Positions 1 through 64,000 of a DNA stretch of 64,000 nt are shown piece by piece. The stretch is from positions 1,120,001-1,184,000 of the forward strand of contig CBDBOV010000004.1 of NCBI GenBank assembly GCA_965208575.1, read 5' to 3'. A program made the position numbers and the translations under genes. A model generated the notes under the pieces. It did not search any database. It was not told where the DNA came from and saw only the letters and a list, made by a program, of their open reading frames with translations. The DNA comes from Spirochaetia bacterium (GTDB taxonomy: Bacteria; Spirochaetota; Spirochaetia; SZUA-6; Bin103). Positions within the stretch are counted from its first letter, which is position 1; each line of letters begins with the position of its first letter.

Positions 1-538
1 GCTCGATACCGAGGGCGGCTCGCTGGCCAACCAGGCGGTGCACTTCCTCGACCTGATGCTGTGGTGGGCGGGCGATCCGGAGCGCGTCGCCGGCCGGCGC
101 GGCACCTACGGCCACGACATTCAGACCGAGGACGGCGCGGCCGCGGTGATCCAGTTCAAGAGCGGCGCAGTCGGCTCGGTGCTCACCACCACCTGCAGCT
201 TCCCACACATCGGCTCGGCGCTGACCATGAGCGGCCGCTGGGGCACGCTCACGTGGAACGACAGCGACGGCGTGGTCGACTTCCGGCACCTTCCGGAGGG
301 GCAGCGCAGCGGCGCCGACGCGTGCCGCGGGGAGGCGGGGCCGACGGCGCAGCCGGGCGACCTGAACGGCTTCCCGGATCCGCCTGCAGTGCCGGACAAC
401 ATCTTCGCCGACATGGTAAGTGCGTTGCACCGCGGTACCGGCCTGCAGTGCGACGGCCGCGAGGGGCGCCGCACCGTGGCGCTGTTCGAGGCCGTTTACG
501 CCGCCTCAGACCACGACGCCTGGGTGGAGGTATCCTGA
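1..538 (+). CDS. Gfo/Idh/MocA family oxidoreductase, C-terminal part (5' end outside window)
   Basis: GGSLANQAVHFLDL motif, ED-x-A...GAVG segment and C-terminal 'DGREGRRTVALFEAVYAAS' typical of the family. Confidence 0.8.
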   Translation, partial: LDTEGGSLANQAVHFLDLMLWWAGDPERVAGRRGTYGHDIQTEDGAAAVIQFKSGAVGSVLTTTCSFPHIGSALTMSGRWGTLTWNDSDGVVDFRHLPEGQRSGADACRGEAGPTAQPGDLNGFPDPPAVPDNIFADMVSALHRGTGLQCDGREGRRTVALFEAVYAASDHDAWVEVS

Positions 539-542
539 GACC

Positions 543-2345
543 ATGGCCACAACGATTACCACGATCCCGGAACGCAGCCAGATCACCACCGCCGACCGCT
601 GGGATCTCGGCAGGCTGTACCCGGCCGAGGACTCCTGGGAGCAGGGCCTGAAGGAGTACCAGGAGATGGTGCCGCGCATCGCCGCCTTCAAGGGCACGCT
701 CGCCGAGTCGGCGGCCAACCTGCGCGCCTGCCTGGTGTTCCTGAACGAGCTGGAGATGCTCGATGAGCGGGTCGGTTACTACGCCATGCTGCGCACCAGC
801 GAAGATGCCGGCGACAGCGACAACCAGGGCCGCTTCGCGCGCTACCTGAACGTCGCCAGCCGCGCCGAGGCCGAAAAGAGCTACATCACGCCCGAAATCC
901 AGGCGATCCCGGACGCCGTCATGGAGCAATTCCTGGCCGACGAGACGCTGGCCGAGTTCGCCATCTCGCTGCGCAAGCTGCTGCGCTTCAAGCCGCACGT
1001 CCTGCCCGCGGAGCAGGAGCGGCTGCTGGCGCTGCAGATCGAGGCCAACCAGACGGCGCGCAAGGCGTTCGCGGCGCTCACCGACGTCGACCTGGACTTC
1101 GGCACCGTGGACACGCCCGACGGACCGGTCGCGCTCAGCCAGTCGTCCTGGTCGCAGCTCATGATCCACCCCGACCGCGACCTGCGGCGGCGCGCCTACC
1201 TGCAGTTCTACGGCCACTTCGACCAGCACCGCAACACCCTCGCGGCGCTGTACGGCGGCAGCGTGCAGTTGGACATCTACCGCGCCCGCGCGCGCGGCTA
1301 TGCGTCGGCGCGCGAGGCGGCGCTGTTCCCGGACCGGGTCGAAGCCGCGGTGTACGACAATCTTGTCGCGACCGTGCACGACAACCTGCCCCAACTGCAC
1401 GCCTACTACGGCCTGCGCCGGCGTATCCTCGCGGTCGACGAGTTGCGCCACTACGACGTGTACGTGCCGCTGACCGGCGACGTGCGCGTGCGCCACACCT
1501 ACGACCAGGCGGTGGACGTGGTGATCGACGCCCTCGCTCCCCTTGGCGACCACTACCGCACCACCCTGCGCGCCGGCCTCCTCGGCGGCTGGGTGGACCG
1601 CTACGAGAACAAGGGCAAGCGCTCCGGCGCGTTCTCCTCCGGCTCGTTCGTCGGCGATCCCTACATCCTCATGAACTACAAGGAAGACGTGCTGCGCGAC
1701 GTGTTCACCCTCGCCCACGAGGCGGGCCACTCCATGCACTCCTGGAACAGCGTGCGCCACAACCCGATCCAGCACTACAGCTACACCATCTTCGAGGCGG
1801 AGGTCGCGTCCACCTTCAACGAGCAACTGCTGTTTCACTACCTGATGGAGCGCGCGGAGAGCCGGGAGATGCAGGCGTACCTGATCGGCAAGCAGGTGGA
1901 CGACATTATCGCCACCATCTACCGGCAGACCATGTTCGCGGAGTTCGAGCACCTGACCCACCGCATGGCCGAGCAGGGTGAACCGCTCACCGTCGACTCC
2001 CTGCGCGCCGCCTACCGGCAACTGCTGGAGCGCTACTTCGGTGCCGAGATGGTGCTGGAGGATCTCAGCGACCTGGAGGGGCTGCGCATACCGCACTTCT
2101 ACAACGCCTTCTACGTGTACAAGTACGCCACCGGCCTGGCCGCCGCGGTCGCCCTGGCAGAACGCGTGCTCGCCGGCGGCGCCGCCGAATGCGAGCAGTA
2201 CATGGGGTTTCTGCGCTCGGGCGGATCGCGCTACCCGCTGGAGTCGCTGCGGCTCGCCGGTGTCGACATGAGCAGCCCGGCGCCGATCGAGCAGGCGCTG
2301 CGCGTGTTCGGCAGCCTGGTCGAGCAACTGGAACAACTCCAGTAA
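543..2345 (+). CDS. pepF: Oligoendopeptidase F (M3B peptidase)
   Basis: HEAGH zinc motif, GKRSGAFS, EVASTFNE, RIPHFYNAFYVYKYATG; start moved to ATG 543 (MATTITTIPERSQI..WDL). Confidence 0.95.
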   Translation: MATTITTIPERSQITTADRWDLGRLYPAEDSWEQGLKEYQEMVPRIAAFKGTLAESAANLRACLVFLNELEMLDERVGYYAMLRTSEDAGDSDNQGRFARYLNVASRAEAEKSYITPEIQAIPDAVMEQFLADETLAEFAISLRKLLRFKPHVLPAEQERLLALQIEANQTARKAFAALTDVDLDFGTVDTPDGPVALSQSSWSQLMIHPDRDLRRRAYLQFYGHFDQHRNTLAALYGGSVQLDIYRARARGYASAREAALFPDRVEAAVYDNLVATVHDNLPQLHAYYGLRRRILAVDELRHYDVYVPLTGDVRVRHTYDQAVDVVIDALAPLGDHYRTTLRAGLLGGWVDRYENKGKRSGAFSSGSFVGDPYILMNYKEDVLRDVFTLAHEAGHSMHSWNSVRHNPIQHYSYTIFEAEVASTFNEQLLFHYLMERAESREMQAYLIGKQVDDIIATIYRQTMFAEFEHLTHRMAEQGEPLTVDSLRAAYRQLLERYFGAEMVLEDLSDLEGLRIPHFYNAFYVYKYATGLAAAVALAERVLAGGAAECEQYMGFLRSGGSRYPLESLRLAGVDMSSPAPIEQALRVFGSLVEQLEQLQ

Positions 2346-2632
2346 CGGCGCGGCCGCGCGTCGGCTCGCGGCGCGGCGTGCGCGTGCCGTGGCGGTGTCC
2401 GCCCCGTATCGATGCATCGAGCGGCGGCGCGTCGCCCACGCCGGCCCCGGTCGCGCCCGGCTTGCGGTGGCCTTCCGCACCGACCACGGCCCGGCGTCGG
2501 CGCCGCGCGGCCCGTGCAGGCGCCCGGATGCGGCCCGCGCCGCGGTGGGCGGCCGCCGCGGTGTCGGTACGGTGCGCGCGGGCGCTCGACGGTGCGGTCG
2601 ACCACCTGGAGGTCCGCTATCGCCGCGCTCGG

Positions 2633-4138
2633 TTACGGCGCCCGGAACCCGGCGTCGGCGAGCACACTTTCGATGTCCAGGGCATGCTCCAGGCAGCAGG
2701 AGAGGTCATCGAGCGCCTCCTCGACCCTACGCTCGTATGCCGTCGCCGCCGCGGTTCCGGCGCGGATGCCGTCGAGCCACCGCGCACGATATGCATCGCA
2801 GGCAAACAAGCCGTGCACGTAACAGCCCGCCACGAGCCCGTCGCGGCTTGCTGCGCCGTCCGGGCCGTGGGGCAGATGCACCACCGGCCGCTCGGTGTCC
2901 GGACCCGTGGTCGCTCCGAGGTGGATCTCGTACCCGCTCATCGGCGACCCGGTGCGCGCACACGTACCGGACACCGGGCGGACCGCCTTGTCGCCCGTCA
3001 TCACCGTCTCCACGTCGAGCAGCCCCAGCCCGGCGGCCTCGCCCGGCAAGCCATCGGCGCCCGCCGGGTCGCGAATTACCCTTCCGAGCATCTGGTAACC
3101 GCCGCACACGCCGAACACGCGCCCCCCGGAGCGGGCATGCGCGATCAGGTCATGGTGCCAGCCCTGCGCACGCAGGAACACCAAGTCGCCGAGCGTCGAC
3201 TTGGTGCCGGGCAGGATCACCACGTCCGCGTCGCGTGGCAGCACCGAACCCGGCGCGATGAACGAGAACTCCACTCCCGGCTCCGCGCGCAGCGGGTCGA
3301 AATCGTCGAAGTTGGCGATCCGCGACAACAGCGGCACCACCACGCGCACCCGCCCGCTTCCGCGCCCGGCACTCCCGGCGCCGCCGCCGCCGACCGGTTC
3401 CTCGGGCTGTTGCAGCACCACGGCATCCTCCTGCGGCAGGCGCAGGGCCGCCGCCGACCAGGGAATGACGCCGCGGCACGGCCAGCCGGTACGCCGCTCG
3501 ATGTCGCGCACGCCCGCCTCGAACAGCGCCGGGTCGCCGCGAAACTTGTTGACCGCGAAGCTGACGATCATGCTGCGGTCCTCCGGCTCCAGCACCGCCC
3601 CCGTACCGACCACCGCGGCGATCACCCCGCCGCGGTCGATGTCGCCGAGCAGGCACACCGGCACCCCCGCCCGGCGCGCGAACCCCATGTTGGCGACGTC
3701 GCCGGCGCGCAGGTTGGTCTCGGCGGGGCTGCCCGCACCCTCCACCAGTATCAGATCGAACCGCTCCGCCAGGCGCTCGAAGCTGGCCATGACGGGTGCC
3801 AGCAGCGAGCCGCGCTCGGCCATGTAGCGCGCGGCGTCCACGGTGGACACCGCGCGCCCCTGCACCACCAACTGGGAGGCGCGGTCGGTCTGCGGCTTGA
3901 GCAGCACCGGGTTCATGTCCACCTCCGGCTCAAGCCCGGCCGCGCGCGCCTGCAGTGCCTGCGCGCGCCCGATTTCGCCTCCTCCCGAGCACGCGGCCGC
4001 GTTGTTCGACATGTTCTGCGGCTTGAACGGCGCCACCGCGATGCCCCGCCGCCGCAGCAGCCGGCAAAGCCCGGCCACCACCGCCGACTTGCCGACGTCG
4101 GACCCGGTCCCCTGTACCATGAGCGCGGCCCGCTTCAT
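2633..4138 (-). CDS. cobQ: Cobyric acid synthase
   Basis: MVQGTGSDVGKS, PFKPQNMSNNA, EGAGSPAE, GVCGGYQMLG, GYEIH motifs. Confidence 0.95.
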   Translation of the reverse strand: MKRAALMVQGTGSDVGKSAVVAGLCRLLRRRGIAVAPFKPQNMSNNAAACSGGGEIGRAQALQARAAGLEPEVDMNPVLLKPQTDRASQLVVQGRAVSTVDAARYMAERGSLLAPVMASFERLAERFDLILVEGAGSPAETNLRAGDVANMGFARRAGVPVCLLGDIDRGGVIAAVVGTGAVLEPEDRSMIVSFAVNKFRGDPALFEAGVRDIERRTGWPCRGVIPWSAAALRLPQEDAVVLQQPEEPVGGGGAGSAGRGSGRVRVVVPLLSRIANFDDFDPLRAEPGVEFSFIAPGSVLPRDADVVILPGTKSTLGDLVFLRAQGWHHDLIAHARSGGRVFGVCGGYQMLGRVIRDPAGADGLPGEAAGLGLLDVETVMTGDKAVRPVSGTCARTGSPMSGYEIHLGATTGPDTERPVVHLPHGPDGAASRDGLVAGCYVHGLFACDAYRARWLDGIRAGTAAATAYERRVEEALDDLSCCLEHALDIESVLADAGFRAP

Positions 4139-4227
4139 CGCCTGCTATCCTTCCCGGCCGTTTCGCCGGCGCACCGCCACGCGCGGGTCACCGTACGCGC
4201 CATCCCGGGGCAGGTTCGGGCTTGCGT

Positions 4228-5874
4228 TCAACTCCGCTCCGGCGCGCCGGCATCCGCGGCACGCTCGTTCACCAGCCGGTACGCGATGTGGCGGGCAGCC
4301 TCACGGCTCGCGGCGATTCTCTCCTCCGCCACGTCGCCGAGCACGCCAAGTGCGTCCAGCGTCTCGGCGACCGCCCCGGACAGGTTCGCGATGACCACCT
4401 CAGTGTTCTCGTTGGTGGCGATCTCGATGAGCTGGTGGATCAGCATGGCGGCACTGTCATCGATGTAGGTGGCCTCGGCGAAGTCGAAGATTACCGCCTG
4501 GTGGTCCTTGATGTCCTCGCTGATCACCCCGACCAGCTTGTGCGACGAGGCGACCGTGAAACTGCCGCGCAACGCCACCAGGCCGACCCGCGCCGAGAAC
4601 GGGTCGGCTGCGCCGCCGCCCTGTTCGGGCAGGAACGCCATGTCGAGCAGGGGCACCGACACGACGCTGTCGAGCTCCAGGCGCTCCAACTGCCGCGCAT
4701 GCGCCATCCCCGCCGCGATCAACCCGATCGCCACCGCCGTCACCAGGTCGACGAACACCGTCAGGCCGAGCGTCAGCAACATCACGAACAGATGCTCGCG
4801 CCGCATCCGGTGTACGCGGGCGAGCATCCTCCAGTCGACAATGTCCCATCCCACCTTCATCAGGATGCCGGCCAGCACCGCGTGCGGTATCGGTTCCACG
4901 AATCGCCCCAGCCCCAGCAACAGGGCCAGCACCACCACCGCGCGCAGTGCCCCCGATACCTGCGTCGTTCCGCCGGCGCGGATGTTGATCACCGTTCCCA
5001 TGGTGGCGCCGGCGCCCGGCACGCCGCCGATCAACCCGGCCATCACGTTGCCGATGCCCTGGCCGATCAACTCGCGGTCGGCATTGTGGCGGGTGCCGGT
5101 GAGCGAGTCCGCCACCAGCGAGGTAAGCAGGCTGTCGACCGACCCGAGCAGCGCCAGTATGAGGGCCGGCTGGATGGCGCTCACCAGAAAGGGAATCGAG
5201 GGCAGTCCGAGTTGCAATTGCGGCAGCCCGGTGGGTACGGGCCCGATCACCGGCACGTCTCGCAGCGCGAGCACGCTGAGCAGCGTGCCGACGATCAGGG
5301 CCACCAGCGGGCCGGGCATGAACTTCGTCCACCTGCGCGGCCACAGCACGCCGACGAGAAGCGTCGCCAGGGCGATGGCGAAGGCGTTGAGGTTGGCATC
5401 GGCCAGCGCGTCAGGCAGCGCGCGAATCGCGCCCACGGGTCCTCCCAGCGCCGTGGGCGCGCCCAGAAACGGCAGCGTCTGTATCAGCATGACGATGACG
5501 CCGATGCCGGACATGAATCCTGACACCACCACGTGCGGCGTATACGCCACGAAGCGCCCGAACCGCAGCACCCCCAGCAGCACCTGCAGCAACCCGCCCA
5601 GCATGACCACCGTGAGCGCCTCGGACAGGTTGGAGGAGTGGCTGGTGATGATCACGGCCATCGCCACCGCCATCGGCGCCGTGGGCCCGGAAATCTGCGA
5701 GCGCGTGCCGCCGAACACCGCGGCGAAGAACCCCACCGCGATGGCGCCATACAGGCCGGCGGCCGCACCCAGGCCGGAGGCCACCCCGAATGCCAGCGAC
5801 ACCGGCAGCGCCACCACCGCCGACGTGAGCCCGCCGAAGATGTCGCCGCGCAGCTTGTCAAGACTGTACTTCAT
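4228..5874 (-). CDS. SulP/SLC26 family anion (bicarbonate/sulfate) transporter with STAS domain
   Basis: GDIFGGLTSAVVALP, GLYGAI, ISGPTAPM, ELIGQGIGN; C-terminal STAS-like 'YIDDSAA'. Confidence 0.93.
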   Translation of the reverse strand: MKYSLDKLRGDIFGGLTSAVVALPVSLAFGVASGLGAAAGLYGAIAVGFFAAVFGGTRSQISGPTAPMAVAMAVIITSHSSNLSEALTVVMLGGLLQVLLGVLRFGRFVAYTPHVVVSGFMSGIGVIVMLIQTLPFLGAPTALGGPVGAIRALPDALADANLNAFAIALATLLVGVLWPRRWTKFMPGPLVALIVGTLLSVLALRDVPVIGPVPTGLPQLQLGLPSIPFLVSAIQPALILALLGSVDSLLTSLVADSLTGTRHNADRELIGQGIGNVMAGLIGGVPGAGATMGTVINIRAGGTTQVSGALRAVVVLALLLGLGRFVEPIPHAVLAGILMKVGWDIVDWRMLARVHRMRREHLFVMLLTLGLTVFVDLVTAVAIGLIAAGMAHARQLERLELDSVVSVPLLDMAFLPEQGGGAADPFSARVGLVALRGSFTVASSHKLVGVISEDIKDHQAVIFDFAEATYIDDSAAMLIHQLIEIATNENTEVVIANLSGAVAETLDALGVLGDVAEERIAASREAARHIAYRLVNERAADAGAPERS

Positions 5875-6108
5875 CCGTATGCGCCCTCAAACCGAATATC
5901 CTTTCCGTCATCACGGAGCCAAGCGTACGCCCACACCAACCATCCGACAAATGCCCCCCATGCTGCACCGGCGACCCGGCACCCATCAGTACGTTTCGCG
6001 CAGGAAGGCAAGACGGTCGCGGATCGACACGCGATGTCGTGGAAGCGGCTCCGTCGAGACGCTGGCGGGGGACTATCGGATGAACTCTCGCGGTATCGGC
6101 CGGTGCGG

Positions 6109-6690
6109 CTAGCCGCCGAACGTTCGCGGCCTGAAGTCTTCGGCGTTGGTGATACTCGCGCTGCTGCCGGTCGCCCTGATCACGTACAGCCCGCGCGGCT
6201 CCGCGTACACCTCCGCCGACTCGTCCGCGCGCAGGTACGCCACCGCCCCGTATACCCGCTTGCCCCGGTACCCCGACGGCGCCTCGGACGGAAACACCTT
6301 CAGCGTCTCGATGAAGCGATCGACCTGACTCGCCTTGAGCGTGGTCTTCACTTCCACCACCACCACCTCGTCACCGCCGGCGGCGATGATGTCGATCTCC
6401 CAGCGCGGTGCGCCGTTCCTGCTCTTGAGGCCGCACACCGTGTGGTCGACCTCGATGCCGCGCCGGCTGAGCAACTCGATCAGGTCGCCTTCGACGAGAG
6501 CCTCCACCAGCTTGCTCCACTGACCGTTGAACAGATCCTCCAGCCGGCGCAGTTTACGGTCGGTCTCCTTCATCTGCCGGTCGGTCTCCTGCATGCGGCG
6601 GTCGGTCTCGCGCTGGCTCGCCGAGACTTCACGCAGGATGTTCCAGATCTCCTGCGGGGTTGCGGGCTCCTGCCGTGCGGTGTCAGCCAT
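6109..6690 (-). CDS. Coiled-coil plus PD-(D/E)XK nuclease-like protein (DUF3782-like)
   Basis: Heptad repeats ETDRRMQ/ETDRQMK/ETDRKLR followed by EIDII...VVEVKTTL nuclease-like motif; start at MADTARQ. Confidence 0.75.
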   Translation of the reverse strand: MADTARQEPATPQEIWNILREVSASQRETDRRMQETDRQMKETDRKLRRLEDLFNGQWSKLVEALVEGDLIELLSRRGIEVDHTVCGLKSRNGAPRWEIDIIAAGGDEVVVVEVKTTLKASQVDRFIETLKVFPSEAPSGYRGKRVYGAVAYLRADESAEVYAEPRGLYVIRATGSSASITNAEDFRPRTFGG

Positions 6691-6789
6691 TGGATCTTCT
6701 CGTAGCCGAAACATACCCTGCCGGCGTGCCACTGCCAACGCCGACACAACCAACAAGCAAGCGCCAAAACGCGCGCACCCGACCGGGGC

Positions 6790-6895
6790 GACTCAACGAG
6801 GCCGGGACCAATGGTCCCGGAAGGGGTCGGTGTGATACACGATCTCGCCTACGGCGTAGTCGCTTCAAGAAGGCCGCCGTGGAGGCGGTTGAATC
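6790..6895 (-). CRISPR. Degenerate single-spacer mini-array (putative Cas-regulating crRNA-like RNA, CreR/CreA-like)
   Basis: Repeat-like 6790-6824 GACTCAACGAGG-CCGGGACC-AAT-GGTCCCGG-AAGG and 6862-~6895 GCTTCAAGAAGG-CCGCC-GTGGA-GGCGG-TTGAATC resemble the array repeat GCTTCAATGAGG-CCGCCGG-AATTCA-CCGGCGG-AAAC and flank a 37-nt spacer (6825-6861). Confidence 0.85.
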
Positions 6896-6900
6896 TGTGC

Positions 6901-6930
6901 TTGACCTATCCACGTAATCAAGCTTAGACT
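6901..6930 (+). promoter_or_regulatory. Putative sigma70 promoter of the cas3-csx17-csb1-csb2 operon
   Basis: TTGACC (6901-6906), 18 bp, TAGACT (6925-6930) in an AT-richer patch upstream of cas3. Confidence 0.7.
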
Positions 6931-6940
6931 ATGCCGTAGG
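6924..6940 (+). promoter_or_regulatory. PAM (TTA) plus partial protospacer for the mini-array spacer
   Basis: TTA-GACTATGCCGTAGG versus minus-strand spacer 5' end GACTACGCCGTAGG: 13/14 identity, mismatch at position 6. Confidence 0.85.
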
Positions 6941-6957
6941 TAAAGGGCTATGGTCAA
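6928..6957 (-). promoter_or_regulatory. Putative divergent promoter driving the mini-array
   Basis: Minus strand TTGACC (6957-6952), 18 bp, CATAGT (6933-6928); an alternative TTGACA at 6975-6970. Confidence 0.5.
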
Positions 6958-7048
6958 GGCAGAGCTGATTGTCAAAAGCACCGTGACTCGCCAGCGCTCG
7001 TTACGAGCAGCGGCCGGCTCATGGCACGTCGCCGCCGTGGAGGAACGC

Positions 7049-7201
7049 ATGCGCACGCGGTGTGTGCACATAATATTCCACGACGGTGGGAAGTGGGAGT
7101 CGCCCGGTCCGCCCGATCGTGATCAACCTGGTGTCGACGCCGGCCAACCGCTGACAAGCGATGCGCCCGATCAGATTCCGGGTGCCGAGTCGCCACGATG
7201 A
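7049..7201 (+). CDS. Small 50-aa ORF in the cas3 leader (possible longer 83-aa form from 6950), stop overlapping cas3 start (ATGA)
   Basis: GGAGG SD 5 nt before ATG 7049; TGA overlaps cas3 ATG at 7198-7201; no recognised domain. Confidence 0.4.
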   Translation: MRTRCVHIIFHDGGKWESPGPPDRDQPGVDAGQPLTSDAPDQIPGAESPR

Positions 7202-9646
7202 CCTACGCTGGATTCTTCTCGGCAGCTTTCGGAGCGAGCGCTACGCCGTTTGCATACCAGCGAGCGCTTGCCGAGCGTGACTGGCCGGAAGCACTCATCG
7301 CACCGACAGGTCTTGGCAAAACTGCAGCGGTAGTTCTCGCTTGGCTGTGGAAACGTGCTACCGCGCCGGAGACTGCGCCACGGCGTTTGGTGTACTGCCT
7401 CCCTATGCGCACGCTCGCCGACCAGACGGCGCGCAACGTGGTGGCATGGCTGCGCCGGCTCGCTCCGCTCCTCGCTGACTGGGAGGCTCGTCTCCCGCGC
7501 CCAGAGACCGACGTCCACGTGCTCAAGGGCGGGGTGGACGAGCCGCGTTGGTACGAACACCCGGAGCGTCCGACGATTCTCATCGGGACTCAGGACATGC
7601 TGATAAGCCGCGCACTGATGCGCGGATACGCAATGAGCCGCTTCCGCTGGCCGGTCGACTTCGCCCTGCTCCACAACGACGCGCAGTGGGTGTTCGACGA
7701 AGTCCAGCTCATGAGTTCGGGGCTGGCGACTTCCACGCAGCTTGAAGGATTCCGGCGCCGATTCGGGACCGCGGTCGACTCTGCCAGCCTTTGGGTCTCG
7801 GCGACGCTGCACCCGGAGTGGCTGCGCACGGTCGATGGGCCGGCCAATCCGACCGTGTGGCGGGTGCCGGACGATTTTCCCGGCGACAAGGAGTCGCCCG
7901 CGGTGCGCAGGCGGATCGACGCGCCGAAACACATCGCACCGTCACGGGTGCGACCGGCAAGCGCCCGGAAGGCGGATCTGAGTGCCTACGTGCGGGAACT
8001 GGCCGGAGAAGCCCTCGCCTGTCATCAGCCGGGTACGATGACGCTGGTGATCCTCAACACGGTCGCCCGCGCGCAGCAGGTGCACGCCGCCCTCGTCAGG
8101 CACGGAACACCGTCCGACCGCCTGGCTCTGGTCCACTCCCGGTTTCGCCATGCCGACCGTACCGAGCAAATGACCAAGCTCCGACAACCGCTTACCACCG
8201 ACGGCCTGATCGTCGTCACCACGCAGGCGATCGAGGCTGGCGTCGACCTGTCCGCCGCCACGCTGATCACCGAACTCGCCCCGGCTTCTTCGTTGGTGCA
8301 GCGATTCGGCCGGGTGAACCGCTACGGCGAGTTGAATGAGAGCGGCGGCGCAACCGTCCGCTGGGTCGATCTTGCCGACATTGATGACACGCTCGCCGCA
8401 CCGTACGAACCGCGGGAGTTGACCACCGGCCGCGCGCGCATTGCACACCTGAGAGATGCCCGGCCGGCGCATCTTTCACCCCCGGCGCCTGAAGACTGCC
8501 GCCATCGCTGGGTAATCCGCGGTAAGGACCTGATCGACTTGTATGACACCGACCCGGACCTCACCGGATTCGACGTCGACGTCTCGCCGTACGTACGCGA
8601 CGCGGAAGACACCGACGTCCAGGTGTTCTGGCGCGACTTCGACCGTTCCGAAGGACCGGTCGGCCAGCCGCCTCCGGGGCACGAAGAGCTGTGCTCGGTG
8701 CCGATCGGACAGGCACGCGACTGGCTCAAGAAGGTGCGGGAGAAGCAGCGGCTGCGCCCGTATCAGGCCGATCCGCAGGCGCGGCGGCGCGGCGGCGCAT
8801 CGCACCACACCTCGTGGGTACCGCTCGACTCCCCCCCGTGGCCCGGTCTTGTGCTGATGTTCCACGTAGGAGCAGGCGGATACTCGTCAGCGACCGGATT
8901 CGACGCCGCCGAAACGGAGCCGGTCGTACCGGTGGGCCGCGCGGAAGAAGATGCTCGGGTAGCCGAGTCGCTCGACACGGATCCCGACAGCGAGCATCCG
9001 GCAGTGCCGCTGACCGCTCATCTCCGGCACGTGGCGACCGAGGGAGAACGGCTGTGTGACGCACTCGGGGTCTCCGCCGGCAACGCCGAGATCGCACTCG
9101 CGGCGCGCTGGCATGACATCGGAAAGTCACACCCGACGTTTCAGGAGCGCCTCGGCGTGAGCGCTACCGGCGCGCTGCTCGCCAAGGCGCCGCACTACGA
9201 CGTGACCCGAGGGCGCCCCTACTTCCGCCATGAACTGGCGTCTGCGCTGGCGTATCTCACCCACGCCGGGTGGGTGCGTGGCGCCGACCTGGTCGCGTAC
9301 CTCATCGCTGCCCACCACGGCAAGGTGCGCATGAACCTGCGTGCGCTGCCGGCGGAATCGCCGGCCACGAGCGCCGATGGCAATCCCGATACGCGCCGCT
9401 TCGCACGCGGCGTATGGGAGGGTGACGAGCTTCCGGAGGTCGACCTGCCGGCCGGCGAGAAGTGGAACGGCGGCGCACTGACCCTGGCGGTCATGGAACT
9501 GGGAGACGATGATCGAACCGGAGCGAGTTGGACCGAACGGACGCGCAACCTCCTGGAACGGTATGGGCCGTTTCGACTCGCATTCCTGGAATCCTTGCTG
9601 AGGGTCGCCGACTGGCGCGCATCGGCTACCGAAGAGGCAAACGGCT

Positions 9647-9657
<11 letters not shown>
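7198..9657 (+). CDS. cas3: Type I-G (I-U) Cas3 helicase with C-terminal HD nuclease
   Basis: APTGLGKT Walker A, DEVQ, SAT, QRFGRVNR helicase motifs; C-terminal H..HDIGK, RHELAS, HHG, ADWRAS; C-terminal HD is the I-G hallmark. Confidence 0.95.
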
Positions 9658-12911
<3,254 letters not shown>

Positions 12912-12924
12912 GTCGCCCGCTGAC

Positions 12925-14646
12925 ATGCTCGCGCTGTCGTTCAGCTTCCCGGCACATCGCTACCACGCCACGCCTTGGGGCCGTCACGTCAACGAAGCGG
13001 ACGTCGCATGGCCGCCGGAGCCGTGGCGGATACTCCGAGCCCTGATCGCCGCGTACTGGCGCAAGGGAACCTGTAATGACTGGTCGAAGGAAGATGCCAC
13101 GAGCCTGATCGATGCACTCGCCGCGGCGCCGCCGATATATCATCTGCCGGAAGGCACCGTGCATGCGCATACCCGACACTACATGCCGGCGCCGACCAAG
13201 ACCACGCTCGTGTTCGATGCGTTCGCTCACCTGCCGGACGGCGCAGCGATCGTCGCGGCGTGGCCGGAGTTGGTACTGGAGCCGCGGCAGTTCGCGCTGG
13301 CCGCCGACCTTGCCGAAGGCATCGGATACCTTGGACGCGCCGAGAGCTGGGTGGAGTGCACCGCGCTTACGAAGTGGGACGTTACTCTGGCGAACTGCCT
13401 GCCGGAGGATTACTCGGGGAACGGATCCGGCGAGATGGTGGGGGTGTTGACGCCGCTCACCGCGTCCGCTTACGCCGCGCGGCGGGCGCGCCTCCTCGGG
13501 CAGGCAGACGCCGACGAACGAGCCGCCGCTCACGCCGCCGCGAAGCGTCCGCCTACCGAAGGAGTGTTGCGCCGGAAGCGGGACCGGACCTTCGGCGTCA
13601 CGCTGCCCGAGCGCCTCATGGATGCGGTTGCGGTCGATACCGCGGACTTCCAGAAGCACGGCTGGAATCGGCCGCCCGCCGCACATGAAGTCAGTTACCG
13701 GCGCGCACCTCTCTCACCCCACCCGCGCCGTCCCGCGGGTCGAAGCGATCGCCCGCTCGATCGCTCCCGCTACACCGTAGCGCGCTATCTGCTCGCCGGC
13801 CGCCCGCAGCCGCGCATCGAAGACGCGGTCAAGATCGGCGAGCTGATGCGCGTAGCCGCGCTTTCCAAGTTCGGCTGGGAGAAGGATCCGCGCACGGGGC
13901 GCGGCAGACCCCTGGCACCGCCGGAGATCTCCGGGCGTGGCGAGGGCAACACGCCGTTGCGCGACGCGCACCACTCGCACGCGTTCTGGCTTCCGGAAGA
14001 TGCCGATGGCGACGGTCTGATCGACCACGTGTGCGTGTGCGCCGCCACCGGATTCGACGACCGCGCGCGAGTGGCATTGGATCGACTGACGCGCCTGTGG
14101 CTGCGGACCGGCACCTCGGAAGATTCGGCTGACCGCGACGGCGGGGGGCGCCGCGAGTGGCGGCTCGCGCTGGAGGGGTTCGGCACCTGCGATGAGTTCG
14201 CGCAAGCGTCCGCTTTGTTTCGCCGCGCGCGCACGTGGCAAAGCGTTACCCCCTTCCTGTCGACCGGCCACCTGAAACGGACGCGGGACGCACGCCAGGT
14301 ACGCCACATGCTGGAGCAGGGCCAACCGGTTGACGGCACCCTGGCGGACGCCACCGGCTACCCGCGCGAAGTGCGCCGTCTGCTGCAACGCCGCGGCATA
14401 CTCGCCGGCCCGCTCGCCGAGCAACTCGAGATCGAAATCCTGCCCCACATCGAGGTACACGGCGCTCCGCGCCGCCCCCTGCAATTCCACCGCTTCCGCT
14501 CCCGCGGCCGCGAAGCTGCCACCGATGCCCACGGAACCCTGCTCCGCCTCCGGTTCCCCGACGAGGTCCGCGGCCCCCTCGCACTCGGCTACGGCTGCCA
14601 CTTCGGCCTCGGCCTGTTCGCCGCCTGCGAGGAGCAGCCCACATGA
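12925..14646 (+). CDS. csb2: Type I-G Cas5-Cas6 fusion (Csb2)
   Basis: YHATPWGRHVNEADVAWPPEPWRILRAL, YLGRAESW, C-terminal Cas6 G-loop GPLALGYGCHFGLGLF. Confidence 0.93.
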   Translation: MLALSFSFPAHRYHATPWGRHVNEADVAWPPEPWRILRALIAAYWRKGTCNDWSKEDATSLIDALAAAPPIYHLPEGTVHAHTRHYMPAPTKTTLVFDAFAHLPDGAAIVAAWPELVLEPRQFALAADLAEGIGYLGRAESWVECTALTKWDVTLANCLPEDYSGNGSGEMVGVLTPLTASAYAARRARLLGQADADERAAAHAAAKRPPTEGVLRRKRDRTFGVTLPERLMDAVAVDTADFQKHGWNRPPAAHEVSYRRAPLSPHPRRPAGRSDRPLDRSRYTVARYLLAGRPQPRIEDAVKIGELMRVAALSKFGWEKDPRTGRGRPLAPPEISGRGEGNTPLRDAHHSHAFWLPEDADGDGLIDHVCVCAATGFDDRARVALDRLTRLWLRTGTSEDSADRDGGGRREWRLALEGFGTCDEFAQASALFRRARTWQSVTPFLSTGHLKRTRDARQVRHMLEQGQPVDGTLADATGYPREVRRLLQRRGILAGPLAEQLEIEILPHIEVHGAPRRPLQFHRFRSRGREAATDAHGTLLRLRFPDEVRGPLALGYGCHFGLGLFAACEEQPT

Positions 14647-14779
14647 CGAACTGCCAAGGTTGCCGATGCAGACTCCCCGTAAGTGACGGTCGATCCGCGC
14701 ACACTCGGTGGATAATGCGCGCCACTGACAGACACTGGACACGAGACGGCATCCGCGACCGGCCTCCTTGGGTATAGCG

Positions 14780-15280
14780 ATGGCACGCTGGATTGGTCCC
14801 GACCGAGACATCAGCGACGTTCTGGCCGCAGCCGAGCTGTGGCGCGATCGGTGCTTCCTGGGTGGCGGCTCGGTGTTCGGAGACGAGGCCCTGTGGGCGC
14901 TGGAGAATATTCAACAGGTCCGCGAGTTGTGTCCGGCTGAGAAAAAAGAGACAAGCGATGCTGCTTGGGCGCGGCTCAAGCAGCAATTGACCAACGCGAC
15001 GCCTCAGGTGATTCGTATGACCGCAGAGGCGGTGTGGCTGGCGTACCTGTTTCCGAGCGGTCCGCCCGGCGCGTTCAAGCGCCAGCGCTTCATGGAGTTG
15101 TGGGCGCTGTCCGGTGCCGAGCGGCCACGGAGCGGGCACCTGAGCGACTCGGCACTCCAGGGCATAGGAAGTGTCTATGGCGCGCATTTTAGAATCAGCA
15201 ATCCATTGCGCTTTCTGATGGAATTGCTGGAGCGCTGGGCAGCACGACCGACCACGGCGCTGCCAAGAGAGCGCCGGTGA
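14780..15280 (+). CDS. Stand-alone or truncated protein resembling the N-terminal domain of some McrB-like AAA+ restriction proteins
   Basis: AAELWRDRCFLGGGSVFGDEALW...LKQQL...AEAVWLAYLFP pattern recalled from McrB-family N-termini; no ATPase domain follows. Confidence 0.5.
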   Translation: MARWIGPDRDISDVLAAAELWRDRCFLGGGSVFGDEALWALENIQQVRELCPAEKKETSDAAWARLKQQLTNATPQVIRMTAEAVWLAYLFPSGPPGAFKRQRFMELWALSGAERPRSGHLSDSALQGIGSVYGAHFRISNPLRFLMELLERWAARPTTALPRERR

Positions 15281-15386
15281 CTACGAAAGCCAGGAGAGTC
15301 GAGCATCGTTTGGCTTCCGCCGCCGCGCACGTTCCGCAGCGGGGACGCTCGACAAGACGCGGCGTTACGCGCGACTCTCAAGATCA

Positions 15387-16280
15387 ATGAAAGAGACCCG
15401 CCCTCGGAAGGCCAGCACGACCGCGATACTGGTGGCCGCGGTGCGCGCCAGCCACCTCAGGTGGAATCGCGCGCCAATCTTCTCTGACCAGCACGCCATC
15501 GAGCTGGTGACGCCGTTCTGGCGGCTGGTCGCCAACAACTGGTTGCTGAACCGACTCGTGGTCGACGTGCTGATCCGCACGCTCAAGCCCACGCACACCG
15601 TGATCATCCTGCGCATCAGGTACGCGGAGGACCGGCTCCATGAGGCGATCTCGTCCGGGGTGCGGCAGTACGTGATCCTCGGAGCCGGGCTCGACACGTT
15701 CGCCCTTCGCCATCGCGAGCTGGCGGATCGGCTGCGCATCTACGAAGTCGATCATCCGGCATCGCAGGAGATGAAGCGAGAGCAACTTGGCCGCGTTGGC
15801 AGCTCGCTGCCTTCGAATCTACGGTTCGTACCGGTCGACTTCGAGACCGACCGCCTCGACGAGGCACTCATCCGGGCCGGCTTCGACCGTGAAGCTCCGG
15901 CCTTCTTTGCGTGGCTTGGCGTCACGTGCTACCTGACGACAGAGGCCGTGACCGACACGATCGGCCAGGTTGCCGCTCTTGCCGCGCCGGGCAGCCGCAT
16001 GGTGCTCGACTACCGGTATCCGCGGCGCCTTGTTCCCGATGCCAAGCTGGCGCTCGTCGAGAAGATGGACCGATTCGTGGAACGCCGCGGTGAGCCGATG
16101 CTGTCAGAATACGGCCCCGAGGAGATCGACACTGAGATGGAGCGGGCCGGCTTCACGGCGATCGATCACGTCTCGCCGACCGAACAAGTGCGGCGCTACC
16201 TGCAGGAACGCCGCGACATCCCCGAGCCGCCCCCCAACTTCGCGTTCGCCCTGTTCGAGAAGAGCAGCACGAGCAAGTGA
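15387..16280 (+). CDS. Class I SAM-dependent methyltransferase (LCM/TIGR00027-like)
   Basis: QYVILGAGLDT, YEVDHP, VPVDFE, WLGVTCYL motifs. Confidence 0.9.
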   Translation: MKETRPRKASTTAILVAAVRASHLRWNRAPIFSDQHAIELVTPFWRLVANNWLLNRLVVDVLIRTLKPTHTVIILRIRYAEDRLHEAISSGVRQYVILGAGLDTFALRHRELADRLRIYEVDHPASQEMKREQLGRVGSSLPSNLRFVPVDFETDRLDEALIRAGFDREAPAFFAWLGVTCYLTTEAVTDTIGQVAALAAPGSRMVLDYRYPRRLVPDAKLALVEKMDRFVERRGEPMLSEYGPEEIDTEMERAGFTAIDHVSPTEQVRRYLQERRDIPEPPPNFAFALFEKSSTSK

Positions 16281-16360
16281 TCCGTGCTCCCGTTCGCTGT
16301 GGCGCGGCCCGGCGGCTCCACCTGCGGAGCGTCAGGGCGCCGCACGAACGCACCGCGGAC

Positions 16361-16580
16361 GCGGACAATCCCGACCGCGAACTGGTCGAGAAGCGAGCCG
16401 ACTACGCGGAGACCGGCATCCCGGAGTACTGGATCGCCGACCCGCGCGACGAGACGATTCGCGTGCTGACGCTGCGGGGCACCGCCTACTTCGAGCAAGC
16501 TGTGTATCGACACGGCAACGCGGCGCCGTCGGCTCTGCTCGCCCGCTTCTCTGCCGAGGTGAGCACGGTGTTCGACTCCC
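16361..16580 (+). pseudogene. Uma2 (DUF820) endonuclease C-terminal fragment
   Basis: DNPDRELVEKRADYAETGIPEYWIADP..IRVLTL; N-terminal catalytic half and native start missing; boundaries approximate. Confidence 0.75.
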
Positions 16581-16627
16581 CGGTGGCCGGCGTGCAGCCC
16601 TTCGTATCGCCGAGCGACCGTGCTGTT

Positions 16628-17245
16628 TCATCCAAAGAGACTGCGGTAATCGCCGCGGAACACCAACGGTTGGAGACGCCTGTTCTCCTGCGTGACCGGC
16701 CCGCCCGACAGAATCTGACGTGCTCGCAGAGCATCGGAATCGTCGAGAAAGCTACCGGTATGGACGAAGTGATCGGGAAAGAGCAGGTCGAACTCCGTGC
16801 GATAGCCGTCGTCAATGATCACGAAGCGCCCGACGTCCGGGTGCGTGTCCAGGTACTGCTTTACTTCGCCTGCGCGGTAATGCGGCGCACCCAGGTGGTC
16901 GCACGTGCGATCAGTGACCAGGTGATCGAGGTCGTGAATGCGGAACAGCGCCTGGAGTTGCGCCACCGACCGCCGTTGCCGCCAATCCGAACTGACCACG
17001 ACCTTTGCGTCGTGGTCGTCGCATAGCGCGCGCAGCCGCGCCACCGCCACGGCGTGCCAGTCATGGACGACGGCTCCCAGGTCGTACTCGTTCACCTCCC
17101 GGTATTCGGCGCCGAACCGCTCGGCGAGGCGTTCCCGCAACGCGACGAGGTCGTGCTTGAAACGCTTCTGGCTCGACGGCGGCTGCAACACTCCGTCGAT
17201 GTCCAGGAAGACGATCCGGCTCGTAGGTGGGCTATCGTGCATCAA
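16628..17245 (-). CDS. HAD-superfamily phosphatase (Swiss-army-knife RNA-repair-like HAD domain)
   Basis: VFLDIDGVL (DxD), VVVSSDWR, R..EV..YL, FVIIDD motifs. Confidence 0.8.
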   Translation of the reverse strand: MMHDSPPTSRIVFLDIDGVLQPPSSQKRFKHDLVALRERLAERFGAEYREVNEYDLGAVVHDWHAVAVARLRALCDDHDAKVVVSSDWRQRRSVAQLQALFRIHDLDHLVTDRTCDHLGAPHYRAGEVKQYLDTHPDVGRFVIIDDGYRTEFDLLFPDHFVHTGSFLDDSDALRARQILSGGPVTQENRRLQPLVFRGDYRSLFG

Positions 17246-17373
17246 TAGGTACCATCCCGAGAGTCCTCGGTTGTGCCGCCGCGCGTCAACAACGCGTCCA
17301 ATCCGTTACTCTTGAGGAGCGGGACGAGCCTCCCTGCAAGCCTGCATGATAACTAGTTGACTGTGCAGGTGAC

Positions 17374-20300
17374 GCTTCAATGAGGCCGCCGGAATTCACC
17401 GGCGGAAACGTGGGCGGGTGGCAGATTCGCACGACCATCCCGTTCGGCGCTTCAATGAGGCCGCCGGAATTCACCGGCGGAAACGTCTGGGCAAACGAAA
17501 CGCTGAGGTGCACTTCGTCAAGCTTCAATGAGGCCGCCGGAATTCACCGGCGGAAACCCGACTCACCGCAGGTCGCAAAGCGTTTCGTAGGCTACCGGCT
17601 TCAATGAGGCCGCCGGAATTCACCGGCGGAAACCTCCCCTCGGTGTAGGACGCCCCCACGAGCGACACGCCGCTTCAATGAGGCCGCCGGAATTCACCGG
17701 CGGAAACACGCCGTAGAACCCCAGGTCCTCGTAGTGCCCCTCGTAGCTTCAATGAGGCCGCCGGAATTCACCGGCGGAAACACGCCGTAGAACCCCAGGT
17801 CCTCGTAGTGCCCCTCGTAGCTTCAATGAGGCCGCCGGAATTCACCGGCGGAAACTACTTCTTTTCGACCTTGTGAACCTCTACGTTCGTGAAGCTTCAA
17901 TGAGGCCGCCGGAATTCACCGGCGGAAACAACATCATCGGCGCGCTTGCCGGTTGCAAGCCAATTAGCGCTTCAATGAGGCCGCCGGAATTCACCGGCGG
18001 AAACGACACGCGGCCGCGGTGCTGCACGCGGGAAGCGGCGCTTCAATGAGGCCGCCGGAATTCACCGGCGGAAACCGTGGTGAGCGCCATGCTTGCCTGT
18101 CTGGTGTTCATCATGCTTCAATGAGGCCGCCGGAATTCACCGGCGGAAACATCACACAAAGCCTGCCGAGCGCATGGTCGCTAATCTCGCTTCAATGAGG
18201 CCGCCGGAATTCACCGGCGGAAACCGCATACCTGCTCGGTCGTGCCGTCAGCACGGCGCAGCGTGCTTCAATGAGGCCGCCGGAATTCACCGGCGGAAAC
18301 CAGCTTCCTCGTATGCTGCAGCAGTTAGCAGAATATGTCTGCTTCAATGAGGCCGCCGGAATTCACCGGCGGAAACCAGGTTGCACAGCCCGGCATCCAC
18401 GGGGTGTGCGAAGCTTCAATGAGGCCGCCGGAATTCACCGGCGGAAACGCCGACCCGGAGGTCACGTTCAACACGCGCCCGGCGGGGCTTCAATGAGGCC
18501 GCCGGAATTCACCGGCGGAAACTTGAAGATCATAGACCGAGACGTCGAAATGCGGCACGGCTTCAATGAGGCCGCCGGAATTCACCGGCGGAAACACGGC
18601 ATAATCATCTACCGGAGTAGCGGAATTGGAAACGCTTCAATGAGGCCGCCGGAATTCACCGGCGGAAACTACGCTTAGCTTCCGGGTTCTTAATCCGTGT
18701 AGATTCATGCTTCAATGAGGCCGCCGGAATTCACCGGCGGAAACCATCCTGTACATGATGGTACATTTGAGTACCATTAGGCGGCTTCAATGAGGCCGCC
18801 GGAATTCACCGGCGGAAACACCGATGAAAATTCTGGAGCGCCGGCGCGAACGGCTCCTGCTTCAATGAGGCCGCCGGAATTCACCGGCGGAAACATGTAT
18901 CGCGGCGCCGCGCGCGTCCGATACCTGCACGCTTCAATGAGGCCGCCGGAATTCACCGGCGGAAACCAGCGCTGCGTTTCGATGGCGCTGGCAACCCAGC
19001 CATCGAGCTTCAATGAGGCCGCCGGAATTCACCGGCGGAAACCACCCATAGGCCGACCGGGGTTTGCGCCGGCCCCTTCCGCTTCAATGAGGCCGCCGGA
19101 ATTCACCGGCGGAAACCCCGCCCGGATCTCGGGTGGAAGACAAGATCGCCTGGGCGCTTCAATGAGGCCGCCGGAATTCACCGGCGGAAACACCCGAACT
19201 GACCCGGAGGGTACAGTTGACGAAAAGCCGCTTCAATGAGGCCGCCGGAATTCACCGGCGGAAACGGCTCACAGGACTTGATACACGCCGCGCAACAACA
19301 GGCTTCAATGAGGCCGCCGGAATTCACCGGCGGAAACACCGGGACGGACGTTACCCTGGAGACGGAGACGCACGCTTCAATGAGGCCGCCGGAATTCACC
19401 GGCGGAAACGCGTTCTGGGAACGACTCGACGAGGAGTACGGCAACACCGCTTCAATGAGGCCGCCGGAATTCACCGGCGGAAACCCGTTCGAGCAATTCA
19501 TGGCGCAGCGTGAGGCGCTGCGCTTCAATGAGGCCGCCGGAATTCACCGGCGGAAACTACTATTGTCGCACATCCGTCAACCCCCGTCAACCCCTGCTTC
19601 AATGAGGCCGCCGGAATTCACCGGCGGAAACGTCACCGGACTCGGCGCGTGGATCGACGGCGCGTTCGGGGCTTCAATGAGGCCGCCGGAATTCACCGGC
19701 GGAAACCCGTCCCCTCCGGGATCGGATCACTCCCATCATCCCCGCGCTTCAATGAGGCCGCCGGAATTCACCGGCGGAAACACTGACCCCGGAGGGTCAA
19801 CCAGTGACGAAAAGTCAGCTTCAATGAGGCCGCCGGAATTCACCGGCGGAAACACGCCGTTCAGCGCGACATTGAGCGACTGCCGATCGCCGCTTCAATG
19901 AGGCCGCCGGAATTCACCGGCGGAAACACGCCGTTCAGCGCGACATTGAGCGACTGCCGATGGCCGCTTCAATGAGGCCGCCGGAATTCACCGGCGGAAA
20001 CGTTTCGACCGCCTCAGGATGCCCGCACAGCGCGATTCCGCTTCAATGAGGCCGCCGGAATTCACCGGCGGAAACCAGCGGCCGCCGTGCCAGCGCAGAT
20101 ACTCATTCACCGCCGCTTCAATGAGGCCGCCGGAATTCACCGGCGGAAACCCATCCGCACCACCCTTGTCGAACCGCTGGAGGAGGGGGCTTCAATGAGG
20201 CCGCCGGAATTCACCGGCGGAAACTGCGCCGACGAGGTCGTCCGCTTGTGTGAAGATGACGCCGCTTCAATGAGGCCGCCGGAATTCACCGGCGGAAACC

Positions 20301-22153
20301 AGGTAGTATATTGATAGTGGGCGGTTGACGCCAGCCCGCTTCAATGAGGCCGCCGGAATTCACCGGCGGAAACGCCAGCGGCGGCCCGCTGCTCGGCCGG
20401 GTCCGGCTCGCTTCAATGAGGCCGCCGGAATTCACCGGCGGAAACTCGTAGAGCACCTGGAAGTCGAAGGACACGCGCTCCTCGCTTCAATGAGGCCGCC
20501 GGAATTCACCGGCGGAAACGCACCACGTGAACGGTGACCCCGGCGACAACCGGATCGGGCTTCAATGAGGCCGCCGGAATTCACCGGCGGAAACTTGCTC
20601 CCGATCCTCCGCCTCCGGTGAGGGCTACGTCGGGCTTCAATGAGGCCGCCGGAATTCACCGGCGGAAACCACCTGCGCGGCGCACCGAGCGGTCGCGTGT
20701 ACGAAGTGCTTCAATGAGGCCGCCGGAATTCACCGGCGGAAACTTCACCACCACGGGTGCCTACGCGGGCGGAGTGGCGGCTTCAATGAGGCCGCCGGAA
20801 TTCACCGGCGGAAACGGCACCGACTTCCGCCCGGTGTTCGAGTACATGGAACGCGCTTCAATGAGGCCGCCGGAATTCACCGGCGGAAACGCCGACGTGC
20901 TCACCCTGCGTGACGGTCAGAGACTCCGCGCTTCAATGAGGCCGCCGGAATTCACCGGCGGAAACTCGCGGGTGCCGGGGTGGCGGAGGCGCGGGCGGTT
21001 CAAGTGCTTCAATGAGGCCGCCGGAATTCACCGGCGGAAACCGGAAGACCATAGCCAGCGACGGACGCAAGCTTTTCTAGCTTCAATGAGGCCGCCGGAA
21101 TTCACCGGCGGAAACGCGCTGCGCGATTGGTTGTCGTCAGAGTGGATCACAGACGCTTCAATGAGGCCGCCGGAATTCACCGGCGGAAACTCGGCGCCGA
21201 TAGCGACGCAGCCAACAACCCGAACGGGGCTTCAATGAGGCCGCCGGAATTCACCGGCGGAAACGCCGCGAGGTCACGTGCTATCGCATCGTCCCACCCC
21301 ACGCTTCAATGAGGCCGCCGGAATTCACCGGCGGAAACGGAGCCATCGACGTGGCCTCATGCGTCTCACATTGCCCTGCTTCAATGAGGCCGCCGGAATT
21401 CACCGGCGGAAACGCGGACATCGTAGGGCAAGGGGCCGACGACATCACAATCGCTTCAATGAGGCCGCCGGAATTCACCGGCGGAAACCCACGTGACAGT
21501 TGAAGAGGCTCTGCAACAGGTAAACCAGCTTCAATGAGGCCGCCGGAATTCACCGGCGGAAACCAGTGTTGCCGGCAAGGTTGCGCGCGGGTGGCGCGGC
21601 TGGGCTTCAATGAGGCCGCCGGAATTCACCGGCGGAAACTTGCGCAAGGCGAGCGTCGACGCTTCAGAGGTGTCATTGCTTCAATGAGGCCGCCGGAATT
21701 CACCGGCGGAAACCTGTTCTCGACGCCGACGCGCTTCGCCAAGCTCACCTGGCTTCAATGAGGCCGCCGGAATTCACCGGCGGAAACCTCGACCTGGAGG
21801 ATTCGGAGCGCCGCGTGAAGGTGCTTCAATGAGGCCGCCGGAATTCACCGGCGGAAACCCGTGATGCGCACTCAATACCGCTGCTCCGCCTACCCCGCTT
21901 CAATGAGGCCGCCGGAATTCACCGGCGGAAACTCATCGGGGCCGGCGGAGCCCTCGTCGGCGGAATCGTCGGCTTCAATGAGGCCGCCGGAATTCACCGG
22001 CGGAAACATCGACCGCCTCATGAGGAAGGGCGCCACTCTACAGGCTTCAATGAGGCCGCCGGAATTCACCGGCGGAAACTGGCGCAGCAATCCGACCAGC
22101 AACGCCAGGCCTCCTGGGCTTCAATGAGGCCGCCGGAATTCACCGGCGGAAAC
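17374..22153 (-). CRISPR. CRISPR array, 65 identical 36-bp repeats and 64 spacers (35-40 bp), hand count
   Basis: Repeat (minus strand) GTTTCCGCCGGTGAATTCCGGCGGCCTCATTGAAGC with 7-bp hairpin and ATTGAAGC 3' end; orientation from ATTGAAG terminus and AT-rich leader next to cas2. Confidence 0.98.
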
Positions 22154-22359
22154 GGACGGCGATCAACTCTTCGCTGTGCGGGGAATTATTGAGCACAATG
22201 CGAGCGCTGAAGCACGACCGTTGATGGCGGGGAAGCATTTTCGAAACCTCTTGGTATTCTAATCCATATCTCTGTGTATGTCAAAGACCTGGCGCCTTGC
22301 GAGCGGTCCCTTGGAGTGCGCGCGGCACCGGAGCGCTCGGTCGGCGGCGGCAGCGGCCA
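22154..22359 (-). promoter_or_regulatory. CRISPR leader
   Basis: AT-richer non-coding stretch between cas2 stop and first repeat. Confidence 0.7.
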
Positions 22360-22650
22360 TCACACGATGACGGGCTCCCGCTTCAGCGGATGGAATGGTT
22401 TTCCCAGACTGGTCACCCGCGGTTCAATGGAGTCGGCGACGCCAATGTCGACCAACACCACATGATCCGCATTATGATCTATCAGACGGTCCAGATTGGC
22501 AAGCAGTTCGGCCTGCCGGCGGCGGTTCAATCGGCACTGGAATACGGAAAGCTGCACCCACGCGCCGTAGCCGTTCATCAGCTTGAATACCTTTCGCCAA
22601 CGCCGCTGATCGGCGATGTCGTATGCGACGATGAACAGATGCTCTTCCAT
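22360..22650 (-). CDS. cas2: CRISPR-associated endoribonuclease Cas2
   Basis: FIVAYDIAD.RRW, YG.WVQLSVFQC; 96 aa. Confidence 0.96.
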   Translation of the reverse strand: MEEHLFIVAYDIADQRRWRKVFKLMNGYGAWVQLSVFQCRLNRRRQAELLANLDRLIDHNADHVVLVDIGVADSIEPRVTSLGKPFHPLKREPVIV

Positions 22651-22655
22651 CGGCG

Positions 22656-24455
22656 CTAGCGGGTCGTGAAGTTCGGATACGCGGGGATCTCACCGAGCAT
22701 GAATCGGCCCAGCAGGCGGGCCTGGATCTCCATGAGCCGGCGGTAGCTTACCCGGTACCCGAATAGCGGGTGCACGATCTCGTGGCCCAGGCGGCGCTCG
22801 AACGCGCCGATCAGGTGGCGCCTGCCGTCCGGCGTCAGGGCGACGGCCCCGGCGGCGGCCCTGAAGTCGGATGCCTTCACTTCGCCGTTGTTGATTACCT
22901 GCACCACCACCGAGTCGGCGAGCAGCGGTCGAAACGGCTCCATGAGATCCAGGGCGAGGGCGGGACGGCCGTAGCGCGGCTGATGAAAGAGACCGCGAAA
23001 CGGATCGAACCCGACCGCGGCGAGCGTCACGGTCCAGGCTCGGACGAGCAACGAGTACGCGAACGACAGCAGCGCGTTGACCGGGTCGGTTGGCGGGCGC
23101 CGGTTGCGCTTCTCGAAGTCGAACGCTCCCTGCCCCTCGCGCATCCCCTCGCTGATCATGGCCCCGAACACGCGGAAGTAGCGCGCGGCGGCGGTGCCCT
23201 CTACGCCGAGCAGCACCGACAGCGACCGGCAGCGAGCCACGCGCCTGCTGTCGTCCCGGAGCTCGATCATCACGTCGTGGCTGCTGGCGGGGCCTTTCCA
23301 GTTGCGGCGCAGCAGAGTGCGGGAGTTGAGGATCTTGGCCCGCACCAGGTCCTTCGCGAACCGCAGACACACGTCCTCGTCGAAGCTGGCCCGATACTGG
23401 GCGGTGCGCAGTTCCACGTTCTTGTGTCCGTTGCCAACCGTGTGGCCGTAGAACCAGCCGCCGTGGCTGTGCCAGGTAACCGGAATCCCCCGCCACATCA
23501 ACTCCTGCAGGCAAGGCGTGGTGACGTACACGCTGCCCATCAGCACCACCTGCGAGGTCTCCGGCAGGCGGGCGGTAGTTACCTTCTCGTCCTTGACGCT
23601 GACCACCAGGTTTTCGCCCGACTTGGCCACCCTTGCGCCGCGCGCCTGCACGTACAGCGGCAGCGCATCGGTCCCCGGCACCGCAATCGGCCGCGGCGCC
23701 ATTTCTGGACGCGACAGCAGCCGCAGGTGGTTGATCTCATCCGGCAGGCAGATGTTCACCAGTGAGCAGCGCGGACACTTCGGGCTGTCCTCCAGCGGCG
23801 GCGGGATCACTCCCTCGGCCGCGACCCGCCGCAGCCCGGCAACCGCCTGCTTGGTGGCGGACACCAGTTCCTCGTCGAACGGCACCCGAACGCGCTCGCG
23901 TCCGGCTACGAAGTAGAGTACGCCCTCGTCACATCGGTACCCCCGGTCACGCAGGATCAGGCCCTGAACGCACAGTTGCACCCGCTCCGGTTCGTACGCG
24001 CCGCCCTTCACGTGCGGGCGCTTGCCGCGCTTGTAGTCGACCGGTACGACCCCACCATCCGCCACCTCGATCAGGTCCATGCGCGAGATCAAGCCGAGCC
24101 GCTGCGACGACAGCGTGACCGACCTGGCGTGCAGCTTCTCGTACTCTCCGGCGTCGGCGGCTGCCGGCAACGACCCGCCACTTCGGTCCACCCTGCGGTG
24201 GGCGTGCCTTCCCTCGACCGTGTCCGCCGAGTCCGCCCACTCACCCTGCACCCACTCCAGGTACGCCAGTCGCGGACAGTACGCGTACTCATTGACCATG
24301 CGCGCCGGCACCAGCGGGGGTGCCTCACCGGGAGCCGGGAACGCAAGTTCGCCTTGGCGCGGCGGGGCGTTCCGTTCGACTTGTGCCTTCCGGTCGCCAA
24401 CCAGCCGCGGTGCGTCGTGTGCAGCAGCGGCACGTCTATCATCATTCCCGCTCAT
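22656..24455 (-). CDS. cas1: Cas4-Cas1 fusion
   Basis: Cas4: YCPR, DYKRG, QLC, C-terminal CPRCSLVNIC Fe-S cysteines; Cas1: LLGVEGTAAARYF, RRPPTDPVNALLSF, LALDLMEPFR. Confidence 0.96.
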   Translation of the reverse strand: MSGNDDRRAAAAHDAPRLVGDRKAQVERNAPPRQGELAFPAPGEAPPLVPARMVNEYAYCPRLAYLEWVQGEWADSADTVEGRHAHRRVDRSGGSLPAAADAGEYEKLHARSVTLSSQRLGLISRMDLIEVADGGVVPVDYKRGKRPHVKGGAYEPERVQLCVQGLILRDRGYRCDEGVLYFVAGRERVRVPFDEELVSATKQAVAGLRRVAAEGVIPPPLEDSPKCPRCSLVNICLPDEINHLRLLSRPEMAPRPIAVPGTDALPLYVQARGARVAKSGENLVVSVKDEKVTTARLPETSQVVLMGSVYVTTPCLQELMWRGIPVTWHSHGGWFYGHTVGNGHKNVELRTAQYRASFDEDVCLRFAKDLVRAKILNSRTLLRRNWKGPASSHDVMIELRDDSRRVARCRSLSVLLGVEGTAAARYFRVFGAMISEGMREGQGAFDFEKRNRRPPTDPVNALLSFAYSLLVRAWTVTLAAVGFDPFRGLFHQPRYGRPALALDLMEPFRPLLADSVVVQVINNGEVKASDFRAAAGAVALTPDGRRHLIGAFERRLGHEIVHPLFGYRVSYRRLMEIQARLLGRFMLGEIPAYPNFTTR

Positions 24456-24608
24456 GAGATCGAACCGTCACCTCCTGCGTACGACCGGCACTCTGCCTCT
24501 ACCCCAAGTCTCGGTCACCGCGCACCCACCTTGAGCCGACGTGCCGGCTGGATTGCCGTGGGGCGCGGACCCGGAACGCGCGCGATGATGTAGACTGGCG
24601 CCGCGGAG

Positions 24609-25721
24609 GTGCGGCGGGTGAGGATTACGAACGTCAAGGTGGATCTGTGCAGTTGGGAGACCGAGCCGTGGAAGACCGGCGTTGGCGCCGCGTTCGGGGG
24701 TCAGGTGCAGCTCGGAGTCGTGACGGTGGAGACCGACGCCGGCGTCAGCGGCAACGCGTTCCTGGGCTCGTCGATGGTCGGGGCGGAGCATTCGGCACGC
24801 GCGCTGGTCGAATTCGTAAAGCCGCACCTGGTGGGCGAGAACGCGCAGGACATCGGGCGGCTGTGGTGGCGGATGTGGAAGCTGAACCGCTCGGTGTCCA
24901 CGAGCGTGATCGGCGCCATCGACGTGTGCCTGTGGGATATCAACGGCAAGGTAGCCGGCCAGCCGATCCACCGCCTGCTCGGCACCTGCAAGGACTCGGT
25001 GCCGGCCTACTCCAGCACCGCATACCACGCCACGCCGGAGGAGTACGTCGAGGAGGCGCTGCGCTTCAAGGAGATGGGCTGGACGGCGCACAAGCTGCAC
25101 CCGCACGGCGAGCCGCGGGCCGACGTGGCGATCTGCGCGGCGGTGCGCGGCGCGGTGGGCGGCGACATGGTGCTGATGCTGGACTCGATGTGGGCCTACC
25201 AGTACGCCGATGCGCTGCGCGTCGGACGCGCCGTCGAGGAGTTGGACTACTACTGGTACGAAGATCCGCTGGTGGAGGAGGACGTCTACCACTACGTCAA
25301 GCTCGGCCAGAAGCTGGACATACCGATCATGTCCACCGAGTTCGCGCCCGGCCGGTTCTACGGCATGGCGGCCTGGATCACCCGCTACGCCACCGACATC
25401 CTGCGCGGCGACGTGGCGGTTACCGGCGGCATCACTCCCCTGGTCCGCCAGTGCCACTTGGCCGAGGGCTTCAACATGCGCTGCGAAATACACCACGGCG
25501 GCAACAGCCTGAACAACGTCGCCAACCTGCACGTCACCATGGCGGTGCCCAACTGCGAGTACTACGAGTTCTTCCCCTGCACCGGCGCCAACATGTACGG
25601 CCTGGTCGAGGACATAGCCGTGGATGCGCAGGGCCGCGTGCACGCCCCGACCGCGCCGGGGCTCGGCTACCAGATCGACTGGGACCTGCTGTACCGCAAG
25701 CGAACGGCTACGGTCGAGTAG
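24609..25721 (+). CDS. Mandelate racemase/muconate lactonizing enzyme family (enolase superfamily)
   Basis: AIDVCLWDINGK.AGQPIHRLLG, KLH, LMLD, WYEDP, EIH motifs. Confidence 0.9.
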   Translation: MRRVRITNVKVDLCSWETEPWKTGVGAAFGGQVQLGVVTVETDAGVSGNAFLGSSMVGAEHSARALVEFVKPHLVGENAQDIGRLWWRMWKLNRSVSTSVIGAIDVCLWDINGKVAGQPIHRLLGTCKDSVPAYSSTAYHATPEEYVEEALRFKEMGWTAHKLHPHGEPRADVAICAAVRGAVGGDMVLMLDSMWAYQYADALRVGRAVEELDYYWYEDPLVEEDVYHYVKLGQKLDIPIMSTEFAPGRFYGMAAWITRYATDILRGDVAVTGGITPLVRQCHLAEGFNMRCEIHHGGNSLNNVANLHVTMAVPNCEYYEFFPCTGANMYGLVEDIAVDAQGRVHAPTAPGLGYQIDWDLLYRKRTATVE

Positions 25722-25738
25722 CCGGAGGGGCAGCGAGC

Positions 25739-26466
25739 ATGAACGTCACCATCGTCGCCGCGCTGCAGGAGGAACTGGATGCGTTCGACGGCGCGCACGA
25801 CCTCGCGCCGGTTGGAGAGCCGGGGCCGTTCGCCGCGTTTCGGTTCCGGACGGCGCCGCCGTGGTGACACTGCTGCGCGGCGGCGTCGGCAAGGCGAGCG
25901 CCGCGATGGTGGCGCAATACGCGGTCGACCGCCTCGCCCCCGACTACCTGGTGATGACCGGCATCTGCGGCGGCCTTGGCGACCGCCTGGCGCTGGGAGA
26001 TGTCGTGGTGAGCCGCGACTGCGTGCAACATGATCTGGACGTGACCGCACTCGGCTTCCCGCTCGGCCAGGTACCCTTTACCGAGCATCGCTTCCTCGCC
26101 GCCGACCCGCGGCTGGTCGAGCTGGCGCTGGCCACGCCGGTACCGGGGCAGCGGGTGGTGGCCGGGCGCATTCTCACCGGCGACCAGTTCATCAACGCGA
26201 CCGACGCCGCGCGCATGGAACGGCTGCGCAGCCTGGACGGCGACGCGGTGGAGATGGAAGGGGCGGCGGTCGGCCTGGTGGCAACGGTGAACCGCATACC
26301 GTTCGTGATCATTCGCTCCGTGTCGGATCACGCCGACGGAGCAGCGCCCGTCGACTTCCGCGCCTGGCTGCGCCGCGCCGCCGCCAACTCCTACACCGTC
26401 TGCGCCGGCATCCTTCAGGGGCTGACCACCGCGGCTGCCCGTTCTCCCTCGCACCACGACAGTTGA
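25739..26466 (+). pseudogene. mtnN: 5'-methylthioadenosine/S-adenosylhomocysteine nucleosidase, split by a single frameshift near 25850 (may be a sequencing error)
   Basis: N-terminal MNVTIVAALQEEL in one frame; GGVGKASAA, TGICGG, TGDQF, VEMEGAA, RSVSD in the next. Confidence 0.8.
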
Positions 26467-26526
26467 CCGCGACGGGGAAAACGCCGACCATAGCGAAACA
26501 CAGCGACCCGACACGGAGGTATCGAC

Positions 26527-27660
26527 ATGCCCATGACCGGCGCGGCGCCGATTGCGGCTCCCGGCTGGACGGCCAACAAGGAAACCGGCGTCCGCATCGT
26601 GGACTGCGACGTGCACCACAGCTTCGAGAGCCCCGAACAGCTCCTGCCCTACCTGTCCAGGTTCTACCAGGAGCACCTGTACGACCAGGGCGTGCACTTC
26701 GCCGGCGGCGGCTACCCCAACACCCCGCTCCGCAAGACCCGCAACGACATCAAGGATCCCGACCTGAAGCGGCGCGATTTCAATTTCACCCTGGAGTTCA
26801 CGCAGCGGGAGTTGCTCGACCCCTGGAACATCGACCTGGCGCTGCTGACCGGTTCTCCGTCCGACATATACGGCGCCGCCGGCCTGCCCGACCCCGACTA
26901 CGGCGCCGCGCTGTGCCGCGCGTTCAACGATTACACCATCGAACACTGGCTGGAGCGCGACGAGCGCGTGGTGCACGCCATCCTGGTGGCGCCCACCGAT
27001 CCGGCGCAGGCGGTGGCCGAGATCAACCGCCTCGCCGGGCGCAGGGACACCGTCGCCGTGCACGTCCCGCTGAGCACCGCAATGCCGTTCGGCAACCGTT
27101 TCTTCCATCCGATCTGGGAGGCGTGCGCCGAGCATGGCCTGCCGGTGGTGTCGCACATCGGCGGCGGCGGCCCGACCGGCAACACCATGACGCCGGTCGG
27201 CTATCCCACCTACTATATGGAGACGCGCATGGCGCGCCCGGCGGCGGCCAGTGCGCAGGCGGCGTCGCTGATCTGCGAGGGCGTGTTCGAAAAGTTCCCG
27301 ACCCTCAAGTTCGCGTTCATCGAGGTGCAGCAGCTCTGGGCGGTATCGGTGATGTGGCACATGGACTTCGACTGGAGGGCGATCCGCGACCAGACGCCGT
27401 GGCTCAAGCGGCTGCCGAGCGAGTACTTCCGCGAGCACATCCGCGTCGGCACCCAGCCGATGCACGAGCCCGCGCGCCCCGAGCAGTTGCAGCAGATGCT
27501 GGACATGCTGTGCGCTGACGAGACGCTGATCTTCTGCAGCGACTTCCCCCACTTCGACCAGAACGACCCGGTGACCGTGCTGCCGGGCATCTCCGACCAC
27601 ATGCGCCGCCGCATCTTCTCCGACAACGCGCTGGAGATGCTGCGCATGCCCGGGAACTAG
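26527..27660 (+). CDS. Amidohydrolase family protein (Amidohydro_2)
   Basis: VDCDVHH, HPIWEAC.E.GLPV..H, GVFEKFPTLKF, FCSDFPHFD. Confidence 0.9.
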   Translation: MPMTGAAPIAAPGWTANKETGVRIVDCDVHHSFESPEQLLPYLSRFYQEHLYDQGVHFAGGGYPNTPLRKTRNDIKDPDLKRRDFNFTLEFTQRELLDPWNIDLALLTGSPSDIYGAAGLPDPDYGAALCRAFNDYTIEHWLERDERVVHAILVAPTDPAQAVAEINRLAGRRDTVAVHVPLSTAMPFGNRFFHPIWEACAEHGLPVVSHIGGGGPTGNTMTPVGYPTYYMETRMARPAAASAQAASLICEGVFEKFPTLKFAFIEVQQLWAVSVMWHMDFDWRAIRDQTPWLKRLPSEYFREHIRVGTQPMHEPARPEQLQQMLDMLCADETLIFCSDFPHFDQNDPVTVLPGISDHMRRRIFSDNALEMLRMPGN

Positions 27661-27665
27661 GCGCC

Positions 27666-28070
27666 GTGGCGACTGCCGCCGACGGACGCGCGCGGCGGGT
27701 GGTGGTCGGCAAGGTGTCGGAGATCCCGGTGGGCGGGCGCAAGCTGATCGTGCCGTTCCGGGGCCGCGCCGGCATCGGCGTGTTCAACGTGGGCGGCACC
27801 CTGTACGCGCTGCGCAACATCTGCCCGCACAACCTCGGGCCGCTGTGCACCGGCCACGTCAGCGGGCGCTTCGTTGCCAGCGGCCCGCCGTCGCGCAACG
27901 GCGCCACCCTGACCATGGACCGCGACGGCGAGATACTGCGCTGCCCGTGGCACAACTGGGCGTTCGACATCACCGACGGAAGCTGCCTCGGCGACTCCCA
28001 CCTGCGCGTCAAGACCTACCCGGTTTCGGTGGAAGGCGACGACGTAGTGGTTTCGTACGCCGAGGAATAA
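27666..28070 (+). CDS. Rieske [2Fe-2S] ferredoxin-like protein
   Basis: CPH...CPWH ligand motifs. Confidence 0.92.
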   Translation: MATAADGRARRVVVGKVSEIPVGGRKLIVPFRGRAGIGVFNVGGTLYALRNICPHNLGPLCTGHVSGRFVASGPPSRNGATLTMDRDGEILRCPWHNWAFDITDGSCLGDSHLRVKTYPVSVEGDDVVVSYAEE

Positions 28071-28075
28071 TCCCG

Positions 28076-28306
28076 TCAGCGGCCACCGCTTCGGGAGGCC
28101 TCAGAGACAACGCGCGTCACGTCGCCGATGGGAACCGACAATGTCGTGTCCTCCAAAACGACGCAATCGCTGAGATCGGGCGTGAGTACGACTACGACGT
28201 GTCGGGACGCGTGCCCGTAGACTTCCCTTACCTTGGCGCGGACGGTGGACTGGTTACCCCAGGGAATCTCGACGATTTCATCATACTTCGGCTCGCTGTC
28301 CTTCAC
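28076..28306 (-). CDS. Small hypothetical protein (76 aa)
   Basis: GTG start with GAAGGAGAGG SD directly after the HEPN-like ORF. Confidence 0.55.
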   Translation of the reverse strand: MKDSEPKYDEIVEIPWGNQSTVRAKVREVYGHASRHVVVVLTPDLSDCVVLEDTTLSVPIGDVTRVVSEASRSGGR

Positions 28307-28319
28307 AAGTTCCTCTCCT

Positions 28320-28835
28320 TCACCACGGACTGGCGATCTGTAGCTCGCCAGCAAGCCCGGTGGCGACGACTTGGTCCAGCTTCTGTACAAGCCTGCTCAT
28401 GGTCGACTTGTACGTGCGGTAGGAAGACACGGTCGCGGTGATCCTCCGCGACTGACGCAACGCACCTACCTCGCTCTCGTTGCCATGCACGACAGCATTG
28501 CGAAATGAGACGAGCAGTTCAAGGCGCCGAAGGTCGCGGTCAGCGTTGCCGTATAGACCCTGTAGACCGCGAACGATGTCCAAACCCATTCGCCCGAAGT
28601 CGTTCTTCAACGCGTCTCGTCGGGGATTCCTTTTGTCGAGCGCTCGATTCTGCCGCAACAGGACTCCCAGCGTGCGACGCTGGGTGGCGGTCGCGTGGGA
28701 CAAGTATACATCGGTCGCTTCGTCGTGAAGCTCTCGGCAATAGACTTGGAACTGTCCCACCAGAGCGACAAACAGGCTCCGATTCAACTGCTCGGTGTCC
28801 CAACGTCGTCCTCGCCGGGTTCCGCGCGCGTCCAT
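28320..28835 (-). CDS. HEPN-like protein, possibly 5'-truncated
   Basis: Rx4H motif RNAVVH in a helical context; FQVYCRELH segment. Confidence 0.6.
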   Translation of the reverse strand: MDARGTRRGRRWDTEQLNRSLFVALVGQFQVYCRELHDEATDVYLSHATATQRRTLGVLLRQNRALDKRNPRRDALKNDFGRMGLDIVRGLQGLYGNADRDLRRLELLVSFRNAVVHGNESEVGALRQSRRITATVSSYRTYKSTMSRLVQKLDQVVATGLAGELQIASPW

Positions 28836-28864
28836 CTCGCTGCTTCTGCCTCCGACTCGCCGAC

Positions 28865-31183
28865 CTATCCGACTTCGCTCGTCGAAGATGGCGTGGTCAC
28901 GTGGTGCACTGATGGATTGGAGCGCTGCTCCCGGCCGAGCAGTTGGTAGAGGCGGTGGTAGAGGCCGCCGGCGGCGAGCAGTCTGCCGTGTGTGCCGCGC
29001 TCGACGATACGGCCGCGGTCGAACACCAGGATCAGGTCAGCCGCCATGATCGTGCTGAGCCGGTGAGCGACGATCATCGCCGTGCGGCCGGTCACCACGC
29101 GCGCCAGCGCCTCCTGAATCAGCGCCTCGGCGTGGGTGTCGAGGTGGCTGGTGGCCTCGTCCAGGATCAGCACCCGCGGATCCTTGAGGATGACGCGGGC
29201 GATCGCCAGCCGCTGCTTCTCGCCGCCGCTGAGCCGGTAGCCGCGCTCGCCCACCACGGTGTCGTAGCCGGCCGGCAGCGCGCTGATGAAGTCGTGGATG
29301 TTGGCGGCGCGGCACGCTTCCTCGATCCGCCCGTCGCCCGCTTCCGGCGCCGCGTAGCGCAGGTTGGCGCGCACCGAGTCGTGGAACAGGTAGGGTTCCT
29401 GCGTGACCATGCCCACCTGCCTCGCCAGCGACTCCACGGTCAGCGAGCGCAGGTCGCGGCCGTCGAGCAGGATCTGGCCCTTGACCGGGTCGTACAGGCG
29501 CGGCACCAGGTAGGTGAGCGTGGTCTTGCCGGACCCGCTCGGCCCCACCAATGCCACCGTCTGGCCCGGCGTCACCGCAAAGCTCACCTCCTCCAGCGCC
29601 CACTCGCGCGCCTGGTGCGGTGCCGGCTCACGCGGCCGGGCGCCGCCGTCCGTCCCCGCATCGCTCGATCCGCCGAGCACCGCCGGCCGCCAGGGACCTG
29701 CTTCCGCCGCACCGTCGCCCGCGTCTTCCCCGTGCACGTTTCGCCGGCGCGGGGAGATCACGGCATCGCTCCTGCCGCGTGCCGAAGCCCGCCCGTCGCC
29801 CGCGCGGTCCCGGTACACGGGGTCGGAGACCGCCACCGGCTGCCAGGGACTCGCGGCGGTATTCCAATCGCCCGATTCCGCGTGGGGGCTGCCCGTACCG
29901 GCGCTGCCGGCGGCCCGCTCGCCGCGCGGACCGCCGGCGCCTTTCCCGTCCGGCCGGGAACCCGCGGCGTCCGTGGGCGAGCCGAATCTCGCTCCGCTGA
30001 ACGCCATGTCCTCGGCGCGCGCGGCGCGCTTGGCCTCGCTCAGCAGCAGGCGTCCGTCGCGCTCGTAGCGGAAGCTCACGGCGCGGAACTCCAGGTGCCC
30101 CACGGCGTCGGCCAGGGGTGCCGCGTCCGCCGCCTCCTCGATGTCCACCGGCAGGTCGAGCACCTCGAACACCCGCTCGAAGCTCACCAGCGACTGCGCC
30201 ACCACCACCGGTACGTTGCTCAGCGAACTCAGCGGTCGGTACAACTGCGTCAGGTAAGCGCTGAACGCCACCACCGTCCCGATGGACAGCGCGTCGCGGA
30301 TCACCAGGTGGCCGCCCACCAGGTAGATCGCCGCCGTGCCCACCGCCGTCGCCACGCCCATGAAGATGAAGAAGCGGCTCGCCACCACCGCCTGGCGCAC
30401 GCTGCCGTCGCGCACCGCCCCCGCCTGCTCGCCGAACCGGCGCTGCTCCTCCCGCCGGCGCCCGAACAGCTTCACCAGCAGCATGCCGCTGATGTTCAGG
30501 GTCTCGTTCATGATCGCACCGAGGCGCGCGTTGTGCTCCATCAGCTTGCGCGACGCATCGCGCAGCGCCCCGGCGAACCGCTTGCCGAGCAGCAGGAACG
30601 CCGGCAGCACCACCATGCCGAGCAGCGTCAGCCGCCACTCCAGCGCCAGCATCACCGACAGGGTCGCCGCCACCGAGACCACGTTGGTGACCACGTCCAC
30701 CAGCGTGTTGGTGACCGCGTTCTGGGCGCCGGCGACGTCGTTGTTGAGCCGGCTCACCAGCTCGCCGCTCTTGTTGGTGGTGAAGAAGCGCAGCGACATG
30801 CGCTGCAGGTGGCTGTACAGGGCGCTGCGCAGGTCGAAGATTATGCCGGCGCCAATCGCCGCATCCAGCGCGCGCTGCCAGATTCGCAGCAGCGCGTTCG
30901 CCACCGGGATGGCGATCAGCACCGCTGCCAGCAGGTTGAGGCGCCGCACGTCGCCGGCCGGCAGCGTGCGGTCGATCAGGTCGCGCAGCACCAGCGGCGT
31001 CAGCAGGCCAAGGCCGATGGTGGCCAGAATGATGGCCAGCAACAGCAGCATGCGCCACCAGTAGGGCCGCGCGTAGCCAAGCACCCTCCGCAGCAGCATG
31101 CGAGTCACCTGGGGGCGCGGGTTGTCGTCGCCGTGGCGCAGCAGGTACCGGTAACCTCCGCGTTGGCCATACATGCCCGCCAT
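28865..31183 (-). CDS. ABC exporter (fused TMD plus NBD, MsbA-like) with a long insertion in the NBD
   Basis: Six-TM domain; GPSGSGKT, LSGGEKQR, ILDEATSHLD, AHRLSTI; start uncertain (31183 or 31273). Confidence 0.9.
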   Translation of the reverse strand: MAGMYGQRGGYRYLLRHGDDNPRPQVTRMLLRRVLGYARPYWWRMLLLLAIILATIGLGLLTPLVLRDLIDRTLPAGDVRRLNLLAAVLIAIPVANALLRIWQRALDAAIGAGIIFDLRSALYSHLQRMSLRFFTTNKSGELVSRLNNDVAGAQNAVTNTLVDVVTNVVSVAATLSVMLALEWRLTLLGMVVLPAFLLLGKRFAGALRDASRKLMEHNARLGAIMNETLNISGMLLVKLFGRRREEQRRFGEQAGAVRDGSVRQAVVASRFFIFMGVATAVGTAAIYLVGGHLVIRDALSIGTVVAFSAYLTQLYRPLSSLSNVPVVVAQSLVSFERVFEVLDLPVDIEEAADAAPLADAVGHLEFRAVSFRYERDGRLLLSEAKRAARAEDMAFSGARFGSPTDAAGSRPDGKGAGGPRGERAAGSAGTGSPHAESGDWNTAASPWQPVAVSDPVYRDRAGDGRASARGRSDAVISPRRRNVHGEDAGDGAAEAGPWRPAVLGGSSDAGTDGGARPREPAPHQAREWALEEVSFAVTPGQTVALVGPSGSGKTTLTYLVPRLYDPVKGQILLDGRDLRSLTVESLARQVGMVTQEPYLFHDSVRANLRYAAPEAGDGRIEEACRAANIHDFISALPAGYDTVVGERGYRLSGGEKQRLAIARVILKDPRVLILDEATSHLDTHAEALIQEALARVVTGRTAMIVAHRLSTIMAADLILVFDRGRIVERGTHGRLLAAGGLYHRLYQLLGREQRSNPSVHHVTTPSSTSEVG

Positions 31184-31301
31184 TGTTGCGCCGGTCGGCC
31201 GTTTACTCAACCGCGCAACCCCGAAGCGCCAACGATCAAGTGACCGGTTGCGAAGTGCGCCGAGGATTGACAACAGCGTACGTATCTGCGAAAAGAGTCA
31301 G

Positions 31302-31524
31302 GTGCCGCTACGCTACTCCCACCATGCGATGGAGCGGATGGGGAGCAGGGCATCACTCGCCGGATGGTCGAAGCCGTGGTGGCGGCTGCGCAGACGGTGA
31401 TCCGCGGTGCCACCGCCGATGAATACGATGCGGACGTGGAGCACCGAAGAATGCGCGTTGTGGTAGCTCGCCGGGATACACCACTCGTCACACCGTGTAC
31501 TGTCCAGGAGGAGGCCCGCGATGC
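31302..31524 (+). pseudogene. DUF4258-type (RelE/BrnT-like) toxin, frameshifted
   Basis: YSHHAMERM.SR then, in a shifted frame, GITRRMVEAVV...RMRVVV, and a second shift restoring a V(I)TVY-like end. Confidence 0.6.
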
Positions 31525-31766
31525 AACTTCGGTTTGATTCCGATGCAGATGTGATCTTTTTGGCGCTCCGCGCGGCAGAAGGAGGGGAAGCCGGCGGGAA
31601 GCGCCTTGACGATGCGCGGATCGCCCACCTGGATCGTGCCGGACGCGTGTTCGCGTACGAGTTTCTGCGGGTCAGCCGCGGTGTTTCGCTCACCGGAATC
31701 GACACGAACGAGGCCGGCCGCATCCGTGAAGCGATCAAGCCGATCGTTCAGCTCGCGGTCGCCTGA
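31521..31766 (+). CDS. DUF2283-like putative antitoxin
   Basis: MQLRFDSDADVIFLAL...LDRAGRVFAYEFL pattern; GGAGGAGG SD. Confidence 0.7.
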   Translation: MQLRFDSDADVIFLALRAAEGGEAGGKRLDDARIAHLDRAGRVFAYEFLRVSRGVSLTGIDTNEAGRIREAIKPIVQLAVA

Positions 31767-31930
31767 GGTAGGCCGGTCGGGCCGGAGGCGGTGCCGCAGG
31801 CGGCGACTTCGCGGCACTGGCAGGTAGCTCAACGAGACGGTGGCAGAGGGCGCCCGGGCGGCCGGCAGTTCGGCGTGACGGGCATTCTCCAAGGTCCACG
31901 TTGTCCCGGCGTACCTCACGAGGCTGACAG

Positions 31931-32680
31931 ATGGATCACAACGAACGGATGGCGCTGGTGACGGGTGGCGGCTCCGGGATCGGGCGCGCCTGCGCGGCGG
32001 CGCTGGCGGCGGAAGGGCTTGCCGTGATGGTGGCTGACCGTGATGACGGCGGCGGCGAGGAGACGGTGCGGCGGATCGCCGCGGCCGGCGGGCGCGCCCG
32101 CTTCGCGCCCTGCGACGTGCGTGATCCGCAACAGATCGAGGCCGCCGTGCGCACTGCCGCGGACGCACTCGGCCCGCTGAGCTGCGCGGTAAACAGCGCC
32201 GGCGTGCTGCGCGCCGGCGGCACCCTGGAAGGCACGCCGGAGGACTGGCAGCTCACGCTGGCGGTCAACCTGACCGGCGTGTGGAACGCGATGCGCGCCG
32301 AGATCGCGCACCTGCTGGAGCAGGGCGGCGGCGCCATCGTCAACGTGGCGTCGATCTACGGCGTGGTCGGCTCGGCATCCAGCGCCGCCTATACCGCCAG
32401 CAAGCACGGCGTGGTCGGCCTCACCCGGTCGGCGGCCCTGCAGTACGCCGCGCGCTCGATCCGGATCAACGCCGTGTGCCCCGGCCACAGCCACACTCCG
32501 ATGACCGCTCCCCTCCTGGACGACCCGGTCTGGCTGCCGCGGCGGCTCGCCCGCTACCCGATGGGCCGGCTGGCGCAGCCGGAGGAGACCGCCGAGCTGG
32601 TGCGCTGGCTGTGCTCGGACGCGGCCTCGTTCGTCACCGGCCAGGCGCTGCCGGTGGACGGCGGCTATACGGCGCAATGA
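31931..32680 (+). CDS. Short-chain dehydrogenase/reductase
   Basis: TGGGSGIG, VNSAG, YTASK, NAVCPG, VDGG. Confidence 0.95.
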   Translation: MDHNERMALVTGGGSGIGRACAAALAAEGLAVMVADRDDGGGEETVRRIAAAGGRARFAPCDVRDPQQIEAAVRTAADALGPLSCAVNSAGVLRAGGTLEGTPEDWQLTLAVNLTGVWNAMRAEIAHLLEQGGGAIVNVASIYGVVGSASSAAYTASKHGVVGLTRSAALQYAARSIRINAVCPGHSHTPMTAPLLDDPVWLPRRLARYPMGRLAQPEETAELVRWLCSDAASFVTGQALPVDGGYTAQ

Positions 32681-32713
32681 CGATTCCGGTAGCATAGCGA
32701 GCCAGCCTGATCT

Positions 32714-32798
32714 GCCGGAGTGGTGGAATTGGTAGACACTGGGGACTTAAAATCCCCTGGTTTTGACGACCGTGCCGGTTCGAGTCCGGTCTCCGGCA
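32714..32798 (+). tRNA. tRNA-Leu (anticodon TAA), CCA not encoded
   Basis: Acceptor GCCGGAG/CTCCGGC, D arm GGAATTGGTAGAC, anticodon arm GGGGA-CTTAAAA-TCCCC, long variable arm, GGTTCGAGTCC T loop. Confidence 0.95.
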
Positions 32799-32809
32799 AC
32801 CCGCCGCCG

Positions 32810-33160
32810 TCAGCCTGCGCGCAGACAGCCGTCGATAGCCGCGCGCAGGCGCTTGTCGGGAGCCGCCCACGCCAGACGGTATCCGCTGGCCGTCAGCCGC
32901 AGTCCGCTCGCCGTCATCTGCGTCCGCCGGCCGAACACGCGTTCGGAGCCCACCACCCGCGCCCGCGCACAACTGAACCGCTCGCCCGGAGCCGCGATCA
33001 TCAGCTCCACATCCTCACCCACGTCCAGCAGTCCCAGGTCGTCGGCGGCGAGGAACAGGTGGCGGTGCGACAACTCGCGCGCATGGAACTGCATGAGCCG
33101 CGTTTTGCCGTCCGCCATCAACTGGCGCAGGTAGACCGGGACGGCAACGTGCTCAGCCAC
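32810..33160 (-). CDS. Hypothetical protein, PilZ-like beta-barrel
   Basis: ARELS..HLFL...GEDVEL...ARVV...GYRL pattern resembles degenerate PilZ; GTG start inferred. Confidence 0.45.
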   Translation of the reverse strand: MAEHVAVPVYLRQLMADGKTRLMQFHARELSHRHLFLAADDLGLLDVGEDVELMIAAPGERFSCARARVVGSERVFGRRTQMTASGLRLTASGYRLAWAAPDKRLRAAIDGCLRAG

Positions 33161-33180
33161 GGGCGAAGGGCAGGTGGGGC

Positions 33181-33471
33181 TTACTTGCGGCGCCGCCAGA
33201 ACCGAAACTTCTCCACGTAACCGCAGTCGTCCGGCAGGTAGCGGGAGAACAGCGCGTGCAGGATGGTCACCTGCCGGCACTCCGCGCACTCCTTGAAGCG
33301 GGTGTCGTACGTCGTGCACAGGTTGCTTTCGGTATCCAGGAACCGGCACGGCAGATCCTTGTGCACCACCAACTCGCCGGCAACGCGGTCGCGCCGGTAG
33401 CAGCAGGCTCCGCACTGGGTACAGATGTCGTCCCACCACTCCCGCACCGGACGCGCAGTACCGCTCTCCAT
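33181..33471 (-). CDS. YcgN/YkgJ-like cysteine-cluster protein
   Basis: CTQCGACC, CRFLD, CTTY..RF, C..C, LP..CGY. Confidence 0.85.
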   Translation of the reverse strand: MESGTARPVREWWDDICTQCGACCYRRDRVAGELVVHKDLPCRFLDTESNLCTTYDTRFKECAECRQVTILHALFSRYLPDDCGYVEKFRFWRRRK

Positions 33472-33609
33472 CGCTGCGATGATACCCGGCCCGGCAGCCG
33501 TGCGCCACCCCACCGCCCCCGCACCGCCCCCGCACCGCCCCCGCCAGGCGTCTCACCGGCATCCGGCAGGCGCGCTACGCACCCACGTGACGGCTATAAT
33601 CGCAACAGC

Positions 33610-35310
33610 ATGCGCTTCCGCGGCGCGGCGCTGGCGATCTTCTCGGCGCTGCTCTTGGCCCTGGCCCTGCCCAACGACCTGTTCCCCTACGGCAGCCCGC
33701 TGCTCGGCGTGTTCGCCCTGGCGCCGCTGCTGGCAGCCCTCTACCGCACCCCCAGCTACGCGGCCGCCGCCCGCATAGGGGTGATTTTCGGCGCCGTGTC
33801 GAGCGCTGCGAGCAACTTCTGGCTGATGTTCTTCCAGAGCTTCTCGGTGTGGACGCTCGGCGGCGTTACCCTCGCCTACGTCGCCTACTTCGCGGTACTC
33901 GGGCCGCTGCTGCGCTTCTTCGCCGGGGCGCCCGGCGGCAAGCCGCGCCGCACGTCGCCCGCCATGCCGGGCGGGAGTGCACTCGCCATGCCGGGCGGGA
34001 GTGCACTCGCCATGCCGGGCGGGATTGCACTCGCCATGCCGGGCGGGAGTGCACTCGCTATGCCGCGCGCGTATCGTCCCTTCGCCGTCGCCCTCCTGTG
34101 GACCCTGTACGAGTACCTCAAGTCGACCGGCTACCTCGGTTACCCGTGGGGCCTGATCGCCTACCCGATGCACGCCATCACGCCGCTGGTCCAGTTCGTG
34201 GACATCACCGGCGTGTGGGGGCTGTGCCTGTTGATGGCGCTGGTAAACGCCGCGGCCGCGGAGTGGCTCGACCTCGCACTCGACCGGCGCCGGCCGCCGC
34301 GCGTGCCGGCCCGCCTGTGGCAGGCCACCGCCGCCGTGGCGCTGCTGGCCGGAGCCGCTTTCGGTTACGGCGCCGCGGCGCTCGGGCGGCCGCTGCCGCG
34401 GACGGCGACGCTCGACGTCGTGCTGGTGCAGCACAACGCCAACCCGTGGCAGAGCGGCGACGACGACGCCGTGCTGGCCACGCTGCAGCGCCTCACCGGC
34501 GAAGGCCTGGCGGCCGCGCCGGCGCCGCCCGACCTGGTGGTATGGAGCGAGACGGCGCTGACCTGGCCGGTGATCGGGGCGCAGGCCGCGGACGCCGACA
34601 CGCCGGCGGTGCCCGCAGCGCTCACGGGGCTGACGGTGCCGCTGCTCACCGGCGTGCCGTGGGTGGTCGGCACCGAGCCCCTGCAGGCGATGAACGCCGC
34701 CGCGCTGGTGGCGCCCGCCGGGGCCGTGCTCGACCACTACGGCAAGCAGCATCTGGTGCCGTTCGCGGAGAGCGTGCCGTTCTGGGAGGTGCCGGCCATC
34801 CGCCGGCTGTTCAGGGACCTGATCGGCCTGCAGGCGCCCTGGGTGCCGGGCGCCGCGGCCACCGTCTTCCAACTGCCGGTGCGCGACGGCGGCCCGGTGC
34901 GGTTCGCCACCCCGATCTGCTTCGAGGATGCCTTCCCCTACCTGAATCGCCGCTTCGTGCGCGCCGGCGCCGACCTGCTGATCAACCTCACCAACGACGC
35001 CTGGTCGCAGACCGTATCCGCGGAGACGCAGCACTTCGTTGCCGCCCGGCTGCGCGCCGTCGAGAACCGGCGCGTGCTGATCCGCGCCACCAACGGCGGC
35101 GTCACCGCGGCGGTCGATCCGTGGGGCCGCCTGATCGGCACCGCGGCCCCGTTGTTCACGGAGGCCGCGCTACGCCTCCAGGTGCCGGTGTACCGCCCCG
35201 CCGCCGACACCGCGTATACCCGCTTCGGCGACTGGCTGCCGGCACTGCTCGGCATCCTGCTGGCGCTGCTCCTCGTTACCCGGCAGCGCGGCGCGGCGCG
35301 AACCGGATAG
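33610..35310 (+). CDS. lnt: Apolipoprotein N-acyltransferase (paralogue 1)
   Basis: GYPWG, VVWSETA, YGKQHLVPFAE, TPICFEDAF, TNDAW, RAVENRR..RATNGG. Confidence 0.92.
   Translation: MRFRGAALAIFSALLLALALPNDLFPYGSPLLGVFALAPLLAALYRTPSYAAAARIGVIFGAVSSAASNFWLMFFQSFSVWTLGGVTLAYVAYFAVLGPLLRFFAGAPGGKPRRTSPAMPGGSALAMPGGSALAMPGGIALAMPGGSALAMPRAYRPFAVALLWTLYEYLKSTGYLGYPWGLIAYPMHAITPLVQFVDITGVWGLCLLMALVNAAAAEWLDLALDRRRPPRVPARLWQATAAVALLAGAAFGYGAAALGRPLPRTATLDVVLVQHNANPWQSGDDDAVLATLQRLTGEGLAAAPAPPDLVVWSETALTWPVIGAQAADADTPAVPAALTGLTVPLLTGVPWVVGTEPLQAMNAAALVAPAGAVLDHYGKQHLVPFAESVPFWEVPAIRRLFRDLIGLQAPWVPGAAATVFQLPVRDGGPVRFATPICFEDAFPYLNRRFVRAGADLLINLTNDAWSQTVSAETQHFVAARLRAVENRRVLIRATNGGVTAAVDPWGRLIGTAAPLFTEAALRLQVPVYRPAADTAYTRFGDWLPALLGILLALLLVTRQRGAARTG
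33961..34065 (+). repeat. In-frame 24-bp tandem repeat (4 copies plus a partial) encoding AMPGGSAL
   Basis: GCCATGCCGGGCGGGAGTGCACTC x4, one copy with a single substitution. Confidence 0.95.
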
Positions 35311-36084
35311 CGTACCGGCCGCCGTGCTCCTGCAGCCGGCAGCGCGGCCCGAAGATCGCCTGCAGGTTGCGCCCGGTGAGGGCTTCGCGCGACGTCCCGC
35401 GCGCCACCGCCCGCCCGCGGTCGAGCAGCAGCACGCCGTCGTAGGAGCTGGTGATCTCGGCGATGTCGTGGGTCACGTACACCACCGTCAACTCCGGGCG
35501 CTGCCGGAACAGCGCGGCGAGGTCGTCGAGGAAGCGCTCGCGCGCCGCCGGGTCGAGGCCGATCGCCGGCTCGTCGAGCAGCAGCAGTTCCACGTCCGCG
35601 GCGAGGGCGCGCGCGATCAGCACCCGCTGCCGTTCTCCGGTCGACAGGGTGGCGAAGCGTCGCTCGGCCAAGTGTTCCACCGCCAACAGGGCAAGCTGGC
35701 GGGCGGCCCGCTCGCGGTCCGCCGCCGGCACCTCGCCATACAGCACCAGGCCGCCGCGCGCACGCGAGGCCACCACCTCGGCGGCGCTCATGAACGGCGG
35801 TATCTGGTAGCGTACGTCGCTGTGCACCCAGCCGATGCGGGCGCGCAGCAGGCGCAGGTCGGTGCGTCCGAAGCGCTCGCCGAGCACCTCGAGCGTACCC
35901 TCCGAGGGGTAGGAGTAGCCGGAGAACAGCCGCACCAGCGACGTCTTGCCGCTGCCGTTCGGGCCCAGCAGCACCCAGTGCTCGCCCGCCCCGACCGTCA
36001 GCGTGATGTCGTCGAGAATGCGCGCCCCGTCGATGATCAGCCCGATGCCGCGCGCCGCAACCGCCGCCGGCGGGCGCCGTCCAT
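35276..36084 (-). CDS. ABC transporter ATP-binding protein (ModF/YlmA-like); start ATG one base out of frame
   Basis: GPNGSGKT, LSTGERQR, LLLDEP, VTH; in-frame homology extends to ~36060 with no in-frame ATG/GTG/TTG before the rho stop. Confidence 0.8.
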
Positions 36085-36100
36085 CACCGTCCGGCGTACG

Positions 36101-37822
<1,722 letters not shown>

Positions 37823-38108
37823 TGCGAGAACTCCGTGTGCCAAAGATGCACGTCGAACGAAACGCAGACGATGGTATGCCGTCGCTACGTCGTTTCTCGA
37901 TTGAAGAGAGATTCGCTCAGGATGAGCGTGCCGGGACACCTGCGCTTGTGCACGAGCTGTTCCTCGGGAGAGGAGCACCGAATACCGGCGACAAGCCCCG
38001 CGAGCGCCCGGTTCCGATCTAACTTTAATCCCCCGGCGCGCGAACGTCAATGGGGTAGGCCGTGCGAATTTCTCCTTTTTGCGCGCTCTGCCCGCAACGC
38101 GGGAGCGC

Positions 38109-38861
38109 TCACCGGTCAGCCTCCGGCGCCACTTCATGCCCGCTCAGCCGGTCGTGAATCAGCGCCTGCAACTCCTCCAGGCTGAGGTCTCCCTCTTTCA
38201 GGCGATCGCCCTCGCCGCGCACCTCGGAGATCTGCTCCTCCAGTTCGCCAAGCGTGGCAAGGACGTCGCGCGCCCGCTCCGATGCGGAAGCCGCGAATGC
38301 ACGCAGCGCATCGGCGTCGTTGTCCTCGTCGCGCAACAACGCCGCCGCGCGCTCGACCTGGTCTTCGAGCGGCGCGCGGACATGTTGCGAAAAGAAGATC
38401 AGAGACTCGTTGAGCGCCTCGATGATCCCCAGCCGGTGTTCGCGGCGTGCCAGTTGCCCGGCGAGCTCATGGCGATGCAGCACCGCACGAATGCGGGCCA
38501 GCACTTCCGAGAAGTTGAACGGCTTGGTGATGTAGTCGTCCACCCCCAACTCGAGCCCTTCGATGCGGTCCGCGATCTCGTCCATGGCGGTGAACATGAT
38601 GATCGGAACCTGCCGGAATGCGGCGTACTCCGGCGCGTTCTTGATGCGCTGCGTCACCTCCCAACCGGTAAGGCCGGGCATCATGTTGTCGAGCACGATG
38701 AGATCGGGCCTTACCTCGGGAAGCATCGCGAGTGCCTGCTCGCCGCCGCTGGCCATCTCGACCTCGAAACCGAGCCGGGAAAGCATGACCTCGAACAGTT
38801 CGAGATTGATCACCTCGTCGTCGACGATGAGGATGCGGGAAGTGGAAGAATGCGTTGACAT
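38109..38861 (-). CDS. Response regulator (receiver plus coiled-coil C-terminus)
   Basis: [27 protein letters not shown]. Confidence 0.9.
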
Positions 38862-38905
38862 GATGGAAGATGAGCGGCGTGTGCCGCGTCCGGCTGCCGA
38901 TCCTC

Positions 38906-40645
38906 TTATATCGCGCCGCCGCTGTCAACGGCCGTGGCGGGGCGGGCGCGGCGGGCGGTACGGGCCGTATCGGACGAGCGCGGCGCCGCCAGCCGGACTG
39001 CCAGGCCGGCCAGCAGTGCCGCGAGGCCCGCGCACAACGCCGCCACGCCGAACCAGTCGCCCCAGCGCGTGTACACGGTGGCCGGGCCGTCCACCACCGG
39101 CACGGTGCCGATCAGGTAGTCCGCGGTAAACGGCTCCAGCAGGCCGGTAATCCGCCCGTCGGGATCGATCGTCACCGTCATGCCGCCGTTCGTCGAGCGC
39201 ACCACCGAGCGGCGGTTCTCGACCGCCCGGAATACGCCCATCATCATGTGCTGCATCTCGGCCGGCACCGAGAACGACCACGAGTCGTTGGTCATGTTGA
39301 CCAGCACCTGCGCTCCATGGCGCACGAACTCGCGCCCCAGGTAGCCGAACGTGTCCTCGAAACAGATCGGCGTGGAGAAGCGCACGCCGCGCCCGCCGTC
39401 GATGCCGGAGTCGAACACCACGTACTCGGTGCCCTGCTTCCAGAAGTGGGTGTCCGCGTCCTTCAGCCACTGGTAGATGCCGGGCAACTGCTCCTTGAAG
39501 GGGAAGCTCTCGGTGAACGGCACCAGGCGGATCTTGCGGTAGGTGTCGACGATCTCACCCTTCTTGAACAGGATCGCGGCATTGTAGTCCACCCGCACCT
39601 CGCCTTCATCGGTGCGTTCCAACTGTCCGTCGTCGTTGCCCACCACGAACGGCACGGTCTGCCGGTCGAGGTAGGTGCGCAGCCGCTTCACGAGGGCGAA
39701 CCGCCGCGGATCACGGCGGTGACGCGTGTGCCAGTCGATGCCGGGCACGAACGAGGTCTCCGACCAGATCACGATGTCGGGATCTTCCCGCAACGCCGCG
39801 TCACTGAGGCGCAACAGGACATCGAGCGACTTCTCGTAGGCGTAGAACCCGCCGCGCCACGGGTCGATGTTCTGCTGCACCAGCGCCACGCGCCACTGCC
39901 GCTCGGCCTCGAAGTCGTTGCGCACGGCCGCGCCGTACGCCGCGTTGGCTGCCATCAGCAGCGCCCAGCACACGACCGGTATGCGCTGTTCGCGCCAGAA
40001 GCGCGCCAGCGTGCGGCGCCGCCAGGGGGCCGAGCGCGCGTCGAGAGCGTGCGCCAGCAGGCGGGCCACCAGCGCCGAGGCGGCAACCACCAGCAGCGAC
40101 ACCCCCCACACGCCGGTGACGCCGGCGATCTGGATGAAGTCGATCCAGCGGTACTGCGTGTAGCCCATGGTGCCGTAGCTGTAACCCAGGAATCCGAGAC
40201 TCTTGACCAGTTCGTAGCCCACCCAGAGCAGCACCTGCACCAGGTAGCCGTAGCGCGGGAACAGGTGGTCGGCCAGCTTCAACAGCGGGAACAGGATCAC
40301 CAGGTAGCCCATGTACACCACCGGCACGATGATGATCGCCAGCGGGTGGAAGGTGGCCAGCCAGTAATTGTACAGCGCGTAGCTTACGTAGCCGTACAGG
40401 GCGCCGTACAACACCGCCTGCAGCCAGCCGGCGCGGCGCAGCACCAGGAACACGGGTGCGACGGCGATGAAGGCCACCGGCCCGAGACCCCACTCGGATG
40501 CCAGGCTCGGGTGGGCGAGGGCGAACAGCAGCGCCGACAGCAGCAGCAGGCCCACCTCGCCCGCGCTGGTGCGCAACAGCCGCACCAGCGCGGGCGCAAA
40601 GCCGGCCTGCGGAGCGGATGCAGCACTGGACGACACCGAAGTCAT
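38906..40645 (-). CDS. lnt: Apolipoprotein N-acyltransferase (paralogue 2)
   Basis: IWSETS, YRKIRLVPFTE, TPICFEDTF, TNDSW, RAVENRR..RSTNGG. Confidence 0.93.
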   Translation of the reverse strand: MTSVSSSAASAPQAGFAPALVRLLRTSAGEVGLLLLSALLFALAHPSLASEWGLGPVAFIAVAPVFLVLRRAGWLQAVLYGALYGYVSYALYNYWLATFHPLAIIIVPVVYMGYLVILFPLLKLADHLFPRYGYLVQVLLWVGYELVKSLGFLGYSYGTMGYTQYRWIDFIQIAGVTGVWGVSLLVVAASALVARLLAHALDARSAPWRRRTLARFWREQRIPVVCWALLMAANAAYGAAVRNDFEAERQWRVALVQQNIDPWRGGFYAYEKSLDVLLRLSDAALREDPDIVIWSETSFVPGIDWHTRHRRDPRRFALVKRLRTYLDRQTVPFVVGNDDGQLERTDEGEVRVDYNAAILFKKGEIVDTYRKIRLVPFTESFPFKEQLPGIYQWLKDADTHFWKQGTEYVVFDSGIDGGRGVRFSTPICFEDTFGYLGREFVRHGAQVLVNMTNDSWSFSVPAEMQHMMMGVFRAVENRRSVVRSTNGGMTVTIDPDGRITGLLEPFTADYLIGTVPVVDGPATVYTRWGDWFGVAALCAGLAALLAGLAVRLAAPRSSDTARTARRARPATAVDSGGAI

Positions 40646-40717
40646 TGCAAGGACGGGGGAGCGGGGATCATGCGCGCGGCCCGCGCCAGACCCGGGCGCG
40701 GCGTTACCGGAGGCCGG

Positions 40718-41020
40718 CTAGTCGCGGATCTGCCACGCGCGCTTCTTGAGTTCCTGGCCGGGCCGGAATGCCACCACGCCGTGGTCGCCGACTTCGACCG
40801 ACGCTCCGGTTTTCGGATTGCGCGCCTTGCGCCCCTTGCGCACGCGAACCTCGAACGTCCCGAACCCGCGCAACTCGATGGTCTGCCGGTCGAACAGGCC
40901 GGCCTTGACCGCATCGAAGAACAGACCGAGCACCTGGTGGATGTGCTTCTTGCTGATGTCGACCTCGGGATGGATGATCTCGATGATCTCGGCTTTGGTC
41001 AGCTTGCGGTCGTGCCCCAT
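40718..41020 (-). CDS. HU/IHF family DNA-binding protein
   Basis: IELRGFGTF, ARNPKTG, FRPGQELK. Confidence 0.95.
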   Translation of the reverse strand: MGHDRKLTKAEIIEIIHPEVDISKKHIHQVLGLFFDAVKAGLFDRQTIELRGFGTFEVRVRKGRKARNPKTGASVEVGDHGVVAFRPGQELKKRAWQIRD

Positions 41021-41066
41021 TCAGCTCTCCACACACGGTGCGTGTCCGCGCACGTAAGCACCACGC

Positions 41067-41333
41067 TCAGGAAGCGAGCTTGCCGGCGACGAGCCGTTGC
41101 AGGCGGCGCTTGCGCCGCGCGGCGGTGTTGCGCTTCAGTACGCCCTTCGACACTGCGCGATCCAATTGCCGGGTAACTGCCGTCACCTGATCCGCGGTCA
41201 CGCTCTCGTCTGCTACCGCCTCGCGCAGGGTCCGGATGGTCGTGCGCACACGACTGAGAGCGGCGCGATTGCGCATCCGCCGCTTCTGATTCTGCCGCTG
41301 CCGCTTGGCCGCGGAAATGCTGCTTGGCAACAC
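41067..41333 (-). CDS. rpsT: 30S ribosomal protein S20
   Basis: SAAKRQRQ..KRRMRN, LDRAVSKGVL.RNTAARRK.RL. Confidence 0.93.
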   Translation of the reverse strand: MLPSSISAAKRQRQNQKRRMRNRAALSRVRTTIRTLREAVADESVTADQVTAVTRQLDRAVSKGVLKRNTAARRKRRLQRLVAGKLAS

Positions 41334-41662
41334 TGCCTCCTCAGGGTACGCCGACAGCGCAGGTGCTGCGCCACCGGTCCGCCCCCTAAACTACTGTACA
41401 CGCGAGGCATAGTCAATCCGCCGCGGGTAGCAGGTAGTGCGCTTCACGGCCAACCGGCACACATGGACTCCCCGCTGTAGCAATCGCTCGGTCGGTCGGT
41501 CGGGCCGCCGGCACTTGCACCTTGCGTGATTACGTAGTGGACACGTTGTATACATACACAACATGCTCTATACGAATTAAACACGCTGTACACCCAATAT
41601 TTTGATTATTTTGACATAGAACAGTAGACCGATCAGTCTCTCCAAGTTTATCATTCTGTGCC

Positions 41663-43156
41663 ATGAGAGAACTGTTCATGACCGCATGCGCGACGGTCGC
41701 AATCGGGTCGGGTCTCCTGCTGCTCGCACTTGCGGGGTGCGGGCAGGCTTCGCCTTCCGGTTCCGGTTCGCAGGTCCCCATGGTGACCATCGTCCGGGTC
41801 GTACCGTCCGTGACGTGGGGAGATCCGCTGCAGTTCCGTGTCCGGGCGGAACCGGCCCCGTCGGCGGACCTGACCGTCGGCGTGACGATCGCATCATCCG
41901 GCTGCAAGCTGGCGCAGTCGCCGACTTCGGTGACGATAGCCGCCGGTGCTCCGGCTGCCACGCTGGTGCTGCCGACGACCGGCGCCGAGGTGGGCGAGCA
42001 GGGGTGCGCGGTCACCGCCACGGTCGCCGCCGGCGAAGGCTACGCGGTCAGCGACGGCTCGTCACGCTCGGCCGCCGTCGCCATCACCGGCGGCGAAGCG
42101 CCCGGCGCCCCGCCCATCGTGGCCGGCGACGCGTTGTCAGCGGGGGTGCCGCCGCGGGTGACCATCGACGCAATCGTCCCGTATGTGACCGCGGGTGACG
42201 ATCTGCGGCTTACACTGAGCGCGGATCCGCCGCCCGCGAATGACTTTCAGGTCCAGTTGCTGTGGATTGATCCGGAAGGCGTCCTCGCCCGGGGGTTTAC
42301 GAATGTCTGGATCCGCACCTCCGGGAAGGGCGACGACACTTCGGTAGCTACCAGGGCCAACGCCAGTCTCGGAGATGACAACACCGCACAGGTGTACGTC
42401 ACCTTCGCACCATACCCGTGGTACACCTTCGATAACACGACGCGGGGCACTTTGGTACTGGGAAGAGCGCTTTCCCGCTCGCTGGTAAGCATCGTGGCAA
42501 ACCCCTTGAGCGTGGACGAGGGCGACGACGTGACGTTCACGGTGACCGCGGATCCGCCACCCGCGCGCCCGCTGCCCGTCACGTTGCATTGGCGAAACCG
42601 CGACCGGTTCGAGAAGAACCCTCCGCGGTCGGTCATGATTCCCACCCCCGGCAACGTGTCGTTCACGTTGGCCACAAAGGATGACCTCATCGACAACTTC
42701 AGTGACCTCGTAGGTGTCGTTGTCGATGAAGGCACCCGCAACGAGATCGGCAGGCCGGCGACGGCAACGGTTACCGTGGTAGACGACGATTATACCTCCG
42801 TGGTGAGCATCGTCGCAGACTCCACGGAGGTGGTGGAAGGCAACGACTTGTCCTTCACGCTGACCGCGAATCCGTCGCCCGCGTCGAACCTGAAGATCAA
42901 CTTGGATTGGACAGTCGAAGGCTATTTGTATGGAACACGCAGACGTGCACATGACCTTGCCGTGACCCCTCCGAAAACGGCCACAATCCCCGCCGAAGGC
43001 GCCACCAAAGGGACTGCCACGGTGACGGTGCCCATCGTCGATGATGACATCTTTACCTTTCCCACGACGGTGAGAGTTACGCTCCTGGCGGGCAACCTCT
43101 ACTTTGCGCCTCATGCTACTTCAAGGGCGAGCATCACCATCCGGGACAACGACTGA
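41663..43156 (+). CDS. Putative surface lipoprotein with repeated Calx-beta/Ig-like domains
   Basis: Lipobox LAGC; repeated V.EG.D..FT.TA.P.P...L...L.W and ATVTVVDDD units. Confidence 0.7.
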   Translation: MRELFMTACATVAIGSGLLLLALAGCGQASPSGSGSQVPMVTIVRVVPSVTWGDPLQFRVRAEPAPSADLTVGVTIASSGCKLAQSPTSVTIAAGAPAATLVLPTTGAEVGEQGCAVTATVAAGEGYAVSDGSSRSAAVAITGGEAPGAPPIVAGDALSAGVPPRVTIDAIVPYVTAGDDLRLTLSADPPPANDFQVQLLWIDPEGVLARGFTNVWIRTSGKGDDTSVATRANASLGDDNTAQVYVTFAPYPWYTFDNTTRGTLVLGRALSRSLVSIVANPLSVDEGDDVTFTVTADPPPARPLPVTLHWRNRDRFEKNPPRSVMIPTPGNVSFTLATKDDLIDNFSDLVGVVVDEGTRNEIGRPATATVTVVDDDYTSVVSIVADSTEVVEGNDLSFTLTANPSPASNLKINLDWTVEGYLYGTRRRAHDLAVTPPKTATIPAEGATKGTATVTVPIVDDDIFTFPTTVRVTLLAGNLYFAPHATSRASITIRDND

Positions 43157-43165
43157 TGGAGGGGC

Positions 43166-43193
43166 GGCCGGTGCGGATCGGCCCGCACCGGCC
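43166..43193. terminator. 11-bp hairpin between convergent genes, possible terminator
   Basis: GGCCGGTGCGG-ATCGGC-CCGCACCGGCC; no U-tract. Confidence 0.4.
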
Positions 43194-43243
43194 AGGTTCG
43201 GTTACGGCAGGCGCGGGGTCCACCTCGCCGAACCGGCGCCCGG

Positions 43244-44497
43244 TCAGCGCACCAGGAAACGGAAATAGCGTTTTTTGCCGGCGCGCAGCACCAGTTCGCC
43301 GTCGTGCACGTCGCCGAGTGCGATGACTTCCTCGACGCTGGTGCGCGTGGTGTCCGCCACCCGCGCACCGCCCTGCTCGATGAGCCGCCGGGCGTCGCTC
43401 TTCGAGCCGCACAGGGAGCTGCGCGCCAGCAGGTCGACCAGGGGGATTCCGCCCGCCAGCTCGGCGGCGGAGAGGGCGGCGGTCGGCATCGAGTCGCGCG
43501 CGCCGCGGCCGCCGCCACCCTCGGCGAACAGTGCCCGGCTGGTGGCGCGCGCGCGCTCCGCCTCCGCGGCGCCGTGCACCATGGCGGTCAGCTCCAGCGC
43601 CAGCCGCTCCTTGGCGGCCATGATCGCCCGGTCGCGCAGCCGGCTCAGCTCCGCCACCTCCCCGTCCGGCAGCAGGGTGAGCAGCGCGAGCAGCTTGCCG
43701 ACGTCGGCATCCGGCACGTTGATCCAGTACTGGTAGAACTGGTATGGAGACACCCGCGCCGGGTCCAGGAACACCGCCCCCGCCGCCGTCTTGCCCATCT
43801 TCTTGCCGTCCGCGGTGGTCACCAGCGGCCAGGTAAGCGCGTGCGCCTCCGCCTGCTCCACCCGCCGGATCAGGTCGACGCCGGCCAGGATGTTGGCCCA
43901 CTGGTCGTCGCCGCCGATCTGCAGCAGGCAGCCGTGCTGCCGGTGCAGCACTAGGTAGTCGTACGCCTGCAGCAGCAGGTAGTTGAATTCCAGGAAACTC
44001 AAGCCGGTCTGCAGCCGCCGCCGGTAGGCTTCGAAGCTCAGCATGCGGTTCACCGAGAAGTGGCGCCCGATGTCGCGCAGAAAGTCCAGGTAGCCCAGGT
44101 CCGGCAGCCAGGCGGCGTTGTCGACCACGATGGTGCGCTGCAGGTCGATGAAGCGGCCCACCTGGCGCTGCATCAGCGCGGCGTTGCGGGCCACCGTCTC
44201 CACCGGCAGCAGCGGGCGCATGTCGTCCTTGTCGGACGGATCGCCCACCCGCGCGGTGCCGCCGCCGATCAGCAGCACCGGCCGGTGGCCGGCGCGCTGC
44301 AGGTGCGCCATCGCCAGCAGACCGACCAGGTGGCCGGCGTGCAGGCTCGGCCCGGTCGGATCGATGCCCAGGTAGAACGTGACCTCCTGCTCCGCCAGCA
44401 GCCGGCCCAGCGCGTCCGCGCCGGTGGTCTGCTTCACCAGCCCGCGCCGCCCGAGCGCCGCGACCAGGTCCCTTTCTGCCTCCACGGCGGTACTCAT
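43244..44497 (-). CDS. tyrS: Tyrosine-tRNA ligase
   Basis: GIDPTGPSLHAGH, QIGGDDQWAN, KMGKT, C-terminal S4-like domain. Confidence 0.96.
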   Translation of the reverse strand: MSTAVEAERDLVAALGRRGLVKQTTGADALGRLLAEQEVTFYLGIDPTGPSLHAGHLVGLLAMAHLQRAGHRPVLLIGGGTARVGDPSDKDDMRPLLPVETVARNAALMQRQVGRFIDLQRTIVVDNAAWLPDLGYLDFLRDIGRHFSVNRMLSFEAYRRRLQTGLSFLEFNYLLLQAYDYLVLHRQHGCLLQIGGDDQWANILAGVDLIRRVEQAEAHALTWPLVTTADGKKMGKTAAGAVFLDPARVSPYQFYQYWINVPDADVGKLLALLTLLPDGEVAELSRLRDRAIMAAKERLALELTAMVHGAAEAERARATSRALFAEGGGGRGARDSMPTAALSAAELAGGIPLVDLLARSSLCGSKSDARRLIEQGGARVADTTRTSVEEVIALGDVHDGELVLRAGKKRYFRFLVR

Positions 44498-45849
44498 CAG
44501 CCGGCACCGGGACGCCGGTAGCTACCGGTGGCCTCGTGCAGGCGGGCCGCCAGGTCGCGCCGCGCCACCCGCACCTGCTCGGTGCTGTCGCGGAACCGCA
44601 GCGTCACCGTGTCGTCCGCCATGGTGTCGTAGTCGATGGTCACGCAGTAGGGGGTGCCGATCTCGTCCTGGCGCCGGTAGCGGCGCCCGATCGCCCCGCC
44701 CTGATCGTAGAACGTGGCGAACGACTCGCGCAGCTCCGCCTCGATCTCTCGCGCGCGCTCGGCGAGCCCGTCCTTCTTCACCAGCGGGAACACGCCCACG
44801 GTGATCGGCGCCACGCGCGGATGGAAGCGCAGCACCACGCGGCGCTCGCCGCCCACCTGGTCCTCGTCGTAGCCGTCCACCAGCGCCATCAGCACCGACC
44901 GGGTCAGACCGACCGCGGTCTCGATGATGAACGGCACGTAGCGTTCACGCGTGCTCTCGTCCAGGTAGGTCAGGTCCTTGCCGGCGAACTCCATGTGCCG
45001 CTTCAGGTCGAAGTCGGTGCGGTTGTGGATGCCCTCCAGCTCCTGCCAGCCGAACGGGAACCGGTACTGGATGTCGTACGCGTCGCGCGCGTAGTGCGCC
45101 AGCTCGTCCGGCCCGTGCTGGTGGAAGCGCAGGTTGTCGGGGTCGATGCCCAGGTCCAGGTAGTACTGGAAGCGGCGCGCCTTCCAATGCTCGAACCACC
45201 GCGTATCCTCGCTCGGGTGCACGAAGTACTGCATCTCCATCTGCTCGAACTCGCAGGTGCGGAAGATGAAGCTCTTGGTGGTAATCTCGTTGCGGAACGC
45301 CTTGCCCACCTGGGCGATGCCGAACGGCACCTTGAGGCGGCTCGACTGCAGCACGTTCTTGAAGTTCACGTAGCTGCCCTGCGCGGTCTCCGGGCGCAGG
45401 TACACCACGCTGCCGGCATCCTGCACCGGACCGAGGTGGGTGCGGAACATCAGGTTGAACTGCCGCGCGCCGGTCAGCTCGCGCTTGCCGCACTGCGGGC
45501 ACGCGCCTTCCGGGTCGTCGAGCTGGTCGGCGCGAAAGCGTGCCTTGCAGGCGCGGCAGTCGACCAGCGGATCGGTGAAGTTCTCCACGTGGCCGGAGGC
45601 TTCCCACACCCGCGGGTGCATCAGGATGGCGGCGTCGATGCCCACGATGTTGTCGTGCAACTGGGTCATCTCGCGCCACCACGCGTCGCGCAGCCGGTTC
45701 TTGAGGGCGGCGCCGAGCGGCCCGTAGTCCCACGCCGAGGCGAGCCCGCCGTACACGTCGCTCGACGGAAAGATGAACCCCCGCCGCTTGCACAGCGCAA
45801 CGACGGTGTCCATCGACACGGCGGGCGCGGACACGCCGGTGGCCGCCAC
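44497..45849 (-). CDS. glyQS: Glycine-tRNA ligase, homodimeric (eukaryote/archaea-type)
   Basis: WDYGPLG, YLRPETAQG, FRNEIT, REFEQME-like, IGRRYRRQDEIGTP. Confidence 0.96.
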   Translation of the reverse strand: MAATGVSAPAVSMDTVVALCKRRGFIFPSSDVYGGLASAWDYGPLGAALKNRLRDAWWREMTQLHDNIVGIDAAILMHPRVWEASGHVENFTDPLVDCRACKARFRADQLDDPEGACPQCGKRELTGARQFNLMFRTHLGPVQDAGSVVYLRPETAQGSYVNFKNVLQSSRLKVPFGIAQVGKAFRNEITTKSFIFRTCEFEQMEMQYFVHPSEDTRWFEHWKARRFQYYLDLGIDPDNLRFHQHGPDELAHYARDAYDIQYRFPFGWQELEGIHNRTDFDLKRHMEFAGKDLTYLDESTRERYVPFIIETAVGLTRSVLMALVDGYDEDQVGGERRVVLRFHPRVAPITVGVFPLVKKDGLAERAREIEAELRESFATFYDQGGAIGRRYRRQDEIGTPYCVTIDYDTMADDTVTLRFRDSTEQVRVARRDLAARLHEATGSYRRPGAG

Positions 45850-45850
45850 G

Positions 45851-47347
45851 TCAGTCCTCCTCCGCGGCCGCCGTCAGGGTAGCGAGCGCGCGCGCCAGAC
45901 GACCGCGCAGACGCTGTTCGCCGAGCAGCCGCAGCGAACCGAACAGGGGCGGCGACACCCTGCTGCCGGTGGTTGCCATTCGAATGGTCATCATCAGGTC
46001 TCCAAACTTCACGCCTTGGGCACGCGCCAGCTCGCGCAGCCGCTCCTCCAGCGCGTGCTCGCCTTCCGCGGCAGGAAGGTGCTCCAGCAGCGGCGACGCC
46101 TGCTGCAATATCGCGGCCGCCGCCGCCGCCGTCAAACGCCGCGGCACCAGTTCCGCCGCCGCCAGATCGGCATCGGGCCCGAGAAACGCCGCCCGCTGCG
46201 GCGCCTCGTCCAGGACCGATATGCGCTCCTGCAACAACGCGGCGAGCGCCGTCTCGGCGGGCGTCGCGGCCGCGCCTGCCTCGCCGGCGCCGACCCGGCC
46301 GCCGCTCGCCGGGTCGGCGGCGTCGATGCCGGCCTCGCGCAGGTAGGGGCGCAGCGCCACCGCCAGCCGCGCCGGCGGCAGGCGGCGAATGTAGTGGCCG
46401 TTGAACCACTCCAGCTTCTTGTGATCGAACACCGCGCCGGCTCGGCCGAGCCGCTCCATGCTGAACGAGCGCTCCAGTTCGTCGAGCGTAAAGAACTCGC
46501 GGTCGTCGCCCGGCGACCAGCCGAGCAGCGCGAGGTAGTTCACCAGCGCCTCCGGGAGGATGCCGCGGCGGCGGAACTCGTGCACGCCGGTGGCGCCGTG
46601 GCGCTTGCCGAGCTTCCTGCCGTCCGGCCCGTTCACCGCCGGCAGGTGGGCATAGCGCGGCGGTTGCCAGCCGCACGCCTCGAAGATCAAGAGGTGCAGC
46701 GGCGCCGAGGACACCCACTCCTGCGCACGCAGCACGTGGCTGATCGCCATCTCGTGGTCGTCGGCGATGGCCGCCAGGTGGTAGGTCGGGAAGCCGTCCG
46801 ACTTGAGCAGCACCGGATCGGGGTTGATGTCGCTGTTGCGGCGCTCGATGGAGCCGAGCAGCAGGTCGTCGTAGCGCGTGCTGCCTTCCAGCGGCACCCG
46901 GAAGCGGATCACCGAGGCGGCCCCGCCCTCCTCCCGCCGGCGGCGTTCCTCGGCGCTGAGGTTGCGGCACCGCCGGTCGTAACCGTTGTGGGTAGCGCGT
47001 ACCCGCTCCAGGCGTGCGGCGTCGCAGTAGCAGCGGTAGGCGCGGCCGGTGGCCACCAGGCGCTCGGCCACCGCGCGGTGGCCGGCCACCCGCTGCGACT
47101 GGACGTAGGGAGCGTACGGGCCACCGACGCCGGGCCCCTCGTCCCAGCGCAGGCCGAGCCAGGTCAGGTTGTCATAGACGTCGGCGAGCGCATCGGGATC
47201 GAAGCGGCGCCGGTCGGTGTCCTCGACGCGCAGCACGAAGGCACCGCCCGCGGCGCGCGCGAGCAGGTACACGAACAGCGCGGTACGGACGTTGCCGACG
47301 TGCAACCGGCCGGTCGGTGAAGGAGCGAAGCGAACCCGCAGGGCCAT
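45851..47347 (-). CDS. gltX: Glutamate-tRNA ligase
   Basis: RFAPSPTGRLHVGN, EDTD, PTYHLA, KLGKR. Confidence 0.95.
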   Translation of the reverse strand: MALRVRFAPSPTGRLHVGNVRTALFVYLLARAAGGAFVLRVEDTDRRRFDPDALADVYDNLTWLGLRWDEGPGVGGPYAPYVQSQRVAGHRAVAERLVATGRAYRCYCDAARLERVRATHNGYDRRCRNLSAEERRRREEGGAASVIRFRVPLEGSTRYDDLLLGSIERRNSDINPDPVLLKSDGFPTYHLAAIADDHEMAISHVLRAQEWVSSAPLHLLIFEACGWQPPRYAHLPAVNGPDGRKLGKRHGATGVHEFRRRGILPEALVNYLALLGWSPGDDREFFTLDELERSFSMERLGRAGAVFDHKKLEWFNGHYIRRLPPARLAVALRPYLREAGIDAADPASGGRVGAGEAGAAATPAETALAALLQERISVLDEAPQRAAFLGPDADLAAAELVPRRLTAAAAAAILQQASPLLEHLPAAEGEHALEERLRELARAQGVKFGDLMMTIRMATTGSRVSPPLFGSLRLLGEQRLRGRLARALATLTAAAEED

Positions 47348-47486
47348 AATGCGCGCTGAGCGTAGCGCCCCGCCGGTCCACGGTCAACGCCACTCCCTCT
47401 GCCGGGCGCCGCCGGCCGCTGCCGGCGCGGCTGTGCTGCCGTCAGCCGGCTTGTCCGCCGGGCGCCCTGTCGCTAGGATAGGAGTC

Positions 47487-48080
47487 ATGCTGGACGTTTC
47501 ACCGACCAAGTATGGCCACGGCGCGGGCACGCTGCCGGCCGGCACCCGGGTCATGACCGACATCGCGGCCGTGCTCGGCGGATCGCTGCTGGTGGCACTA
47601 TGTGCCCAGATACGCATCCCGCTGCCGTTCACGCCGGTTCCGATCACCGGCCAGACCTTCGCGGTGTTACTGTTGCCGGCCCTGCTCGGCGGCTGGCGCG
47701 GCCCCGCCGCGGTGGCGGCCTACCTGCTGCAGGGCGCTTTCGGGCTGCCGTTCTTCGCCGGCGGCACCGCCGGCTGGGCGACCCTGGCCGGGCCCACCGG
47801 CGGCTACCTGGTGGGGTTCTTCGCCGCCGCCGTGCTGATACCGGCCATCCTCGGAAGCGGCGCGGCCGGGCCGGCACGCGTCGTCGCGGCCCTGGTGGCC
47901 GGCAACGTGGCGATCTACCTGTTCGGGGTGCCGTGGCTGGATCGCTTCGTGGACGGTAACCTGCTCACCGCGACCCACCTGGGGCTGACCCCGTTCCTGG
48001 TCGGCGACGCCATCAAGCTGCTCGCCGCGGCCCTGGTGGTGGTGGCGGCCGAAAGCACGCGACGCCCGCCGCAACGCTGA
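47487..48080 (+). CDS. bioY: Biotin ECF transporter S component BioY
   Basis: PFTPVPITGQT, GLPFFAGG, GPTGGYLVGF, PFLVGD.IK. Confidence 0.93.
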   Translation: MLDVSPTKYGHGAGTLPAGTRVMTDIAAVLGGSLLVALCAQIRIPLPFTPVPITGQTFAVLLLPALLGGWRGPAAVAAYLLQGAFGLPFFAGGTAGWATLAGPTGGYLVGFFAAAVLIPAILGSGAAGPARVVAALVAGNVAIYLFGVPWLDRFVDGNLLTATHLGLTPFLVGDAIKLLAAALVVVAAESTRRPPQR

Positions 48081-48112
48081 GCGGCACGCTGCCTGCGCGC
48101 CCGCACCGGCAC

Positions 48113-48943
48113 ATGACCGCGCAGGCCGTGTCGATGCGTCCGCTCACCGGCGGCGCCATGATGCTGCCGGTCACCGCGCAGCGCACCGCCATCGTGTCGT
48201 TGCGCGCGGCCGGCGACATGCGCCGCGAACAGCCGTTGCGCCGCCTGCTCGGCGCGGCCGGGCTGACCCCGTCCCAGGTATGCCGCGTGGCGCAGATCCA
48301 CTCGCACCGGGTGGCAGCCGAACAGACGTGCCGCCGCCGGATACCGCCCGGCCGGCGTGGCCGGCACGCCCGGGCGTCGCTCGGCGAGCGCTGGGCGGCG
48401 CGCACCGCGGACGGGCTGGTGGCGGGGCCGGACAGCGCGGCCGCCGGTGTCGCGCTCATGGTCACCGCGGCCGACTGCGTACCGATCCTGCTCGCCGCGC
48501 CCGGCGGCGCCTACGCGCTGCTGCACTCGGGCTGGCGCGGCACCGGCATCGCGGCGGCCGCGGTACACCGCCTGCGCGAACGATACGGCGCCGACCCCGC
48601 GTCGCTGACCGTGGTGCTCGGCCCCGCCATCGGCGCCTGCTGTTACCATGTCGACGAGGAGCGCTACCGCCTGTTCCGGGAACGCTACGGCTCCGGCGCG
48701 GTGCGCACCGGCGCGCGGTGCGGCGGCGCGCGCACGCGCTACCTCGACCTGCACGCGGCCAACACCGTGCTGCTGCGGCGTCTCGGCGTACGCGACATAC
48801 GCGCCGTACCCACCTGCACCTCCTGCGATGCCCGGCTGTACTCCTCGCGCCGCGACGGCGGCGGCCTGCTGTGCCCGCTCATGGCGGTGCTGCTGGTGCC
48901 ACATGCACCGCGCGGCGCCGCGGCCGCCTGGGCTGCCCGTTGA
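48113..48943 (+). CDS. pgeF: YfiH/PgeF (polyphenol oxidase-like purine nucleoside phosphorylase)
   Basis: QIHS, ADCVPIL, HSGWRG, GPAIGACCY, CT.C..YS.RR. Confidence 0.88.
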   Translation: MTAQAVSMRPLTGGAMMLPVTAQRTAIVSLRAAGDMRREQPLRRLLGAAGLTPSQVCRVAQIHSHRVAAEQTCRRRIPPGRRGRHARASLGERWAARTADGLVAGPDSAAAGVALMVTAADCVPILLAAPGGAYALLHSGWRGTGIAAAAVHRLRERYGADPASLTVVLGPAIGACCYHVDEERYRLFRERYGSGAVRTGARCGGARTRYLDLHAANTVLLRRLGVRDIRAVPTCTSCDARLYSSRRDGGGLLCPLMAVLLVPHAPRGAAAAWAAR

Positions 48944-48993
48944 TTGCCGTGCTGCTGGTGCCGCGCGCACCGCGCGGAGCCGCCGCGGCCTAA
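48872..48993 (+). repeat. Diverged 62-bp tandem duplication of the pgeF 3' end
   Basis: Copy 1 encodes CPLMAVLLVPHAPRGAAAA, copy 2 (out of frame) CPLIAVLLVPRAPRGAAAA*. Confidence 0.8.
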
Positions 48994-49082
48994 CCGCACC
49001 GTACCCGCGCCACCGCGCTCCCACCCGGCCGCGCCCGGTAGCGGAGGAGCGCGCGAGTCGCTATAGTCACCGGCTGTCCGCC

Positions 49083-51110
49083 ATGGCGCAGGAAATTCGC
49101 AACATCGGCATCATCGCCCACATCGACGCCGGCAAGACCACCACCACCGAGCGTATCCTGTTCTACACCGGCATCAGCCACCGCATGGGCGAGGTGGATG
49201 ACGGCGAAGCCACCATGGACTGGATGAGCCAGGAACAGGAGCGCGGCATCACCATCACCGCCGCCGCCACCACCTGCTACTGGCGCGACCACCAGATCAA
49301 CCTCATCGACACCCCCGGCCACGTAGACTTCACGGCCGAGGTGGAGCGCGCCCTGCGCGTCCTGGACGGCGCCATCGGCGTGTTCTCCGCCGTGGAGGGG
49401 GTAGAGCCGCAATCGGAGCAGGTGTGGCGGCAGAGCGATCACTACCGGGTGCCGCGGGTGGCGTTCATCAACAAGCTCGACCGCATCGGCGCACGCTTTG
49501 CGGAGGTGGTGGCCGAGATGGGCGAACGCCTCGGCGGCTGCGCGTTGCCAGTGCAGCTTCCGTTCGGCACCGAATCAGAGTTCACCGGCGTCGCCGACCT
49601 GGTGGACGATGTCGGGCTGCGCTTCGCGGGCGCGCATGGCGAGCGCCTCGAGCGGATACCGATCCCGACCGCGTTGGGTGCGCAGGTGGAGGCGGCGCGT
49701 GACCGCATGATCGACGAGCTGGCCACCGAATCGGACGAGATCACCGCCCGTTACCTGGACGGCGAGCCGATACCGCCGGCGCTGCTGCGCCGCGAGATCC
49801 GCCGGCGCACCATGGCCGGCGACCTGTTCCCGGTGCTGTGCGGTGCCGCGCTGCGCAACACCGGCGTGCAGCCTCTGCTCGATGCGGTCGTCGACTACCT
49901 GCCCGCGCCCGACGAGGTCGCGCCGCCGATGGCGGTCGACCGCAGCGGCGCCGCGGTCGAGTTGCCGTGCGGCCGCGGAGCGGCACCGGCAGCCCTGGTA
50001 TTCAAGCTGCGCAACGACCGCGAGGCGGGCCTGCTCAGCTACGTGCGCGCCTACGCGGGCACCATCCGCACCGGCGCCACGGTGCACAACGTGGGCCGCG
50101 GCGGGCGCGAGCGCGTCGGGCGGCTGCTGCGCATGCATGCCAACCGCTCGCAGCCGTTGACCGAGTTGACCGCCGGCGACATCGCCGTGGCGGTCGGGTT
50201 CAAGCAGGTGCAGACCGGCGACACCGTGGGCGCTGCCGGCGCCACCCTGCTGCTGGAACGGATGAGCTTTCCGGAGCCGGTCATTTCCGCCGCCGTCGAG
50301 CCGCACACCGCCGCCGACACCGCCCGCCTGCGCGACGCGCTCGACATCGTGGCGCGCGAGGATCCCACCTTCCTGGTGCGCGAGAGCGCGGAGACGGGGC
50401 AGATTCTGATTTCCGGGATGGGAGAGCTGCATCTCGACGTGGTGATCCGCCGCATCGAGGAGGAATTCCGCGTGCCGGCGCGGATTGGGCAGCCGCAGGT
50501 GGCGTACCGGGAATCGATTGCCGCCGGCGCGCGCTACCGCCAACGCTACCAACGCACCATCGGCGGCGCCGTGCACAGCGCCGGGGTGACGCTGCGGGTG
50601 GCGCCGCAGCCGCGCGGCACCGGCAATGCCGTCGCCGGCGCGTTGCCCGCGGACACGCTGCCGGCGGAAACCGAAGCGGCCCTGCACGAGGGCATCCGCA
50701 ACGCCATGAATTCCGGCGTACTGTACGGCTACCCCACCATCGACATCGCGGCAACGGTGGAGGCGGTCGACTACGATCCCGCCACCTCGTCCCCCGCCGC
50801 GTTCGAGGCGGCCGGTGCGCTGGCCTTCCACGAGGCGTGCCGGCAGGGCGAACCCGCGCTGTTGGAGCCGGTCATGGAGGTGGAAATCTTCGTGCCGCGC
50901 GAGTCGCTCGGCGAGGTGATCGGCAACCTGGGCGCACGCGGCGCCGCCGTCACCGCCGTCGAATCGCGGCCCGCGGGCGAACAGGTAACCGCGCACGCGG
51001 CGCTGGCGAGGCTGTTCGGCTATTCGACCACGCTGCGCAGCCTGACCCAGGGCCGCGGTGTGTTCACCATGACATTCACCCACTTCGCGCCGCGCGCCGA
51101 ATCCGCTTGA
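49083..51110 (+). CDS. fusA: Elongation factor G paralogue (intact GTPase motifs, divergent domain IV)
   Basis: AHIDAGKTT, RGITI, DTPGHVDF, NKLD, GMGELHL. Confidence 0.93.
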   Translation: MAQEIRNIGIIAHIDAGKTTTTERILFYTGISHRMGEVDDGEATMDWMSQEQERGITITAAATTCYWRDHQINLIDTPGHVDFTAEVERALRVLDGAIGVFSAVEGVEPQSEQVWRQSDHYRVPRVAFINKLDRIGARFAEVVAEMGERLGGCALPVQLPFGTESEFTGVADLVDDVGLRFAGAHGERLERIPIPTALGAQVEAARDRMIDELATESDEITARYLDGEPIPPALLRREIRRRTMAGDLFPVLCGAALRNTGVQPLLDAVVDYLPAPDEVAPPMAVDRSGAAVELPCGRGAAPAALVFKLRNDREAGLLSYVRAYAGTIRTGATVHNVGRGGRERVGRLLRMHANRSQPLTELTAGDIAVAVGFKQVQTGDTVGAAGATLLLERMSFPEPVISAAVEPHTAADTARLRDALDIVAREDPTFLVRESAETGQILISGMGELHLDVVIRRIEEEFRVPARIGQPQVAYRESIAAGARYRQRYQRTIGGAVHSAGVTLRVAPQPRGTGNAVAGALPADTLPAETEAALHEGIRNAMNSGVLYGYPTIDIAATVEAVDYDPATSSPAAFEAAGALAFHEACRQGEPALLEPVMEVEIFVPRESLGEVIGNLGARGAAVTAVESRPAGEQVTAHAALARLFGYSTTLRSLTQGRGVFTMTFTHFAPRAESA

Positions 51111-51122
51111 CGGGCACCGTGG

Positions 51123-51155
51123 TGCACGGAGCGCACGGAGCGCACGGAGCGCACC
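51123..51155 (+). repeat. 9-bp intergenic tandem repeat
   Basis: GCACGGAGC x3. Confidence 0.7.
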
Positions 51156-51316
51156 ATGCAGCAAACTGGGCGCGCACCGTTTGACAAGAGAGCGGCGCAT
51201 CCCTACGATCCGTCTCGGTCCATCCCGAGCGGACGGCCCGTGCAGGGCGCTCCGGCGGCGCGCACGTGCACCGCTCTCGCTCGCACCGGCCGGTTCGAGA
51301 CAAGAGGAGACATTCC

Positions 51317-53356
51317 ATGAGCACGGCAGCTTCTGACATTCGTAACGTGGCGTTGATCGGCCACGGCGGCACCGGCAAGACCTCCCTGGTCGAGCAGGCG
51401 CTGGTACGCGGCAAGGTGGTGGCCAAGTTTGCCCCGGTGGACGGCGGCAAGTCGGTGAGCGACCACACGCCGGAGGAGGTCGCGCGCGGCATCTCGGTAC
51501 ACGCCGCGGTCGCTCACGTGCGCTGGCAGGGCGCCAAGATCAACCTGCTCGATACGCCGGGGTCCGCCGACTTCGTCGGCGAGGTCATTGCCGCGCTGCA
51601 CGTCAGCGACGTTGCCGTGCTGGTGGTGGGCGGCGACGTCGGCGTGCAGATCGAGACCGCCAAGCTGTGGCGCCGCCTGCAGGCGGCCGGCAAGCCGTGC
51701 ATCGTGTTCGTGAACCAGATGGACAAGGAGCACGCCAACTTCGCCAACACCCTCGCCGACCTGCGCGAGAAGCTGTCGGGCAGCTTCGTGCCGGCGGTGG
51801 TGCCGATCGGCGACGGCGCGGGATTCTCCGGAGTCGTGGACCTGCTGAGCGGCAAGGCCCTTACCCACATGGGCGGCCAGGAATCTCCCGGCACGGTTCC
51901 GGACGACCTGGCGGACACCGTCGAGGAGTACCGGCAGGGCCTGATCGAGGGCGCCGCCGACGGCAGCGACGAGCTGATGGAAAAATACCTCGACGAAGAG
52001 ACCTTGAGCGACGACGAGGTGCGCACCGGACTCGCCGCGTCGCTGCACGGCAACCTGGTGGTTCCGGTCGTGGCCGGATCGGCGACCCTGAATTCCGGCG
52101 TGGCGAGCCTGCTCGACGTGCTCGAAGCGGTGGCGCCGTCCGCGGCCACGGGCGTCGGCCTCGATGGCGACGGCGCGCCGGCCGCCTTCGTGTTCAAGAC
52201 CAGCCTCGACCAGTATTCCGGCCGGCTGTCATGGATCAAGGTGATGAGCGGAGAGATCACGCCCGACACCGAGCTCGTGGACACACGCGACGGCCGCAAG
52301 GAACGCATTACCAAGCTGTTTACCCTGTCCGGGTCGCAACTGGTCGACTGCGACGGCCTGGCGGCCGGCGACCTTGGCGTCCTCACCAAGCTGACCAGCG
52401 CCGCGACCGGCGACACCCTGGCCCAGCAGGCCGATCTGACCTATCCTCCGCTCGACCTGCCGCAACCGGTGCACGCGGTCACGCTGGCCGCCCAGTCCAA
52501 GAAGGACGAGGACAAGCTCGGCCAGTTCCTGTCGCGCGCCGCGGAGGAAGACCCCACGTTCAAGGTGCGCTACAACGGCGAGACGCGCGAGACGGTGGTG
52601 TCCGCGATGGGCGAGTTGCAGCTCTCGATCGCCCTGGAGCGGCTCAAGAACACCGCCAAGGTAGAGGTGGAGACCAACGTGCCGCGCGTTGCCTATCGCG
52701 AGACCATCACCAGGCCGGCCGGCGCCGAGTATCAGCACAAGAAACAGACCGGCGGCCACGGCCAGTACGCCAAGGTGGAGATCCGCATCAAGCCACTGCC
52801 GCGCGGCGGGGATTTCTCGTTCGTGAACCAGGTCGTCGGCGGGGCGATCTCCAAGGGATACATCCCCGGCGTCGAGAAAGGACTGCGCGAGGGCATGGCC
52901 GGCGGCGTGCTGGCCGGTTTTCCGGTGGTGGACGTGGAGGTTGCCCTGGTGGACGGCAAGGAGCACTCGGTCGACTCATCCGAGTTGGCGTTCTCGCTGG
53001 CGGCGAGGGGCGCGTTGCGCAGCGCGCTCGACCAGGCCAAGCCGGTGCTGCTGGAGCCGGTCGCCAACCTCACCGTGTACGTGGAGGAGAGCTATCTCGG
53101 CGACGTGCTGTCCGATCTGAGCGGCCGGCGCGGGCGCATCCAGGGCCAGGAACCGGTAGACGGCGGCATTCTGGAGGTGAAGGCACTGGTGCCGCAGGCC
53201 GAACTGGTGCGTTACGCCATCGACCTCAAGTCGATGACCTCCGGTACCGCGTCGTTCGAGATGGAGTTCGACAACTACGCTCCGCTCACCGGGCGCATGG
53301 CCGACGACATCATCAAACGGTCGCAGGAGCCGGACGCGGTAGCATCCGGTCGCTGA
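51317..53356 (+). CDS. Elongation factor G-like protein (degenerate G domain)
   Basis: GHGGTGKT, RGISV, DTPGSADF, NQMD, MGELQL, KKQTGGHGQYA, VDSSE. Confidence 0.92.
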   Translation: MSTAASDIRNVALIGHGGTGKTSLVEQALVRGKVVAKFAPVDGGKSVSDHTPEEVARGISVHAAVAHVRWQGAKINLLDTPGSADFVGEVIAALHVSDVAVLVVGGDVGVQIETAKLWRRLQAAGKPCIVFVNQMDKEHANFANTLADLREKLSGSFVPAVVPIGDGAGFSGVVDLLSGKALTHMGGQESPGTVPDDLADTVEEYRQGLIEGAADGSDELMEKYLDEETLSDDEVRTGLAASLHGNLVVPVVAGSATLNSGVASLLDVLEAVAPSAATGVGLDGDGAPAAFVFKTSLDQYSGRLSWIKVMSGEITPDTELVDTRDGRKERITKLFTLSGSQLVDCDGLAAGDLGVLTKLTSAATGDTLAQQADLTYPPLDLPQPVHAVTLAAQSKKDEDKLGQFLSRAAEEDPTFKVRYNGETRETVVSAMGELQLSIALERLKNTAKVEVETNVPRVAYRETITRPAGAEYQHKKQTGGHGQYAKVEIRIKPLPRGGDFSFVNQVVGGAISKGYIPGVEKGLREGMAGGVLAGFPVVDVEVALVDGKEHSVDSSELAFSLAARGALRSALDQAKPVLLEPVANLTVYVEESYLGDVLSDLSGRRGRIQGQEPVDGGILEVKALVPQAELVRYAIDLKSMTSGTASFEMEFDNYAPLTGRMADDIIKRSQEPDAVASGR

Positions 53357-53358
53357 CC

Positions 53359-53404
53359 CACGATCGGAGGCTGCACGATCGGAGGCTGCACGGTCGGAGG
53401 CTGC
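53359..53404 (+). repeat. 15-bp intergenic tandem repeat between convergent genes
   Basis: CACGATCGGAGGCTG x2 plus CACGGTCGGAGGCTG. Confidence 0.8.
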
Positions 53405-53423
53405 CCGAGCCGGCGACGACCTG

Positions 53424-53897
53424 CTACAGGATAACCGAGCCCGGGAACAGGAAGTGGAGCAGGGCCACCGCAATGCCGGCCAGCCCGGCCGGCGTGCGGT
53501 AGCCGGCCGCCAGCCTGACCGCCTTGTCGGCCGCGCCGTCGGCCGCCACCACGTGGGAGGAGCCGTCGCGGGTGGTGTGGGCCGGACGCTCCGCCCCGCT
53601 CTCGGTTTCCGCCTCCTCGGCGTTCAGAGCCACCCCGATCAGCGAGCCGCCAAGCGCGATGCCCGCCAGCGCCGGCAGCAGGTCGCCCACCACCGCGGTC
53701 TGCAACGGGTCGGCGAGCACGAACAGTTTCAGTACCCCGACTCCGGCGGTGATGGCACCGATCGCCACCCCCGACGAGCGACTGCTGATCTCCGGCAGCA
53801 GCGTCCTCATCCACGGCAACCGTTCCGCCAGATAATCGCCGGCCAGAATCACGCCGGCCAGCAGGTTGATCACGATCGACAGAAAATAGAACTGCAT
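53424..53897 (-). CDS. Hypothetical membrane protein
   Basis: Four hydrophobic segments, GDLLPA and LHFLFP motifs; GGAAGGA SD before MQFYFLS. Confidence 0.75.
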   Translation of the reverse strand: MQFYFLSIVINLLAGVILAGDYLAERLPWMRTLLPEISSRSSGVAIGAITAGVGVLKLFVLADPLQTAVVGDLLPALAGIALGGSLIGVALNAEEAETESGAERPAHTTRDGSSHVVAADGAADKAVRLAAGYRTPAGLAGIAVALLHFLFPGSVIL

Positions 53898-53943
53898 GGT
53901 GCGTTTCCTTCCTGGTGACGATACACCGCGGCACTCGGCCCGG

Positions 53944-55683
53944 TCAACGCGACCGGCGGCGCCGATACCGGAACGGCCGGTGGTACCGGCCACGCCGGTG
54001 TGCACCGTGTGGCGGCCGCGGCCAGGCGGCGCGTCCTATGTACGGCAGCAGGTCCTCGGCCACGATCCAGCCGCCGGCACGGGCCGCCTCGCGGCCGGCG
54101 CGCGAGTGCACCAGTACCGCCGCGCGGGCGGCGGCATCAGCGCTCACCCCGCGGCCCAACAAGCCGGCCACCACGCCGGCGAGCACGTCGCCGGAACCGC
54201 CGGTGGCCAGCGCCGGGTTGCCGGCATCGAGGATCGCCAACCCGGCCGCGCTCGCCACGCAGCTCACGTGGCCCTTGAGAATCACGGCCGCCTGCCATCG
54301 CTCGGCCGCGGCGGCCGCGGCCGCATACGGATCGGCCAACACCCGCGCGGTGGACGTGCCGAGCATGCGCCCCATCTCGCCGGGGTGCGGCGTGAGCACC
54401 CAGCGCCCGCCGAGCGGCCGCGGGCGTCCCTCTTCAGCGGCGAGTTCGGCGAGCAGGGTCAGGCCGTCCGCGTCCAGCACGCCGGGAAGCGGCGCCGCCA
54501 GCAACTCGCCGAGCAGCGAGCGCCGCTCGGTGCTTGTGCCCCACCCCGGCCCCACCAGCAGCGCCTGGTGACGCGCCAGCAACGCCTGCAACTGCGCGCC
54601 GCCGGCGGCATCCAGGCGGCGGCACATGGCCGAGCGCGCGGCCGGCGCCACCAGCGGGTAGGTGTCGCGGTCCGCGTACAATGTCACCAGGCCGGCGCCG
54701 GCGCGCGCCGCCGCGCCCGCCGCCAGGTACGCGGCGCCGGTGGTGCCGGGCGCGGCCGCGAAAACGCCGACGTGACCGCGCGTGCCCTTGTGCGCATCGG
54801 GCGCGGCCGGCGGCAGCAGGCCGGGCAGCAGGTCGCCGGTCAACAGGTGGCAGCCGAGGCTGCGATCGGCGAGCAGTTCGCGGGGGAATCCCACCGCCGC
54901 CACCAGGATCGCCCCCACCGCGGTCCGCACGCCCGGCAGGTACAGGCAGCGCTTCGGCAGCGCCATGGTGACGGTCGCGTTGGCGCGCACCAGCGGCCCG
55001 CCGTCGTAGCCGTCGTACAGCCCGCTCGGCACGTCGACGGCCACCACGGCAGCGGGCGCCGCGTTGATGCGCTCCACGGCCGCGGCCAGCGGCTCCGTCA
55101 GCGCCGACCGCAGGCCGGTCCCGGTGATGCCGTCGAAGATCCACGCGGCGCGGCGCAGCGCGGCGCCGCCCTGCTCGCCCGCCAGCACCGGGATGCGCAG
55201 CGCGCGGCAGGCGGCCAGGTTGGCAGCGGCGGCGGTGCCGCCGCGCGGTTCGCCGCCGGCCAGCACCACCACCGCTTGCTCGGCGCCGGCGAGGTGCGCG
55301 TGGCGCGCCATCACCAGCGCGTCGCCGCCGTTGTTGCCGCGCCCGGCCACGAATGCCAGCGTGCCCGGCGCGCCCGCCGGGTGGCTGTCCCACAGGTGCG
55401 ATCGCACCGCCGCGTAGGCGTTCGCACCGGCGTTCTCCATCAGAATGCCGCCCGGCAGCGCCCATTCGCGCTGCGCGCGGCGGTCGATCTCCGCCATCTG
55501 CGCGCCCGTCACCACCGCCAGCGGGCGCAGTGCGCGCCACGCCGCCGAGCCGACCTCCACGGTCCCTATCTCGAGCCGGGTTCCTCCCGCTGCCGCTTCC
55601 GGATCGCCAGCATCTCGCGCCACGCTCCCTGCAGCGTGCGCGGCTGCGCCACGTCGTTCGCCGATCATCCTCTTCTCCGCCAT
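53944..55683 (-). CDS. nnr: Bifunctional NAD(P)H-hydrate epimerase/dehydratase
   Basis: LMENAG, GRGNNGGD, AVDVPSG, HKG.RG, LDADGL, TPHPGE, ATGGSGDVLAG; start approximate. Confidence 0.92.
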   Translation of the reverse strand: MAEKRMIGERRGAAAHAAGSVARDAGDPEAAAGGTRLEIGTVEVGSAAWRALRPLAVVTGAQMAEIDRRAQREWALPGGILMENAGANAYAAVRSHLWDSHPAGAPGTLAFVAGRGNNGGDALVMARHAHLAGAEQAVVVLAGGEPRGGTAAAANLAACRALRIPVLAGEQGGAALRRAAWIFDGITGTGLRSALTEPLAAAVERINAAPAAVVAVDVPSGLYDGYDGGPLVRANATVTMALPKRCLYLPGVRTAVGAILVAAVGFPRELLADRSLGCHLLTGDLLPGLLPPAAPDAHKGTRGHVGVFAAAPGTTGAAYLAAGAAARAGAGLVTLYADRDTYPLVAPAARSAMCRRLDAAGGAQLQALLARHQALLVGPGWGTSTERRSLLGELLAAPLPGVLDADGLTLLAELAAEEGRPRPLGGRWVLTPHPGEMGRMLGTSTARVLADPYAAAAAAAERWQAAVILKGHVSCVASAAGLAILDAGNPALATGGSGDVLAGVVAGLLGRGVSADAAARAAVLVHSRAGREAARAGGWIVAEDLLPYIGRAAWPRPPHGAHRRGRYHRPFRYRRRRSR

Positions 55684-55793
55684 TGCCCCGCCTGGCCCTG
55701 CACCCGGCCCTGGCGCCCCGAGATCGCCGCCTGCCGGCGCCGCTCTCGGCCCAACCAGCCTACCACAGGAGTCTGTCTCAATCCGACAGACTC

Positions 55794-57035
55794 CTATGGC
55801 TCCACCAGGAGGTCGCCGCGCCACCACACCATCCGTGCCCGGTCGCCGGCCCCCAGCAGACCGTACAGGACCCCGCTTTCGTTCATCCCCAGGGTGACGA
55901 AGCCGAGCCCGGTCTCATCCAGCACCCACCGGCGCCGCACCAGCACCCGCCCGTTCCTGCCCAGCACCAGCAGCGAGCGTGTCCGGTCATTCTCCCGCCG
56001 GCTCAGGTACAGCAAACCGTCCGCGGTCACGCCGAGCGGATGGTACCGCGGCCCGGCCAGCGGCTCGCTCCCGACCTGTGCAGCGCCGCGCGGCGGCCCC
56101 GCCTCCGGCAGGCCGAACGCGGCCACCACGCTGCGCGAGGCCACGTCGTACAGGCGCACGCCGGGAACGGCACCGTTGCCGCCCCGCTCGGTGCCGCCGC
56201 CGCCGCCGTTGCCGCCGTGCTCGTCCGCCCACGACTCCACGAACACCAGCAGCCGCTGCCGCGACAGCAGCGGCAGCAGGTCGCGGATCACCAGCCCCCG
56301 TTCGTCGCCGAGCTGGCCGGCGTGCTCCAGTTCCAGCCGCTCCCGCAGGTGCCCGTCGGCGTCGTACCAGTAGGTGATCCACTGCACGTCGGTGCGCGCG
56401 GTGACCACCAGCATGTCATCCGCCATCACCGTGACGCGCTCCACGAACGGGAACGGCGTGCCGCCCGGACCCTCGCGCCCGATCGCGTCCAGGTAGCTGC
56501 CGTCCGGACCGAACCGCTTGACCAGTTGCCCGTAGCCGATCGCCGTCTCATCGCCGGCGGCGTCCACCACCAGTATCCGCCGGCGGCTGTCCACCGCGAT
56601 GTGGCCCAACTCGCGAAAGCGGTGCTCGACGGCGGTGCGGGTGGCGGCGCCGCTGCCGCCGGGCGCCAGACCCACCGGCTCCGGATTGCGCGCCGGGTCG
56701 TAGATCAGCAACAGCAGGTCGCCGTGCGACGAAAGTTGCATCACCTTGCGCGCGTTGCCGTTGGCTATGTAGAACAACCCGTCGCGCATTGCGACGCGGG
56801 TCGCGTGCGGCGCCGCGGCGCCGGACACGCGCACCAGGTCCAACTGCTCGTCGAGCGGTCCGATGCCGAGGCTGAACAGCTCGTCGCCGGTCAGTTCCAC
56901 CGGCGCTCTCGCCGCGCACGCCGCCAGGACGGCCATCGCGGCGACGCCGGCAGCGAACACGCCCAGCAGCGCGGCGGGAACGCGGAGCAGCAGGGCCGGG
57001 CGCGCTCGCAACAGGGGGCCGGACACGACGGTCAT
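55794..57035 (-). CDS. Putative lipoprotein with beta-propeller/NHL-like repeats (resembles a spirochaete-conserved family)
   Basis: Lipobox LAAC; ELF.L.IG..DEQ, GDLL..IY, IGREGPGGTPFP. Confidence 0.65.
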   Translation of the reverse strand: MTVVSGPLLRARPALLLRVPAALLGVFAAGVAAMAVLAACAARAPVELTGDELFSLGIGPLDEQLDLVRVSGAAAPHATRVAMRDGLFYIANGNARKVMQLSSHGDLLLLIYDPARNPEPVGLAPGGSGAATRTAVEHRFRELGHIAVDSRRRILVVDAAGDETAIGYGQLVKRFGPDGSYLDAIGREGPGGTPFPFVERVTVMADDMLVVTARTDVQWITYWYDADGHLRERLELEHAGQLGDERGLVIRDLLPLLSRQRLLVFVESWADEHGGNGGGGGTERGGNGAVPGVRLYDVASRSVVAAFGLPEAGPPRGAAQVGSEPLAGPRYHPLGVTADGLLYLSRRENDRTRSLLVLGRNGRVLVRRRWVLDETGLGFVTLGMNESGVLYGLLGAGDRARMVWWRGDLLVEP

Positions 57036-57130
57036 CCTACGGAGCATCGCGGGACGCGCACAACCGGCAGCCGCGGCTGCCGGCGCGCCGAGAGTAGACC
57101 GGCTTCGGCGGCACAAAGTACATTGCACGC

Positions 57131-59935
57131 ATGGGCAAGATCGTGGAACGGGTGCTCGGCTCCAAGAACCAGCGCGATCTGAAGGTGCTCATGCCCCTCG
57201 TGGGGCGCATCAACGAGCTGGAAGCGGGCATGATTGCCTTGCGGGAAGCCGACTTCCCGGCTGCCACCGAGCGCTTCCGCACGCGCCTCGCCGACGGTGA
57301 AGCACTGGACGACCTGGCGCCGGAGGCGTTCGCCCTGGTGCGCGAAGCGGCGCGCCGCCGGCTCGGTGAGCGGATCTACGACTGCCAGTTGATGGGCGGC
57401 CTGGTCCTGCACCGCGGCGCGATCCTGGAGATGAAGACCGGCGAGGGCAAGACCCTGTCCAGCGTCACCGCCGCCTACCTGAATGCGCTCACCGGCCGCG
57501 GCGTACACATCGTCACCGTCAACGACTACCTGGTGGAGCTGCAGGCCGCCTGGATGGGCCAGGTGTTCGACCTGCTCGGCATCACCGTGGGAGCGATTCT
57601 GGCCAACATGGACGGTCCGCGCCGGCGCGCCGCCTACCGCTGCGACGTGACCTACGGCACCAACAACGAGTTCGGATTCGACTACCTGCGCGACAACATG
57701 AACTGGGACGAGCGCCAGAAGGTGCAGCGCAGCCACCACTTCTGCATCGTCGACGAGATCGACTCCATCCTGATCGACGAGGCGCGCACGCCGCTGATCA
57801 TCTCCGGCGCCGCCGAAGACGACACCGCGCGCTTCGCGCAGATGAACGGACTGGTGGACCGCCTCACCGAGGTGGACAAGGATCCGGCCACCGGCGAATA
57901 CCCCGACGAAGCGGACGGCTACGTACCCGACGGAGACTACAAGGTGGACGAAAAGGGCAAGCGCATCTCGTTCACCGACCAGGGCATGTCCGCCATCGAG
58001 AAGCTGCTCCAGGACCGCCGCATCATCACCGACTCGCTGTTCACGGACGACAACTTCGAGCTCATTCACTACTTCACCCAGGCGATGCGCGCCCACCGCC
58101 TGTTCCAGCGTGACGTCGACTACGTGGTACAGGACGGCAAGGTCGAAATCGTGGACGAGTTCACGGGACGCATCCTGCACGGGCGCCGCTACTCGGACGG
58201 CCTGCACCAGGCGATCGAGGCGAAGGAGCGCATCAGGATACTGCAGCGCAACCGGACCCTGGCGTCGATCACCTTCCAGAACTTCTTCAAGCTGTACGAC
58301 AAGCTGGCCGGGATGACCGGGACCGCGGATACCGAGGCTACCGAGTTCAGCCGCATCTACGACCTCGACGTGGTGGTGGTTCCGACCAACCGCCCGGTGG
58401 CGCGCCTGGACGAGGACGACGTGATCTTCCTCTCCGAGAAAGACAAGCTGAACGCCATTTGCGACGAGATTTCCGAGTGCCACCAGCGCCGCCAGCCGGT
58501 GCTGGTCGGCACCGTGTCGATCGAGAAGTCGGAACAACTGTCACGCATGCTGATCGGGCGCGGCGTGCGGCACGAGGTGCTGAACGCGAAGAATCACGCC
58601 CGCGAGGCCGCCATCATCGCGCAGGCGGGAGCCCCCGGCGCGGTGACCATCGCCACCAACATGGCGGGCCGCGGCACCGACATCAAGCTCGGCGGCAACG
58701 TCGAGTTCGCGGCGCGCCGCAAGAGTGCCGGATCGGCGGCGGCGATGCGCAAGGCGCTGGCTACCGAGTTGCCCAAGTGGCAGGCCGACCATGACGTGGT
58801 GAAGGACGCCGGCGGACTCAACGTGATCGGCACCGAGCGCCATGAATCGCGCCGCATCGACAACCAGCTCCGCGGGCGCAGCGGACGGCAGGGCGACCCC
58901 GGCCGGTCCCGGTTTTTCATCTCTCTCGACGACGACCTGATGCGCCTGTTCGGCGAGAACATGCGCAGCGTCATCGCGCGCGTCGGTTTTACCGACGGCG
59001 AGCCGCTGGCGCATCCATGGATCAACAAGTCGCTGGAACGCGCGCAGCGCCGCGTCGAGGAGCGCAACTTCGAGACCCGCAAGCACCTGCTCGACTTCGA
59101 CAATGTCCTCAACGAGCAGCGCAAGTTCATCTACGGCAAGCGCGACGAAATCATGGCGTCCGGCCGCCTGGTGCAGCGCGTCGTCGACACCGCCGTGGAC
59201 GAGTTGACCGAGATGGTGGAGGAGTGCAGCAACGAGCACGGCGCCGGCGGCGACTGGCACACGGTCCTCGCCAACCTCAAGACGCGCTACTTTCTCACCC
59301 CGGAGCATCCCGCCGCCCACTACGAAGAGCTGCCGCGACAGGAACTGGAGCAGACGCTGGCGGGCGAACTGCGCGGCGCACTGGAAGAAAAAGAGGTCCA
59401 GATCGGCCGCGAGCCATTCAACCTGTTCATCCGCTACGAGTACCTGCGCGCCATCGACAGCCGCTGGCAGGACCATCTGGAGAACCTCAGCGCGCTCCAG
59501 GAGGCGGTGCGGCTGCGCGCCTACAGCCAGAAGAATCCGCTCCTGGAGTACAAGCTTGAAGGCTTCCAGATCTTCGACCGCATGCTCGACGAGATACGCG
59601 TCGCCATCGCCGAGAAGATTTACAAGGTCACCATCCGGCACAGCGAGCGGCAGCCGGCGCGGCGCGGCGCGATGTCGACGGCACGCCACGTGTCGATCGG
59701 CCAGTTCGCCTCCGGGGCCGGCGCGGCGCCGGCTCCGAGCGGCAATGGCACGGCGCAGAACGGCACCGCCGCGACCGGCGTAGCGGCTGCCCGGAGCGCC
59801 CTCGGGCGGCGCGCGGCCGCGGTGCAGAACGTGACCGGCACCGTGCAGGCGCAGCGCGCCGTGCCCAAGGTCGGGCGCAATGCGCCCTGCCCGTGCGGCA
59901 GCGGCAAGAAGTACAAGCACTGCCACGGCACCTGA
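57131..59935 (+). CDS. secA: Preprotein translocase subunit SecA
   Basis: [40 protein letters not shown]-terminal [17 protein letters not shown]. Confidence 0.98.
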
Positions 59936-59991
59936 CACGGCCGGAAACCTGCACGGCCGGAAACCTGCACGGCCGCAACCTGACACGGCCG
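59930..59991 (+). repeat. ~16-bp tandem repeat at the secA/M23 convergent junction
   Basis: CACGGCCGGAAACCTG-like unit, about 3.5 copies. Confidence 0.75.
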
Positions 59992-60005
59992 CCGCCGCGG
60001 CGCGG

Positions 60006-61076
60006 TCAACGCAGTCCGGGTATCAGGTCGGCCGGGTTCAGATGGAGCTGGCCGCGGCGCAATTCGAAGTGCAGGTGGGGGCCGGTGGAACGCCCCGTGG
60101 AGCCGATGGCGCCGATCGCCTCGCCGCCGCTCACGCCCTCGCCGCGCGCCACGTAGATCCGGCTCAGGTGTGCGTACAGCGAGGAGTAGCCGGCGAAGTG
60201 GGCCACGATGATGTACTTGCCGAGCACGCCGTTCGATCCCACCGCCGCCACCCGGCCATCCTGCACCGAGTACACGCGGGTACCGTGCGGCGCGGCGATG
60301 TCGACGCCGCGATGCTGCCGCCAGCCGCCGGTGAACGGGTCTCTGCGCGGCCCGAACCGTGAACTGACCCAACCGGTCCGGGCCGGGCGCCCGAACGCGG
60401 TGCCGATCGCCAGGCTCAGTTCCCGTCCGGAATGCTGCACGCCGGGAAAGAACAGCTCCATGGAGGGCGTCAACTCCTCGCGCGTGATGTCGTTGGTGCG
60501 CAGCACCGCGTCCGGCAGCACGCCGCGCTCCCGGCACACCTCGTCGAGATCGGTGACCGTCAGGTATATGCCGTCCTGGTTGGGCACCTTGATCATCTCG
60601 CCGATGTCAAGCCGGTGCACGCCCATGCCCGCGGTGCGGTTCAGCGAAGCCACGGTATCGAGACTCAACCCGAAGCGATGGGCGATGCCGCTCATGGTAT
60701 CGCCGCGCCGCACCCGGTACTGCTTGATGTCGAGAATCATCGGCGCCACGTCCAGGCCGCCGCCGTGACCGCCGGCCGCGGCCGAAGCGCGTTCGGCGGA
60801 CTGCCCGGCGGCTTCGTTCAGCGATTCGATGGCAAGGGTCTCTAACCACTCGTTCGGGTAGTACAGGTACTCCTGCTGATCGTAGAGAGGCTCCGCGGCG
60901 GGGCGCGGCAGCGCAACCAGCGCCAGCACCAGTGCCGCCGCAAGCACCGATCCGACCGCGGCCCAGGGCGCGCTCGAAACACGCCTGCGCCTGCGCGGTC
61001 GGTTGATCGTTCTTAATCGAACACTGCGTCCATATCGATCAGTCCAGATATTCCTGCGGGTCGACGTGCGTTCCAT
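60006..61076 (-). CDS. LysM plus M23 metallopeptidase
   Basis: YRVRRGDT LysM; HRGVD, YAHL, STGPHLHFE. Confidence 0.92.
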   Translation of the reverse strand: MERTSTRRNIWTDRYGRSVRLRTINRPRRRRRVSSAPWAAVGSVLAAALVLALVALPRPAAEPLYDQQEYLYYPNEWLETLAIESLNEAAGQSAERASAAAGGHGGGLDVAPMILDIKQYRVRRGDTMSGIAHRFGLSLDTVASLNRTAGMGVHRLDIGEMIKVPNQDGIYLTVTDLDEVCRERGVLPDAVLRTNDITREELTPSMELFFPGVQHSGRELSLAIGTAFGRPARTGWVSSRFGPRRDPFTGGWRQHRGVDIAAPHGTRVYSVQDGRVAAVGSNGVLGKYIIVAHFAGYSSLYAHLSRIYVARGEGVSGGEAIGAIGSTGRSTGPHLHFELRRGQLHLNPADLIPGLR

Positions 61077-62154
61077 TCAAAAAAATCGAGAAATGAAGAT
61101 GGTTGCCGGTACTATAGCCGGTATTTCCCATCTCGCCAAGTTGTTGTCCCTGGCGCACGCGATCGCCCTGCGCGACATGCGTTCTCGCGAGATGCGCGTA
61201 CAGGGTCTGGAAGCCGTCCGGGTGGCGCAGGATGACGTAGCGCCCGTAATTGCCATTGTAGCCGGCCGACGCCACGACGCCGCTCATCGATGCAACTACC
61301 GGCGTGCCGGGCCCGTTTGCGATGTCGACCCCATTGTGAAACTTGCGCAACCCGGTGAATGGATCGTTGCGGTATCCGTACGGCGACGACAGGCGGCCCC
61401 GGGCGGGTGCTATGAACAGCCGTCCGAGCACTCGATTGCGCACGTTCTCGCTCAATCCGGCGCCCGGAATCAGCAAGATCTGCCCCGGAGTGATGATCGA
61501 ACTCGCCACCTCATTGACATCGAGGATGGCCTCCAGGCCGACCTCGTGGCGGGCCGCTATCCGGCTCAGATTGTCACCGCGGCGCACCACGTATCGAATT
61601 CCCGAGTGGCTCGGAATGACCAACTCCAGGCCGTCCTTCAGATCGCGCTCGCGGCGCAGTTCGTTGAAACTGATAATGGTGTCCAGGGTAACGTCGAAGC
61701 GCTCCGCGATTGCGCCGAGCGTGTCGCCCGCCGCGACCTCGTAGCGCCGGAACTGCACGCCGCCGTCGGCGTACTGCGCGGCCGGCACGGCAGCAGTCGA
61801 GGTGCGCTCGCCGGCGGGCGCGCCGAGGCTCAGAAGCGTGTCGATGAGCGCTTCCTGGAGGCGCCCGTCGGGCGGCAGCAACGCGGCCGCCGCGCTCGCG
61901 CGGTCGCGCACCACGGCGCCCGACGGCGCGTAGTACAGCAGCAGCCCCACGGCGGCGGCGGCGAACGCGGTCAGCGCAGCCGGCACCAGCAGCGGACGGA
62001 TGCCGCGCGTCGCCACCCGCGCCACCGCACGCGCCGCGGCGGCGCGCGTCGATTCCCACAGGTCGCCGGCCGCCGCCGCCCAGCGTGCGCCGTCGGCGGC
62101 CGGCGGGAGCACCACCGAGAGGGCTGCTCCTGCGCCCGGCACCGGCGCGGCCAT
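61039..62154 (-). CDS. Two-LysM plus M23 metallopeptidase
   Basis: YEVAAGDTL, YVVRRGDNL; HNGVD, YAHL, STGNHLHF; start approximate. Confidence 0.9.
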   Translation of the reverse strand: MAAPVPGAGAALSVVLPPAADGARWAAAAGDLWESTRAAAARAVARVATRGIRPLLVPAALTAFAAAAVGLLLYYAPSGAVVRDRASAAAALLPPDGRLQEALIDTLLSLGAPAGERTSTAAVPAAQYADGGVQFRRYEVAAGDTLGAIAERFDVTLDTIISFNELRRERDLKDGLELVIPSHSGIRYVVRRGDNLSRIAARHEVGLEAILDVNEVASSIITPGQILLIPGAGLSENVRNRVLGRLFIAPARGRLSSPYGYRNDPFTGLRKFHNGVDIANGPGTPVVASMSGVVASAGYNGNYGRYVILRHPDGFQTLYAHLARTHVAQGDRVRQGQQLGEMGNTGYSTGNHLHFSIFLNGTHVDPQEYLD

Positions 62155-62347
62155 GGCCGTGCCGGTGCTCAGTCCCTCTACCTGAACCGCCCGCTTGTGG
62201 CGGCGTGGATGCTGCTTGTGCAGCGCCAGACGGCGGCCGCGGCCGCCGCGGCGGCGCAGCCTGCGGCGTGCGACACGCTGGCCGCGCAGCGCGTGGTGGG
62301 CGAAGTCCCGCATTCATTTTGCATATCGACACTTCGGACGCTCGCCA

Positions 62348-62785
62348 TTACCGGCGCGGGGCGCGCGTGCCGGCGGCGAGGTTGACGATCAGCTCCACCT
62401 CGGCCGGGCTGGTGGCGAGATGGTCGACTATGGCGGCGTTGGACATTCCCATGCGGCGCAGGCGCAACACCTCCGCACGCCGGTCGGCGGACTCACGTGC
62501 AGGCCGGTCCGCCGGTGGCCGCTCGCTCGCGGCGGGCGCCGCGCCGACCTCGTCGACGCGCGCGAGCAGATCCTGCAGGCGACCGACCCCGTCCTCCAGC
62601 AGCGCCACGTTGCGCTCCGTGGCGGCATTCAGTTCGGTGACCAGGGCGGCAACTTCGGCACGCAGTTCGGACACCACGTCCGGATCGTTCATGCGGCGCG
62701 CCAGCGCCCGTCTCAGCAGCACGTAGAGGATCACCAATCCAGCCGCTTGCAACACCAGCAGAGCGATCACCATCGATCCCGCCAC
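62348..62785 (-). CDS. Hypothetical membrane-anchored coiled-coil protein with C-terminal HTH-like tail
   Basis: N-terminal TM, ELN.ATERNV.LLE, GMS..AI...L..S..EVELI. Confidence 0.65.
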   Translation of the reverse strand: MAGSMVIALLVLQAAGLVILYVLLRRALARRMNDPDVVSELRAEVAALVTELNAATERNVALLEDGVGRLQDLLARVDEVGAAPAASERPPADRPARESADRRAEVLRLRRMGMSNAAIVDHLATSPAEVELIVNLAAGTRAPRR

Positions 62786-62797
62786 GGCACAGCGCGT

Positions 62798-63610
62798 TCA
62801 GCTTATTCCGCGCTTCAGGTTGGTCAGTTTGGCGCGCAGCCGGATTATCGCCTTGGTGTGAAGCTGGGACACGCGCGACTCGGTGACCTGCAGCACTTCG
62901 CCGATCTCACGCAACGTCAAGTCCTCGTAGTAGTAGAGCGCCAACACGCGTTGTTCCTTCGCCGGCAACTCCTGCAGAGCCTCCAACATGACGCGCTTGA
63001 TCTCGTCCCGTTCGGCAATCGAGTCAGGGTTCAAACTGGACGGCGACTCGACACTCTCAGCGATCGAGATACGATCGCTGTCTTCGCTGTTGTAGCGCAG
63101 ATCGTTCAACGACATGACCGCGGTACTGCTGATCTTCAGGAGCAGATCCTGGAACTCCTTGAGCGTCAGATTCATCTCACGGGCGATCTCGGCGTCGACC
63201 GCCGAGCGGCCGAGCGTGGCCTCCAATTCGCGTACCGTATCTTCCACTTCACGCGCCTTTTGGCGGACCGATCTCGGTACCCAGTCGTTGCTGCGCAACT
63301 CGTCGAAGATGGCCCCGCGAATACGGGTCACGGCGTACGTCTTGAACTTGACGTGCTTGGACGGGTCGAACTTGTCGATCGCGTCGAACAGCCCGAATAC
63401 CCCATATCCGACCAGGTCGTCGAACTCCACGCTGCCGGGCATGCGAACCGCCACCTTGCCGGCAACATACTTCACCAGGGGCGCGTACTGGCGTACGAAG
63501 TAGTCGCGGATAGCCTGGTCCTTGCCGCGTCGATAGCTGGTCCAAAGCTGTTCTTCGGTCGCCTGGCTCAACGGCTCCGCCAAGCTTCGTTCACGGGTCT
63601 CAGGCGGCAT
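62798..63610 (-). CDS. fliA: Sigma-28 (FliA/WhiG) RNA polymerase sigma factor
   Basis: YAPLVKYVA, GLFDAIDKFD, RIRGAIFDELR..DWVPRSVR, LYYYEDLTLREIG.VL.VTESRVSQLH. Confidence 0.96.
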   Translation of the reverse strand: MPPETRERSLAEPLSQATEEQLWTSYRRGKDQAIRDYFVRQYAPLVKYVAGKVAVRMPGSVEFDDLVGYGVFGLFDAIDKFDPSKHVKFKTYAVTRIRGAIFDELRSNDWVPRSVRQKAREVEDTVRELEATLGRSAVDAEIAREMNLTLKEFQDLLLKISSTAVMSLNDLRYNSEDSDRISIAESVESPSSLNPDSIAERDEIKRVMLEALQELPAKEQRVLALYYYEDLTLREIGEVLQVTESRVSQLHTKAIIRLRAKLTNLKRGIS

Positions 63611-63802
63611 GATCAGTCAGCACCGCGCCCACCGGCGACTGCGATGCCGCCCAGGAAACGCCCTTGAGGCCGCGGTCGCCCCGTATTCGGCTCGTCTGAT
63701 GCAGCGAATCGTGTCTGATTCCAAGTACCGTCAGGGTATGTGATCTGATGATTCGGGTCAACATCCCAAGCGCCTCCCGGTCGCGTACGGAAGAACCGCG
63801 GC

Positions 63803-64000
63803 TCACGGCTCACCGGCAGCCCCGACGACCACGCCGTTCGACGGCGCGTGCTCGCCGAACTCTTTCTCCAGCCAGGTGCGGCCGAGCCGGAAGCCATCCA
63901 GGTTCAGCAGCAGTTGCAACGTCGATGCGGGCGCGATGTCCTGCGGCACCACCTGGCCATCGCACAGGTAGGAGACCGGCTTGCGGGCGTCGGCGAGGGC
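63803..64000 (-). CDS. flhF: Flagellar GTPase FlhF, C-terminal end (rest outside window)
   Basis: Manual translation ALADARKPVSYLCDGQVVPQDI..., matching the FlhF 'PVSY.T.GQ.VP.DI' motif; not in ORF track. Confidence 0.75.
   Translation of the reverse strand, partial: ALADARKPVSYLCDGQVVPQDIAPASTLQLLLNLDGFRLGRTWLEKEFGEHAPSNGVVVGAAGEP

Follow-up and report, generated by a model that had tools for sequence, protein, structure and literature searches.

In several types of CRISPR-Cas systems, guides encoded by degenerate mini-CRISPRs have been linked with control of the systems themselves. CreR has been shown for subtypes I-B, I-E, and V-A, and the same report records creA-like mini-CRISPRs, identified by manual search, for I-U, which is the older name of I-G (Liu et al., 10.1101/2023.03.10.532045). 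Table 1 of Shmakov et al. (PMC10120712) gives mini-arrays in a fraction of 0.04 of 235 I-G loci, and in the I-F1 case described there the guide repressed its promoter without interference. The view in the original prediction that CreA/CreR-type RNAs repress promoters in other type I subtypes is in keeping with the CreR of I-B and I-E and with this I-F1 mini-array. A literature search, restricted to text outside supplementary lists and figures, found no experimental example of an I-G CreR, in agreement with the earlier statement that none was known; the novelty of the element had nevertheless been overstated, as both of these papers already report I-U/I-G mini-CRISPRs from bioinformatics. For subtype I-G, published work (PMC9638904) describes cleavage by Csb2 4 nt 3′ of the base of the repeat hairpin, leaving an 8-nt handle, flipping out of every sixth base by Cas7, and a TTN PAM.

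Here we describe a locus in a window of 64 kb (the whole stretch of 64,000 nucleotides that was analysed), in which a CreR-type degenerate mini-CRISPR very probably supplies I-G Cascade with a guide for repressing its own operon. The sequence establishes the anatomy of the element, that it is conserved, and that its spacer co-varies with the target, and all of the sequence-comparison tests agree with, and in this sense support, RNA-guided autorepression. Circuits of this type are already known from other CRISPR subtypes.

The mini-CRISPR and its cas operon

The locus consists of an effector operon, a large array, and the mini-CRISPR:

7198-14646, plus strand: type I-G effector operon, with cas3g (7198-9657), cas8g/csx17 (9647-11968), cas7g/csb1 (11958-12911), and csb2 (12925-14646)
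6950-7201, plus strand: small open reading frame of 83 aa (ORF83), between the targeted promoter and cas3g
17374-22153, minus strand: main CRISPR array, in which 64 spacers of 35-40 nt separate 65 identical copies of a 36-nt repeat
22797-23657, minus strand: Cas1 domain beyond the array, 302 bits to PF01867
6862-6897, minus strand: psiR-5′, the first degenerate repeat, with hairpin CCGCC/GGCGG (5 bp), CCTT, and the 8-nt handle CTTGAAGC at 6869-6862
6825-6861, minus strand: psi-spacer of 37 nt, beginning GACTACGCCGTAGG; the seed is bases 1-14 (6861-6848)
6790-6824, minus strand: psiR-3′, the second degenerate repeat, with the 8-bp hairpin TTCCGGGACC-ATT-GGTCCCGG, CCTC, and GTTGAGTC
6798-6869, minus strand: mature CreR-like RNA of 72 nt, as predicted by applying the Csb2 cleavage rule to the sequence

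Cas3g (748 bits), Cas8g/Csx17 (592 bits), Csb1/Cas7g, and Csb2 were all found above curated cut-offs. These profile matches assign the cas genes to type I-G, and the geometry of the array repeat (hairpin, 4 nt, 8-nt handle) agrees with this assignment; read on the minus strand, the repeat is a hairpin followed by CCTC and a terminal ATTGAAGC. The 603-aa open frame that holds the Cas1 domain is probably a Cas4-Cas1 fusion. A blastn comparison of the 64 array spacers with their own genome gave 17-23-nt matches at chance level and no protospacer, and because of this the PAM used here rests on the literature and on the control over 85 loci described below.

The mini-CRISPR sits 300 nt upstream of cas3g and is read on the minus strand, the same as the main array, from which it is separated by about 10.5 kb (originally given as some 10 kb). 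Inspection of the sequence bore out the earlier description of two degenerate repeats, carrying CCTT and CCTC in the minus-strand reading, around a 37-nt insert, a length within the 35-40 nt range of the array spacers. Both repeats retain the arrangement of hairpin, 4 nt, and 8-nt handle. Sixteen of the 18 terminal bases of the array repeat are kept in psiR-5′, including the 5′ handle (CTTGAAGC, compared with ATTGAAGC in the array), and psiR-3′ keeps TTCCG, the hairpin, and CCTC. The best Rfam match is CRISPR-DR16 on the minus strand both for psiR-3′ (18.5 bits) and for the array repeats (26.3 bits), each below the gathering score of 35. The hairpin pattern of psiR-3′ occurs once in the whole genome. 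The predicted 72-nt RNA would comprise the 8-nt handle, the 37-nt spacer, and a 27-nt part containing the 3′ hairpin.

Seed pairing and its conservation

The following features are located at the site that is matched by the psi-spacer:

6924-6943, plus strand: PAM TTA (6924-6926) and the psi-spacer target; 6927-6940 matches at 13/14 positions, and position 17 (6943) also matches
6901-6930, plus strand: predicted promoter of the ORF83-cas3g operon, with -35 TTGACC (6901-6906), an 18-nt spacer, and -10 TAGACT (6925-6930)
6928-6957, minus strand: putative mini-CRISPR promoter, TTGACC-18-CATAGT, a consensus match only

The plus strand at 6927-6940 reads GACTATGCCGTAGG, with spacer position 6 as the lone mismatch in the seed, and the register is exact: pairing starts directly after the handle on the guide side and directly after TTA on the target side. 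The original prediction of a 13/14 match right after TTA is thereby confirmed, as is the end of pairing after position 14, since positions 15, 16, and 18-22 are mismatched and only position 17 matches beyond it. With up to one mismatch allowed, the seed pattern occurs at just two places in the window, the spacer and the promoter site, compared with an expectation of 0.03, and none of 100 shuffles of the window yielded two matches. These two places are also the sole occurrences of the complete seed pattern in the 6.5-Mb genome, which has no second target for the guide. A search of viral_contigs with a degenerate handle-plus-seed pattern, looking for a phage mimic, gave 0 matches.

A promoter scan found three promoter-like sites in 900 nt, all of them consensus matches, where 0.2 would be expected; it recovered the TTGACC-18-TAGACT promoter facing cas3g, with a -10 box overlapped by the target as originally proposed, again as a consensus match. 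The putative mini-CRISPR promoter lies back to back with it, and its own -10 (6933-6928) falls on the target site. Similar minus-strand consensus matches overlap the target in three related genomes (G015, G009, and G022). In all eight of the genomes with a clear spacer-target pair, a predicted plus-strand promoter is directly upstream of the target or overlaps it, and the target coincides with or closely follows the -10 of this sigma-70-like predicted promoter.

Relatives were chosen by the 5′ end of cas3g, which was matched in 10 of 61 genomes including the window's own; the alignment of ten thus comprised the window's genome and G001, G003, G004, G006, G007, G008, G009, G015, and G022. A homologous mini-CRISPR is present upstream of cas3g in 9/9 related genomes, and the five of the nine relatives that were checked for arrays have large ones with an identical or almost identical repeat. 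Three parts contain all of the invariant columns: the handle, the core of the spacer (GCC.T.GG), and the 3′ hairpin together with its CCTC. Little or no variation is seen in the CTCTTTGAAGC-like columns of the handle, and none in those of CCGGG...CCCGGCCTC in psiR-3′, the inner stem of which shows compensatory changes. Nine of the ten genomes have a spacer of 34-39 nt, with conservation of sequence limited to the first ~17 nt. Several relatives have only a weak psiR-5′ hairpin or none, and for this reason Csb2 processing is a less certain prediction at the 5′ end than at the 3′ end.

The co-varying spacer/promoter pairs that the original prediction proposed to look for upstream of cas3 were found in eight of the ten genomes (own included), with a plus-strand site 64-73 nt from the handle, matches at 11-14 of 15 non-sixth positions, and a PAM of TTA in seven and TTT in one. 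Good pairing has been lost in the remaining two, in which the homologous site reaches 11/15 only if offset by 11 nt from the handle (G008) or has decayed to 9/15 (G004); automatic best sites in these two, each at 10/15, were set aside as non-homologous. Where spacer and target change, they change together: A:A or T:T at position 3 (C:C in the window and T:T in G003 within its own subgroup), A:A or G:G at position 4, C:C or T:T at position 5, A:A or G:G at position 7, and C:C or G:G at position 8. Furthermore, spacer and target agree on where the conserved core begins, which is position 7 in the window, G015, and G003 and position 9 in the other five, a shift of 2 nt that the two make in concert. 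Module, pairing, and PAM alike are retained across genomes in which the surrounding intergenic DNA no longer aligns.

Flipping out of every sixth base is described in the published I-G work (PMC9638904), and the tolerance of a mismatch at position 6 that the original prediction drew from it has a counterpart in these pairs. Across the eight clade genomes, mismatches occupy 12 of the 16 cells for positions 6 and 12, compared with 10 of the 96 for the rest of positions 1 to 14, and in six pairs from outside the clade the sixth positions are mismatched at 14/18 and the others at 7/90; the low rate at non-sixth positions is partly by construction, because the pairs were selected for matches there, and the per-position counts overstate independence, because the clade members are kin and represent about two lineages. 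Positions 6, 12, and 18 mismatch at about the rate of random bases, with the other positions held. For example, the N of the core NTA is matched in 3/3 genomes where it stands at position 10 and mismatched in 5/5 where it stands at position 12. The C/T of CGCC/TGCC is mismatched at position 6 (2/3) and also at position 8 (3/5), and this mismatch does not fit flip-out.

Independent loci point in the same direction. A scan for Cas3g loci confirmed 572 of 591 stretches as relatives, of which 80 were taken in. By architecture alone, mini-arrays upstream of cas3g were identified in four of 75 non-clade loci (L024, L032, L060, and L083), and all four have a TTN-flanked seed match; L060 is the similar mini-array of Thioalkalivibrio halophilus HL17. 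In a control over 85 loci, skipping positions 6/12/18 with PAM TT gave 14 loci and the other five registers gave 6-9, and the other 15 PAM dinucleotides gave 0-7 loci each, a background that is above zero because TC and GC yield seven loci each. TT was thus the best of the dinucleotides, which together with the published PAM (PMC9638904) upholds the 5′-TTN PAM on which the original prediction relied. In metagenomes, the hairpin pattern of psiR-3′ gave at least 119 stretches, of which 80 were listed, and one flank per match was scanned; the matches listed were mostly true I-G arrays with repeats carrying a CCGGG...CCCGG hairpin. Among 41 single or double matches there was no convincing new promoter-targeting pair, the best reaching 10/15 with no TTN.

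Proposed circuit and alternative readings

Most likely, the system throttles its own expression, because the guide matches the promoter of its own operon. In the circuit that we propose, the mini-CRISPR would be transcribed on the minus strand, probably from the promoter back to back with that of cas3g, and Csb2 would cut 4 nt past each hairpin to give a crRNA-like RNA of ~72 nt with the handle CUUGAAGC, the 37-nt spacer, and a 3′ hairpin. This RNA may load into I-G Cascade (Cas8g, Cas7g, and Csb2), and its first 14-17 guide bases would pair with the template strand at 6927-6943, beside the TTA PAM. The bound site would cover the -10 box and start region of the promoter driving ORF83-cas3g-cas8g-cas7g-csb2. 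Because the pairing would be too short for a full R-loop, Cascade would then act, with no cutting by Cas3, as a roadblock that lowers transcription of its own operon. By the published CreR model, repression would be eased by competition from crRNAs for the Cas proteins or by an anti-CRISPR that inactivates Cascade.

The locus may do more than a plain CreR, with shut-off of two promoters, a spacer hairpin that masks the seed, and an ORF83 repressed by Cascade, although we consider this unlikely. If the first were true, one Cascade on the overlapping -10 boxes would silence the guide's own gene along with the cas operon. The second concerns the first 21-26 nt of the psi-spacer, which form a hairpin or palindrome that is conserved in every clade member and has a 3′ arm, at spacer positions 17-21 in the window, that the target lacks; if true, the seed would be masked in the free RNA, tuning the competition of the guide with ordinary crRNAs. 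The third, if true, would make ORF83 an effector or toxin repressed by Cascade in the window's subgroup, and the I-G locus addictive or anti-CRISPR-sensing.

A reading close to this third extension, in which the mini-CRISPR is a CreA-type antitoxin and ORF83 the toxin that Cascade represses, as in CreTA, would have loss or inhibition of Cascade harm the cell, and would add to regulation of the cas genes without replacing it. Its position suits such a role, as ORF83 is the first frame behind the targeted promoter, its stop overlaps the cas3g start (ATGA), and weak homologues occupy the equivalent location in G015 and G003. Furthermore, the divergent layout, with a guide aimed at the promoter of a neighbour, resembles that of CreTA (PMC10120712), and a protein toxin repressed by Cascade is on record (10.1101/2024.01.05.574328). 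However, the mini-CRISPR is still present in five of the eight pairing genomes in which there is no ORF83-like frame (G001, G007, G009, and G022) or an unrelated ORF (G006), and the three ORF83 copies share only 24-35% identity. ORF83 matched no family in NCBIfam, Pfam, or PHROG, a word search among proteins of near length gave no homologue, and its sequence carries no mark of toxicity. We judge this reading to be quite improbable.

A further possibility is that a transcription factor binds two palindromic sites, one being the core of the spacer and the other the site at the promoter, with the repeats belonging to a decayed mini-array that has no guide function. The palindrome GCC-NTA-GGC is present in both sites, with the spacer copy extended into a longer palindrome throughout the clade, and the target appears by eye to be palindromic beyond its paired part in G007, G009, and G006. 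The spacer hairpin is neither predicted nor explained by the plain CreR model, and protein operators look palindromic too. Protein operators leave unexplained the exact start after the 8-nt handle and after TTA with its concordant 2-nt shift, the free positions 6/12/18 beside held neighbours, the Csb2 geometry in both repeats together with a retained spacer length, and the same layout in unrelated I-G loci with different sequences. There is no adjacent regulator gene. A regulon was also considered and rejected, as the genome shows no enrichment of the core motif (69 copies, compared with a median of 74 for GCC-NNN-GGC variants), and this counts against operators, which on balance are very unlikely.

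The spacer seed and the target form an inverted repeat that is 93% complementary, with arms 65 nt apart, and a 14-bp RNA stem around psiR-5′ could be a signal for processing or stability and not a DNA guide. Such a stem requires a minus-strand transcript that starts beyond 6940 and contains both arms; the predicted minus-strand start excludes the second arm, because the predicted -10 (6933-6928) sits on the target and the start would be downstream of it. The stem predicts neither the conserved TTA nor the 6/12/18 pattern, and it is hard to credit. As improbable is a dead fragment of an old array with a spacer that matches the promoter by chance, to which the degenerate repeats and the loss of good pairing in two of the ten genomes would be suited, and which is contradicted by a chance expectation of 0.03 per 64 kb and by retention of module, pairing, and PAM where the surrounding intergenic DNA no longer aligns.

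Autorepression through an RNA guide would extend CRISPR-Cas self-regulation of this kind, on comparative evidence, to subtype I-G. To our knowledge, this is the least studied of the type I subtypes. The compensatory changes, the register shift, and the freedom of sixth positions combine to give unusually clear evidence for a purely computational case. The locus of Thioalkalivibrio halophilus provides material for a test, as it shares its genus with the source of the I-G system that has already been reconstituted in Escherichia coli (PMC9638904, PMC10482374). In I-G systems put to use as tools, an element of this kind would cap the amount of effector and respond to crRNA load.

Comparison with known systems

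The most distant of the related cases is tracr-L of the cas9 II-A systems (PMC10120712), which has in common with the locus described here a natural guide, a short pairing (11 bp) to its own cas promoter, and autorepression. It belongs to the other class, with a single effector protein, a tracrRNA-derived guide, and no mini-array. CreTA of haloarchaeal type I-B shares the RNA from a degenerate mini-CRISPR that, by partial pairing, brings Cascade to the promoter of the gene next to it. It differs in that CreTA needs a toxin under the repressed promoter; the sole candidate here is ORF83, missing from most relatives.

The mini-arrays of Shmakov et al. (PMC10120712) are closer, having two repeat-like sequences and a spacer partly complementary to a cas promoter, and every sixth base is marked in their figure of the predicted duplexes. 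Their mini-arrays target the promoters of cas8, cas10d, and cas6 (in I-E, I-F1, I-D, and I-B), in contrast with the cas3g-first operon here, and the main text of that paper describes no I-G case.

The closest likeness is to CreR (10.1101/2023.03.10.532045). In both, a degenerate two-repeat mini-CRISPR lies beside cas genes, the first repeat retains the bases of the 5′ handle and the second the 3′ handle and hairpin, and a PAM-flanked target is found in or next to the effector promoter, which here is a predicted one. Pairing is PAM-proximal only, over 15 nt in the CreR of Salmonella I-E and 14-17 nt here. The locus described here differs in its subtype, I-G, and in its processing enzyme, Csb2, a Cas5-Cas6 fusion; cas3 is the first cas gene of the targeted operon. 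It also differs in layout, as its mini-CRISPR is divergent from the operon with a putative promoter of its own that overlaps the target, and in its spacer, which carries a conserved hairpin.

A type I-G locus and its mini-CRISPR

The CRISPR-Cas locus in the window is of type I-G, with four cas genes scoring above the NCBIfam curated cut-offs. A small CRISPR-like element and several promoter-like sites, identified by a consensus scan, lie upstream of cas3g. The features are as follows:

6738-6710, minus strand, third promoter-like site, ahead of the next gene
6824-6790, minus strand, degenerate repeat psiR-3': 8-bp hairpin, CCTC, GTTGAGTC
6861-6825, minus strand, psi-spacer, 37 nt
6897-6862, minus strand, degenerate repeat psiR-5': 5-bp hairpin, CCTT, handle CTTGAAGC
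6901-6930, plus strand, predicted operon promoter, TTGACC-18-TAGACT
6957-6928, minus strand, TTGACC-18-CATAGT, a promoter-like site set back to back with that of cas3g, with its -10 on the target
7198-9657, plus strand, cas3g
9647-11968, plus strand, cas8g/csx17
11958-12911, plus strand, cas7g/csb1
12925-14646, plus strand, csb2
17374-22153, minus strand, main CRISPR array, 65 identical 36-nt repeats
22797-23657, minus strand, Cas1 domain within a 603-aa frame (adaptation gene), beyond the array as seen from csb2

Read on the minus strand, the array repeat consists of a 7-bp hairpin followed by CCTC and then ATTGAAGC. This matches the rule, described in the available text of PMC9638904, that Csb2 of type I-G cuts 4 nt 3' of the hairpin base to leave an 8-nt 5' handle, and the direction of transcription is thereby fixed. 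The interval between csb2 and the array (14768-17315) contains a 170-aa ORF with no assignment, a SAM methyltransferase of the LCM type (15387-16280) and, at 16277-17026, an ORF for a Uma2-family nuclease. The minus-strand neighbour of the mini-CRISPR (ORF 6109-6756) shows weak similarity to Hjc/YraN-type nucleases (PF01870, 24 bits) and contains 2.5 copies of a 21-nt tandem repeat (6557-6609); it probably starts at the ATG at 6692, behind its own promoter-like site (6738-6710).

The original prediction described two degenerate repeats with handles around a 37-nt spacer at 6790-6940, and the sequence there is as claimed. Spacer bases 1-14 (the seed) match the plus strand at 6927-6940 in 13 of 14 positions, with the mismatch at position 6 and the PAM TTA immediately before the site, again as proposed; positions 15, 16 and 18-22 have no match to the target flank. 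Allowing at most one mismatch, the seed pattern occurs within the window only in the spacer and at the promoter site (0.03 matches expected by chance), and two matches were seen in 0 of 100 shuffles. Beyond these two places, the full seed has no further site in the 6.5-Mb genome.

A scan of 900 nt returned three promoter-like sites where 0.2 were expected. One of them, at 6901-6930, is the promoter over whose -10 box the target had been placed, and the PAM together with target bases 1-4 overlaps that box. The putative -10 of the minus-strand site at 6957-6928 also sits on the target, so a single bound complex could block both promoters; similar minus-strand sites are present in three related genomes (G015, G009 and G022). 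An exact 13-nt direct repeat, GCCGCCGTGGAGG, occurs on the plus strand at 6873-6885, in the psiR-5' hairpin, and at 7031-7043, inside a small ORF. It could reflect chance in GC-rich DNA or the trace of a further repeat copy, and inspection by eye of the upstream sequence of one relative, G003, found it absent there.

Conservation and co-variation in related genomes

When positions 6700-7400 were searched against 61 genomes, the 5' end of cas3g was matched in ten, counting the window's own. The intergenic DNA was unalignable in that search, with the sole exception of a 23-nt exact match in G015 that covers seed and handle. A homologous mini-CRISPR is present in the same place and orientation in all nine relatives. 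When the ten are aligned, invariant columns are confined to the handle, the spacer core and the 3' hairpin together with its CCTC. Sequence conservation is lacking across the 3' half of the spacer, yet spacer length is 34-39 nt in nine of the ten, and two inner pairs of the 3' hairpin have changed in a compensatory way. All five relatives checked have large arrays whose repeat is identical or almost identical to the window's, indicating that the degenerate repeats are old conserved variants rather than copies of a different array. Among the matches listed for metagenome contigs, many true arrays have a CCGGG...CCCGG repeat hairpin and a CCTCATT tail, as in psiR-3', which is thus nearer to the working repeat of other I-G-like systems than to the hairpin of its own array.

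The spacer/promoter pairs co-vary at related loci, as the original prediction had anticipated. In eight of the ten genomes the spacer has a plus-strand match 64-73 nt away from the handle, behind TTA (seven genomes) or TTT (one); of the 15 positions among 1-18 that are not sixth positions, 11-14 agree. In all eight, a predicted sigma-70-like promoter ends at the target or a few bases before it. Changes on both sides preserve the match at positions 3, 4, 5, 7 and 8 (G001, G007, G006, G009 and G022), and the window and G003 show the same at position 3. In the window, G015 and G003, spacer and target alike have the conserved core starting at position 7; in the other five both have it starting at position 9, a concordant 2-nt shift.

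In I-G Cas7, every sixth crRNA base is flipped out (PMC9638904, in the text available), and the eight pairs fit the tolerance proposed at position 6: of the 16 cells at positions 6 and 12, 12 are mismatched, about as for random bases, against 10 of 96 for the rest of positions 1-14, although these cells are not independent, since the clade amounts to about two lineages, and the pairs were selected by matches at non-sixth positions. Within the NTA core, N is matched in 3/3 cases at position 10 and mismatched in 5/5 at position 12. Counting against a guide-RNA reading, a C versus T mismatch before GCC recurs at position 6 in one subgroup and position 8 in the other, pairing in G008 needs an 11-nt offset (11/15), and pairing in G004 has decayed to 9/15.

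A probable guide for autorepression and its alternatives

Taken together, the conserved module, co-variation, PAM and sixth-position pattern support the RNA-guided autorepression first proposed. On this comparative evidence, the best-supported reading is that the window element is very probably a CreR-type guide (a Cas-regulating crRNA-like RNA) repressing its own I-G operon. The mini-CRISPR would be transcribed from the minus strand, trimmed by Csb2 to about 72 nt (6869-6798) and loaded into I-G Cascade. The guide, pairing by 14-17 bases, would then hold Cascade beside TTA over the -10/start region, repressing ORF83-cas3g-cas8g-cas7g-csb2. Pairing of this length is proposed to fall short of what a full R-loop and Cas3 activity require. 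Relief through crRNA competition or anti-CRISPRs is the logic of the CreR model (10.1101/2023.03.10.532045, as far as its available text goes), and guides of this type acting without cleavage come from an I-F1 experiment (excerpted text of PMC10120712); we propose both for I-G by analogy.

The first reading frame of this operon, an 83-aa ORF (6950-7201, plus strand), sits just behind the targeted promoter, and its stop codon shares bases with the cas3g start codon (ATGA), as might be expected if it were the toxin of a CreTA-like module (CreA antitoxin RNA with CreT toxin). Weak homologues at the corresponding place in G015 and G003 (loci L005, 1736-1924, and L008, 1700-1924, both minus) fit this, but the three copies share 24-35% identity over the first ~45 residues, and searches with the ORF found no NCBIfam, Pfam or PHROG family and no homologue among proteins close to it in length. 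Of the eight genomes in which pairing is retained, four lack the ORF (G001, G007, G009 and G022), and a fifth, G006, carries an unrelated small one in its place with the same ATGA overlap. A toxin role is unlikely.

The first 21-26 nt of the spacer form the same hairpin in every clade member, centred on NTA; its outer arms co-vary, and nothing in the target corresponds to its 3' arm. Energies are modest (z +0.6 to -3.1; -8 kcal/mol is equalled by 22 of 64 ordinary spacers), so it is the common topology that makes the case for the hairpin, which may control loading or stability or serve as a protein site. Together with the palindrome GCC-NTA-GGC, the hairpin suggests two protein operators, in the spacer core and at the promoter site. 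That reading, a very unlikely one, leaves unexplained the register with handle and PAM, the repeat geometry and the unrelated I-G loci, and genome-wide the motif shows no enrichment. An RNA stem between spacer arm and promoter arm is highly improbable, as it requires a transcript start beyond the target, whereas the predicted minus-strand -10 sits on the target itself; a dead remnant with a chance promoter match, contradicted by the conservation, is just as improbable.

Independent loci and known systems

After removal of five that duplicated clade genomes, 80 Cas3g loci from genome_contigs and the clade's own ten gave 85 for analysis. The loci were scanned for a word resembling the handle and, after it, a spacer having a match flanked by TTN; with positions 6, 12 and 18 skipped, this returned 14 loci, against 6-9 for the other five registers and 0-7 for the other 15 PAM dinucleotides. 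A detector of architecture only (handle, 30-42 nt, perfect hairpin, CCTC) identified four of 75 non-clade loci (L024, L032, L060 and L083), all also among the target-scan matches and clear in layout by eye. Their mini-arrays share a strand with cas3g and comprise a hairpin, 4 nt and an 8-nt handle, then a spacer of ~37 nt and a 3' hairpin of the CCGGG type, with a TTN-flanked seed match upstream that is mismatched at positions 6, 12 and/or 18. Across six non-clade pairs, sixth positions are mismatched in 14/18 cells and others in 7/90. These independent loci place the window element within a class of I-G mini-arrays spanning several phyla. In Thioalkalivibrio halophilus HL17 (L060), the mini-array lies ~170 to 10 nt upstream of cas3g.

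As a prediction, the idea is already in print for I-G. In the available text of 10.1101/2023.03.10.532045, CreR is demonstrated for I-B, I-E and V-A, and a manual search lists creA-like mini-CRISPRs for I-D, I-C, I-E, I-F and I-U (the older name of I-G). PMC10120712, in the part available, demonstrates an I-F1 mini-array, and its Table 1 has an I-G row with mini-arrays in 0.04 of 235 loci, in agreement with our four of 75. In keeping with the remark in the original prediction, no experimental I-G case was found in the literature searched; supplementary lists may include I-G loci, and the available text of the two later crlRNA preprints has no occurrence of I-G. Judged by its sequence, the window element shows every hallmark of the CreR family. 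It is thus of an already known kind, and what is new here is the comparative evidence and a mini-array candidate, that of Thioalkalivibrio, from a genus for which a tractable I-G system exists.
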